A DNA stretch of 62,898 bases, the filler included, from Rhabdomonas costata (taxonomy: Eukaryota), in NCBI GenBank assembly GCA_019059605.1. It is 56 parts of 56 records of this genome, joined end to end, with 100 filler letters (N's around TTAATTAATTAA, not from the genome) between each part and the next. Parts side by side here need not be neighbours in the genome. Positions count along the whole stretch, not along the records: positions 1,126 to 2,150 come from JAHMHO010032803.1; 55 more parts are not named here. One strand, given 5' to 3'. Of the stretch, positions 1-62,898 are shown one piece after another; the stretch's first letter is position 1; each line of letters starts with the position of its first letter. The notes beneath the pieces were generated by a model that was given only the letters and a program-made list of their open reading frames with translations, made no database searches and was not told where the DNA came from. The position numbers and the translations under genes are program-made.

Positions 1-23
1 GGTGGTTTGTAACTTTCCCGCAG

Positions 24-1025
24 TGCTGAAGAAAACGCGTGCACGTGGGAGTGCTTCCGGGAGTGGATGTGGAGGTTGCTGTTGGATGACCAAGGGGAGC
101 TTCGGCAGTCTATCGGATTGCCGGAATCCATCTTTGACCCTGTCACTGCTCACGAGAGTGCACCTAACTGCGAGCAAGAAGTGGAAGGACTTGCTGTGGA
201 ACAGCCGGTTTTACTGCCTCCGCGTGTGGAAGTCCTTTATCTCCTTTCCCCAGTACTTTTTCGTGCCTACCGTGAGCTTCCACACGGTAATGCTCAGCCG
301 TCAGGCGTTTTGGGGAATTCGACGAGAAGTCTTCAGCACGTGACTGGTGCTGCCTGCACAGTATCAGAGTATTCTCTCAGTCGGGACTTGCATTTTGACC
401 CGATTAAAATGACAACACATTCTGACTTGCACTGCCGTCTTTGTCTCTACATGTGTTTCGGATCTATGGTTCTCACAGGGCTCGTTCCGTCTGCGGAAGT
501 AATGGTTCAGGCACTTCTGGGGGCTTGCCGGCGTCTTTTGGAACCCTCTGGCAAAGGTTACCAACGCCTAATGGCATTGTCACGTCAGCTCATGGGTGCT
601 GAGGAGAACCAACCAGTGAAGCTATCAGCGCGGGCAGTTTACCATGTTACGGACGTTTTCCCCTCATCCGCTGGTGGACCGACTGGCGCAGAAGTGCTGC
701 GCGAATCAGCAGGAGGGTCAATAACTATGCACGTTGTCCGGGGCGTGTGCCCGGTTCCTTGTTTGCTTCGTACCCTGGCGCTCGGAGATGGATCAGGCTC
801 CTCATTATCAGTGCCAGTTGCAGTTATACATGGTGGTTCCGGCACTCTTCATACTGTTCTCAAGGAAGGCGTACCTTGTGTTGTAGCGCCCTTCTTATTT
901 GACCAGAGCAGATGGGGTGAGACGGCGGATGCTTTCGGTGTGGGGTTGCGTGCTCAAGATATCGCGGACACAGCCGGAGACCTTGCCAGCGTTCCACCAA
1001 CACCACAGCTGGAGCAGAGCCGTGC
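24..1025 (+). CDS. GT-B (GT1/sterol glucosyltransferase-like) UDP-glycosyltransferase, partial long exon
   Basis: Open frame after acceptor ttcccgcag|. C-terminal UDP-sugar motif VIHGGSGTLHTVLKEGVPCVVAPFLFDQSRWG, plus YMCFGSM and WMWRL..DD.G...FDPVT segments typical of sterol-GT-like proteins. Confidence 0.8.
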
Positions 1026-1125
1026 NNNNNNNNNNNNNNNNNNNNNNNNNNNNNNNNNNNNNNNNNNNNTTAATTAATTAANNNNNNNNNNNNNNNNNNN
1101 NNNNNNNNNNNNNNNNNNNNNNNNN
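1026..1125. other. Artificial contig spacer (first of 55): N44-TTAATTAATTAA-N44
   Basis: The same 100-bp spacer with stops in all six frames recurs about every 1,125 bp and separates 56 contigs of 1,019-1,032 bp. Confidence 0.99.
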
Positions 1126-1565
1126 TATTCATGGGTCTGTGTACCAGGCGGCGCAGCGCACTCCGTGAGTCTGGGTTTTGCGGACAATTGAAGCCTCCAA
1201 GACCTCCACTCGGGAAAAGGCACAGAGATTCGAAATTCAAGTCTACTCAAACCAGTTTCGAAGAAAACACTTGGCAGTGGCTCCTGAAGTAGCGCCGCTG
1301 TTTCTAAAGGACCGCTATTCAATTGTGAGCACATGAAGCGGTGCTATAATCTTGGCCACTTTTTCAGCTCAGCTCCTATTTTGTATCCTTTGGAAGTACC
1401 GCTGTCATTTAAAGGGACAAACCGGACAAACCAGCGCAGACAGAATGGCGTTGCCCCGAAACTGCATTTCCTTCCACCAAATGATTCCAACGACGAGAAT
1501 CTAGATTTTCCGCGAACAAAAACACCACAGGGCGAGCTAGAGGGCGGTTGGGGGGGGGGACGCAC

Positions 1566-1682
1566 CGATGGGCTCGCAGCAATCCCAGAACATGCAATTA
1601 TCCGCGGTACACCGGCGCGGCCGACGCGACGAGGCCGGTCGCATGAGCGGGGGGCAGCGGAAATTTTGCTCACAGGTCGGCG
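1566..1682 (-). CDS. Six-cysteine module exon (phase 1-1, 117 nt)
   Basis: ggtttcag|..|gtgcgt; reads xPTCEQNFRCPPLMRPASSRRPRRCTADNCMFWDCCEPI, in frame with the 1915-2034 exon. Confidence 0.8.
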
Positions 1683-1914
1683 CTGAAACCGAATGAAACA
1701 GTACTAATGAAAGCCAAGAGCAGAAAACTGAAGGGACAAAACGCTCCCGTTGTTCAGTGCCGTCGATTTAAGCTGAGCTCGCAACTTCGAATGAAAATGG
1801 GTAAATTCCCCTGTGTCTCATTCGATTATGATCCGCACACAACTCATCAAAAACTAGATGCAAACGTGTACCCTAAGACAATCTCAACCATGAGGGAAGG
1901 CGTCGAGCAGATAC

Positions 1915-2034
1915 CAGTGACGCAGCATTCCTCGGCTGTGCACCTCTGCCCCGCACAATTCTTTTCGGAGTGCAGAACGGGGACGGACCCGTTCGTGCAA
2001 ACCAAAGTGGAGGCTGCGTCCGAGCACTTCGGGG
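1915..2034 (-). CDS. Six-cysteine module exon (phase 1-1, 120 nt)
   Basis: ttttgctcag|..|gtatct; reads xPKCSDAASTLVCTNGSVPVLHSEKNCAGQRCTAEECCVT. Not in the ORF track in this frame. Confidence 0.8.
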
Positions 2035-3821
2035 CTGAGCAAAAGTATCATAGCTACCACGCAAGGTTTGAAGGCACACTTCGAGCGTGCTCACGAATCG
2101 AAAACCTTGTTCTTTCATACATGCCGCCTTTTTTGCACGTCTGTACTTCANNNNNNNNNNNNNNNNNNNNNNNNNNNNNNNNNNNNNNNNNNNNTTAATT
2201 AATTAANNNNNNNNNNNNNNNNNNNNNNNNNNNNNNNNNNNNNNNNNNNNGTGGTGGGGGTCCTTGTATTATTTATCATCACTTAGGCATGGATTTACCC
2301 TTACAAACCTCTGATAAACAGACATTGTAACATTGTAACATTGTTCAACATATTAATCCAGGTAAGAAACTTGATGGTAAAATTTGAAATTAAATTTCGA
2401 CATCTTTAACTGATCCAAACTCCACACGAACTTGTAGCCACACGTCTGTGGAAACAGCTGCCATTTCAACTTTTCTACATTTCTACATTTCTAGCCTTAT
2501 GAAAAGACTTGACAAGGCGTAACAATTCATGTGCACCCAACGCTCCTGTGGAATATATGATCTCTACTTGATCTTGAATCCTGCTGAAGTCATTAAGGTT
2601 TTCTACAGACACAATCCATGTTATGAAATTAGATGGGTTTTCATCGCACTTCTTGAACTATTGATCTTTCTTATAAAATTTCCGCAAATGTCACAGCTCA
2701 TCTGGAATTGATGAAGCTGGCGCATCACATACACTATGTAAACCTTCCGCTGAGGGTCCAGCAAGAATGTGCAATATAGTTATTGTACCGCTGATTCTGC
2801 TCCATTCTATGTAAAACGATACGATTTGGGTTATAACAGTCTGATTAATATGTGGTGCGGGAGCTGCTCTAGGCTTTGAAGGTGGAGAATTTCCTGAAAT
2901 AAAATCTGAACTCACCTCTGAGATTGGGATGACCTCCACTCAGCTTCTCGTTTGAACGAAGAGAGTCGTGAGGAAGATGACATTCGCCATATCCAACCCA
3001 ATAGACCGGCCACTTGTCGTGTGTGAAATGAGCTGCGGCATGGCGGAATGGAGCCCACTTATTCACACGCCTGTGGACGCTGCCGTGATACGCGTTAATT
3101 TACAGGTTTTGGGATTTCCTGGAGGGTGCTCAGCTGCTGCTGCGGTCTGAGAGGAAGAGGGAGTGCAGATGAACAGAAAGAGTGGTAGGGCAGAAAACGC
3201 GTGCGGAGCGAGAGTATTGAAGAAAGCAGCATAGAAGGCGGAGTAGGAAGCACAAACACCAACCACACCCAACACNNNNNNNNNNNNNNNNNNNNNNNNN
3301 NNNNNNNNNNNNNNNNNNNTTAATTAATTAANNNNNNNNNNNNNNNNNNNNNNNNNNNNNNNNNNNNNNNNNNNNGGTTGGTTGGAATTAACAGGACATA
3401 TCCTTGCTCTCGATGGCAGTGTGCGCTTCATGATGCACGCCAAGACCTCCTCAGGAACACCCTTTTTGGGGGGAGGCCGATGCCAGCAGAAAAGCGCACA
3501 CTGCCATCGAGAGCAAGGATATGTCCTGTTAATTCCATGCCAATCCTAATCATGGGCTGTGAAACACCAACCGAGATCAAGTGCGTAGCCCACCCCGAAA
3601 TCACAACAAGGGCTGCCCCCGTCGTCATTACCTTTTCTGTGATGTGAAAATCCCGGAAATTGAGAAAAAGTGGGACCTATTGTGACAGAATAGGGGGAGG
3701 GAAGCAGCCGCAGGCCCCACAATTGGAGGTCAGCCTGCCCAGGTCCTTACAATGCGTGGTATGCTGAATGGGAAACGTGAAAAGGGCATGGGTGTTGGGG
3801 CCTGTGCCAGGGGCCGCGCAC

Positions 3822-4019
3822 CCGGTTCGGGCCGATCAGGTCCAGCAAGGAGCCGTCCATGGCCTCCAAGGCGATGAACACGGAGCCGTCGAGGGCGTAC
3901 GCTCCCATGAAGTCGATGATGTACGGGCAGATACTGGTCTCCTTGCTGCCGTATAGGGTGCCCAGCTCCTTGGCAATCTCCTCCATGTGGCGCTCCCCAC
4001 CCAGCTTGATCTCCTTCAC
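3822..4019 (-). CDS. MAP kinase kinase (STE7/MEK-like) exon, subdomains II-V
   Basis: cgcag|VKEIKLGGERHMEEIAKELGTLYGSKETSICPYIIDFMGAYALDGSVFIALEAMDGSLLDLIGPNR|gtgcgc; 198 nt, phase 0-0. CPYII.F.GA and MDGSL are MEK-like. Confidence 0.8.
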
Positions 4020-4699
4020 CTGCGCGCACAGAGAGTAAATATACACAAAAATGAATGCGCTGATCAAAATCAAACCAGGAGGGGGGGAAGGTGCTAGGCG
4101 AGCCGTTGGGAAGTCACTGCCACTGTCACCACCATTTCCAAAGTGGTGTCATCACTTTTTATGACGAGTTTCGAGCACATTCCACCACGTATTGTACCGA
4201 AGCAGAGCCGAAGCATTGGGTCTGCCTCCCCTCCTCCCAGGCGTCAAGCGCAGCTGTGCCTATAGCAACTGACGTCACACACAATTCAAGGAGAATCCAA
4301 GTCATCAGTGCATTCGAAGGAGCGCGAGAAAAGAGAGAAGCCAATCCCGCACCACCACCACCACCACGACCACCACCACACACCCAACCACACCCAACAC
4401 NNNNNNNNNNNNNNNNNNNNNNNNNNNNNNNNNNNNNNNNNNNNTTAATTAATTAANNNNNNNNNNNNNNNNNNNNNNNNNNNNNNNNNNNNNNNNNNNN
4501 GTCCAAGTACACCACAAAGACCACGCACAACCCACAGCAAGCGAACCATAGTAACACAGAAGCACCCGACACCATTGCAACCTAACCTGCCTGACAAAGA
4601 CCTAACACAAAATGACACCCACAAGCACCATAAAATTACGAGCACACACAGAAGAAGAAGAAAAAGTGGCTAAAAACCCAGCAAACAACGGAACCTGGA

Positions 4700-4915
4700 A
4701 CACTGACCACGAACCATTAACCCAGAAACTAACCCTTGGATACCTGAAGCGCGCAACCACCCAAGCCACTGCAGAACCCACACTCCACCTCCACAACACT
4801 CCACGAAACCCACGCACACGACACTCTACGAAACCAGCATCCATGAAACACACAAAGCACCATACCTCCCACACGCATCCTCGCATACCATCCTACGCTC
4901 CCTCACACGCAACCT
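4700..4915 (+). pseudogene. Possible decayed tyrosine recombinase C-terminus in an A/C-skewed contig
   Basis: EPLTQKLTLGYLKRATTQA, then after a frameshift (from 4797) HSTKPTHTTLYETSIHETHKAPYLPHASSHTILRSLTR. Spacing H-x-x-(R>K)...H-x8-(Y>S) fits the recombinase tetrad; each altered codon is one base from R or Y. Confidence 0.4.
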
Positions 4916-6280
4916 CCACCAACCGCAACCCGGCTCACCATCCACACCATCTACCCTCCAGCGCCGAAGCCCCAACGTACAAAGCACCACATACACCCAC
5001 CGCCTACACCTGCTACACCCAACCATGACCCTCCACGCACGACCCCACTTCGCAAACACTCCGCACGAACACCCACCCCACCGAATACCAATCACCAAGC
5101 AAAAATTCGCGATCACAAAGCAACCCATACAACAAATCGCTACACCCTCACACCACACCTTCACCCCGCAAGCAACCTCCGCGCAACCCTTTAATGCAAT
5201 CCGGACAAGCGACTCCCACACCCACACACTAAGACCAACACCATGTTCCTCATTGCATATACCATTATCTGATCCGCCAAATCAGAAAGCAAAAAACCCG
5301 CACCAGACCACCATCAAGAGAAGGAAAACGAAGAGAAGAAACCGACACCGACACACTGACCACAACCACGAAACGCAAACCCAACACAGAACACGAACGC
5401 CTACACCTAGACCAATGACTACTGGCACCGCTACCTGAATTCAGCCCACCAAATACAGGAACCCTCATCTAGAACCCAGAATACCATGAGATCACCAGAC
5501 GCAGAAGGCACCAACCCACACCTTANNNNNNNNNNNNNNNNNNNNNNNNNNNNNNNNNNNNNNNNNNNNTTAATTAATTAANNNNNNNNNNNNNNNNNNN
5601 NNNNNNNNNNNNNNNNNNNNNNNNNGTGTCGGGTGTGTTTGGTGTGTTGGTTGTGCTGGGTGCGTGGGTGGGGAAGTTCCTTTGGGCTTCCTTGCCGGCT
5701 GGACCCCGGTACCCAGTTACTGGTAAACGAACTTGAACCTCCTGGTTCAGGAAGGGGGGTCGAGCTTCAACTTAACTCCGCGGATATTAGGATATAAAAA
5801 AATCCCTACGCTGGCCTCCGGATGTGGCCATGCTGGGAAGTATTCGTACCTCTTCACCATCTCTTCGTCCTTCCATACGTGGACTGTGTGTCGCTTTCCC
5901 TGCGATGCCCCCAAAAGTACATACGAGGCCAATGATGAGGCCATCAGCTGACTTTGGGACACTTGTATTTTTGGGGTAACATTTAAGGCCGTTAAACGCT
6001 CCGGACTTCGTGGATGTATGGGGCAACATTACTTCTTTTTTCGACCGTTTAACGTCAGTGTAAAATGTTGAGCGGCATCCCCTCCCCAGAAAAAATACAC
6101 CTTTGCCTTTACAAACACAGCCACCACTACCACGGAGTAAATCTTTTAAAAGACCTTTCGGGACGTAAAGCAGCCCTGAAAAAAAACAGCTCTGAGGCCA
6201 CCAGGCCGTTGCTTGGGCATACACTTCTTCACAGATCGACTGCAATTTAAGAGGCGGAAAGCCAAGAAGCACCGGGGTAC

Positions 6281-6541
6281 CGCAGTGATACCCGTAGTGG
6301 TGATGGTGGCCCCCATAGAAGGGGTTGAGGTGCTCTTGGCGGGCCGCGTCGAAGTTGTCCAGGGCAGGGCAGTCATTGCGGGCGACGCGGTTGCTGCAGT
6401 GCGGGGGCTGCGGGAGGTACACGCAGCCGCAGCTGACCAGCCCGCCCCAGCTGCTGTCGAAGAACAGGGGGTTCTCACTGCGGTGGTCCAGCCATACCCC
6501 CAACCCCTCACGGAGCTGAGGCAGCAGGCGGTCGATAACTC
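6281..6541 (-). CDS. GH81 endo-1,3-beta-glucanase-like exon
   Basis: tgccag|..|gtaccc, 261 nt; WLDHRSENPLFFDSSWGGLVSCGC...CPAL...NPFYGGHHHHYGYH matches the GH81 YD..WGG.VS and YNDHHFHYGY regions. Confidence 0.85.
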
Positions 6542-6825
6542 CTGGCAAACCCATACGCAGCCACGCACTGAATCGCTCAAGCAATTTGTACCAAAGCAGT
6601 ACCGAACCACAACAATGTTCACCATGCGGCCACGCACTCATTCGCTCAAANNNNNNNNNNNNNNNNNNNNNNNNNNNNNNNNNNNNNNNNNNNNTTAATT
6701 AATTAANNNNNNNNNNNNNNNNNNNNNNNNNNNNNNNNNNNNNNNNNNNNGTTTTTTGTGCTTTTTTGTTTTTTGTGTTTTTGTGTTTTTGCATGTCTGT
6801 AAATTGATGGGTTGGTGGCCCGTAG

Positions 6826-7123
6826 GTTCCAGGCCCTGGAGCTCCTCCGTGAGCAGCTTGGGCCCCTGCCCTGCACCCACCGCCGGCCCACCGCGGAGCT
6901 CCGTCCGACCTTCCCCAGCCTAGACCTCAGCCATATCCCTCCCCTACCCCCTCGCCCTACCACGCCCACAACAACAACAACACCCGCGAACACCTCAGAG
7001 GGTCGCTCTGAGGGACTGGAGGAGAGCTCCCAGGGGGTGGCCCGTCGGGCGGTGGAGTTCCTTGGAGGGAATCTTGGGAGCTTGGGGTGGTCACCCACCG
7101 CCTTCCTCGCAGCTCTGATGCAG
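6826..7123 (+). CDS. Histidine phosphatase / phosphoglycerate mutase-like exon, possibly degenerate
   Basis: cgtag|FQALELLREQLGPLPCTHRRPTAELRPTFPSLDLSHI...EESSQGVARRAVEFL...AFLAALMQ. The VVTH motif lies in a shifted frame; the probable donor is GC. Confidence 0.65.
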
Positions 7124-9613
7124 GCAACTCCTCGCTCTCTCTCTTTCTCCCTTTCTCTCTCTCCCCGTTTGCTTCGCTGCTCGTTTCTCTTTCTCTCCTG
7201 ATCAGAGACTGAGGTTCCAGAGCTTGCTATCGCTATCTCCCTTTCAGAGCGGACACCCCAGGGCCGCCCATTGGAACAGGATCACTCCGTGTGTTAGACG
7301 TCCAGTATTCTCATCCAGAAAGACAAAGTGCAGAGATCTTCTCAACACTCCAGCCATCCTTGTCTGTCTTCAGCACAGGGCGCCTCTTGCTTTCGAATTG
7401 CAAGCAGGTGGGTCGGAACAAACGCGCCTGCCCTGCCCTCTGCCGTCCTTCGGTTGTTGGGTACTTGTCATCGGTACGCAAATGCACCCGTGTATGTCCG
7501 TGCCAAAGGAGACATAATAAATGGTTACGGCTCTCACCACCCGCCCTCGAGTGAGCGGTGTGGGTTTGCCTGTACGCATACGAGGACAGCAGTGCCACCC
7601 AGAACTCAGTCGTTCAGAACGTGTCCCTTTGTCACAATCACCTTGATCCTCTAAAAACCACTAGGACCCAATATATCCGTAACTCTCACCCACCCCACCC
7701 CTGAGGATTCCTGCCTCAGACGAAAACGTCCTTGAACCAATAAAGTGTATCGACAACTCCCAGCCCCAAAAAACCNNNNNNNNNNNNNNNNNNNNNNNNN
7801 NNNNNNNNNNNNNNNNNNNTTAATTAATTAANNNNNNNNNNNNNNNNNNNNNNNNNNNNNNNNNNNNNNNNNNNNGTGGCGTGTCACCGGAAAGGGAGAG
7901 GGGGAGAGAGAAACTCGGCACTAACTCCTCTTCTTATTGCGGCTCTCTTTCTCAGAGATCGGCCCTCGGGGGAACTGAAAACAGAATTCCCAGGGGTTAG
8001 CTACAATACGTTTGCATACGTGCGGAAATGGGGGAGAAAGGGCACAGGATGTACAGGGTAGGACAAACAAGGATAAACACAAAGCAAGGGGGAGGCTAAA
8101 AGTTAAAAGAGATTAGCAACTCATGTCCTCCATGCTACACACTGAGCGACAAAAAGCACGGATTTCAGGGGACATCGGGCGCAAATCTAGAGGCGAGCAG
8201 ACTTGTCTGACCATGTTCCGATAATCCAAGAGTTCGAGACGAAAAATTGCACCTCAAAAATGACTGAAACTACATTGGCGCTTCCCCTGCTTAAAAAAAC
8301 TTGCGATCAGATTGGGGATTGCGTCGTTCTAAATTTTGCGGTATAAGGAACTTGTACATTAATTTGGGTATGGTGAGATAACTCCTTTTCAGAAGCTTCA
8401 TCCACGAAAACCGAGGTCTGAGATCCAAATGCACGAATGCCCAGCGGCCACGGAGCCGTTTGGGCGACAGAGACAGAAACAGACATCGCGTGCAGGCATT
8501 CGGGGTCAACGCCACACACAGCCACGCACAGCATGCAAAGCTTGCACAGTGAACCCATCAGAAGACATTGTGAAAAAGGCTCTCCAGCCCGCCGATCCCG
8601 CCACCTCTCATAACACTACAATCAACTCAGAGAGAGGAGGTCACCATGGTGACAGGCTAAAGGGAAACGAAGGTCTCGCTCTTGGGGCACTATTTTGCCT
8701 CTCATGCATATGAGAGGCCGAGAGAAGACCAAAGAAGGATGAGAGCTAGAGGGCTGAGGAGAAGGCGATCTCATTTCTGCTCTCCCTGTCTCAACGCGAA
8801 TGCACTTCCTCTTTTCTGGCGCAAATGCACACATATGAGCTGTACCTGAATTTGGAACTGTGCCCGGTGTTTGGGGGTGGGAGCCTTTGGAAGGGGAAGC
8901 NNNNNNNNNNNNNNNNNNNNNNNNNNNNNNNNNNNNNNNNNNNNTTAATTAATTAANNNNNNNNNNNNNNNNNNNNNNNNNNNNNNNNNNNNNNNNNNNN
9001 GTTTCCTGAACCGATCACACGTACACAGAGCTTTGGATTTGACATGTGCTCGCTTTGAATTTGGGAGACAGAGGGTGCATCGCTATCAAATTCTGCTATT
9101 GGAATCCCAGTGGACGCCTCCAAAACCACTGCATTCAGGAAGCACTAATTCACAGCTCATATACAGTGAACCCGCCACGCCCGCTTCCACTAGATGGCAA
9201 GGCCAGGAATGTCCTGCGGTGGATTGAAAGCGAAGTCCCGGAGTATCTTAGGAGAACCAGAGGCAAGCAACACGCCATAAGCAGACCTTGTAGGGGAACG
9301 GCTTGGGAATGGCTGAGCCCTTTCCCTTCTTCTCCAGGTCCTCCAGAAATCCCTCAATGCTCACAAACTTCGTCACGGCCTGAAATAATCACTCAACAAC
9401 CACGACCAGGCACCTCCGCAAGTCCATTTAACAAAGTCCAGGCAAAGGAAGCCCTCTAGGGCGGTGGCGCTCTTGCGGGTTTTTATTTCAAACAGCTCCA
9501 GTGCCGCTTCATTTTTCCACACGGCATGGGACAATTGTCCACACACACCGTGCAATTAAAAAAGAGAAATGCAGCGAGACGCTGTCTCTCAAACGCTGTG
9601 CCAGTCCACACAC

Positions 9614-9714
9614 CTGAAGGGCCCTGGCAGGGCCGATGTCTCGAACACGGGGGCAGTAGTCACTGCCTAGCAGAACACAGAGCTCCACGAACTGCTTCCT
9701 GGTGAGCTTGAGCC
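9614..9714 (-). CDS. FEN1: XPG/FEN1-family flap endonuclease exon (H3TH motif)
   Basis: aaaag|[34 protein letters not shown]|gtgtgt matches the F.DLCILLG.DY...I.GIGP..A H3TH motif. Paralog assignment is not certain. Confidence 0.75.
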
Positions 9715-12061
9715 CTTTTCCGTTGACAGTAACATTCCATTTAATCGATCGCACACATGCCAGCGCAGAACGAAAGGCAAAATCATCCCAGAAGCTTGAA
9801 TGAAACGAGGATCATCAAATGGAGGAAAAAAGCTACCGCTTCCTCGAACAAACGAAGACGGGTCTTAAGGGAGAGAGGCTGCAGCCGCACTGGAGCTTAC
9901 AGAGATTGCCATGGAGAGCTTCCTCGAAAGTGATTGACTGAGTTAAAAAGGAAGATAACGCCCATTAGTTCAAAGTCGCTCAGTCTCCGCAGCATCTCTA
10001 ACGCAACCGTACACAACAACCCCCCNNNNNNNNNNNNNNNNNNNNNNNNNNNNNNNNNNNNNNNNNNNNTTAATTAATTAANNNNNNNNNNNNNNNNNNN
10101 NNNNNNNNNNNNNNNNNNNNNNNNNGTTTGTGGGGGGGCGCCGGCCACTTGCCCTCACCAAGCCGGTTTGAAATCTGGAAACATTCCGTGGCACAGCTTC
10201 TGCAAATGACGTGGGGGTGGGGTGAGATGCACGTGTGGCTCTGGGTATGAATGCTCTGGACACATGTGGGGTCGAATTGTCTGGCATTAGGGCTCCCACA
10301 TTCTGGGCTGTGGAGGTGTTCCTCTGGGCGGGTCTCACCGCTTATGCCTTTCCACAATCTCCCAACCAAAGCGAAGGATGTGGAAGGGGCACACGACTGC
10401 ATCACCATGTGTAACTCTGCAGCGTTACCACACCACACGCTCTGCAAACCCACCGCCCTCTGTACCCCTGCAGGGCCCTCCTGTACTGAGGCTCTGCTGT
10501 GGTTCTTTTAGAGCACCTCTGTAACAAAAAAAAGGCGAAAAGCAACGAGAAAAACACTCTGGAAATCAAACGATCTGACTACGTTTGTATTTCTTCAACA
10601 CCTGGCGTAAATTTTGAAATCCCAGACAAAGAGGGGACACTCACCTTTCAAACCGCCGCTGAGTAACACACCACACTGTCCGTGTTCTCCGCCTGCATCC
10701 GGTGAGGCCTTGTCTGTGAAACTCCAGTAGATTGGCCTTCAGAAACGCGTTCAGACCTGCCAAGTAACGCTTCTCTGCAGGGAGATTAGTGGTCTGGGAC
10801 ATCTCCACAACTCTGGAAGCACAGTAGCTCTGCAGTCAGTCACAACCCACAAACGCTCTGGAAACCCACCCTCCAGACGCACACACACACAAAACTCTGT
10901 AAGTATGGATGAAACTCTGGAAGGGTAGATCCAAGAACACTGGACTCTGAATGCAAGAACTCTGGAACAAGTAGCTAACTAAATACTACAGCAGTTGGGA
11001 AAAACCACAACCATCTAGAGAAACTCTTGACTCCGCGCAAAAGCAAAAGCTTTATGGCCCAATGCCTCTGTATCCCACTCATCTACTGTAAAATATTTCG
11101 GTAGCTGATGATGCCTTTCTGAAGCGAACAGGTCAATGCAAGGTGTCGCCANNNNNNNNNNNNNNNNNNNNNNNNNNNNNNNNNNNNNNNNNNNNTTAAT
11201 TAATTAANNNNNNNNNNNNNNNNNNNNNNNNNNNNNNNNNNNNNNNNNNNNCCACGGATTTAAGCGTCCGGGGCCACCGCCTGGCGATGACCGCCGTTAT
11301 TTTAGCATCGGCGGTGTGATTATGCACGAACCAGCGGGCCAGCGAAAGGGGCCATTGGCCGGAAAGTGGAGGAGAAATTGGCATTTAACTCACGGCTGCA
11401 GCTTCAATGCTTAACGGGCCTTTCGGGCCTCGTTTCCCAGTTCCGTCGCCATCCCGCCAAAAGAGAATGAAAAGATTGCTCAAAAATTGGTTCCGAGAGC
11501 TTCTCCCCAACGGACCACTGTGACGCTGGTCGCTTGCTACACCTCGAGGGGCCTCTGGTACTTTTTTTAAGCGGGCCCTGTGCGTATCGCTCCCCGCCCA
11601 ACACTTGAAATTCATTATCTTTCAGCGCAGTCACATGAAGTGGTAAAGTGGATAGCCTCATTTCGAATAAGTGAGTAAATAGCTCGTATACTTGGTGGCT
11701 AAATGGCGTTAAATGTATATCTGATCTCCAATTTCATTGACACCTTCGCATGCACCGCTCCGGAGAGCTTTTCAACTGCCTTCACTGTGTTCACTACCCA
11801 AGCTATACAAGCCGATTAAGGCAACGGAAGGAGTAAGGGGTGAATGTCAAACAAAAATACTGCGGCGCAACAGCCAAAGGTGTCGATCGTGCAGCATTCC
11901 AGAAGAGCAGAGGAAAGGAAGCGCTCATTTCGAACGGACAGCTAGCCGATATGGTAAAAGGAGATATAATCATCCTATACCCAACAGTTCGGTATTTTGT
12001 TTGTAACCCACAGCAAGTGCAGTGGTTCAACCATTTTTCCAAGAAATCAGGAAACGCTGGC

Positions 12062-12145
12062 TCAGTGCTTCGAGAAGTACTCCTTGCTTCCCTTCACGTC
12101 GGGCTTGATCGTGTCAGACCCAGGATTCCATCCAGCTGGGCAAAC
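12062..12145 (-). CDS. Typical 2-Cys peroxiredoxin, terminal exon
   Basis: ttttccag|[27 protein letters not shown]-stop: resolving-Cys VCP motif and C-terminal YF motif. Too short for the ORF track. Confidence 0.93.
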
Positions 12146-13501
12146 CTGGAAAACAAACACCCACATCAAATTGCATTCTTTGGTCAGGCCATTGTAAAAA
12201 GCACCCGATTTATTTATATAAAAGCAGGAGGCAAGTTAACGGGTAATTCCAGGCAACGTTGTAATAACACAACACANNNNNNNNNNNNNNNNNNNNNNNN
12301 NNNNNNNNNNNNNNNNNNNNTTAATTAATTAANNNNNNNNNNNNNNNNNNNNNNNNNNNNNNNNNNNNNNNNNNNNCATCGTCCTTAAGCTAATGATTTC
12401 GCCGAAAGCAAGTTTACAGCACTGGGTGTGGCAAGTCTGAAATACCTGTCTTGAGTCCCACCTGACATCCCTTTTGATTTGGCTCTGGCCGAAAGCACCA
12501 CAAAAGTCACAGCTTCCACCCCTGCGTGCAGCGGACAACAGCGTCTGCCTGAAGGCACAGAAGAGGAGGGTTTGTGTGTGGTTAACTCCACTGCCCCAGG
12601 AACGGTACGCGCCCGCTCAACATGACCAGCAACCCTAAAACAGCCAGAGAAAAAACAAAACTAACAAAGCTCTTCAATCTGTGACAAAAGCTCAGGAGTG
12701 ACTCAGCACCATTTCATTGTGAATCAGAATCGGGTTCCCAACATCAAAGCTGCGGGTCACGGTTCCTCTTCACCCAGAAGAAATGGTCCGCTTGTGTGTG
12801 TGCTGCCGCGAACAGCGCCTACAGTGGTTTTTGGCCACTGGTAGTCCTTAACCTTCTTGTGGGGGAAGATCACGTTCTCAAACTCCCCAACCCAAACCCC
12901 CAACCCCCCTTCCGCACACAAAACCACTACACTACACCCCCTTTTGCTTGGGACCTGCGCAAAACGCTTGAGGGGGGGCCCGTTTCGTTGAGCAGGCGCT
13001 GGCTTGTGAAAGTTCGTTGCCGCAAAACAGCACGCACAGCTCAGGTTAGTCCACTCGGAAGGTCTGTCGGGCAGCAGGGTGGGGTTTTCTTCCTTGGGCC
13101 CACCAGTGCCTGGAGCACGACAGCTGCCTAGCCTTCATAAAACGCTGGTCAAAGGGGGCTTGCACGTCGACAGGGCTGTCAGTTTCTTGCGTGAGTGGGA
13201 CCCTTGCCACCCACCTCAAAACAAGGCGCCCGAGGCGGGGTTCCCACTTTCCCAGTTTCGTTCCTGAAAAGAAGGGAGTTTGTTTTGTCGGGTGTTCCGC
13301 AGCACAAGGCAAAAAACTCAGGGCGCGGTGCGGGGAAAGACCGGAGAGAGACGCCGCGAGTTGTGGAAGGGGAGGTTTGCAGGGGCGGCTCCTGAGGAGA
13401 GNNNNNNNNNNNNNNNNNNNNNNNNNNNNNNNNNNNNNNNNNNNNTTAATTAATTAANNNNNNNNNNNNNNNNNNNNNNNNNNNNNNNNNNNNNNNNNNN
13501 N

Positions 13502-13764
13502 GGTTGGTCCGGCACCAGCTGGAGGAGGAGCGGCAGCAAAGGGAGCGGGAGCGGGAGCTGGACCGGCTGGAGCTCGAGCGCAAGCGGCTGGACTTCCAGC
13601 GAGAGCAGCAGCTTCGCGAGCAGTGGATCATGGAGGACGAGATGGCGGCCCGCCGCCGTGAGGAGGAGCTGAAGGCCGAGGAGGCGGAGCGTTACGAGCG
13701 CTTCCGAGAGGACCGAGAGTGGATCCTTGCCCGCCGGGCTGAGCTCGAGGAACTCAAACGCCAG
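13502..13764 (+). CDS. Charged coiled-coil protein exon (partial)
   Basis: E/R/Q-rich frame with strong GC3 bias, ending at cag|gtccgc. Confidence 0.7.
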
Positions 13765-14285
13765 GTCCGCGCCAAGTTTTAGTTTGGCGATTGGTATTTT
13801 GTTGAGTCACATAGAAATACGCCACTGCTTACGGCCGAGGCATGCTTTCCCATTGTTTCCCGTTAATTCCCAGTCCCCAATTCCTTGAGAGGGGTGGGGA
13901 AGTGAATTATGAAAACTTTCAATGAAAATGCAACCTGCACAGGGCGCATAAGTCTGTCGAGCGAGCCCATTGGGGGCGGAAGGGGGGGTGAATTCTTCTG
14001 TTCAATTCAATGTTTACTGGGACCCCTTGCTGAACGGGTTCCATCTAACATATGCAAAGTAGGAAGGAACGCAAAGTGGAGTGGGGAAAGTGGAGTGGCT
14101 AAGGCGATGGTGCATGGTTTCACACTCATAACCGCACTCAGCCTTGAGACGTTGGGTTGGGGCTTGAGTTTCGATTGCTGGATTCTTCTTCCCTCTGCGT
14201 TTCCGCTTGTTGTACTCAGTTTCAGTTTCAGTTTCAGCGGAGTGGTTAGAGACCGTCTTCGACGGGTTCCCCCTCCCTTCTCAAT

Positions 14286-14453
14286 AGCAGACTGGCGGGA
14301 GGCTCGCGCTGTACGAGCTACTTCCCGACCCTCTGCACCCCCTCTTCTTGCTGGAGCATTGGGCGTGCTCGGCGAGGGTACTCTCGCCCTTTTAGCTCAG
14401 CACTGGCGACAACGAAAGATGAAAAAGCGACCTGGAGGGAGACCCCACTGCAA
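14286..14453 (+). repeat. Dispersed repeat family A, copy 1
   Basis: Colinear blocks agcagactgg, gctacttccc, cctcttcttgctg, ggcgtgctcggc, gggtactctcgcccttt, agctcagc, ggagggagac shared with 14708-14867 on a different contig. Confidence 0.85.
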
Positions 14454-14707
14454 TTATGGGTTCGCGGAATTTTGGAAAAAAAAATTAAACTTGTAGGGTC
14501 GCACGGAAAAAAGGCAACACAACCACNNNNNNNNNNNNNNNNNNNNNNNNNNNNNNNNNNNNNNNNNNNNTTAATTAATTAANNNNNNNNNNNNNNNNNN
14601 NNNNNNNNNNNNNNNNNNNNNNNNNNTGTGTTTGTTTAGAATAGAATGGTCTCAGTTGACGAGAGCTTAGTTAACTAGTTTAGAGTTAATCTCTAACGTG
14701 TCTGAAA

Positions 14708-14867
14708 AGCAGACTGGTAGGAGGCTCTGCTGTGCGGGCTACTTCCCCTCTTCTTGCTGTAATTTATTAGGCGTGCTCGGCAACTCGGCTGGGTACTCTC
14801 GCCCTTTAGCTCAGCTATGGCGACGTCAAAAAATAAAATATCCATACGGAGGGAGACACCATCCCAA
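14708..14867 (+). repeat. Dispersed repeat family A, copy 2
   Basis: Diverged copy of 14286-14453 with indels. Confidence 0.85.
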
Positions 14868-15576
14868 CGTTTGCCATTATGTAAAAGAAATACAGGCCAC
14901 CTTTGCGGATTCCTACTTTGCTCGTTTTGTTCTGCTCTGACGTTTGCTTTCTTTGTTGCTTGTTGTTTGCTGGTAATGCTGATGCACTGTTCACTGACCT
15001 GTGGTGCGCAGTGCTGTGCATTTTATAAAATGGAGTTAAATGCGGGGACACGTTTCTGCACCAAAAATCCTCTGGAGCTTAATATTTAAATGGAGTTTAG
15101 TGGAGTAAATGGAATTTTGAACGCCGCCCTGTGTTGTTAAAAGAGCAGCGGTCCGTTGCCCCCCCCCATTAAGTCTGTTGATGGGCCACTGGAAGATTTG
15201 TCTATGGGTTAGAAGTCGTACCGATGCCAGTGCTGGTGAAAACTGGTGAAGTACAAACCACCACTATCACATGAGAGCGTTTTAAAACCAGTTGAACGTT
15301 GAAAGCATGGCCGTTTGCAGAACATCGGAAAAAACGGCTGAGGACTGATGCTGGTGGAACGCCCATTTTTCGACGCACAGACTTCAAGGTTCAATCGGAC
15401 TACATGAGCCACGAGGAAGCAAGAGTTCTCTTCCGCCGACCTCAAAAGGTTTGAACTTTTTTCCCGTAACGAAAGTGTAGTGTAGGGTTTAGATACGAGA
15501 AAAACGGGAAAATGTCCGTGTGTGTGCGTGTGTGTGTGTGGATGGTCACGGCGCACACCCTCCCCCCAACGCCCGT

Positions 15577-15649
15577 TGTGTTGTCCAGCACGAACAGCAG
15601 CACCGTGAACGCGCCAAATAACCAACAGGTGTGCAGAACAAGCAACACA
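15577..15649 (+). repeat. Dispersed repeat family B, copy 1
   Basis: About 73 bp with 3 mismatches to 49642-49714; both lie downstream of (GT)n. Confidence 0.9.
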
Positions 15650-16061
15650 CAANNNNNNNNNNNNNNNNNNNNNNNNNNNNNNNNNNNNNNNNNNNNTTAA
15701 TTAATTAANNNNNNNNNNNNNNNNNNNNNNNNNNNNNNNNNNNNNNNNNNNNTGTTGGTGGTCACTGTCCCCAAGAGTTAGTGTTCTGCATAATTAGCAC
15801 AAGTCGTGGGTTGCATAACAAGCCAACACTGCAACTAGAAGAAAAAAGGCGTTGAAACCTTTCCCGTTTCCAGCGACTGCACAAGACCCCAGTCAGCTAA
15901 AAGATTACACCTGTGTCACTGACAATTCTCGGAAGAAAAGTTTGACTTGACATTCTTTTCGCTCCTCAGAAGTCTGAAGGTTTACAGACATTTCAATGGT
16001 TTTGTGGGGCTGATGTGTTAACCTTAGGCGATTGCATGGGACGTCAAAAGCACACGCCTAC

Positions 16062-16251
16062 CGAGCTCTTCGAGGGCTCCACCGTCGCGGCTGACATTCC
16101 GACACCCACGGAGGACTTCAGGCAAACCGCCAGCTCCGCCACTTGGGGCAGAGACAGGCCTTCGCCCTCCAGCAGCTCCTCCCAAGGCTTTCCTTGCACC
16201 TGGGAGACGACCTCGACCAATTCCGACTCAGTAACGTCAAAACTAGCGGTG
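16062..16251 (-). CDS. Probable exon, unknown protein
   Basis: ctgacag|TASFDVTESELVEVVSQVQGKPWEELLEGEGLSLPQVAELAVCLKSS...|gtaggc; GC-rich open frame in AT-richer flanks. Confidence 0.4.
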
Positions 16252-19200
16252 CTGTCAGAAAAGATACACGATAAAAAAGGTTAAAGGTTAAAGGGGATTT
16301 GTTCGTAAGAGGAGAAAATAAAAATTCCTTGCTTCTTCTGGGGCCGATTCGCATTGGTCTCAAAATGCGTCAGTTAAAACGAATGGGTTCTTGAGAAAAC
16401 CGCTGAAATTTGTAATAATCCTGTGATTTTCAAAGCAGAGTTCAGCAATGAAGACGCATTGGCACGTGGTAGAGAGGAAAAAGACAACCCCCACAATTTC
16501 TATCACAAAACTGTTTTGCTTCAAGATTTTGTCAATTTCAACAGCATTTCAACAGCATCTAAAATTCGACTTAAAAGGGGCCTTTGAATTCTTTCCCCAA
16601 ACCACGTCGTTCGGAAATGTCATCCATCCAGGGGGCGGGCACCCGCCCTCCGAAACTGACCACTCTCCTTAACTAACGCCCCCGACCCTGTCCCACTGGA
16701 CGAGTTGCTTGTCATTTTGTCAAGAGATAAGCGTTCCGAAGATAAAAGTCCGTGAAAAGCAGTAAGACGAAAACAAANNNNNNNNNNNNNNNNNNNNNNN
16801 NNNNNNNNNNNNNNNNNNNNNTTAATTAATTAANNNNNNNNNNNNNNNNNNNNNNNNNNNNNNNNNNNNNNNNNNNNTGTGTTGTTGCAAACGTGTGTGT
16901 GTGTGGGGGGGGGGGCACCGCTCTTCCGGTTACTTCGACGCCCACACCCTCTCGGCGAGGTCGTCGCTCGCCCACACAACCCCCCGCTCAGGCCCTCTGG
17001 CCTGACCGGATGCTTCCGGTGCAGTGGGTTGGGTTCGGTGTCCTTAAAAGGAACCGATGTCGGAGTGTCCATTAGACCGGAGATCCCCGTCGGCGGTTCC
17101 GGCTCACAGAACCAAGAGGGCGAAGCTAAAGCAGGGCCCGTGATCTTTAGTATATACATTGAGCCAAAATATTGCGTAGCCTTGCACCTTTTTGGCCGCA
17201 TGGGTTGCCACGGCCGAAAAAGGGGAGGGCTACAGGTCCGTGCAATGCCACCGTCCTCCCTTCAATTTGAAACTTCCGTGCATGTGTTGTTTTGCAGCGC
17301 AGGCCTTTCACAGGTGACCATGGGCACTGGAACCACGTTGCACCAAGGGTACCGGGGATGGAAGACCTCCTTGGGACGAGGTGGACTTGGAGCTGTGGCG
17401 GACGAGGAGCTTTGAGCGGCGGGAGTTGGGAGCTGTTCCGCCCAACAGCGAGGGGCACTTTGGAGGACAACGACATGTGCACACCAGCGGGAGGTGGACA
17501 AGCTGTACGGAGATGTGCTCGGCTCTGGATGAGCTTCCCTTCGGTGCGGAGACAACTGGGCAGGGGCCCCCAGGCCAGGAAACCATGGCTCTGAGGTTAA
17601 GTGACCGACCTGATGAGGCGTCAACCTCTGTGATCCAGCAGTTGATCAACGGAACCCCCCTTCACAAACCCTCACTTCGAGGAATGAGGTAATACTCACA
17701 ACCTCTGTCCATATTTGCGGTTCAAAACCAATGCAGTAAAAATAATTTCGGAATTACTAATACTCACTGGAACCTGTTATAAAATTTCATAATTAAAAAG
17801 CTATTTTAAATTTAGAAAATTAATTTTGGAGCTTCTCGTTCAAAAATATGTCAGAAAAACAAAGTTGACATACTACCACACAACCCCAACTCACCTATCA
17901 CANNNNNNNNNNNNNNNNNNNNNNNNNNNNNNNNNNNNNNNNNNNNTTAATTAATTAANNNNNNNNNNNNNNNNNNNNNNNNNNNNNNNNNNNNNNNNNN
18001 NNGGGTGTTTGTATCTTCCCATTCTGTCCGTCTGTGTCTGTGCATCTGGGGGGCTCCCGCGCACATTTGAGACCATGGGTCGACGAAAGAAAGCGATAAG
18101 GCAGTTGGCGCTACCGTTTACCGTTTTGGCGAGAGATACTGTGCAGTCTCTCGCACACACACCTCGTCCACTTGAAGCTTTTGGTGAGCAGAGGTGAGGT
18201 CCATGGGCTCTCCACCGTCGATGGGACCTATGGGTGCATCGGGATTCAATAGCAAACGTCAAAACTTCGTGGTCCGCTTCAATCGGAGCGTCCTTGCTCC
18301 GATCGAAAGTCCGTCCGGTCGAAAATACCCCCTTTTTCTTTCCTCTCGCAGTTCTGTTGCCGATGCTTGTTTTGCGATGCGCAGGGGCAGCTTGGAGCCT
18401 CTGGCCTCTCGGCGCGTGCCCTCGCTGGATGATACGGAGGGTACGGCAGACATCCGCCCATCTATTCTTTTTCGTTGGTTTGCGCATAGGTCGAGGGAAC
18501 GGATCCGACTAATTAAACTTTGTTCCATTAGGTTGTGTACTGTCTTTGTGGACGGTCATCATTCCTCTCTCGCAACCTTAACTGCGTTTCTGCGTTCTTT
18601 TACTTTTTGTTTTTGTGCGTCGTGAAGACATGTAGGTATTTCGCACGCATGCACCCACATGCACATACTCTGTTTGTGCTGACCGACGGTGGAACCAGGT
18701 TTTGGTGCCTTTTTACTGTTGACTGTAATTTCATCCCTCACCTTTGTGCATGTGTCCATTGCAGCTCGCGCCAAGCCATTTGGGGCCTCGGGGACCAGCG
18801 GTTCGGGTGCCGCCGACCCGCCGTCAGAAACCGTGCCAAACTTCGCCTTAGGTCAGCCTTTCGCCTTCTCTTTCCCTCTCTTCCCTTCCTACCCTTGGCG
18901 TGGTGCACAAGTCCACAGGACACTGTGCAGTCACCTCCTAATAAAGTAAGGCAGTTGAGAACTTTGACGCAGCCAGGCCGCGCGGGAGGCTCAGCCTCAA
19001 TCCCCCTCCCTCAGAACGGGTCAAACANNNNNNNNNNNNNNNNNNNNNNNNNNNNNNNNNNNNNNNNNNNNTTAATTAATTAANNNNNNNNNNNNNNNNN
19101 NNNNNNNNNNNNNNNNNNNNNNNNNNNGTGGGTTGGGCAGGGAGCGCCCGCACACTGGTGGTGATCTTGGGGTGGCAGAGCACCCAAATCGCACTGCTGG

Positions 19201-19306
19201 TCAGAGTACTCCTGTGTTCGGAAAAAGGGGGAGCAGTTATCCGCAAATAGCACAGACAGGAAGCCTGCGACCATTTTGAAATCTATGGTGCTGGGCAGCA
19301 GTGGAC

Positions 19307-20152
19307 AACGAAGGGCGCAGTTTATCTTTGCTTTGATGCAAAGTACGTGGTCTGAAGCTGCTGCTTAATCGTATCGATGAACTTTCGCAAAGCGTCGGTC
19401 GAGGGAGGGGGTACCGTAACCCTCATTTCGCGATGCAGCGTATGGAAAACGCAATTGGTCGAATTTGTATGTCAGGCTGTGAACGCCTCGGGAGGGGTCG
19501 TGGACAAGGTGGTCGGCGACAAAGTTCTATCGCACTGGAACGCCGCCAGCAGGCAGGCCAATCACCAGAGCAAGGCCTGTGCCGCGGCGCTGGCGGTTGT
19601 CCGCGCAGCGGCAGCGTCCTCTGCTGACAGCACCCTCCCTGCTGCACAGGGCTGGCATCTTGATGTTCGGGCAGCGGTGGCCTCGGGGAGTGCGCTGTTC
19701 GGGAATGTTGGGGCGGAAAAGCACCGGAGCTTTCAGATCTTCGGCACAGTGGTATTTTCGTTATTTGCTCGACACTCCTCCCCCCTTAGTGATGTAGCGT
19801 GTGCCTGGTTTTTTGAGATTGTCAACTTCTGGAGCCACGTCTTTTGGGTTCTTACAGCGGAAATTTTGTTGGACACTCGTTTTTAGGTCACCTCAGTGTT
19901 CTTCCTGGCCAGGCACGCCCGAAGGCTTGGCGTGGCCGTGGCCTGCGACCGCGTCACGAGGGCCCAAGTGGAGCACATGGCCCAAGCTACGCTGGTGGAC
20001 CTGGTTCCCGCAGAGGAGCTTCCGGCGGCCCTGGTTCCGAGCAGCTTGCGAACACGCCGTACACAAACTGTAACCACTACATGTGATCTCTCGTCCTGCA
20101 TGACAACCTCCCAGCCCGTCATCAACTTCGACCACCATGCCTCCACCACCCC
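19307..20152 (+). CDS. Class III adenylyl/guanylyl cyclase domain, degenerate; intron 19752-19886
   Basis: GGVVDKVVGDKVLSHWNA...ACAAAL...VRAAVASGSALFGNVGAEKHRSFQIFGTV|VTSVFFLARHAR; the 135-nt GT-AG intron joins the two ORFs in frame. The 5' boundary is uncertain. Confidence 0.85.
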
Positions 20153-21129
20153 NNNNNNNNNNNNNNNNNNNNNNNNNNNNNNNNNNNNNNNNNNNNTTAA
20201 TTAATTAANNNNNNNNNNNNNNNNNNNNNNNNNNNNNNNNNNNNNNNNNNNNTGTGTGGGTTCGCATCGTTCGATTGTTTTTTCCTTCCAAAGGGTGTCT
20301 TTCTAGGTTCTGTTGGTATGATTATTCTCTTGTTATTGAAAGGGCCGCTTTTCTTCTTCTTTTAAACTGCTTTGGAACTCCGGTAACATAATCTATTTGT
20401 AATACCTATGATCTTGTCCCATCATGTGATTTCTGCTCTCACGGGCTTCCGGGGCTGCCTTCTGGCAGTGCTTCTTTCCCTGGCTACGTGTGGAGACTGC
20501 AACCTCACTCAGTCCTGGAACGGTTCAGTCTTTTACGCTGCGGCGTCCCCTGGGCCCCCGAAACCACTCATGATGAAGCGCGGGTGGGGCACGGGAGGGC
20601 TCGTTTGGCTGAGTTTCTTTTCCCGACACCGTATTGCTTTTTTTCCTCCCCCTGAAAATCGCACTATTCGCATAGTTAACCCCACCCCTCTTCCTCCCCT
20701 TTAAGCATTTTCTGATTAGTGATTAGTGAGCCTATTTGCTGAAATACGGTATGTCGTGAAGACATTGCGTTCAACGGAAATAGTTAAATGACATTTTGGT
20801 GTCTTGTTGTATCCAAGGGATTGGGAATCGCTATCACTGCTGCGGTTGCTTGGCAGACTGGTTGTAATGGTGGCCATTCAATTATCCTCTCCTGGTGTGC
20901 TGGTCTGCCAAACGGTTCTTTTGGTGAGGCGCCCGAAATTCCGCTCACCTCAACCCCTTCACTTCATACAACACCCCAGTCCCACCACCGCCACCGCGCG
21001 CGCGCCGCTCCTGCCCAAGGCGACGCCCCCTGGCAATCACCAACCAGCTGTCCGCAGGGCTCCCGCGTGCATCACATGGCAGCGTTCTGCGGTGGCAGGG
21101 CCCCCACCCCCGCCTGAGCTGCAGGCTGG

Positions 21130-21277
21130 ATCCCAGAACGGGTTCGCGCTGTGGGCCAGCCCGGGCGTGGTTCGAGCCGCTGCTGCTGTGACGGTGCAGT
21201 GGACCGCAGCGGAGTTGCAGCAGGGGGACCTTGTCGGGCTGTTCTACTGGGGCAAGTCCAGGCTTCTGTACCCCACA
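21130..21277 (+). CDS. Possible SKICH / purple acid phosphatase N-terminal-like beta-sandwich fragment
   Basis: LWASPGVVRAAAAVTVQWTAAELQQGDLVGLFYW resembles VTV.W......D.(I/V)GL(Y/F). Confidence 0.3.
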
Positions 21278-23968
21278 NNNNNNNNNNNNNNNNNNNNNNN
21301 NNNNNNNNNNNNNNNNNNNNNTTAATTAATTAANNNNNNNNNNNNNNNNNNNNNNNNNNNNNNNNNNNNNNNNNNNNTGTGGTTTGGCTATGAAAGCTTA
21401 TCCCAGTGTCAAACTGAAGGCAGCGGTAAAACCACAATCTCGCAAACAGGCAATGCAGACAACGTAGGGTACTTTGACTTACTTGATTGAATGCTGTCCG
21501 CGAGATTGTGGTTTTACCGCTGCCTTCAGTTTGACACTGGGATAAGCTTTCATAGCCAAGCCGATTAACCAGCACGAAAACTTGTTGCCTGCTATCACGA
21601 GCGGCTCTTTGAGACCAAATCCGGAAAAGGTAACATATCCCCCACTTTGGGGTTGAAGAAGAAAAAGACCTCTCCCTTCTGCCAGACGACGTTTCTCTTT
21701 CAGAAATACTTATAACTTATAACTATTGGCCGTGGGGTGGCGGAGGGGACGAAGACAAGGCTTCCTCGAACCACCCTTCTGTTGCGATTTGTTCTGCGGC
21801 TCATCGCACCCACGCCCGCCAACAGAGAGGGATTAAGACACGAAGCGCTGGAGACCGCCACGCAACATATGGGACGCTTTTCTATCACACTGTCCCTTTG
21901 GTTGAATGCGGTAATCCCTGCTCAGAATAAATTGCTATGAGATATATCCTTTGACGGTTTTGTCGACGACGGGACCTGGGTGCAATGTTTTTCGATACAA
22001 AATATCCACAAGCCATTGCCAATATAGCGCAAAAGTATTGGAAACACATTAGCGTGATCCGTTCCCCGCGTGAAGCGCGTGACACTGCTGTGTTTGAGGT
22101 CAAATTTGTAAGGATGTCCCCCCGAAACATGCCCGCATATCATGGTTAAATGGTTGGTTGCTATTTTGACTGTGTCCTTTTTTTTGACCATTGTGCACAT
22201 GTTCGACGGAAACTGCTTTAACCAAAACGCTTGCTCAACCTATGAAATGACCTACACAGGAACGGTAAATGACGTTTAATTTGAACATTATCTCATCAAC
22301 AGAAAAGTCCCCGTCTGCTCATTTTTAATGTGCCCGCCACAAAGCAGCAAATAATTATCATAATCAATTAACTTCAATAAATTATATGCAAGTGTTATCT
22401 CTNNNNNNNNNNNNNNNNNNNNNNNNNNNNNNNNNNNNNNNNNNNNTTAATTAATTAANNNNNNNNNNNNNNNNNNNNNNNNNNNNNNNNNNNNNNNNNN
22501 NNGTTGTGGTTTGGCCGACGCATCACCTCCCAGCTGCAAAGTGGTAGACCGATGCCGTCTGAAACGCTTCTGTATGTCCTTGAATTCGTGACGTTGGCGG
22601 CGTTGGTCTTTTAGGGGCATTTTGGGCTCATTGAGAGCGATCGAAAATGCCATTTAGAGCCATTCAGCGCCATTTACGCTAATTGGCATCATTTGCACCA
22701 CTTGCGCCATTTTTACACTGGCTTTTCGAAACTCCCTTTTTGGAGTATTTCACACTTTGAGCTCTTTCTGGTCCTTTGCAGGCCTGTATGCCGAGCCTAG
22801 GCTTTCAGCTGGGGCGGCACAGCATACCAAGGGCAGACCCTATGGTTGAGATTCGCGATAGGCCTCTTCCCCATTCGCCGATCGCACGGCATCTCATTTT
22901 GCGTTAGATGGGGTCTGGGATATTTGCGTTAGGCTTGGGGGTCTGGATAGTGTGTCTGTTTGTGTTTGTTTGTGCCCAAAAGAAAAAGACGAAAGTGAAG
23001 GGGAAAGGGGGAAAGAAAAGAGGAAAAGAAAAGAAAAAGAAGGTGTCCATCAATACTAGGCAGGAGAATGCACCGCGACTGTCAAAAGTCGCCGTACACA
23101 CCATGACGTTTCCACGAGCCAAGAATGCGAAGGCCTCGGCAGGCGCATCGGGTCGCGGCCTCGGCTCCAATCCAGGCTGATAAGAAATCAGACCAAAAGA
23201 AGAAAACAGAAAAAAAAGGGATCCCGAGACGAGTACGTGGACAGACAAGATGAATTAATTCTCACTTTGAAAAAGGGAGGGTAATTAATTCATTTACGCA
23301 ACCCCTCTCCCTATGAGTGAGTTATAAGGGGTGATTTCGGATGGATACACAGAGTCATACCGTAACGTCACACCTACAGGGGCCCTGCTCCGAGAGAGGA
23401 AGGTTAATATATTACGAGTCTAAGGGCTTTGCCACTGCTGCGACATAGTATGTTGACGAATGACGTTGAGAAAAGGGAGGGTGGACCCACCGAGCCTGGG
23501 AAGCGCCTGGGGGGTCCACCCACCCACNNNNNNNNNNNNNNNNNNNNNNNNNNNNNNNNNNNNNNNNNNNNTTAATTAATTAANNNNNNNNNNNNNNNNN
23601 NNNNNNNNNNNNNNNNNNNNNNNNNNNGGTGTGGGGACGGAAATGAGTTTCTCTCGTCTGCCAAGTTTTTGAGCATTCACCACACTGATGGACGGGGGAC
23701 AAGAGCACTCTGAAGCAACCGAAACACAGCCGACTGCCCGGCGGCCAATTCTTACAGTCCCTTCGCATGGAGTTTCCGATCGGCAGGTGACCCCGCCTGA
23801 GCACAATGCTTCGCGCGACAACTATGAAGCAGGACCCAAGCACAACCACGGGACAGGAAACCAAGAGGCAAGTCAAATTAGCCAAAGATGCAGCCGGAAG
23901 AGGGGTCATTCACACGGGTCATTTATCAAAAACGACGAAAAAAGTCACACGTCCGCTTTTTCCGAAAC

Positions 23969-24410
23969 CTTTACGCGCAAACGTCCACTGCTCGGGTCCT
24001 CCTGTACAAGCACGTTCTCCAGCTTCAGGTCGCGGTGCACGATCCCCCGGCCATGCAGATACACCAGACCCTCCAGCAGCTGCCGTGCAACGTCCGCGGC
24101 AACCCACTCCGCAACCCGGCCCTTCTCCTGGACCACATTAAACAGCTCCTTGCCCTCGAAAAGCTCCTCCACGAGGTACACCGTGCTGGAGTCCTGGAAG
24201 GCGTAGTAGATCTGGATCAGGTGAGGGCAGTGCAAGTCCCTCAGCGTGGTCATCTCGCGGTAAAGGTCTCCCATGACGTCATTGTCCTTCAGCACGGCCT
24301 TCACGGCGTACTTCGTGCCGGCGCTGATCCCCGCGAAACCACCCAGGGAGCTGCTTTTGGTGCAGATCGCCTTGTAGACGATCCCAAAGGTACCCCGGCC
24401 AAGCTCCTGC
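23969..24410 (-). CDS. CAMK-group Ser/Thr kinase exon, subdomains I-VIb
   Basis: ELGRGTFGIVYKA...YAVKAV...E...GIVHRDLKLENVLV; ttgcag| acceptor and |gtttcg donor. Confidence 0.92.
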
Positions 24411-24838
24411 CTGCAACTCCAGCGAAAGAGGCACTCCACACGACCGGAAGGAACATCAGCCAGAAGAGGTCTCGCCATACACCCTCAGTCTTCTCCCAAT
24501 ATGAGCAAAAATGAGAGAAGACTGCAAAAGGAGCGTGCTGCGAGAGCAGAAGCACGACATGGAAGCACTCCTGCAGATGCCCAAAGGCACCATACTTTCA
24601 CTTTCACGAACGCTATCAGCTCCCCAAACTCCAACACATACTACCAAACACCNNNNNNNNNNNNNNNNNNNNNNNNNNNNNNNNNNNNNNNNNNNNTTAA
24701 TTAATTAANNNNNNNNNNNNNNNNNNNNNNNNNNNNNNNNNNNNNNNNNNNNAAGTGACGAGAGAACAAAAACCCAACTGTCCCTAAGTAAAAAAAAAAA
24801 CAAGAGCTCATGCACCGCAAAATTGATGTAAACCCAAC

Positions 24839-25514
24839 CTCATCTGAGGCGGCCGGAGAAGGAGCGCGATCTCGAAACGCGTTGTTTCTCGAGCAACGAG
24901 GTTCTCGCTGCCCAACGGGGCACCCTTGCGCAGTAACGGTCGACCGACGCCGAGCTTTGGTTCCTTCCCGGTTTCCACACCCAGTCGAGCCCGGGACATC
25001 AAAGGATGAAACAGACCGCGCCGAAGAGCCTTTCCTCGACGCAGCCTGCCAATGGGAGCTCATCTCGGGTTCACGGGCACGGTTGGAAAGACGGGCCCCG
25101 GCAGCTTCCGCAGAGTTTCGGGGAGCCACCGGGGTTGGAACCTCAATCAGACTTTCACGGGAGGCCGTCTTTCCAGTGACCTTAACCTCCGCTTGAGAAG
25201 AGCGAGCGGCAGATGTAACTGACCCGTACGCTTTTCCAGTTCGTTCACCACCAGGCCGCGGAGTGAGCTGGTCTCCTCGAATAGTTCGCAGGGGTGCTGC
25301 TTCGCTTTGAGCAGGATTCACAGGGTGGCTCAGCAGAGGGACCCTCTCCGGAAGCAGCTCCTCCTTTTTGCTTCCAGGAAACCCACCCGTCACAGGCGCA
25401 GGAACTGGGGGCTTGCAAACCTCAAAGCTGCACACGACTGGCTTTCCCTGCGGCTGAGAATGATGGTATCTTTGGGTGTGCTCAGCCTTAGAAGGGAGCT
25501 GTACAACTTCTGTC
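24839..25514 (-). CDS. Long exon of a low-complexity S/P/R/A-rich protein
   Basis: 676-nt stop-free frame bounded by ccttttcag| and |gttggg. Confidence 0.55.
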
Positions 25515-26059
25515 CTGAAAAAGGCAGTGGCAGAAAGAGACTACCCTTGGTTTCCCCAACGCTTCTTTGTGCATCCGCATACTATACTTCATCCCGGCTC
25601 GCAGTGATTATGGCTGGGGTTGCGACGACTGAAGCGAGCATTAGAAACGGAAGTAATCATTATTCTAGGGGCTAAGATGAATGGAAGAAACAAAAGCAGT
25701 GGGAAATTTCTCCTCGTCTTTGCCCCAAGGTAAACTGGTGCAACAAGCAAACGAGTTAAGGCTTTAACAAACACCCNNNNNNNNNNNNNNNNNNNNNNNN
25801 NNNNNNNNNNNNNNNNNNNNTTAATTAATTAANNNNNNNNNNNNNNNNNNNNNNNNNNNNNNNNNNNNNNNNNNNNGGTGTTGGGTCATGGATGTGGACT
25901 TCAGGCCAAAGCGAGGCAGTGAACGGAAACGATTTCAACGACTGGAACGACTGCACTCCACTGAATCGCTGTCATTGGCCTTGTCGCCGTGGCAATCAAG
26001 CTGCAATGATTGCAGAGACCTTTTTTATATGTCTTGATAAGTGCCTGCCTTTATCACAC

Positions 26060-26727
26060 CTGGGTGTCAGCAAGGACGGGGTTCCCCTCGGGAAGCACGG
26101 CCAGCCCCCGCGGGCAGTCCAGCCCAGCGCGGTCGAAGCTGCAGCTTTTGGTCACTCGAAGGCTGGGAAGCTCAAGTTCGGCCACCATCCTTTGTTAAAA
26201 GTAAGCGGAGCTCAGTGCATCTTCCCCACCCTGAAAGAACAGCTGGAAGCGCAGCGCAGGAACACACAGTTTCATCCCAAACCCCGACAACTAAACTTGC
26301 GAAACTTCCGGAGTTTGCGGGGGAAATGAACGTCTTTCGGTCTTGAATCGTATCCTGTGCCTATTGCAATGCATACATGCCCAATGCCCAATGCATACAT
26401 ACCAATTCCCAACTACCGTAACGGGACACTGGATAACAATGTCCCAGAGAAAGCCACTAACTTGAGATAGGATGCGGAGTGCAAAAAAAAACGAGAAGGC
26501 TGGTGTGCAGAAAAAAGCGATTTCATCACTTTACAGCTCACACCCGAAGAAAGACTTGCCTCACTGCACCCCAACCCTCAGCACCTGTCCGCCGAGGAGA
26601 CCGCAAACAGGGTGCAAGGGCTTCCCTTGCCCACCGCAATGTGCTCCAGGAAGAGCTCCGGGGAGCGCACACAGCTCTCCCACGCGTACCCAGAGCTCGG
26701 GCTGCGGCCGAAACGGTGAGGGGCGCT
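26060..26727 (-). CDS. NHL-repeat (beta-propeller) protein; exons 26585-26727 and 26060-26189
   Basis: Exons splice in phase (AG|G = R): ...LEHIAVGKGSPCTLFAVSSADRMVAELELPSLRVTKSCSFDRAGLDCPRGLAVLPEGNPVLADTQ. L..PRGLAV...G...+ADT is the NHL consensus. Confidence 0.75.
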
Positions 26728-28126
26728 CTGGGAATTGTGCTTGAACCACGGCCCCCTCCCTTCCTCACACACAAAAGCATTCTTATTTATCAGCCAAAAC
26801 ACACCGCACGCTTTCCAAGAATGCTATCCGCATTGCTTTAAAATGGATAACTGGGAGGTGTTTACCAAAATCGTCTTTTTGGAATATAAAGTACAAAAAC
26901 ANNNNNNNNNNNNNNNNNNNNNNNNNNNNNNNNNNNNNNNNNNNNTTAATTAATTAANNNNNNNNNNNNNNNNNNNNNNNNNNNNNNNNNNNNNNNNNNN
27001 NTTTCATTTTTTCCATTTTTCTTTCTTTTTTATGCTTTGGGAGGGAATACATCCTTGTGAAAGTTGGTGTGTCCTTTTTCTGGCTGACGGACATGCGGTC
27101 TCCAGAAAGAATGCTCTACGTTTGCTGTAAGGAGGACCACCCGTAGAAGGAGGGGGTGGCTAACAACAGTGTGCCCTTGGAGGGGCAGGGGGACTGGAAT
27201 GCGAGGATGCCACGTGCACGTAGCGTGTGACGCTCCACTCCACTTGCATACTTTTGTACTGCCCTCTGTCTCTGTCTGATCATCTCTCACCTCCGGCCAC
27301 TAACTGCACGACTTGAAAGTGTTTCTCCCTCCATTCGTCTTTCCTTTGGGTGTGCCTTTGACAGGGGTGGGGGCCCCTTGCATGCGTATCCCTATTTGTT
27401 TCAATTATTGATGCTGTAGAAATAGAATCTATTGGTGGAGAGTCGAAGCGAAGTGTTTTGCAATCGCAATTTTATGCCCCTGCTTAAATCAAAATATTCA
27501 AAATAAGCTCATCGCTAAGCCATTATCCTCATCGGTGGGGCCCGTACGCCCCCCACCCTCCCCGGGGTGATGAGGGGAACTGGAGCTTTACCATTAGGAA
27601 GCCAGTGCTTTTTACAGCCTGAATTGCTGTAGGTGTGTTGGCGGCTGATGGCAGGGTGTGTGGGTGGGGGGTCCTGGGGCGCGGTGGCGTTGCGAGCAAG
27701 AGGTGCGGTAAAAGGGCCGCTAGTCACTCACTCACTCAATGCTGACAAACAGGGTACGCACAGTGGAGCTGAACTTCGGCGCAACCATTAATGACGCACC
27801 AGAGCGGCTGGCCCGAAAGCACACAGGGAAAGGGGAAGGATACATCTTTCTTACTTAGAACAGAACATCTCGCCTTTCCCCTCTTCACCCAGCGCATCTA
27901 CCTCACACCTCTCGCCCTCCTCCTTCCAGTTCCCTTCGTTGTCTGAGTGCGTGCTGCCGCCATTTTTGCTTCAGTCCCACAGCCTTTGACCCCTGTGTGC
28001 ATGGGACCTTCGGATGCCCACCCCCCNNNNNNNNNNNNNNNNNNNNNNNNNNNNNNNNNNNNNNNNNNNNTTAATTAATTAANNNNNNNNNNNNNNNNNN
28101 NNNNNNNNNNNNNNNNNNNNNNNNNN

Positions 28127-28969
28127 GTGTGTTGTTTCTGCTGTTGATGACGGTGAGCGGATTCTTGGGGTACTACTTGACCTACCTGCAAGGACAGAAG
28201 TCACTGCAAGACATGGCTCAGCTAAGCATGGCTGAGGCCGCTGGTCGGGTGGACGTACTTGTGCGGGGAAAGGTCAATCTGGGTCACCAGCTGAACCTCA
28301 TGGGTATCTGTGAATTTTGCATTTTGGTGATCTCGTCCCCCTCTGTCTTTACGCACAAAGTGCCAAGGGGGCAGCCGCTGTTTGGTTTTGGTTTTGGGTT
28401 TGGTTTGGTTTGGTTGTGGGTAACGTGGATATACCCTCCGTTGCGCCGGGGAAAAAAGCGGCCAGATAAGAAAAGAAACCTTATCCCCGTTTGTTTTGGT
28501 TTTGGTTCGGTATCTCATTCTAGGTTCATTGTGTGGCGCTGACGGCGCCGTGATTCGGTGTGGACTTGTGGGGCCAACTGAAGGACTCGCGTGCGGGTCA
28601 GTGATTACAGCACCTCTCGGTTGCTGTGAAGAGTTGAATGTTCACGTCTGAGAAAGTTCTTTTTTAGTGGACATGTGCTTCGGAATGCATCGGAAATCCT
28701 CCCAGGCCCTTGTTCATTTCGGTCTCGAGCACCAAAAATGGTCTGCGCCTGCCTTTCTTGCAGACGCCCGCATTCCTTGCATTCCTTGTTATTCTTTGTT
28801 TTCCGCCGCGGAAAGGACCTGCGGAGGGTTTTTTTTTCCGGTTCTACACTTGCCTCGGGCTTTTCCGACGCACGCACTTACACTTTGCAGGACATGAAAG
28901 CAGTCATTTGTCAGGCATTCAGATGGTTCGTATGGATTTGAAGGACATCACTCCAGGATCAAGCCCATG
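28127..28969 (+). CDS. Membrane sensor N-terminus (TM helix plus Cache-like helix); exons 28127-28303 and probably 28915-28969
   Basis: LFLLLMTVSGFLGYYLTY then GQKSLQDMAQLSMAEAAGRVDVLV...HQLN, like the helix after TM1 in Cache-type receptor cyclases and kinases; phase-compatible GT-AG junction. Confidence 0.5.
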
Positions 28970-30467
28970 GTTTGCAGTGGGTTGGCGGGCGACACACCAT
29001 TCGAATAGAAACCTCTCCAAGGGTATTTTTAATGCGCAGAGAGCTACACCTTCTTCCACAAGAACGTCACTATGAACAGCTTTGTCACGGCCTTCTACCA
29101 CTGGCTGCCATTGACCACTGAGAACATCGTGAGCGGGTCGGACAGNNNNNNNNNNNNNNNNNNNNNNNNNNNNNNNNNNNNNNNNNNNNTTAATTAATTA
29201 ANNNNNNNNNNNNNNNNNNNNNNNNNNNNNNNNNNNNNNNNNNNNGCAAACCGACTGCGTCTTCCCTCGTGTGGGTGCGATAATTTTGGCACCGAGCAGT
29301 CAGCGTCAGGTTGTTGGCAACGCAGCCAGGCGGTGAAATTGTAAAAAAAAAACGCACATTCATAAGGCGAGAGCACAACTTCAGAAACACTCACTCTGTC
29401 TAATGCGAGGCTGAACGACCACTTCCAACTGCATTCCAAGACGAGCAACAACCCAATCCAAAATGTTTGAGCTGTAGCACTGTCGACGACATCGTCTCGT
29501 TCATTTTACGCGAAAAAAAAACGGAAGGGGGGGGGGATACTTCCTTGTAGGTCCATGTGTTCTGGTTTGGCCTGCTTCGGAAGGGCCCTGCCGAATGGAT
29601 ATGCGGATGGATATGGCCCCGCATAGAATCCCGGAAACCCCTGAACATTTCAGGAACAAATGCTTAAGGGGCTCGGATACAAAGAGGGTGTGGATCGGGA
29701 GCATTGAGTTGTGCCCATCATATCTCGGCAAGCTCACGTTGACCAAGAAATAATCAGTGTGGCGGCCGAGTTGGGAGAGTCCTCACTCAACATTTGAAGT
29801 GAAGACGCCAGATGCGAAGTGTTGGGTCAGTCATTCACATTATCCTCACTTTCTTGCTGAGAGGCTTTTTTGTCGAGTCCAGGGAAAATCGAACTAATCT
29901 AACTTTCAGGTGGAAGGTAATGGCTCTTCCTTCTTTGCTTCTTAACTTTGCAGCAAGTGGTTTTGTCTCGAATGGTAGCCCCGTTGGCAGACGCAAAGAG
30001 AGGAGAGGGTCAAAGATGGCCCCCAATGAATTCACACAAACCACCTTGCGCACACAGAAGACTAGGGCCCAGGCTAATGGCTCTTGGCCATCGGTAAATC
30101 TTCCTCTAAATTTGCCCAACATCATACACAGTATTTTTTCCATTTTTCACCTCAAAATGTAGCTTAATGCCCGCACGGCCGCGAAAAGGGCGTCAATGGC
30201 ATAGGTACCGTCGCTGGGCAACACACACTCGCCTGAACACTCCCAATACAGAGCCCAATATCCTCCTTTANNNNNNNNNNNNNNNNNNNNNNNNNNNNNN
30301 NNNNNNNNNNNNNNTTAATTAATTAANNNNNNNNNNNNNNNNNNNNNNNNNNNNNNNNNNNNNNNNNNNNTTTTTGTGCAGGCTAGCTTACAAAACGATC
30401 GCTACATGACATGTCATCATTACATGAGACGACGGCCACCCTCCCAAACGCAATTGCGCACACGCAC

Positions 30468-31203
30468 CCATCCAGGGCAAAGCTGAGCTGCACGTGCCAG
30501 AAGTGTGACGAGGAGTGCACCATCTGCGCCCGGTAGCGCAGCTCTCCTCCGCCACCGCATGAGGGCTCCTTCCCTTTTTGCTGGGGCACAGACAGCAGTA
30601 CGGGCAGCTCCGCGGCCCACAGCCGCAACGGTAAGTCTGAAGGGTGGACCCCTCCCACGGCGGCGGGCATCCCTGCCCGGTGGTGCTGCACAAGAATGGG
30701 GAAGTTCGAGTGATTAGCTATTCATTCATTAGCTAGTCATTCATTCGCAGGCGTGGATTCTGTGACCCCCCTCCCGTTCTCAAATCCTGGCCCACACCTC
30801 TGTGAGATCAACTTTGTTCTGGCTCACGCAGGTCACCACATGCTCGGCGCACTGCCTCAGTCCCGCCTCTCCGAGCTCCTCACGGCGGCGGGCAAGGGCC
30901 TGGGCCTCCTGCTGCGCCCGCGCCCGGGCTAGCGCAAGACTGGGAATCGCATGTACCTTTTTGAAGGTTTGGGTTAGCAGTGGGGGGTGAAGGTTTCTCT
31001 AATGAGGTATGCTCTCAAAAAATCAACCAATGCAAGCGATGGAAGGAGCTGCTGAACAGACAAGTCGCTTCGTGGACTGGCAACTTGCCAAGCCAGGTTA
31101 ATGCAAGGATGCAAGGAGCGAAGCAAACCTCGACGAGGGGCGCGTTGAGGAGCCACCGCTCGATGAACTCTGCCCATTGTGGTCCACTCCAAGAGGCGAG
31201 CTC
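30468..31203 (-). CDS. Peptidase M16C-like zinc metalloprotease; exons 31129-31203, 30798-30956, 30468-30685
   Basis: Three GT-AG exons splice in frame: WSGPQWAEFIERWLLNAPLVE|VHAIPSLALARARAQQEAQALARRREELGEAGLRQ...|...HSSSHFWHVQL, resembling the M16C-associated hinge region. Confidence 0.65.
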
Positions 31204-31954
31204 CTGCTCACCCCACCCCACCCCACATGTATACGCATAGCAGACGATATACACACGTCCGACCTTGCATTGATATGATATGTGCACATGTCTACAAGAT
31301 AGACTTGGAAATGGGTGCAACAATTGGAAATCATAACTGCTCGACGCCTGATCTCTACACTCGGTGTCACCACCATGCCGCATTGCCCAACACCCNNNNN
31401 NNNNNNNNNNNNNNNNNNNNNNNNNNNNNNNNNNNNNNNTTAATTAATTAANNNNNNNNNNNNNNNNNNNNNNNNNNNNNNNNNNNNNNNNNNNNTGGTT
31501 TAGCATCCTTCTTTTCTGTATTCGCCTTAATGCAAGGATGACCTCGCAGCCTCTTTGACTCATTTGTTCAGTCAAAAATGAATCCCCCTTCAGCGTCAGC
31601 CACCAAGAGAGTTGTTTCTGTATTCCTTGGGAGCTGGTATGGGGGGGGGGCGTTAAACGTTTGACACCGCTACAAAAAAGTATAAAAAGTCTAATTTCTG
31701 CATGCACCACGTCCTCGCCTAATCCGACTGCTCCGGACCCGCCTCGGAATGGCTTCCGCGGCCCGCCGCGGTGCTGGCTCCTCCGCAAAGATAATTTCCC
31801 AAAAACGACAATGTTCCAAAACGTTTAACGCCCCCCCCCCTCTCAAAAATACAATTTTCCTTTCCTTGGAGTATTTGTCCTCTCCTTGTTTTTTTTTTTG
31901 CGATATCTTCCTCCCCATGGAACATCGGGCACATGGCCTTCCCTTTTCCCAAAG

Positions 31955-32077
31955 ATGCAGCGCCGGCGCCCTGCGTGGTCTTTGCTGGGCTGCAGTGCCT
32001 TCCCGGGCGAGTGTTTGACCCCCTCCTAACCTGCTCCGCCGTGCCGTGCACCCCGGAGGAGGACTGCTGCAGCCCTG
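31955..32077 (+). CDS. Six-cysteine module exon (phase 1-1, 123 nt)
   Basis: ttcccaaag|xAAPAPCVVFAGLQCLPGRVFDPLLTCSAVPCTPEEDCCSP|gtcagc. Confidence 0.75.
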
Positions 32078-35000
32078 GTCAGCGAGCCCATCCCGCAGTC
32101 CCCCCAACCCTACTCCCCTGCTGCCCTTTGCTGTGGCCTCGGCTGGGTGGGCCGATCACTTTTACATCCTTTCTTGCGGAAAGTTTCAGTGTGACACATT
32201 TTTTTCGATCTGAAGGGTAGAACGGATCTCCTGGAGTGTGACATGGGGTGAGGTATGATTGGTTTGATACGATTTGTACGCTACAGATTGCGTAGGAACG
32301 TTCCTGCGCACCGGCTGATGATCCCGACGCTTCTTGGTGACCGAGCTGTGTGTGTGTGTGTGTGTGTGTCTGTGTGTGTCTGTGTGTGTGTGAGTTTTGG
32401 GGAAGCAGAAAAGAGTGAGGTCCTGTTTTTTCCTCGCTTCGTGGTGCTGTTTTTCTTACCCAGTGATCCTGCACCCACGGGAGGACTTACTTTCTGACGT
32501 GCGCAGACATATGTTTGGACNNNNNNNNNNNNNNNNNNNNNNNNNNNNNNNNNNNNNNNNNNNNTTAATTAATTAANNNNNNNNNNNNNNNNNNNNNNNN
32601 NNNNNNNNNNNNNNNNNNNNGGTTGGTGGGCACGGACGCAGCGTTTGCTCAGAGTGCTCAAAACCTGCTCTTCAGCCGTGTGGCCTCCTTCCGGAGAGGC
32701 TTGCTGTCACTCCGCTCCTGATCTCACCTGCCCTTATTTCAGACCTGCAGCTTTGGACAGAGGAAGTGGCTCGAGTCGGCTGACTTTTCGTGGCAGATTC
32801 CCCGTTCTCAGCGGGCTGTTTTGTTGCTGATGCCGCAGCTCAAGAATGTGGTCGACAGCGGATAATGGATGGATACATATGCGATCCTCGGCAATCCTCC
32901 GTTCGTTCGTTCTGCTCTGTGCGGGTGAAGGGGCTTCCCGTAAACGCTGATACCAAAACTGAGGATGACAGTCACCTACTGCTCATGTCTTGATTCACCT
33001 TTGCTGTTGGGGCAGCTCGGCTGAAGTGGATACCGAATCCAAAAGCAGAAATCCATCCTTTCCTCGGCAAAGGATCTCCATTCCGCCCGAGCGATTTTGT
33101 GGGTAACTTAAAATTCGGTGTTTACTTTGAAGTGTGGTTGTAATTGTTTGATCGGTTGGAAAATTCGTCAATGCGCAGTCCCCAACTCCCTGAAGGGTCT
33201 TTTCCCATCCATTTTCCCAATCATTTTTGTGTTTGCGAAGGTCCCTTCCGTTGCGTGTTGCGGTTACTGTTGTACAGACTCAGTTTTTTCAGTGTCTGCA
33301 TGTACTGTTTAAATTTCGCCAACCGACGCCTGGTAGCAATTGTGTTTGCTGGATTCCTTGGATGTCTTAGGAAAGGTGGGAAGAAGTGGCCCAGACTTCG
33401 CAATTTTTTCCTGTTTTTTCTCTTTCTTCTCACAGTTGGCATTTCCTATTGATTGGTCAAGTTTTTCACCACATGTTCTTGTTTATGTGTGGCCTGCCCG
33501 AGAAATCCATGCTGTAGTTTACTTCGCCTGTTCTGCGCCTTTGCTGTACGTACTGTTTGCATCCTGTGGTCAGTGTCGTGCGTGTTTCGGCTCTTTCATA
33601 AGAGAACTCTTACAAAAAGGCGCCCGAGATGCCAGCACCCACGCNNNNNNNNNNNNNNNNNNNNNNNNNNNNNNNNNNNNNNNNNNNNTTAATTAATTAA
33701 NNNNNNNNNNNNNNNNNNNNNNNNNNNNNNNNNNNNNNNNNNNNCATGGCCAAGCGTATGCTAATCTGTTGTGTCGGAGTAGTAGTAACGCTCCGCGGTG
33801 ATAAAGGCTGAGCGAGGCCGCGGGGCAGAAGGACTGATCGCCTGCATTAGTGATTGAGAAAAATACTAATAGCGCACAAACGACACATATACGATATACT
33901 GCAGACAGCAGGAAGCACAGTGCTAAGAGGCCAATCATGGAACAAGCAAAAGTGAAGTGCGTTTCTGTGTGTGACATGATAGAATATGTTCGTATGAAAG
34001 CCGCCACAAACGGCGAGGGCACGTTCGCACACACCGTGAGCTCAGGGCAGGACTTAAGAGGGGAGCTTGTGCGGCAAGCGTCTGAGAATAGTCCTCTGGG
34101 GTGGCCAACTACCCATCGCGGGGACTGCGAGCAATGCAGAAACCTCCCTTAAGAACAGCGGTGGCTCTCCAGCAGCTCACATTTCCCTCAAGAGGCGAAA
34201 CTCCAAGAGAGGTTGATTGGCAAAACAGGGGCACAGCGGGTAGGGTAAACGTGCACATACCGAGGACGCAGCAGCTGTGGAGGCCCGCTTTTCGCTCTCG
34301 GATGGTGCAGGACACAGCCGCTCCACCCACGATTCTCCTCTCCTCTGACATGAGAAAGGTAGCACAAACCCATTCCCATAGAATGGTCAGCAAGACACAT
34401 CCACAAAAATAAAGAAATAAATCACAGTGACAAAATCAAATAGAGCAGTGGCACACCCCAGGCCCTTGAGGGCTGCCCGAGCGGTCACCAAGCAGCTCTT
34501 TCGGGTGCCCCACAAAAGTTCCACGAGTCGAAAGCTGTAGGAAACCAGACAAAGGCAGGGAACGAGGCAGGCACGCAGGCAGAGGTGGAACCCCCAATCT
34601 ACCCAAGCAACGCCGCTTCCGGTTCCGGTTCATGGGTTATGCCAGACCAAAACGTGAACCCTCATAAAGCTCGCGCATCATTTGACATATAATGACCAAA
34701 AGTAGTGTAGCAAATCAATGCAAAACTGTAATGAGTGAGGTGGATGGCTGATCTCAGAAAACCACCCACNNNNNNNNNNNNNNNNNNNNNNNNNNNNNNN
34801 NNNNNNNNNNNNNTTAATTAATTAANNNNNNNNNNNNNNNNNNNNNNNNNNNNNNNNNNNNNNNNNNNNGGGGGGTTTGGTGGTGCGAAAAGTATGGACC
34901 GGGCGAAACGCTGTGTGGCCGGTCCTTGTACCCTTGTACCCTCAGGCCGATACCCAGACGCACCCCTGGGCGGCTCCTCCCTTGATCTTATCGTTTAAAG

Positions 35001-35382
35001 TCGTTATACCGCTTAACACCACCGGACACGAAAAGAAGAAACAGGAAGACAGGAAGAAGAAAGGCATAGAGGTGTCACACCTCAGCCCAAGACCTGCACT
35101 CTCGGAAAGAGCAAGTGACACTGAAAAACCGCAAAAGGCAAAAAAAAAAAAAGAAGAAGAAGAAGCAGAAGGGTGCAAACATGGAAGCAAATCACCCACA
35201 AATCGGGCCAGTGGTTTGCCTTCCACTCGCTACACTCAGTGCTAAAAGGGGAGCGCTGCACGACAGCGAATCAGCTCCCCACCCACAGAGAGACGGGCAG
35301 GGGCCTTGAAAACACTGCAGCAGATGTTAATGCTGGCGGAAGCAAGAGCAGGAAAGAACACTGAGAAAGCAGCAGCTCGAAC

Positions 35383-35499
35383 ATTGGGCGCAGCAGTCGC
35401 CTTGTGTGCAGGTCCCGGAGGGGCACGAGGACGCCGTGATGGATTTGTACACAGTGCCCTCGGGGCAGGTAAACCCGAGGCACGGGAACGCCGCGTTGG
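35383..35499 (-). CDS. Six-cysteine module exon (phase 1-1, 117 nt)
   Basis: ttatcgcag|xNAAFPCLGFTCPEGTVYKSITASSCPSGTCTQGDCCAQ|gttcga. Confidence 0.8.
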
Positions 35500-36166
35500 C
35501 TGCGATAAGGGGGCAGGAAGTAAAGAAAAAGACAGCGGCAATGGTTGGAAGAAGAAACGCTGCGAAAAAGCATCCTCGGCATGCCGAGCAAGTACAAGTA
35601 CACCAACTTTTGAATCGGCATCGCTGTTTTCCTTCCGAGAATTGCCAAAAAAACACATGCTTCATCTCAAAAGTGTGAGGTTTTGAACAAAACCCTTACT
35701 TTATGCTTTAAGGCAACCGATGTTCGCAAAACATGGAAAATCACCTGAAGCACTGGTGCTCCCGTTAGGGAAAAAGGGCACCCGATGCGATGCACCATTC
35801 ACCAACACATGAATAAAAATCATTCGCAGGCACAGAGAACATTCAGGTCAAAAACGAAATCCCCTCCGCCACACCCACCCAAACACACCAACACNNNNNN
35901 NNNNNNNNNNNNNNNNNNNNNNNNNNNNNNNNNNNNNNTTAATTAATTAANNNNNNNNNNNNNNNNNNNNNNNNNNNNNNNNNNNNNNNNNNNNTTGTTT
36001 GGGTTTACTTTGTGTCCCTGCTGCTCTGGCCACCAAAGTAAACCCGAGCAACCTTAATGGATTCTCGCACGGTTTTTCCTCTCTTCGTATGTTTGGGTTT
36101 TGGGGGTTCCATAGGAATCTAGATGTTAGTATGCCAATCTAGAAGTTGGTATGGTCCACTTTTCAG

Positions 36167-36331
36167 CTCAACGGGGCCCTTCGAGGGGAAGTGAAGGAGG
36201 GAGCGTACGTGCACTCCGCGGAGCAGCTTCAGGCATGGAGGGAGGTTGCGCTGCACCTCCGTCGTGCGCTAGCTCAGCTGAAGCCCCTGAACGTCGCACT
36301 GTACCGGGGCATTGACTGCCACGTGTCCGAG
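36167..36331 (+). CDS. NAD:arginine-type (R-S-E clade) ADP-ribosyltransferase domain exon
   Basis: ttttcag|LNGALRGE...QLQAWREVALHLRRALAQLKPLNVALYRGIDCHVSE|gtattc; 165 nt; LN.ALR...L..AL..L.....YRG signature. Confidence 0.85.
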
Positions 36332-37119
36332 GTATTCCCGCCCTCCCTCCAACTTGAAATCGCAGGCAGCGTACCCACCAAATAATGACGTTTGTCTAGG
36401 GAAGGGTGGGGAGTACTTTTTATGAACAGTAACCCCCTGCGAGTCCAATAATGTGAATGATGATCGATGTATACGAGGATAATATCACTCAGTGATATCA
36501 CTGAATCGAAACGAGTTGTCTTTTTGGTCATCTTGGGACGCCAGAAGAGAAGTAGAATACAGTTAGAGAAGTAAATAACCCGTTGGTGGGACAGCATTGG
36601 TATAGTGGCACGTGGCACGGGTGAAGCGGGCTTCTGAGAGGAATATAGCTTGGAATGGGCACCTTATATGTTGGTTCTCAGTGACGCAGTGGAGTCGCAT
36701 GTTCTCCCAGTAATCCTTTTCACCAGTGGTAACTGCTACTACCGCTCCCCAACTCCAAAATATCACAGTTAGATGACAGACGCATTGCCCGTTTCGATCC
36801 CCCAAGCGCATAGAATTCCGGACCCTCGGCTGCCTTCCTCGACACAAGGCATTCTGAACGTTCCAAGTCTTTTCCATAGGGTTTTACTCACGTCACTCGA
36901 ATCGAAAAAATCATGCATCTTTGGGAGGCACAGTTTGCCCCGCCCCCCACGGCAATTTTCGCAACCACAGCCATCTGGACGAATGATACTTACATCTCCT
37001 ACGCCCGTCACTTACCCCCNNNNNNNNNNNNNNNNNNNNNNNNNNNNNNNNNNNNNNNNNNNNTTAATTAATTAANNNNNNNNNNNNNNNNNNNNNNNNN
37101 NNNNNNNNNNNNNNNNNNN

Positions 37120-37270
37120 AACACGCTGGCCGGGCGCACGGAAACCACCACGCAGCCCACCGGCGCGTCCCCCGCGGCTGGCCTCACCGCGGCCACCACC
37201 CCACCGCAGAACTCAGACGCGTTGAAGGTCTCCACTGTGCCTGCCGCCACCACGCTCAGCTCCACTGTCA
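37120..37270 (-). CDS. Probable extracellular-protein exon (partial)
   Basis: aatgcag|xTVELSVVAAGTVETFNASEFCGGVVAAV...VVVSVRPASV; GC-rich, resembles juxtamembrane domains of protist surface proteins. Confidence 0.3.
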
Positions 37271-38534
37271 CTGCATTGGGGTGGCAGAGCGATCGCAGCA
37301 GCGGGGACGATTGCAGGAAAGGGATTGTGAAACAGCCCGAATCAGCCGGAATCCGATCGAGAGGAGTGTAATCATTTTTTGGTTTGTTTCACTGATGATG
37401 TTCCCTTTTGTTGTTTTTCTCACCTCGCGAGCAGGCTTGAGTGAGATGAAAGAACAACCAATGCAGATGCAATAATGCTATTGCAGTTCTGGCATCTGTG
37501 ACCCGTTTCTTCTGTCAGCCTGATGCAGTTCCCGGTTAGCCTGCTAATGCCGCACGGACCGCAGGAAAGATCAACGATCAAGAAAAAAACGGAGAAACAC
37601 AACAAATGACATACCTGGTAGTTCTGACAATCTAGGGCGCCGAGGACTGATACTGCTAAGGCAGCACTAAATACAGCGGGCCGGCCTCGGCTATCCTTCC
37701 TCAGAATGCTTGATGGGATTACAAGAGCCCGACAACCGACTTTTTTGAAGAAAGAATAGTACGCGCCTGAGTCACCACCATCAAATGTTAAACGTTATCG
37801 TTATGGGTTGAACACCGCCAAACACGAAATAATTTGGCGCTTCGGGGAGGGGGGTTTGGTAAAGTGTACATATATTCACTTATTGATGTTATTTTTCCGA
37901 AAGGGATTTGGGTATGGTGTTCCAGTGTCCCTATATGGCGATTTTTAAGATTACATCGCTAATGTTGAACATTCAGCTAGATTAACGCAACCCCATTCAA
38001 CAGTAGTCCAAAAAACTTGCACACATGGGACGAAAGGGCGGAGCTGCAAAATGAGCAAAACGTGTTGTGAAATGTAGCTTAGCGCGGAACAGGTGAGAGA
38101 TGGGCAGTCGGCAACCAGCCAGCGCAGGCCACATACCAACGGGNNNNNNNNNNNNNNNNNNNNNNNNNNNNNNNNNNNNNNNNNNNNTTAATTAATTAAN
38201 NNNNNNNNNNNNNNNNNNNNNNNNNNNNNNNNNNNNNNNNNNNGGGTGGTGTGCTTGCATATGTTCAGCGCATGGTGGGTTGGCCCTTGTAATAAACTGT
38301 AGAATCCAACTCCTGGATGTATTTTTTCCCTGCTTCTGTTTGCTTGCGTCTGTGATGGAAGAGGGATGGGCATAAATCCAATATGGGACGCGCAGGAGTG
38401 TAAACGGCAACAGGTTTTGCATCACCACATGAAGCAACAGAAAAAGGAGAGCCATTGCCCATCGCCCAGCCCCCCCATCCACGTGTTTTTCTCCACTCAT
38501 TGCCGCGGTTATGCCCTCCCCACATTTCTCGCAC

Positions 38535-39268
38535 CTCGAGGTCCTGGCGAGTCTGCGCCAGCTGCGTGGCGGACTGCTGGAGCTTCTGCTGCTTCTCCAG
38601 AGCCTCGGCCTGAGCGCGTCCCACGACCTTGGACGCCTCCTCCAGCCTGAAATCACGGCACAGGGGGCAAAGCCGAGAAAAGCCTGAAGTAAGGGACTGG
38701 GTACTCCCGTGTGCTTCGCATTTCGAGACTCAAGAATCAAACTGAAAGCTTTCTTCTCTATTCTTTCTGTCGCGGAGTGACCCAGTCCACGTTTTACTTG
38801 TTTTATTGGTATATGAGCGAAGCAAGGCACCACTCCACTGGCCAATCGTGCCGAAGCACAGTGCTTCCTTCTTCAGAGTCAATCAACCAATGCCGACCAA
38901 CCAAGGAATATCATGCCGATGGCTGCCTCGACCATTCGGTCCACCCGAATCCGCCTGATGACGAGGATTGCATCAAAAGAGAAGACTCACAAGCACCCAC
39001 GCAGCGGGCGTCTTAATTTAGGGGCTTCTTTCCCTCATCGCTCTCCTTCACGTTTCTGTGTATGTATGTATGTATGTGTGTGTGTTTCTTTTCCGTCTTT
39101 TCGTCGCACAAACATACACAAACGCCAACAAACAAACACAACTGTCCCTAAGTCAAAGAAGAAAGCACGCAAACACACAGACAAACCGGGCCTCCATCTC
39201 CGCTGCTCGGGCGTTGGCCGCAGCGAGCGCGGCGAGGTCCGCCTGGGACTGCTCCGCCAGCGCGGCCA
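38535..39268 (-). CDS. Coiled-coil protein; exons 39187-39268 and 38535-38646
   Basis: In-phase splice (CG|G = R): ...AANARAAEMEARLEEASKVVGRAQAEALEKQQKLQQSATQLAQTRQDLE|gtgcga. Confidence 0.7.
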
Positions 39269-41040
39269 NNNNNNNNNNNNNNNNNNNNNNNNNNNNNNNN
39301 NNNNNNNNNNNNTTAATTAATTAANNNNNNNNNNNNNNNNNNNNNNNNNNNNNNNNNNNNNNNNNNNNTTTTGTTTTTTCTCTTCTCCTCTCGTCTTGTC
39401 TCGTCTTCTTCTCGTATCGCTGCGACTCGCACTTGCATTTTGCTGTGCCTTCGGTCCCCAGGTTCCCAGATCTCCCACAATGGGAAATCCCCCGATACGA
39501 AGCAAGACCATCCATGACGTCGTTCTTGGCTACAACGGTGACTGCTTTTTATCCGCTGCGTTTTTCTTGTTGGGTCAGTGACATCTCAAGGGCAGAGGCT
39601 CTTCTTCTCAGCGATATCAGCCATTAACCTACTTCAAATCTTCTCTGCTTTAGCGTTTCCGCAGTTACAGTGGGTCTGAAAAACGCGACCTTACTTCCCC
39701 TAGTTTTTGATGTGTGCTAATCTGAAATCTGTTACTAAACTTTTTGCCTATGTTTCAAACGCAAACGAGTGGTAATGAATATATCATCTATCCTTCTGTT
39801 TTGCGGGTTGAATATGAGGAGGCTCTCGCCGTTGAGGAATCTTTGTGATTTTGTGGTTGTCAGCTCAGATGAGAATGGAATGAGAATCACCCTTCTCTTT
39901 CTTTTTTTTGTCTCTTTTTATTCTGCATCAGTCTGCAGCCTTGCGCTCACCTCGCACTTTGTGCTGCGGATAAGCGCTGTGACGATGACATTGTTCCACT
40001 TCGGGAAAAGGTCCAGCTCCAGGAACTACTGCAACACGGTGTGTGCGGTTGCTGGGATTCCTGTGTTTGCTTGATCAGTCCGATCTGAACGATGACTTTT
40101 TTACTCGCGGGGTTTCCAGGCTGCCATTCAGGATCTCACGGTGCACTTCTTTACCGACTACGAGGTGGAGTCCTCCAGAGGTGTGTATTGGTCATCGTAT
40201 GGCAACAATTTGTCGTTTTGACTCATGTTCTTCTGACGTTCCATTCTGATTCTGCTGCCGTGCGCAGGACAACGCCCCCCGGTGACTCATGTCATCGCCA
40301 GCTCACGTGTTCAGGTTCATGTCCCCGCGCATACACAAACACACACCGCGTTGGGTATTGGTACAACTCTCTCTCTCTCGTCACAAACACANNNNNNNNN
40401 NNNNNNNNNNNNNNNNNNNNNNNNNNNNNNNNNNNTTAATTAATTAANNNNNNNNNNNNNNNNNNNNNNNNNNNNNNNNNNNNNNNNNNNNTTTTTGTGT
40501 GAAGCTGACGATAAACCTCACTGAAATCGTTTGGAAACAGAGCCACTATGCTGTCGAGAAACCTTCCGCTGCGGTGGGGGCTAGAAGAAAAATGGAATAA
40601 GAGAGAGCAACCCAGTAGACCTGAATGCAAGAGAGGGAGATGGACAGCCCAACCGAGTGTTTCGGGGGGGGGGGCACTGCATGCAACCAAGGCTCATCAT
40701 CGTATTGGAAGCAACTCAGCCTAAGGAATGCAAGTCAGAGAGAGAAGAATAAGGAACCGTGCAAAAAAATGCTCCGACCGCAACATTCAAAGGGTTCCCT
40801 TCTCACTGCAGGTGGACAGAGTTTGCAGTGAGAAGGGAACGAAGTTACGTGGACAATTGAAACTGCCTGCAAACAACCATCCAAAAATCTAAAGAGTAGG
40901 GCTGCTACCTTGAATTTTGCTCGCTTTCAAAACATTTCATTACGTCCTGCCCCCTCCAGGGCGTTGTTCTGACGCGAGAATGGCAAAGTACGACGAGGGG
41001 AACAACCCACACCATATGTCACCGCCCTCGCTGTGGTTAG

Positions 41041-41404
41041 GTGCCCGCGTGAACCAGGCCACGATAGTGGACGGTACAAGCCCCCTTTACGTCGCCTCGC
41101 TGAATGGCCACCACAAGGTCGCCGCGTTACTTCTGCGAAAAGGTGCTTGTTTGCCTGAGATCTTCCCTCGGCAGAGAAAGAAGTGGCCAGCGCCCTTCCC
41201 CCCTCCCAAAGAAAGCAACGGTCACTGAGGAGGGAAGGAAATGCCTCCAAAGTGAACGCACTCTTTTTTCCCGAGAATGCACGTTTCTGTGTATGTTTGC
41301 AGGCGCCGGGGTGAACCAGGAGAGGGTGGATGTCGGCGCCACTCCCCTGTTTGTGGCGGTCCAGAAGGGCCACTTCTCTGTTGCGGCGCTGCTGCTGATG
41401 AAAG
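41041..41404 (+). CDS. Ankyrin-repeat protein; exons 41041-41142 and 41303-41404
   Basis: GARVNQATIVDGTSPLYVASLNGHHKVAALLLRK and GAGVNQERVDVGATPLFVAVQKGHFSVAALLLMK; each exon is 102 nt, phase 1-1. Confidence 0.92.
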
Positions 41405-42311
41405 GTACTAATATGTCAGTGGGATGGTGATGGGGTGATATTATTGGCTGTAATAATCTGTGCTATGTCGCTCTGTGCGCCATGTCTCACCGAACCGGGA
41501 CGCTTACCACAAACAANNNNNNNNNNNNNNNNNNNNNNNNNNNNNNNNNNNNNNNNNNNNTTAATTAATTAANNNNNNNNNNNNNNNNNNNNNNNNNNNN
41601 NNNNNNNNNNNNNNNNTTGTTTGTTTTCATGTCATCGGAGGATGGGAGCATATCGAAAGCGGAGACAGGTGAGCGCCATGTTTCCCGTGCCTTTCTCCAA
41701 ATGTTTATTTTACGAGGATGCGCGAGCCGATGACAGCAGCGATCATTACGATTGGTAAAAAGGAAAGAAAGCATCCTTTCCCTGAATTTTGTAATTTTCT
41801 TACTTTCCTTGCTGACGCGTTTTTTTTGCTTTCCTTATTCTTTCAAATCAGCAAAAGCCTCTTTTACATTGTGCCTTTTCTTGTTGTGCACCTTTTTGTC
41901 TGCAGGACCAGGTCTTCCGGTTAAAGGAAATGGCAGACGGTGAGCCGGTTAGCGTGTGCAATGTGTAAGTGTTGTCTGTCTTATGTGCTCGTTTGTGCTT
42001 GTTTGTGTGTGTTGGTGGGCGGAGCGTTTGCTTCGACCATGTGCAGGGTTCGCTTTCTCTTTTTCGTTCAAAACTCTACTTCTCAGAATGGCTCTTGACC
42101 AGACGTTGCCCCGCATCCTTTTAAACGCGAATCGCTGGGGTTTCCAGGTCATGTTTTATGAGTTCCATTGTCTGGGCAGGGGCACCCCTCGCTGTTGTTG
42201 CTCGCAGCGGAGAGGAGTCTAGCATGCACACGCGCAATTAAAGTACACCTGCCCGTCCATGTTTATTCACACACGCCTGACCCGTTGGGTCTCTGGGGGT
42301 TCCATTTGCAG

Positions 42312-42461
42312 GCCGACCTGCATCCCTGTATCAAGGTGTTCAAGGTCTGCAAATTTGGCTCCCAGTGCAAGTTCGCGAAGTTTCCCCGAGCGGCTTGTCT
42401 GTGGTGCCTCAAGGACCGCTGCAACGGTTACAGAGGAGAGAGCTGCTGGATTGCTGCGCAG
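42312..42461 (+). CDS. Cys-rich zinc-finger-like exon
   Basis: tttgcag|ADLHPCIKVFKVCKFGSQCKFAKFPRAACLWCLKDRCNGYRGESCWIAAQ|gtgcaa; PC......C..G..C..A..P...C...L...C recalls CCCH-related motifs of kinetoplastid proteins (from memory, unverified). Confidence 0.55.
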
Positions 42462-45031
42462 GTGCAAAAGGGGTACACACAACCAACAACATCCGCGTGC
42501 CCATTCTGCCTTTGGTGATTTCACCCCCCCCCCCCTCCGAGAAATGACAAACGTTGTCTGATGGCGGACTGTATAAAGATCGAGCAATCTCCGTGTATGT
42601 CTATGCTAAATCAGCCGGGCTGAACGTCTTGCATAACATTTNNNNNNNNNNNNNNNNNNNNNNNNNNNNNNNNNNNNNNNNNNNNTTAATTAATTAANNN
42701 NNNNNNNNNNNNNNNNNNNNNNNNNNNNNNNNNNNNNNNNNGTGTTTTGTTCCGCCGCCTGTTGCCCTGCTCGGGGCCTTTGTTGCTCGCCCACGGATTC
42801 AGGCTGGCTTTGGCTCTGCTTTCCGTCCGCGCCACTTTGGCCGAGGGGCCATCCACAGCGTCGCGGCTTTTCCGAGCGAAGGGATAACTAAAACTGCGGA
42901 GGGGGGGGGCAAGACGTCCCACACCAACGCAATTGATCACGCCATGGAAGTGGCTTTGCCGGGCTGTTGTGGTGGCTTCGTGTAATAACGGCAACAGTTG
43001 CAGCACAGACTCAACGGCAAACACCTGAGCAATATCCCTTTCCCTTGAGGCGGCGGATAAAGGAGTGGCACAGAATAAAGCAAGAGGCAACCAGTGCCGA
43101 GCTGAAGTTGCATATTACGACCCGGCGTGGGCACTCACAGCAGTTGTTGTGTGCCTGTCTCGTTTTACGAGCGCCCAGAGGCAAGAAAAGTTTTACACGC
43201 CCATGGCAACCCACGACGAGTTGGGAGTTTTGCATTACGTGGTTGATATGAACATGCTCCAAAAACTAAGACCGATGCACTCCTTTTGCTGAGAAGCCCT
43301 TCTTGGTGCCAAACGTATCAACAAACCAGAACCACGGGAAGGTACAGACACACAGGCAGCACCACGGCCTGACGTCAGCTTAGGAAGAAAATATGTCACA
43401 GAGAGGCAACTAACAAACAATCCGAACATAAACAGGCAATAAAAAACAGCCAACACAAAGCGGACAATGGTTCGACAAAGATTTTAACACACGTATGGAC
43501 AACATTGGAGAAGCACACATAACAAACCACGGAAGAACACTCCCACGATCGAATGCCTATTGTCGTGCCCTGAAAGAAAGCACAAAAAACAGCTGTTTCG
43601 CGGCTTCAAAGACGACATCGCTCATCATATGTGCATACGCGTCCACACTGGTGAAGAAGGCGAATAGGAAATCACTCAATTCGAAAAGTGCCCCCCACGT
43701 GCACACCATTTTTGCTTGTTCACATGTGCCTCGTGCAAGTATATGCCACTGCTACTACCAAACACCNNNNNNNNNNNNNNNNNNNNNNNNNNNNNNNNNN
43801 NNNNNNNNNNTTAATTAATTAANNNNNNNNNNNNNNNNNNNNNNNNNNNNNNNNNNNNNNNNNNNNTGTGTGGGGGGTGGCAGTGTACGACCGCGGAAGG
43901 TTGGGTACCCACAAAGAGATCTCTAAACGCGCCAATCGGGGTTCCCAAGGCCCCGTTTACAATATGATCAGGCGTCAAGTGGGTTAATCAACCCTACGTG
44001 ACACGAGAGAGGGGCAAAGCATCATTGGGCCGACATGGGTGTGAGCACTGTGGGCCCATCAAAAGGTGGAAGCCCAGGGGGGTTGTTGAACCTCAAGTCC
44101 TCCGCAGAATTCACCAAGTACTGGTTTCCCTTTCTTCATTGTCTTTCTACATGAGTACATACAGCTAGATCCAAGTACCTCAAGGTGTCCAAAGTCCGGC
44201 ACAACATGGAAGAAGAGTGGAGAATTGGGAATAATGTAGCAGAGGGAAAAGCAGAGGACGCAGAGTAGTGGGAGTGCACGAAACAGCACCACCAACCACC
44301 AACCATGGAACCCTGGGAGTTGGAGAAACGGGGGCGTTTCCTGTGCAAAGTGTGTGTATATGTGCGTGTTTGTGCACGATATCATAAATGTGGCTGCACT
44401 GCCTTTTGCAAGGGAAAAGTGTTTTCTGCACCCATGCACCAGAGAAACCTGCCCCCAAAAAGGCGGATCTCTTTTGGGAACTGTCCGCGAGAAAACGTTG
44501 CACACATCAATACCTACGGTCACCACGCAGTGTAGGTGCTCGTGAACTGAAGAGCCGTGCGCCGGAAAGGCCAATGTCCCCCTGCGATACGGGTGTCTAT
44601 CTTTCTCATCCTACCACTACGTGGTGGTTATGTGTGTGCTACGGTGTTGCAGGTGCAGGCTGCGGGAAACCGAGCAGATCAGTATTGCGAGGTGTGCTCT
44701 TGTTGTTTTTCTTGGTTAGGTTCGCCACGGGAATGCACATTCGTCCCAGAGGCCCGGAACGCAATAAATGAAAATACTGCATAAATGAGTGCGGAGCGTC
44801 GTCCGCTCTTTTTTTTTTTTGTGTGTGTGTACGGTCCTCTGGGACGAATGTGCATTCCCGTGGCGAACCTAACCAAGAAAAACACCAAAACNNNNNNNNN
44901 NNNNNNNNNNNNNNNNNNNNNNNNNNNNNNNNNNNTTAATTAATTAANNNNNNNNNNNNNNNNNNNNNNNNNNNNNNNNNNNNNNNNNNNNTGTGTGTGG
45001 GATCAAATTAGTGATTGGCTCTTCCAAGCAG

Positions 45032-45540
45032 AATGAACCTGAGAAGATTTTTGATGAAGGCCTTTGAGATTGGCGATGGGTGGGGTGACCAGGTGACTGT
45101 CGATGGAGCGCTTAGTCCCATTTCTGTGACTATCGGAGATTTCTGCTACGAAGTGGTGAGCGGCTCAATGGGGCCCTCTGTGCGAATGCCCGCGGACTGC
45201 GTCCACTTGGCGGAGCAGTCCGACATTGAAGAGTTTCTGCAGGTCGGCGTGTTTTCGTGATTTCCCAACCTCACCTTCTCTCGAACCTTGCTGTGACGGC
45301 AGAGAGAGCTGTCCTTCCCGGAACTGTTATGTGGGCCTGTGTCTTTTCATTATCGGAATTTGGAAGGCGATCGGGACCGACCCTCTGGAGATTGGATTTT
45401 ATACCTCATTTAGAGTTTCCTTTTTTACAGGCTTGCTGCAGCGCCAATTATTTCTTTCGCGCTCGGCTGGATTCTGAGCTGGCTAAGGTGGAGCTGTTCT
45501 TTGTGCAACAGCTGCTGACGGAGATGGTGAGGATGAACGA
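45032..45540 (+). CDS. SPX-domain-like protein; exons about 45032-45242 and 45431-45526/45540
   Basis: In-phase exons; FFRARLDSELAKVELFF matches the SPX helix FF..LD.EL.KV..F(Y/F). Confidence 0.6.
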
Positions 45541-46151
45541 GTGTGACCCATGCGCACTAGCGTGTGGCCAGTTTTTTGCATAAATGCAGTTGACAAAACT
45601 CAAAATTAAAACATTCGTAAAAAAAAGAAGAAGAAGAAGTAGTAGTAGTAGTAGAAGAAGAAAGGCAAATGAATCTGCAGTTTAGCTCCTCTAACCCTCC
45701 AACCCAAAACTGCGCACGTACTGTATACGTATCTCAACATTGACTTTTCGGAGGATGGAATTCGATTCACCGCCACCATAGCACTACTGAAGGAGTTCCA
45801 GGAGCCCCACAACCCTGTTCCAGACCTGAATGACTGGGATGACATGGTTGTCCTTCTTGCAGCAGTACTCTCGGAATAGAAACCAACTTTAAATTAGTCA
45901 ACGTTTTATCCGCTTATGCCCAAAGACTCTCTTGCCGTGACTTCTCAGAACAACTTCATTCTTACAGTTGATCGCTGTACCACCACTTATTTCGCTCTCC
46001 ACTTTTACAACCCCACNNNNNNNNNNNNNNNNNNNNNNNNNNNNNNNNNNNNNNNNNNNNTTAATTAATTAANNNNNNNNNNNNNNNNNNNNNNNNNNNN
46101 NNNNNNNNNNNNNNNNTGTGTGTGGGTGATGGAGTGAAGAGAGAAACAGAC

Positions 46152-46780
46152 CTGGGAGGCCCACGTGGCGAAAATGGGGTCGCAGGGTCCAGGGTCGGGT
46201 ACATTCTCCTTGTATTCCGTGACAACTCGCAAGTCCGGGAGCATGGCCGCCAGCATGGTGTGCATCTGCACCACGCCCTGGTTGTGCTTCCTGAGGGGGA
46301 GCAAAAACTTATGTGGGAAAGAGCACCGCAAAAAGTGCAAAAGAGAACAAAGCACCTCAGCAACCGGACCAGTATGTGCTTCAATGTGTGCCGGAAGCCT
46401 GAGCACCTCGGCCATCTTGTTTCTCTCAAGACTTTTTCAAATTAGTTCGAAGTTGGCCTTTTACCCGCGCGCAATGTCTTGCATACAAACAAATACAGAA
46501 TATCGGTAATTAACGGTTAATTAATTAAATTATCAATTATCTCCTGTTTCTTTTCACTTTTTGTGCAATGAGCAGGAGGCACTATAAGCCACATTAAAGT
46601 GCCGCAATGGTGGTTAAGTGCCGATAAAGGAGGTGGGGAAAGGGGGGACCAGGTCCAGCCCATGTCGGTGGTGGAGGTATAGTACACAAAGCCCGCCCGG
46701 AAAACGGCTGGCAGCTCCGTTGGTGCGGCCGGGGCCAGCCACCACGCACACACAAAAACCCAAACAAGATACCACCTCAT
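46152..46780 (-). CDS. Signal peptide plus Bmp (basic membrane protein) solute-binding domain; exons 46650-46780 and 46152-46290
   Basis: MRWYLVWVFVCAWWLAPAAP...FRAGFVYYTSTTDMGWT(W)KHNQG...VVTEYKENVPD; splice TG|G = W; matches the Bmp N-terminus GF.Y.....D.GW...H..G...ENV. Confidence 0.8.
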
Positions 46781-47337
46781 TCGATGGGCCCAGAAAAAAC
46801 GAGGGGGAAGGTGGAAAAAAGCATTGCGATCGGAAAAAGGTGTACAACTCCGACCGTGAACCCGAGGTAAGGAAAAAGGGAAGACACTAAGGACAATCAA
46901 AGTGAAAGAAATTCATCTGGGACCAAGCATACAGGTCAAGCATATGGTATGCAGTGGACAGGTACCGCTGGAAGGGAGGAGAAATCAAACGAGACAAGCT
47001 TCCCCATCACATTTTACATTGGAAAGATGCATGCACACGAGCTGCATGAAATACCCAGTGGTACCGAGCCTCAGGATGTGAAAAAATAGGCCTTGCCTGA
47101 ACTTTTGTGCGAAGGACTAATAATCAAAGGCCAAAACCCCCNNNNNNNNNNNNNNNNNNNNNNNNNNNNNNNNNNNNNNNNNNNNTTAATTAATTAANNN
47201 NNNNNNNNNNNNNNNNNNNNNNNNNNNNNNNNNNNNNNNNNTGTGGTGTGGGACGAAGCCCCGGAAGGGTAAAGAAATAGGGAAGGAAGATAGAGGAAAA
47301 ATAGCACTGCCCAGAGGTGGGGGTCACGGGAAGAAAC

Positions 47338-47414
47338 CTGAACTGCAACCCAAACAGCATCGCCCGGCTCGTGGGCACCCGCTTCAGCTGACGAGCAACA
47401 ATCCGTGACAACAT
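47338..47414 (-). CDS. First coding exon resembling a mitochondrial presequence
   Basis: caacacaATG MLSRIVARQLKRVPTSRAMLFGLQFR|gtttct; Arg-rich, no acidic residues; upstream ttcctcagcag acceptor. Confidence 0.5.
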
Positions 47415-48971
47415 TGTGTTGGGGTGATACTGCCACTGCACAGCTCAAAAACCTGCTGAGGAAGAACACGCGGACCAAAGGGGTGCACGAGGAAGGGGGG
47501 CGGCAGTTTTTTTTCGAAGGTCTCCTCCAAGGTTAGTCTGAGTTGAATAACTGTGCCGCGCGACGGACGCGCTCGGGCACAGTGAACGGTCACTCAACCC
47601 AGTGCATGCCCGAGCGACTGCGTCTTCTGGGTCTCGGGACAATTTTCTCTTCAGTGATGCAAAGGAAGCAAAAAAAACAGAATGAACAACACGGAAGGGG
47701 GCAGCGGCGGCACGGGGGGCGCTCGTCGACCCAGGTTCGTGCCAGGGTTAAAAAGATTAATAAAAATAGGAATCTCATCTTTATTTACAATTGCCGTTGC
47801 GCGCAGACACAAACTGCCAAACCAGACTTCTGTGTTGTTCACGCTTCAGCAATTTTGGCGAGTTGGGAGTAATTTCGGGTTAAAATCTCGTTGAATCCCT
47901 TTCACAAAGCCTGTTTCTTGGGTAAACGAACCGTTTGCTACGTCTGCAATCGCAATCGGACTGAAGAAGAACGGTCATTAAGCGTTTGGGATCGCCCTTC
48001 CCCACACTCAATTTTGACTGCAACCACCAGTTGGTCCGGAAGCAGCCTCCCCAGGACGAGGTAGTGGTGGTAATGGCTGAAAATGAAGAGCTGGTTTCAC
48101 TTTACTTCACTTCAAACTTTACAAATTAAATCCCAAAGGCACCTTCATCTTGAATTGTTGAATTGTTGCTACCCATTCTGAACCACTGAATTCATAACTC
48201 TGTGCTGAGAAAAAGTGCAACCTGGAAATCTGCAGTTTTTTGTGCAGTTTCGAACCTCCAAAAATTNNNNNNNNNNNNNNNNNNNNNNNNNNNNNNNNNN
48301 NNNNNNNNNNTTAATTAATTAANNNNNNNNNNNNNNNNNNNNNNNNNNNNNNNNNNNNNNNNNNNNTGTGGTTTGTTTCGCGTTGGCTTACATTGGTCAC
48401 CACATGCACTGTATGGAGCAGGGGGGCGGCCCATTGATAATCTTCATGTCGCCCCCCCCCTGCTCCATACAGTGCATGTGGTGACCAATGTAAGCCAACG
48501 CGAAACAAACGAAGTATGGGAGCAAATAATGGAAGAGAGGGGAAGCAGGGTGGGAGTGCAGCAGGCAAGAAAGGTGGCACATTTCCCGGGGTGACAAGCG
48601 AAATGTGTGCAAAGCACTGAATTGGGCGAGCAGCGGAGAGGTGTCAGGGAGAGGTGTCAGGAGAGGCATGCCCTGTTTGGGCGTAGGCCGCGGGGTAGCT
48701 CTGCACGTACGCAGGGAAGGTGGGGAGGTGGGTGACAGCCTGCCTCTTGGCTGGAAGAGAAAAAAGGCAAGGCAAGGCAAGGCAAGGCGGCCCATTCCAC
48801 GTCCACCCACTGAGGGCAGAATGTCAGCAGGGCGAGATGCCCACCGGTTGTGCTTTGGCTTTCTTGAGCACCCAATTTTCTGCAGCGTGCTAAAATGCCA
48901 CGGTGGAAGGATAAACGACCCACGCACCGTCGAACACGAAATACCACTCAGCACGACAAAGCAGCGCACAC

Positions 48972-49092
48972 CTTCGGGGCTGGAACCCAAGCCATCGGCG
49001 GCAGCCGCAGCTGGTCGCCTGGTCTTGGTGTTGTGCTTCGCGAGGTTGACGACCAGCTCCGTGCCGGACACGCAGCGGTCAAACACCACACC
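48972..49092 (-). CDS. RRM C-terminal exon (RBPMS/couch-potato-like)
   Basis: ttccttcag|GVVFDRCVSGTELVVNLAKHNTKTRRP...|gtgtgc; resembles G..FD.....L..E.AK.NTK. Confidence 0.6.
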
Positions 49093-49641
49093 CTGAAGGA
49101 AATGAAAAAGCACAGAGGATCGGATCCGAAGGATCCGAAGGGCGGCGCTAGAGGGGCGATTCAGGATGTCTTCCTGCATTCCAGCAGCGCGAAAACAACA
49201 TGGGATGTCACCAAAGTTGACAGCTTCAATCACCTCACTGGCAGTTTTGGCTGTAGAGGAGGGAGGAGGAGGGTCCGAGGCAGCAAGATCCAAAATGCAT
49301 TTAATTTAACTTAACTCTTGCAAGGATGCAAGTATTGCGTTTTCAGCTCTGATTTAATCGCACATGTTCTTTCGAAAGCAACAAACAAAAANNNNNNNNN
49401 NNNNNNNNNNNNNNNNNNNNNNNNNNNNNNNNNNNTTAATTAATTAANNNNNNNNNNNNNNNNNNNNNNNNNNNNNNNNNNNNNNNNNNNNTACAAAGCA
49501 GGTCGCACTTTGTCTTGCTGGATTTGTCTCTTCAGTCCAAGACACAGGCACAGGAATGCCTGCTCTGGAGCTGCCGCTCCTTGTGGGCCGGCCTTTCTGC
49601 ACTACCGTTGCCAGGTGTATGTGTGTGTGTGTGTATGTGTG

Positions 49642-49714
49642 TGTGTTGTCTAGCACGAACAGCAGCACCGTGAACGCGCCAAAAAACCAACAGGTGTGCA
49701 GAACAAGCAGCACA
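49642..49714 (+). repeat. Dispersed repeat family B, copy 2
   Basis: Near-identical to 15577-15649. Confidence 0.9.
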
Positions 49715-49846
49715 AGGACACGCCACAGCACACCGCGCCAAGGCGCCATGTGTGTGTTGGAAGAAGCAGGTTCAGTAATCGGTCCATTCAGGCAAGATGG
49801 GCCGGGACTTGTTGGGTTCGCTTGCATTTTGTTGAGACGATGGTTT

Positions 49847-49850
<4 letters not shown>

Positions 49851-49888
<38 letters not shown>
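49851..49888. repeat. (TG)n microsatellite
   Basis: Perfect dinucleotide run. Other simple repeats: 32347-32391 (TG), 45625-45662 (AAG/TAG), 55350-55388 (CAAGA), 55650-55698 (CT). Confidence 0.95.
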
Positions 49889-49890
<2 letters not shown>

Positions 49891-50623
49891 GTTTGCGTGT
49901 TTGATGTGTACGGTTGATTTCTGTCCCCGGTCCAACACACAAGAAATTATTTCAGTACGCCCTTGTCACCCCAACCGCCTTACAACGTCTTGCACCACTC
50001 ACGGTCCCGCCTCAAGGCGGGAGCTCCCACTACTCACAACCCCGCCCTTGCTGCCCATGGTTTCCTTGCAGAAGTTGTGATTATCCTGGCATCGGCCTGG
50101 GGTTGAAGCTTGTGTTGGAATGGCTCCACCGTCTTCAGTCCTTCCTGAGAGTGCAAAGCTGCTGTGGTAGTACTCCGTACCCCCGACCCACTGCGTTTTC
50201 AGTGGGTCTCCAGTTGGCTTATGTCTCTTCTCTACCTGACTTGAGCCTTTTACATCGAATGCAAAGAACATACTTCTCGTTGGACTCCTTGGAGGGGCTG
50301 GAGGTTGCAGAAACCTTTTTCTCTTGAAACTCTTCGCACTCTCCTTTTCGACTTGGGGTTGTTGGGGGGTTGAGGGTGCCTAACCTCTTCGCTTTCTTTT
50401 TTCTTTTCAAAGGGCTTCGAGGTGGCTCTGACTCTGCATACAGTTTTTCGTGGAGCCCCCTGTCGCAGCAGGTTTTCGCAATGAGCTTGTGGTGTGCTTC
50501 TACGGGTTCTTGGCCTGCGCAGANNNNNNNNNNNNNNNNNNNNNNNNNNNNNNNNNNNNNNNNNNNNTTAATTAATTAANNNNNNNNNNNNNNNNNNNNN
50601 NNNNNNNNNNNNNNNNNNNNNNN

Positions 50624-51648
50624 TGTTTTTCTGGACTTCATGCTCCAGACGTACCCAACCTCACGCGTCTCTAACTCACTTCGAAGCTCTTGCTCGCCGC
50701 CCCAGTCCGTGGAGGGCATGCCAAGACAAGCTCCCTTGACCACCTCCTGCGCAAGCGGTTTTTTCGCTGGCAGGAAGGGGACATCCTCTGACTGTTGAAG
50801 GACACCGTGCTGGTATGGAGGAATAAAGGCAACCGTCCACGGGCCAAAGTAACCCAGGAAGGCAGCGCAATGGGTGGACCAAGGCCGCCCGGGTAGGGGA
50901 TGCAAAATGCTTTGCTCCCGAGGGACCGTCGACGTCCGCAGGAATCTGCACAATATCCAGGCCCTTTTCCACAAAAGGGACGAGCCCATTGAGCTACCTA
51001 CACCCGTCAGCTGCGAAGTCACCGGGGACGATGCAGACAAGCTGATACACCGACTCGTCCCGGGCACAGCACCCGGACCGTCTGGGATCAGGGCAGAACA
51101 CCTCCACCAGCTAGCCAATAGCACCCTGGGAAACATCCAGGACGAGCTCGTGAGCCTGGTCGCTCAGTTTATCGCAAAGGCCGCTGGAGGTCACTGGCCC
51201 GCAGAGCTCGAGCAATGGTTTGGAGCTGGCCGTCTGGCACCACTGTGAAAGAAGGACGAGGGCATTCGGCCCACTGTTGCGCTCGAGACGCTGCACTTGC
51301 TAGTGTCACACTTTGTGCTTCATCAAGCCGAGGGAGCAATTGCGGACTTTCTCCCCGAGAATCAGCTGTGCTTCACGCCGTGGTCTAGCGGAGCCCATAC
51401 TGCAATCTACACGGTGCGCGAATGGGCCAACGATCTCCGGACACTATGCTGTGCAAGGTGGATCTTCGCAACGCCTTCAATCAGGTCAGTCGCCAGGCCT
51501 GCTGCCAGCCCCTTGCCGACATCGACCCACTGTTGGACGCCTGGTCCCGCTGGTCTCTCTCGGCTGCAGTGCCGATAGTCAGTGGAGGCTTCACTTTTAG
51601 CGCCACCACGGGAGTGCTTCAAGGAGACCCACTGTCACCCCACAACCC
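50624..51648 (+). mobile_element. Non-LTR retrotransposon reverse transcriptase, CRE/SLACS-like, disrupted
   Basis: TAPGPSGIRAEHL...AGRLAPL*KKDEGIRP...ENQL...GA...KVDLRNAFNQVSR...GVLQGDPLSP; stops at 50850 and 51246 and a frameshift near 51430. Confidence 0.9.
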
Positions 51649-51748
51649 NNNNNNNNNNNNNNNNNNNNNNNNNNNNNNNNNNNNNNNNNNNNTTAATTAA
51701 TTAANNNNNNNNNNNNNNNNNNNNNNNNNNNNNNNNNNNNNNNNNNNN

Positions 51749-52260
51749 GGCATCGAGCATAGCGAGATGGCATCCTTACATCAGTAAAGTATTCTGTATT
51801 ACGTGAGGGAGCGTACCGCGCAGCGGGGAGCGACCGAACAACGCATTTAGGAGGGATGACGAGCGTAGCGAGGCATCCCGACATCTACTATTCTTCAACT
51901 AAAGGGGCCCCATGGCATCGAGCATAGCGAGATGGCATGGGGTATCAGCATCTATCCTTACATGTATCTGTGAATGCCCGTAACCGTGAAGCGGTGGAGG
52001 GCATGAACCATCACATTTAGGGAGGAACGACCGGAGGGAGTGACGACCAGCATAAACACAAAATACCCCTTGCATCTAGAATACACCCTTAGAACACGTA
52101 GCATGAGTGCGTAGCGGTCATGCGTAGTAGTACGTGTCCCCAAGTCGAGGAACGTAGGAATCGGAGTATACCCTACGCATAAAAGACATGAAGGCATGGT
52201 CGTAAGGGCATGCCGTAATAGAGGGTAACACGTAAAGGCATCGCAGATAGAAATGCCCTC
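51749..52260. repeat. Cluster of imperfect hairpins with GAGC(G/A)TAGCGA loops
   Basis: Stem-flanked loops at 51755, 51861, 51920 and 52107; a 25-bp direct repeat at 51749 and 51914. Confidence 0.75.
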
Positions 52261-52274
52261 TCACGTCCTAAAAT

Positions 52275-52505
52275 CCCCTCACGTCAAGAAATCCCCACAT
52301 CCCAGAATTCCACACCTCAAGACAGCCCCTTCACTCATTCTAACACATCAAGGCAGTACACTGTAGGACATCACGACACCAACCATCACGTGAACCCCTC
52401 AACTCAAGAAATCCCCACGTGACCTCAAGAAAGCATGAAATACCCCTTCACTCACTCTCACACATCAAGGCAGTACACTGTAGGACATCACCAGCAACCA
52501 TCACC
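52275..52505 (+). repeat. Diverged tandem duplication, period about 118 bp
   Basis: cacatcaaggcagtacactgtaggacatcac is exact at 52344 and 52461; tcaagaaatccccac also occurs twice. Confidence 0.85.
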
Positions 52506-53169
52506 TCACCCTTCGACCCAAAACACCCCTCACGTAAAAACACACCCTCCCTGAAATCCACCATCACCATCACACTTCGAGACACATGCACTGTAGAAGC
52601 ACTGACAACATCCAACACCACCATCGCAACGTCCTGACACCCTGGGCCCAGAAATCCACACGTCGTAAATCCACACGTCAAACAACACGGAAGGCATCGA
52701 GGAACACACACCGTAGCACAAGCACTGGTAGAGAGCATTGTAGCAGAAGGCCTGGAGACAGAAACGCCGCTGGNNNNNNNNNNNNNNNNNNNNNNNNNNN
52801 NNNNNNNNNNNNNNNNNTTAATTAATTAANNNNNNNNNNNNNNNNNNNNNNNNNNNNNNNNNNNNNNNNNNNNTTGCGTCCGAAGTCGGGCGAGTGAACC
52901 TGACGTCTTTCTTGGTCTGGGGTGAAAGTTTCCTGTCTGCTGCTGCAACGGGGCGAGGCGCGCAAGGGTTTTTAGGCTTTTTGCGTCATGCAAAGTGGTA
53001 TGTGAGGCAATCTCTATCTAACTCGGCTTCTTGACCACCTCGGGGTCACCGCGCAAACCAACAGCGGGAACCAACAGGGGAAGTAGGTAAGAGCTTTGCC
53101 CTGATCTCCTGAGATTTCTGCACTGATCTCCTGAGGTGATGCGAGTGAGTGAACGTTAACACATGGCTT

Positions 53170-53350
53170 AGAGGAACGAGCGAACAGCGAGTGACGTCTG
53201 GAGGAACGAGCGTGTAGCTAGTGACAACCTGTGACCGTAACCACCTTATGGTGGTGGAGGAAACCATCATACGGAGGAAGCGTGCGAGTACCCGACTGGT
53301 TAACCGTTGGAGCATGGGAGCGTAGCGACCACGCCACCGCCATAAGGCGG
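53170..53350. repeat. Second cluster of the same hairpin motif families
   Basis: GAGGAACGAGCG..GTGAC at 53171 and 53201; GTAACC..GGTGGA at 53237; TGG-GAGCGTAGCGA-CCA at 53315. Confidence 0.75.
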
Positions 53351-53998
53351 CTACGTTCGAACATCAACCCCTCTTACGTGTCGCCCTCGGCGGGCTCCTC
53401 TTTGCATCCTCTAACACATCGGGTTTAGCTTGGGTTCATCCTTCATCCTTGCATCCTAGCGGTTGAGTAGCGTAGGGTTAGCATCGGCATGACAGTTCAG
53501 CATCTACTGTGCCATTCCCCACTCCATTCTGTCATCCCTACACCCTTTCTGACACCCTACAAATCACCAACCGTCACAGATACGCGTAGAAACAGGAACA
53601 TCAGCAGCCAAGGTACCATCCTTGCAACCCTTCTCACCACACGTTGACAGACACAAGCACCCACTAAACGTAGCATGAAACACCACCTGACACGACCAGG
53701 ACAAGCACTAACACAAGGCATGACAACACAACCCCTCGGACCTAACTGTAACGACGCTTCGACCAACACGACACCACGCTAACCCGTCCCCTCAACACAA
53801 CAAGCCATCATCCTACGCAAGACAACAACAACAGTAACGGTAACGCGAAGCACCAACAACCACAGTAACAGGAACGCGAAGCATAATCCCACACAAACNN
53901 NNNNNNNNNNNNNNNNNNNNNNNNNNNNNNNNNNNNNNNNNNTTAATTAATTAANNNNNNNNNNNNNNNNNNNNNNNNNNNNNNNNNNNNNNNNNNNN

Positions 53999-54233
53999 CC
54001 CCACCGCCATGGCAGCACCCACCCCATGGCGCGACTCAGCCACTGGCTCCTTCTCTCCTTCCTTAGCCTCTGTGCCTCCGCCCGCTCTGCCTGCAGCTCA
54101 CGCTCTTTCTCCAGCTGCTCCATGCGGCGCTTCAGCTCCTGTCCCTTGGCCTCGGCGCGAAGCAGCCGGTACCGCGCCACAGGGTCTTTCTTGGCAACTT
54201 CCCGGATGAACTCCTCGTAGTAGCCACGCCTGT
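53999..54233 (-). CDS. Coiled-coil-containing exon, unknown protein
   Basis: ctccag|..RGYYEEFIREVAKKDPVARYRLLRAEAKGQELKRRMEQLEKERELQAER..; high GC3. Confidence 0.6.
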
Positions 54234-57200
54234 CTGGAGATAGCGCGCAGGGGCGAAAAAAGGGGTGGGGCTTGAATTTGGTGGCGAGGGGTGACATTTG
54301 AGGAGACCACCCACATTTCCTCGGGGAGGAGGTTTTCATTGACCCGCATACTCCGTGCCGGCTTTTGCGGGCCCTTGGCCCTTGGCCCTTGGCTGCGTGA
54401 TGTGTGTTGAACTTGGCCTTGGGATCCAACCGCACCCCATTCGCAAAAGCTAAAAAGATAAAACGCAGGAGGGTAGGAATATCAGAGTGCGTGAGCGTTT
54501 TTGGCGGTCGACTGCACATGAGAAGCGTGTGAGGCCGCCCATGAAGGATCGCCACGAAGCACCCGAATGCCTCTCACTCTGCAATTGTGTGAATGGAATA
54601 TGCAACTTCACTTAGGAGGAAAAGACGTCAGCCGCGGCCCATACATCCCATCGCCGTGCTCATCCCCAAGAGCGCAAATGGCTAGTGCATCGCGCGGGCG
54701 AGTAGGGGCAGCGATGACTATCCTTTTTCCGTTCTCCTGCCTTCTTGGATGCTCCCCCCGGGGCTTTTATTAAAGGAGGCGGGAGAGTGGGAGGTTCCGG
54801 CCTCAACCTGATGCTCACCCATCTGATCGAATGGAGTCATGAAGCTTCCCCTTTCCCCAATGATTCAGACTGGACATTTTCGCGGAGCCCATCATGTTCG
54901 GAGGCCATCGGATTCAATGCAAATCGTTCCGCTAGGCGCAAAGATATACCAAGGACAGCATAAAAATAAGCACATGGCCTGCGGTTACCCCCAGACTTGG
55001 AAAACTGGCATGACCACCACACANNNNNNNNNNNNNNNNNNNNNNNNNNNNNNNNNNNNNNNNNNNNTTAATTAATTAANNNNNNNNNNNNNNNNNNNNN
55101 NNNNNNNNNNNNNNNNNNNNNNNGTGGTGGGTGTGTTTGGTGGGTGGGTGGAGTGGTGGTGTGTGAAGCGGCAGGCCCGGGATTCGAGAGCTCGGGGGGC
55201 AAAAGGGCCTCCCGACTTGGCCCAGTGAGGAGGGCGTGAATCGCCTCCGGGGGATACTCCCGGAATACTGCGGCAGGGCAGTCGTGCAGCACAGTAGCCC
55301 CGATATTCCACTCCGAATGCAGCCACCGCTGCATCGCCTGCATGGCGGCCAAGACAAGACAAGACAAGACAAGACAAGACAAGACAAGTCATGGCCAAAA
55401 AGGAATGAGGGAAAAGCCCTCTTCGAGGGGATTGAGCCCCCTTCCAGGCCTCTATCATTGCGTAAGGTGAGCGTTGCACCAGCGCCGATCTTTCCTGAAC
55501 GCAAAAGTACGCGTCAGAAACCCACCAGACAACACGTCAAGGTTATTCACACACGACAAGAGACCACGGACTGTATTTGCAAAAGGTGCCTGCACCGTGC
55601 CTTCAGGGAATTGGTGAGAAGGGGAAACTGTCTCCCTCTCACTCTGCCTTTCTCTCTCCCCCCCCTCTCTCTCTCTCTGTCTCTCTCTCTCACTCTCTGA
55701 AAGGTGCTGAAGAGCACTAGCAGGGGGAGGTCGGGGTAATTTGCAATTACTCAAGGGAGAGTGCCGATACCAGTTGTGTCCACCAATCTCACCATTTGCC
55801 GTCGGCAGACAGCGATGAATTAAATGAATTAACAGAAGACCGGTGCCATTACCACAAAACACGCAGCAACCTCAGACACGCAGAAGTTTGCGCTGGCGCC
55901 CCTGCCGAAAAGGCGCTCACATTGCCGATACCCCTCCACGATGACCCAGGGTCGCCTGTCTGCCTGTACATGAAAAGGAACTCCAGTCGCGGCAGATGAA
56001 TACAATGCGACAGCCAAAGGTGACGAGAAGAGATTCCAACTGAAACTCTGTGTCTCCTTTTGGCCATGAAAAATTCAACCCCTCCAGCTCATAGACGCAA
56101 CACATGAGAAATTTATCTGCAAAATCAATCAATGCTACACAAAACAAANNNNNNNNNNNNNNNNNNNNNNNNNNNNNNNNNNNNNNNNNNNNTTAATTAA
56201 TTAANNNNNNNNNNNNNNNNNNNNNNNNNNNNNNNNNNNNNNNNNNNNGGGGTGGTGTTTTTGTTCGTGTAAGATATGACGAGAAATTGGCCACACTTTC
56301 TCGTCATATCTTACACGAACAAAATCACCATCCCCACTCATTTGGTTTTGTGTAATGGAGTAATAAGAACAAAACACCGATGTGGAAAGAATTAACGAAC
56401 GTGGAGCTGGAAAAATTTTTTTGGCAAGCATTTGCTGAACAGAAAGAGCATAAAATGACCATCAAGCATTCATGATAGCTCTGCAAGAGCAGGGAGAACT
56501 TCTGTGCACTCACTGTTCCATTTCCATTGTGAAAACAGCTTTGATGTAATTGAGAACTGCACATAAGAATGTCGTGTTCTTAAGATCACTCAATTTTCAA
56601 TTGAAACTGAAAGGCCCTGGGATGCTGGACTTTGGGTGGGGTTCGGTGGGGAAAAATGCGGTGGGTTCTTATCAGGAATCACAAATAGAGTCGACCGGAT
56701 AAATGGGTGATACAACAGCAGAATGGTAGGTCTCTTTCTCGTCTCTGTTGGTGTGCTTGCTCGCACGTGCGCCTGGCGCTCCTCTCCTAACCGTTTTTTT
56801 TAGCTCGTTGAGTGACCACTGACCTGCAGCAAACGATACAGCACAAACAAGAAGCGAAGACTCAAATGCGGCGCATTGCCCAATTCAAACTTCGTTGGAC
56901 GTCGCTGGTGCGCCACCATGTTATTGGGTTGAACCAAAATGATTCTGACTGAGCAACTGTGTGTTTAACTAAGAAGCGGATTGAGTTACCCAAGCCAACA
57001 ATACCCTAGCTTCCTGGATACAGAACGACACCCAGCACAACAAGCAGTGGTCATAAGTGGCCCAAGCCCCTTCTCTTTTTTTAAGCAAACGCGAAGCATG
57101 CAGGGGCATCACCCTCGCCTCAGCCCTGTTTGGTTGTGGTCCGATTTCTAAGCAAACTCTTCCCTTCTTTTATAAGAGCATCCTTGTATGGCTTAGCCCA

Positions 57201-58558
57201 GCACCCCCAGCAGCGAGGGGAGGGGACACCTCACATCCCCAGCTTTGCTCGCTCAAGCGGTATACCAAACACCNNNNNNNNNNNNNNNNNNNNNNNNNNN
57301 NNNNNNNNNNNNNNNNNTTAATTAATTAANNNNNNNNNNNNNNNNNNNNNNNNNNNNNNNNNNNNNNNNNNNNATGGATGTGGAGCTGCGCGAGGACCGA
57401 GTCGTCGACTATGTAGTCAACCGTGCCGATGAACACTGGCCCAGCATCAGCAAGGCTCTCCTGCAAACGGCAAACGGGAAAATAAAAAGATCAACCCGAA
57501 GTGAGTCTTCAAGATCTCTTTAAGACAAGACAGTTATCACTGAAGAGCAAACTATTAACACTTCAGTGACAAGATCCGTCTTTTAGGCACTGATGATGCA
57601 GAAGAATTGATTTCCAAAGCCACAACCATCCCTATCCCCACCCACCACCCCAAAACTGAACTGTCTCCCAACAATGTCGTGAATTGAACGAATAGCTGAT
57701 GTGCTCTTTGAAAAAAAACTGACTCGTCGTCACCCCTACTACCACCCTCACAGCCCAGTGGCAGTGCACGAGTGTGCCAAAGCTGTGGACAGGACCTCCC
57801 TCATAATCCACACCTCGGAAGCGTTGGGCGGGGGGAGAACACGGCTGAAGCGCTCACCCATCGAAGGCCTCCATTCACGGCGCTACCATTGCGACCGTCC
57901 GTTACCGCGAAAAAGAATCAAAACCAGGCAGGGCACATGCAACAACAGCAGGCTGAAAAAGGTTGGGGAAGCAGAACGCAGCTCCGGGTGAACGCAAACC
58001 GCTGCTGTTTTCGTCCATGGAAAACTCCTCGCTCCAGAGCTGCTTCGATGTCCTTCCGTTTCACCTTTCGATCCTTTCGGCTGCGAAGATGTGGTCCTCC
58101 TTTCGGACATCAGATGCAACTCGATTATGTGCACAGCACAACTCTCTCTATGCTCCCAATTTAAGCCAGTTGGATCAAAATGACCCTTGGTAGTTGATGA
58201 ACTGGTGAGCATAATAGGCAGAGGGATGACCCCAATGTGGCAATACTCCCCAGCCGCGCAAGTGCACAGGCAAGCAGACGGCCAGGGCACCCCAAGGGAA
58301 GCGACGGAAAAGGTGAATTGTGCCAGGGCAACGAAAGAAACGTTCACCCGCAATCGGTTGTGCAACACAGTACGCAAAGCCCACCAGCAACTCCAGTGNN
58401 NNNNNNNNNNNNNNNNNNNNNNNNNNNNNNNNNNNNNNNNNNTTAATTAATTAANNNNNNNNNNNNNNNNNNNNNNNNNNNNNNNNNNNNNNNNNNNNGT
58501 TGGTGTGGCCGAGCGAGAGGACCTCCAAATGCTCCATCTCTCCATGGATGCAACCAAG

Positions 58559-59135
58559 GAGCTTGAGCATTTGGAGGTCCTCTCGCTCGGCCGCAACAAC
58601 ATCAAGAAGTTGGAGAACCTGGACTTGCCCAATCTCCGAGAGCTGTGGATATCATACAACAAGATCGAGAAACTTTCCGGGCTTGACAAGCTCAAGAAGC
58701 TGCAAGTGCTGTACATGTCGAACAACCTTGTTTCATCCTGGTGAGAGCCACTTTGCTTTTTGTCACTCAGAAGCCGGTTCGAAACATTGTTGGTCAGGGA
58801 GCGTTACTGGGTAAAAATTCAGTCCAAGGTTCCGAATTTCTTGGTTCATGCGATTTGTTTTAAATGTGATCTGGAGCTCTTGGATATTGTGCTGTGAGAG
58901 TCAGACAAAAAGGTCGTTGCAATGCGCTTTTCTCAGGAGTGAAATTGAGAGGCACCTGACTCAGTTACCAGAGCTGATCGATTTGTGCTTCGTCGGCAAC
59001 CCTCTGGAGAAGGGCATGGACAAAAAGGAGTACCGCATTGGGATGCTGATGAGACTGCCTGGGCTGCAGAAGCTTGACGGAAAGTCCTTTGAGCCCGAGG
59101 AGCGTGAGGAGGCTGAGAAAGCCAAGGAATCATAA
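58559..59135 (+). CDS. DNAL1: Axonemal outer-arm dynein light chain 1 (LRR); exons 58559-58740 and 58937-59135
   Basis: [53 protein letters not shown](W)SEIE...FVGNPLE...YR...[10 protein letters not shown]-stop; splice TG|G in frame. Confidence 0.93.
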
Positions 59136-59653
59136 CGGGAGTGAAGAACAAACCCGCGTGAGGCAAACGTCTTTTGTTGACGCTTCCGGTTGCGCACACG
59201 GTTGGCCGGTCGGTGAGCCGGTCCTTCCGCTCTGACTGTTTCTCTTTCTCGTGCATGGCCCTTCCTGGAACTTGCCCTCCCTTCGCAATCTCTGTGTTTC
59301 ACGTTTTTTTTGTGAATGTTTGTTCGTGATCAAGCCCTTTTTGGTGAAGCTCAGGGGTGCTAGATTGGGACGAGTTTGCCTTTCTCCCCAAATTGCTGGG
59401 GAGAATGTGACAATGGGACTTGCTAAACCTAATTTAGCGGACTCTCCCACCCCGCTCCGCTCTCCAGGAAAGGGCAGCATTCCCAGTCAGCTCAAACATC
59501 GTCACACAGCAACGTTTAAAAACNNNNNNNNNNNNNNNNNNNNNNNNNNNNNNNNNNNNNNNNNNNNTTAATTAATTAANNNNNNNNNNNNNNNNNNNNN
59601 NNNNNNNNNNNNNNNNNNNNNNNTGTTTGTTGTCTGTCTGCCTGCCTGTCTGT

Positions 59654-62898: not shown

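What the first reader, a model, noticed from the sequence alone, without database searches (positions are those of the whole stretch)
1126..2034. Six-cysteine module encoded one-per-exon (phase 1-1), found on three unrelated contigs: candidate modular surface-protein family
Seen: four complete exons (1915-2034, 1566-1682, 31955-32077, 35383-35499; 117-123 nt, all multiples of 3, all phase 1 at both ends) each encode exactly one C-x4/8-C-x11/14-C-x4-C-x4/5-CC unit with D or E before the CC. Sequence between cysteines is highly variable. Two are consecutive exons of one gene, and a third truncated unit may start at about 1232 (xLNFESLCLFPSGGLGGFNCPQ...). Known: symmetric 1-1 exons carrying disulfide modules are the signature of exon shuffling in animal extracellular proteins such as EGF and LDLa. 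Inference: 3 of 56 arbitrary contigs carrying it implies a very large family in which any module can be skipped, duplicated or swapped without frameshift, possibly a diversified coat, adhesion or recognition repertoire in a protist. I cannot assign the module to a named domain.
Basis: partly seen in the sequence, partly recalled or inferred. Interest (0 to 1): 0.8.

Follow-up and report, generated by a model that had tools for sequence, protein, structure and literature searches.

The report
Undescribed six-cysteine module on cassette exons
A small cysteine-rich protein building block that no domain library names is encoded one per exon in secreted proteins of a euglenid protist, in a layout that lets it be copied or moved between genes without breaking the reading frame, much as in animal surface proteins.

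Summary
Four exons (2034-1915 and 1682-1566 on the minus strand, 31955-32077 plus, 35499-35383 minus) each encode one C-x4-8-C-x11-14-C-x4-C-x4-5-CC unit. All four are bounded by AG and GT and are phase 1 at both ends. Shuffled sequence gives 0.003 to 0.1 such hits per window, against 4 observed.

Transcript-derived proteins of Rhabdomonas costata match the exons: one at 100%, two at 87-89%. They diverge from genomic read-through at the predicted junctions. These proteins start with a signal-peptide-like hydrophobic stretch. They use the module in three contexts: tandem arrays, alone after a unique N-terminus, and on both sides of a Kelch propeller.

The same module occurs in brown-alga proteins, attached to subtilase, cupin and PNPOx-like parts. 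It also forms arrays of 4-28 copies in 8 environmental contigs, one of them a type I membrane protein with the array next to the membrane.

Neither Pfam nor PDB sequences or folds recognise it, even in a 28-copy array.

Most likely it is an undescribed disulfide-rich extracellular spacer or binding module spread by exon duplication and shuffling. The claimed third unit near 1232 is unsupported. "Very large family" and surface anchoring in this organism remain untested.

The parts
1915..2034 (-). Exon A: one six-Cys module (loops 8/13/4/4), 120 nt, phase 1-1
   Evidence: Translation and AG/GT flanks. Local HMM E 1e-9. 20 of 23 residues identical to the last, truncated module of transcript-derived P0003; similarity to genomic read-through stops at the acceptor.
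1683..1914 (-). Intron of 232 nt between exons A and B, GT...AG, phase 1 (splits an Ala codon G|CG)
   Evidence: Sequence read on the minus strand. The join reproduces the linker motif CCV-x-A-P-x-C of P0003 and P0004. No transcript of this exact gene was available.
1566..1682 (-). Exon B: one six-Cys module (loops 5/14/4/4), 117 nt, phase 1-1
   Evidence: Local HMM E 2e-3. 37% identity to module 4 of P0004, which starts with the same A-P-T-C.
31955..32077 (+). Exon C: one six-Cys module (loops 7/11/4/5), 123 nt, phase 1-1. An isolated module after a unique N-terminal region.
   Evidence: Identical to residues 85-124 of transcript-derived P0001 (RCo033676). The 82 N-terminal residues of P0001 are not on this contig, and identity ends at the acceptor.
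35383..35499 (-). Exon D: one six-Cys module (loops 4/13/4/4), 117 nt, phase 1-1. In its paralogue it lies between a Kelch propeller and another Cys-rich region.
   Evidence: 89% identical to module 2 of P0002 (RCo023986). Flanking residues differ on both sides exactly at the exon ends. AF2 model of this module has mean pLDDT 70.6.

Best explanation
What it is. Each of the four exons encodes one copy of an undescribed extracellular module of about 33-37 residues. Its pattern is C1-x4-8-C2-x11-14-C3-x4-C4-x4-5-C5C6, with T/S after C4 and an acidic residue before the CC.

Shown here:
- The module is a real, recurrent unit of transcribed genes of the euglenid Rhabdomonas costata.
- In the window it is encoded one per exon, with phase-1 introns on both sides and exon lengths divisible by 3.
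- It occurs in proteins that begin with a signal-peptide-like hydrophobic stretch.
- It occurs singly and in tandem, next to unrelated domains (Kelch propeller, a further Cys-rich region).
- It also exists in brown algae and in environmental sequences.

Inferred:
- The six cysteines form three disulfides in a self-contained fold. Isolated copies carry exactly C1 to C6, and AF2 confidence rises over exactly one module.
- The unit spread within and between genes by duplication or insertion of the exon together with its phase-1 introns. This keeps the frame, which is the exon-shuffling mechanism known from animal EGF and LDLa modules.
- Functionally it is a rigid spacer or stalk, or a binding unit, that holds or accompanies binding or catalytic domains outside the cell. 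The two variable loops (x4-8 and x11-14) are the likely variable surface.
For: Exons and chance: (see the observation check).

Transcription and splice sites:
- A profile of the four modules retrieved 3 proteins at E <= 0.01 among 365 candidates. All are eukprot RCo entries.
- P0001 is identical over exon C. P0002 is 89% identical over exon D. P0003 matches 20 of 23 residues over exon A. In every case similarity to genomic read-through ends at the predicted junction.
- RCo proteins were predicted from the transcriptome because the genome was too fragmented for gene prediction (PMC8219788, passages). One search names the source as Rhabdomonas costata.

Architectures:
- P0003: hydrophobic N-terminus plus 3.5 modules.
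- P0004: N-terminus, 4 modules, Kelch, then at least 1.5 modules.
- P0002: N-terminus, 1 module, Kelch, 1 module, then further Cys-rich sequence.
- P0001: N-terminus, unique region, 1 module.
- Each of the 4 proteins has a single hydrophobic 19-residue window, at the N-terminus.

Module gain: the P0003/contig-2 lineage has two successive x8-type modules (51% identical) before the A-P-T-C module. P0004 has one.

Self-contained unit: the isolated modules in P0001 and P0002 have exactly six Cys. In the AF2 model of P0003, pLDDT is 70-83 only over residues 121-160, which is one module. The single-module model has mean pLDDT 70.6.

Wider family:
- Exhaustive phmmer with P0003 also hit a Cladosiphon okamuranus protein (E 8.5e-8, 6 stretches).
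- Brown-alga relatives carry 2-8 modules with Peptidase_S8, Cupin_1 or PNPOx_N.
- A degenerate DNA pattern covering only C3 to CC+V pulled 11 metagenome loci. 8 of them hold ORFs with 4-28 complete tandem modules, including the C1 and C2 spacing that the pattern did not impose.

Stalk or surface reading: L011 reads hydrophobic N-terminus, BspA-type LRR, 7 modules (residues 613-860), TM (918-944), 26-residue tail, stop. L003 ends in a hydrophobic tail 3 residues after its last module.

Not a named domain:
- 0 Pfam families on 4 of 4 single modules at E <= 10.
- None on the module regions of P0001-P0009.
- None on the 1345-residue, 28-module ORF of L007 at E <= 0.01.
- No PDB sequence match.
Against: - Only 4 exons (8 junctions) could be examined. 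They are paralogous copies, so the shared phase is one inherited character, not four independent observations.
- No transcript identical to the contig-2 or contig-32 genes was found, so the A-B splice is inferred from paralogues.
- No signal-peptide predictor was run. The N-terminal stretches could be signal anchors.
- All four R. costata proteins lack their C-termini.
- Disulfide bonding and fold are not shown.
- In L004/L008, two same-strand ORFs are separated by a short AT-rich spacer, so this is probably genomic DNA. There an array of 13 modules is uninterrupted. One module per exon is therefore not a property of the family as a whole, and the introns could be secondary.
- The spacer or binding function rests on domain order in relatives only.
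Confidence: 0.7

Rival explanations
1. The module is a diverged member of a known cysteine-rich superfamily (EGF-like, TNFR/furin/ephrin-receptor-like, WAP or defensin-like) that profile searches fail to recognise. It would then be a known domain in an unusual host, not a new one.
For: - A C-P-x-G motif follows C2 in part of the modules (P at C2+1 in 5 of 11 R. costata and 14 of 14 brown-alga modules; G at C2+3 in 8 of 11 and 13 of 14). This recalls furin/ephrin-receptor-like repeats (recalled).
- The only Foldseek rows for the module model are beta-defensin-1 chains, which also end in CC.
- Small disulfide domains are hard for HMMs and for AF2.
Against: - No Pfam family on any module region, even with 28 copies in one ORF.
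- The defensin rows are not significant (best E 4.4, probability 0.04, TM 0.33).
- The fixed C3-x4-C4-x4-CC spacing (loop 3 = 4 in 94 of 112 distinct modules, loop 4 = 4 in 106 of 112) fits none of the recalled spacings of these families.
Confidence: 0.15
2. The one-module-per-exon layout comes from secondary intron gain at the linkers of an originally intronless array, followed by tandem duplication. On this view modules did not move between genes by exon shuffling.
For: - Arrays in 8 environmental loci are single uninterrupted ORFs. At least L004/L008 look genomic, with two adjacent genes.
- R. costata is described as intron-rich (PMC8219788, passage).
Against: - The isolated modules of P0001/exon C and P0002/exon D sit between unrelated sequences and are still flanked on both sides by phase-1 introns. 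This is what insertion of a 1-1 exon predicts. Independent gain would have to produce it twice per module, in the same phase.
- Whether most environmental contigs are DNA or cDNA is unknown to me, so their lack of introns carries little weight.
Confidence: 0.15
3. One reading: the modules form a very large, fast-diversifying coat or recognition repertoire, with hundreds to thousands of cassette exons. Variants would be generated by exon skipping, duplication or swapping.
For: - 3 of 56 arbitrary 1-kb contigs carry the module. The exact binomial interval is 1.1-14.9%, or about 400-5,400 of the 36,105 contigs of 1 kb or more reported for the assembly.
- Two window exons have 87-89% identical paralogues among transcripts.
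- Sequence between the cysteines is variable: median pairwise identity 38% among 15 R. costata modules.
Against: - Exhaustive phmmer with P0003 against 1.84 billion representatives found only one other R. costata cluster at E <= 0.001. The near-length word search found only P0003 itself among 190 candidates.
- Short contigs of a fragmented assembly are enriched for repeated families, which inflates the extrapolation (inference).
- No data on alternative splicing were obtainable.
Confidence: 0.15
4. The structural unit is not the exon-encoded C1 to CC unit. It would be a knottin or hevein-like unit (C3-x4-C4-x4-CC-x3-5-C1'-x4-8-C2') that straddles the intron, with the x11-14 loop as the linker.
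For: In tandem arrays the spacing C-x4-C-x4-CC-x3-5-C-x4-8-C resembles the recalled spacing of six-Cys hevein-like and knottin peptides. The CC to next-C1 gap is 3-6 in 82 of 84 measured cases.
Against: - Isolated modules in P0001 and P0002, and the last modules of the P0009 and L011 arrays, have exactly C1 to C6, with no Cys partners after the CC.
- AF2 confidence in P0003 rises over residues 121-160, from C1 to CC of one module.
- No Pfam chitin-binding or toxin family matched.
Confidence: 0.03

Closest known systems
Animal extracellular modules spread by exon shuffling (EGF-like, LDL-receptor class A and similar; Patthy's phase 1-1 class; recalled knowledge)
   Same: - Small disulfide-rich unit, one per exon, phase 1 at both ends, exon length a multiple of 3.
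- Used singly and in tandem, next to unrelated domains, in secretory-pathway proteins.
- Membrane-proximal arrays in a type I membrane protein (L011).
   Different: - Different cysteine pattern, with a terminal CC. No Pfam match to EGF, Ldl_recept_a or any other family.
- The host is a euglenid (Discoba), not an animal.
- Relatives in environmental contigs have intronless arrays.
WAP four-disulfide core (spacing recalled)
   Same: A C-x~5-C-x~5-CC core followed after 3-5 residues by further cysteines, in secreted proteins.
   Different: WAP has eight Cys per unit. Here isolated units have six, and the cysteines after the CC belong to the next module. No Pfam WAP hit.
Beta-defensins (only Foldseek rows)
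   Same: Six Cys in under 40 residues, ending in CC. About 30 residues align.
   Different: - Not significant (E 4.4-8.7, probability <= 0.04, TM 0.33-0.35).
- Different loop lengths (recalled 6/4/9/6 against 4-8/11-14/4/4).
- Defensins are single secreted peptides, not repeat modules.
Furin-like / ephrin-receptor-like / TNFR cysteine-rich repeats (motif recalled)
   Same: C-P-x-G-(T/F/Y) after a cysteine. Tandem stalk-like arrays in the ectodomains of protist and animal surface proteins.
   Different: - These have no terminal CC.
- No HMM match on any module region. TNFR_c6 matched only L006, a locus without the module, at 22.3 bits, below its cut-off of 29.4.
Attractin-type extracellular Kelch-propeller mosaic proteins
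   Same: P0004 and P0002 combine a hydrophobic N-terminus, a Kelch propeller and flanking Cys-rich modules. P0004 gives a sub-threshold hit to Beta-prop_ATRN-LZTR1 (44.6 bits, cut-off 50).
   Different: Attractin's flanking modules are EGF, PSI and laminin-EGF (recalled). Here they are the unnamed six-Cys module.

Membership tests
Phase 1-1 exon-shuffled extracellular module class | One module per exon, both introns in phase 1, exon length divisible by 3 | tested here: met
   4 of 4 module exons in the window. The junctions agree with transcript-derived proteins. Only 4 exons could be examined, and they are paralogous.
Phase 1-1 exon-shuffled extracellular module class | The same module occurs in different domain contexts and in varying copy number | tested here: met
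   R. costata: tandem after the N-terminus, isolated after a unique region, and on both sides of Kelch. Brown algae: with S8, cupin and PNPOx. Environmental loci: with fn2 and BspA LRR.
Phase 1-1 exon-shuffled extracellular module class | Proteins enter the secretory pathway or are extracellular | tested here: inconclusive
   All 4 R. costata proteins have a single N-terminal hydrophobic stretch (Kyte-Doolittle, 19-residue window). No signal-peptide predictor or localisation data were available. L011 has N-terminal and C-terminal hydrophobic segments with the array between them.
EGF-like domain | Match to Pfam EGF-type models; six Cys with a C-x-C near the end and no CC | tested here: not met
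   No EGF family at E <= 10 (single modules), <= 1, <= 0.1 or <= 0.01. The module ends in CC.
TNFR / furin-like / ephrin-receptor-like repeats | Match to TNFR_c6, Furin-like or Ephrin_rec_like models | tested here: not met
   No match on any module-bearing protein. The only TNFR_c6 hit was below cut-off and in L006, which lacks the module.
WAP four-disulfide core | Eight Cys per unit; match to Pfam WAP | tested here: not met
   Isolated units have six Cys. No WAP hit.
Beta-defensin fold | Significant structural match and defensin loop spacing | tested here: not met
Hevein-like / knottin six-Cys unit straddling two exons | Folding unit runs from C3 of one module to C2 of the next | tested here: not met
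   Isolated and terminal modules carry exactly C1 to CC. AF2 confidence peaks over one C1-to-CC unit. Disulfide pairing itself was not testable.

The most novel reading that the evidence does not exclude
This is a widespread but unnamed eukaryotic extracellular domain family. It is found in euglenids, brown algae and unidentified plankton or soil organisms, in arrays of up to at least 28 copies.

In Rhabdomonas costata it has been captured as a phase 1-1 cassette exon and multiplied to hundreds or thousands of copies. That would give a free-living euglenid an animal-style, exon-shuffled repertoire of variable surface or secreted proteins. It would be an independent origin of that genomic device outside Metazoa.
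Probability: 0.2. Interest if true: 0.75.

Novelty: new member of a known kind. Interest (0 to 1): 0.55.

Why it matters
- It adds a domain family that current libraries do not name. The family can now be defined from 112 distinct copies (11 R. costata, 14 brown-alga, 87 environmental). This would let long, currently unannotated cysteine-rich ORFs in protist, algal and metagenome data be annotated.
- It gives a concrete case, backed by transcripts, of the 'one disulfide module per symmetric phase-1 exon' layout in Discoba. That layout is the textbook signature of exon shuffling in animal extracellular proteins. Whether such shuffling shaped protist surface proteomes becomes testable in euglenids once a contiguous genome exists.
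- The domain partners (Kelch, BspA-type LRR, fn2, secreted subtilase and cupin) point to a role at the cell surface or in the extracellular matrix of organisms whose surface biology is almost unknown.

Tried and rejected
Tools that gave nothing or were unavailable:
- No whole genome is held for the window. Read-level splicing, exon skipping and a genome-wide module count could therefore not be tested.
- Rfam over the window: 0 matches.
- Earlier-findings look-ups by place, sequence and words: nothing.
- MAFFT misaligned module 2, so the four-module profile is imperfect.
It was re-run with the 40-residue module first.
- P0003 near-length search: only itself among 190 candidates.
- ESM Atlas with module 4 and with P0004 residues 30-205: the same three unnamed eukaryote clusters (taxa recorded for a few members: Foraminifera, Chlorophyta), scores 0.77-0.90. 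These are leads only.

Structure:
- AF2 of P0003 was poor (mean pLDDT 51.7).
- Foldseek PDB: 5 rows, all beta-defensin-1, E >= 4.4. A missing match from weak 38-residue models does not show that the fold is new.
- PDB sequence searches gave nothing on the module.

Other collections:
- Viral contigs: 0 for the DNA pattern and 0 for the L008 ORF.
- The records behind the metagenome loci are not held, so the organisms carrying the large arrays were not characterised.
- 3 of the 11 metagenome loci (L001, L006, L009) are other Cys-rich ORFs with no complete module.

Readings rejected:
- The knottin or hevein-like straddling unit (see rivals).
- The third exon near 1232.
- Contig 37, 40790-40888, as a partial module (E 0.014).
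- My recollection that the Euglena gracilis genome paper described TNFR-like surface families was wrong. 'cysteine', 'TNFR', 'kelch', 'necrosis' and 'EGF' occur 0 times in its main text (PMC6366073).

Literature:
- Searches, and passages read in PMC10084794 and bioRxiv 10.1101/2024.02.19.579948, turned up no description of this module.
- The only exon-shuffling proposal for Euglena that was listed concerns plastid-targeting presequences (PMC2920757; listing and start of abstract only).
- These searches are narrow. InterPro, SMART and CDD could not be consulted.
- Supplementary tables S2-S3 of PMC8219788 (predicted introns) were not opened and may hold these genes.
Full report
**What the window is.** It consists of 56 contigs of 1019-1032 nt, joined by N runs with a ttaattaattaa spacer. 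The finding lies on contig 2 (1126-2150), with two further copies on contig 29 (31496-32520) and contig 32 (34870-35894).

**The observation.** Translating the four intervals gives one six-cysteine unit each:
- 2034-1915 (-), 120 nt.
- 1682-1566 (-), 117 nt.
- 31955-32077 (+), 123 nt.
- 35499-35383 (-), 117 nt.

The loop lengths are 8/13/4/4, 5/14/4/4, 7/11/4/5 and 4/13/4/4, and D or E precedes the terminal CC in all four. Every interval follows a pyrimidine-rich stretch ending in AG and is followed by GT. Each begins with two bases that finish a codon and ends with one base that begins one.

**Controls for chance.**
- A loose cysteine regex over all six frames of all contigs finds these four and nothing else.
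- In 300 dinucleotide-preserving shuffles the loose pattern appears 0.1 times per window (max 2) and the strict one 0.003 times (max 1), against 4 observed. The strict pattern was written from the hits, so it is post hoc.
- An HMM made only from modules of database proteins recovers exactly the four exons (E 3e-11 to 2e-3). There is a gap to the next ORF at 0.014-0.08.
- The suggested third, truncated unit near 1232 does not fit the spacing. It has no significant similarity to any family protein (E about 1) and is not found by the HMM. I do not count it.

**Organism and transcripts.**
- A profile of the four modules, searched among longer proteins, returned 3 proteins at E <= 0.01 out of 365 candidates. 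All are EukProt entries with RCo identifiers.
- A later exact look-up names the source of a fourth, P0004, as Rhabdomonas costata.
- Passages of PMC8219788 state that the RCo proteins were predicted from the transcriptome. The 106.9-Mbp genome draft (143,763 contigs, 36,105 of them 1 kb or longer, N50 1194) was judged too fragmented for gene prediction. The proteins are therefore evidence independent of the genomic contigs.
- P0001 is identical to exon C. Its 82 upstream residues are absent from contig 29, and identity ends at the predicted acceptor.
- P0002 is 89% identical to exon D and differs from genomic read-through on both sides exactly at the exon ends.
- P0003 ends in a truncated module that matches exon A in 20 of 23 residues, and again departs from read-through at the acceptor.
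- Joining exons A and B makes a split Ala codon (G|CG). This reproduces the linker motif CCV-x-A-P-x-C that separates tandem modules in P0003 and P0004.
The three contigs correspond to three different genes, each with its own N-terminus. The junction evidence for contigs 2 and 32 comes from close paralogues, not from the identical genes.

**Protein architectures.** Regex counts give 1, 2, 3 and 5 complete modules in P0001 to P0004.
- P0003: hydrophobic N-terminus plus 3.5 modules.
- P0004: N-terminus, four modules, a Kelch propeller, then at least 1.5 modules.
- P0002: N-terminus, one module, Kelch, one module, then further Cys-rich sequence that looks Sushi-like by eye but has no Pfam match at E <= 1.
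- P0001: N-terminus, a unique region, then one module.

Each of the four has a single strongly hydrophobic 19-residue window, at the N-terminus. All four are cut off at the C-terminus. Entry into the secretory pathway is therefore likely, but membrane anchoring is unknown. P0003 and P0004 align collinearly. The P0003/contig-2 lineage shows two successive x8-type modules, about 51% identical, before the module that starts A-P-T-C. P0004 shows one. This fits gain or loss of a single cassette.

**Is the exon the folding unit?**
- I considered that the real unit might straddle the intron, as C-x4-C-x4-CC-x3-5-C-x4-8-C. That spacing recalls hevein-like or knottin peptides (recalled).
- Against this, isolated modules (P0001, both in P0002) and terminal modules (P0009, L011) have exactly C1 to C6.
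- In the AF2 model of P0003 (mean pLDDT 51.7) the only confident stretch, pLDDT 70-83, covers residues 121-160, from C1 to CC of one module.
- A single-module model of exon D with a 12-row alignment reached mean pLDDT 70.6.

**Known domain?**
- Pfam gives nothing on the four single modules at E <= 10.
- It gives nothing on the module regions of P0001-P0009.
- It gives nothing at E <= 0.01 on a 1345-residue ORF with 28 copies (L007).
- PDB sequence searches with the module profile, P0003, P0005 and the L007 ORF give no relevant hit.
- Foldseek listed only five beta-defensin-1 chains at E 4.4-8.7.
- With 38-residue models of middling confidence, this does not prove a new fold. It shows only that none is recognised.
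- InterPro, SMART and CDD could not be consulted.

**Distribution beyond the window.**
- An exhaustive phmmer search with P0003 over 1.84 billion representatives gave 3 proteins at E <= 0.001: itself, P0004 (4.8e-17), and P0005 (8.5e-8, six stretches).
- P0005 is a gene model of the brown alga Cladosiphon okamuranus.
- A word search with the P0005 array added P0007, P0008 (Pylaiella littoralis) and P0009, giving 4 proteins at E <= 0.1 among 1373 candidates.
- These carry 8, 6, 4 and 2 modules of very regular spacing (4/14/4/4), next to PNPOx_N, Peptidase_S8 or Cupin_1 domains.
- The PNPOx fusion may be a gene-model artefact. P0005 has a second signal-like stretch (279-297) just before the array.
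- A degenerate DNA pattern covering only C3-x4-C4-T-x-E-E-CC-V found 11 loci in the metagenome collection.
- 8 of those 11 hold long ORFs with 4-28 complete tandem modules. These show the C1-C2 spacing and the 36-40-residue period that the pattern did not demand. The other 3 (L001, L006, L009) are different Cys-rich ORFs.
- L004 and L008 are 98.9% identical copies.
- Over 112 distinct modules, loop 3 is 4 residues in 94 and loop 4 is 4 residues in 106. Loops 1 and 2 vary.
- Partners include fn2 (L002) and BspA-type LRR (L011).
- L011 reads hydrophobic N-terminus, LRR, seven modules (613-860), a hydrophobic segment (918-944), a 26-residue tail, stop. L003 ends in a hydrophobic tail three residues after its last module.
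- In these relatives the array is therefore the membrane-proximal stalk of a surface protein.
- These arrays are uninterrupted ORFs. L004/L008 show two same-strand ORFs separated by a short AT-rich spacer and so are probably genomic. One module per exon is thus a feature of R. costata, not of the family. For the other loci I cannot tell DNA from cDNA.
- Nothing was found in viral contigs.

**Mechanism.**
- Shown: a recurrent, transcribed six-Cys unit; one exon per unit with phase-1 introns on both sides (4 of 4); presence in proteins with secretory-type N-termini; several domain contexts.
- Inferred: three intramodule disulfides and an autonomous fold.
- Inferred: spread by duplication or insertion of the exon with its flanking phase-1 introns. 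The isolated copies lie between unrelated sequences and still have phase-1 introns on both sides, which is the strongest pointer to this.
- Inferred: a role as a rigid spacer or binding unit outside the cell.
I give each about 0.15.

**Family size.**
- 3 of 56 contigs is 5.4% (exact 95% interval 1.1-14.9%). If these contigs were a fair sample, that is about 400-5,400 of the 36,105 contigs of 1 kb or more.
- The 87-89% paralogues point the same way.
- Against it, the exhaustive search found only one further R. costata cluster. That search cannot see proteins with one or two modules, and the published protein set was collapsed at 90% identity.
- Short contigs are probably enriched for repeated families, which would inflate the extrapolation.
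- The claim stays open.

**Verdict.**
- The exon-shuffling-type modular reading is supported.
- 'Surface' is supported for relatives and only suggested for R. costata.
- 'Very large' and 'diversifying' are untested.
- I found no description of the module in Pfam or in the papers searched (passages). I rate it a new member of a known kind: small disulfide-rich extracellular repeat modules on symmetric exons.

Noticed in passing
L002, L003, L004, L005, L007, L008, L010, L011 (metagenome loci): Long uninterrupted ORFs with 4-28 tandem copies of the same six-Cys module, from unidentified organisms. L007 is one 1345-residue ORF with 28 copies and no Pfam or PDB sequence match. L011 is a type I membrane protein (BspA-type LRR, 7 modules, TM, short tail). 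L002 also has an fn2 domain.
   Followed up: partly
L004 2222-2248 and the matching part of L008: Two same-strand module-bearing ORFs are separated by a short AT-rich spacer. The second ORF starts with a hydrophobic N-terminus. This suggests a compact genome with tandem genes of this family. L004 and L008 are 98.9% identical although they come from different records.
   Followed up: partly
P0005 (residues 279-297) and P0007, brown-alga gene models: A second signal-peptide-like stretch lies just before the module array. The fusion with the N-terminal PNPOx-like domain may therefore be two genes merged by gene prediction.
   Followed up: no
window 40790-40888 (-), contig 37: A short ORF behind an AG has a stretch resembling C2 to C3 of the module, then a stop (local HMM E 0.014). 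A similar short motif (F-N-C-P-x-N) occurs in the unsupported 'third unit' on contig 2 (about 1190-1170, minus strand). Probably chance.
   Followed up: partly
P0002 residues about 425-509: After the second module comes a further Cys-rich region that looks Sushi/CCP-like by eye. It has no Pfam match at E <= 1. It may be another unrecognised module.
   Followed up: no
window 13-1023 (+), 23945-24484 (-), 60759-61160 (-): Other coding fragments in the window: a glycosyltransferase-like C-terminus (EryCIII-like_C, 25.6 bits, below cut-off), a protein kinase domain (E 5e-31) and a myosin head fragment (E 2e-14).
   Followed up: partly
whole window: Rfam finds no RNA family at gathering score in any of the 56 contigs. 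Several contigs carry CA/TG-type simple repeats that read as long H-T or C-V runs in ORF lists (for example 49444-50080).
   Followed up: no
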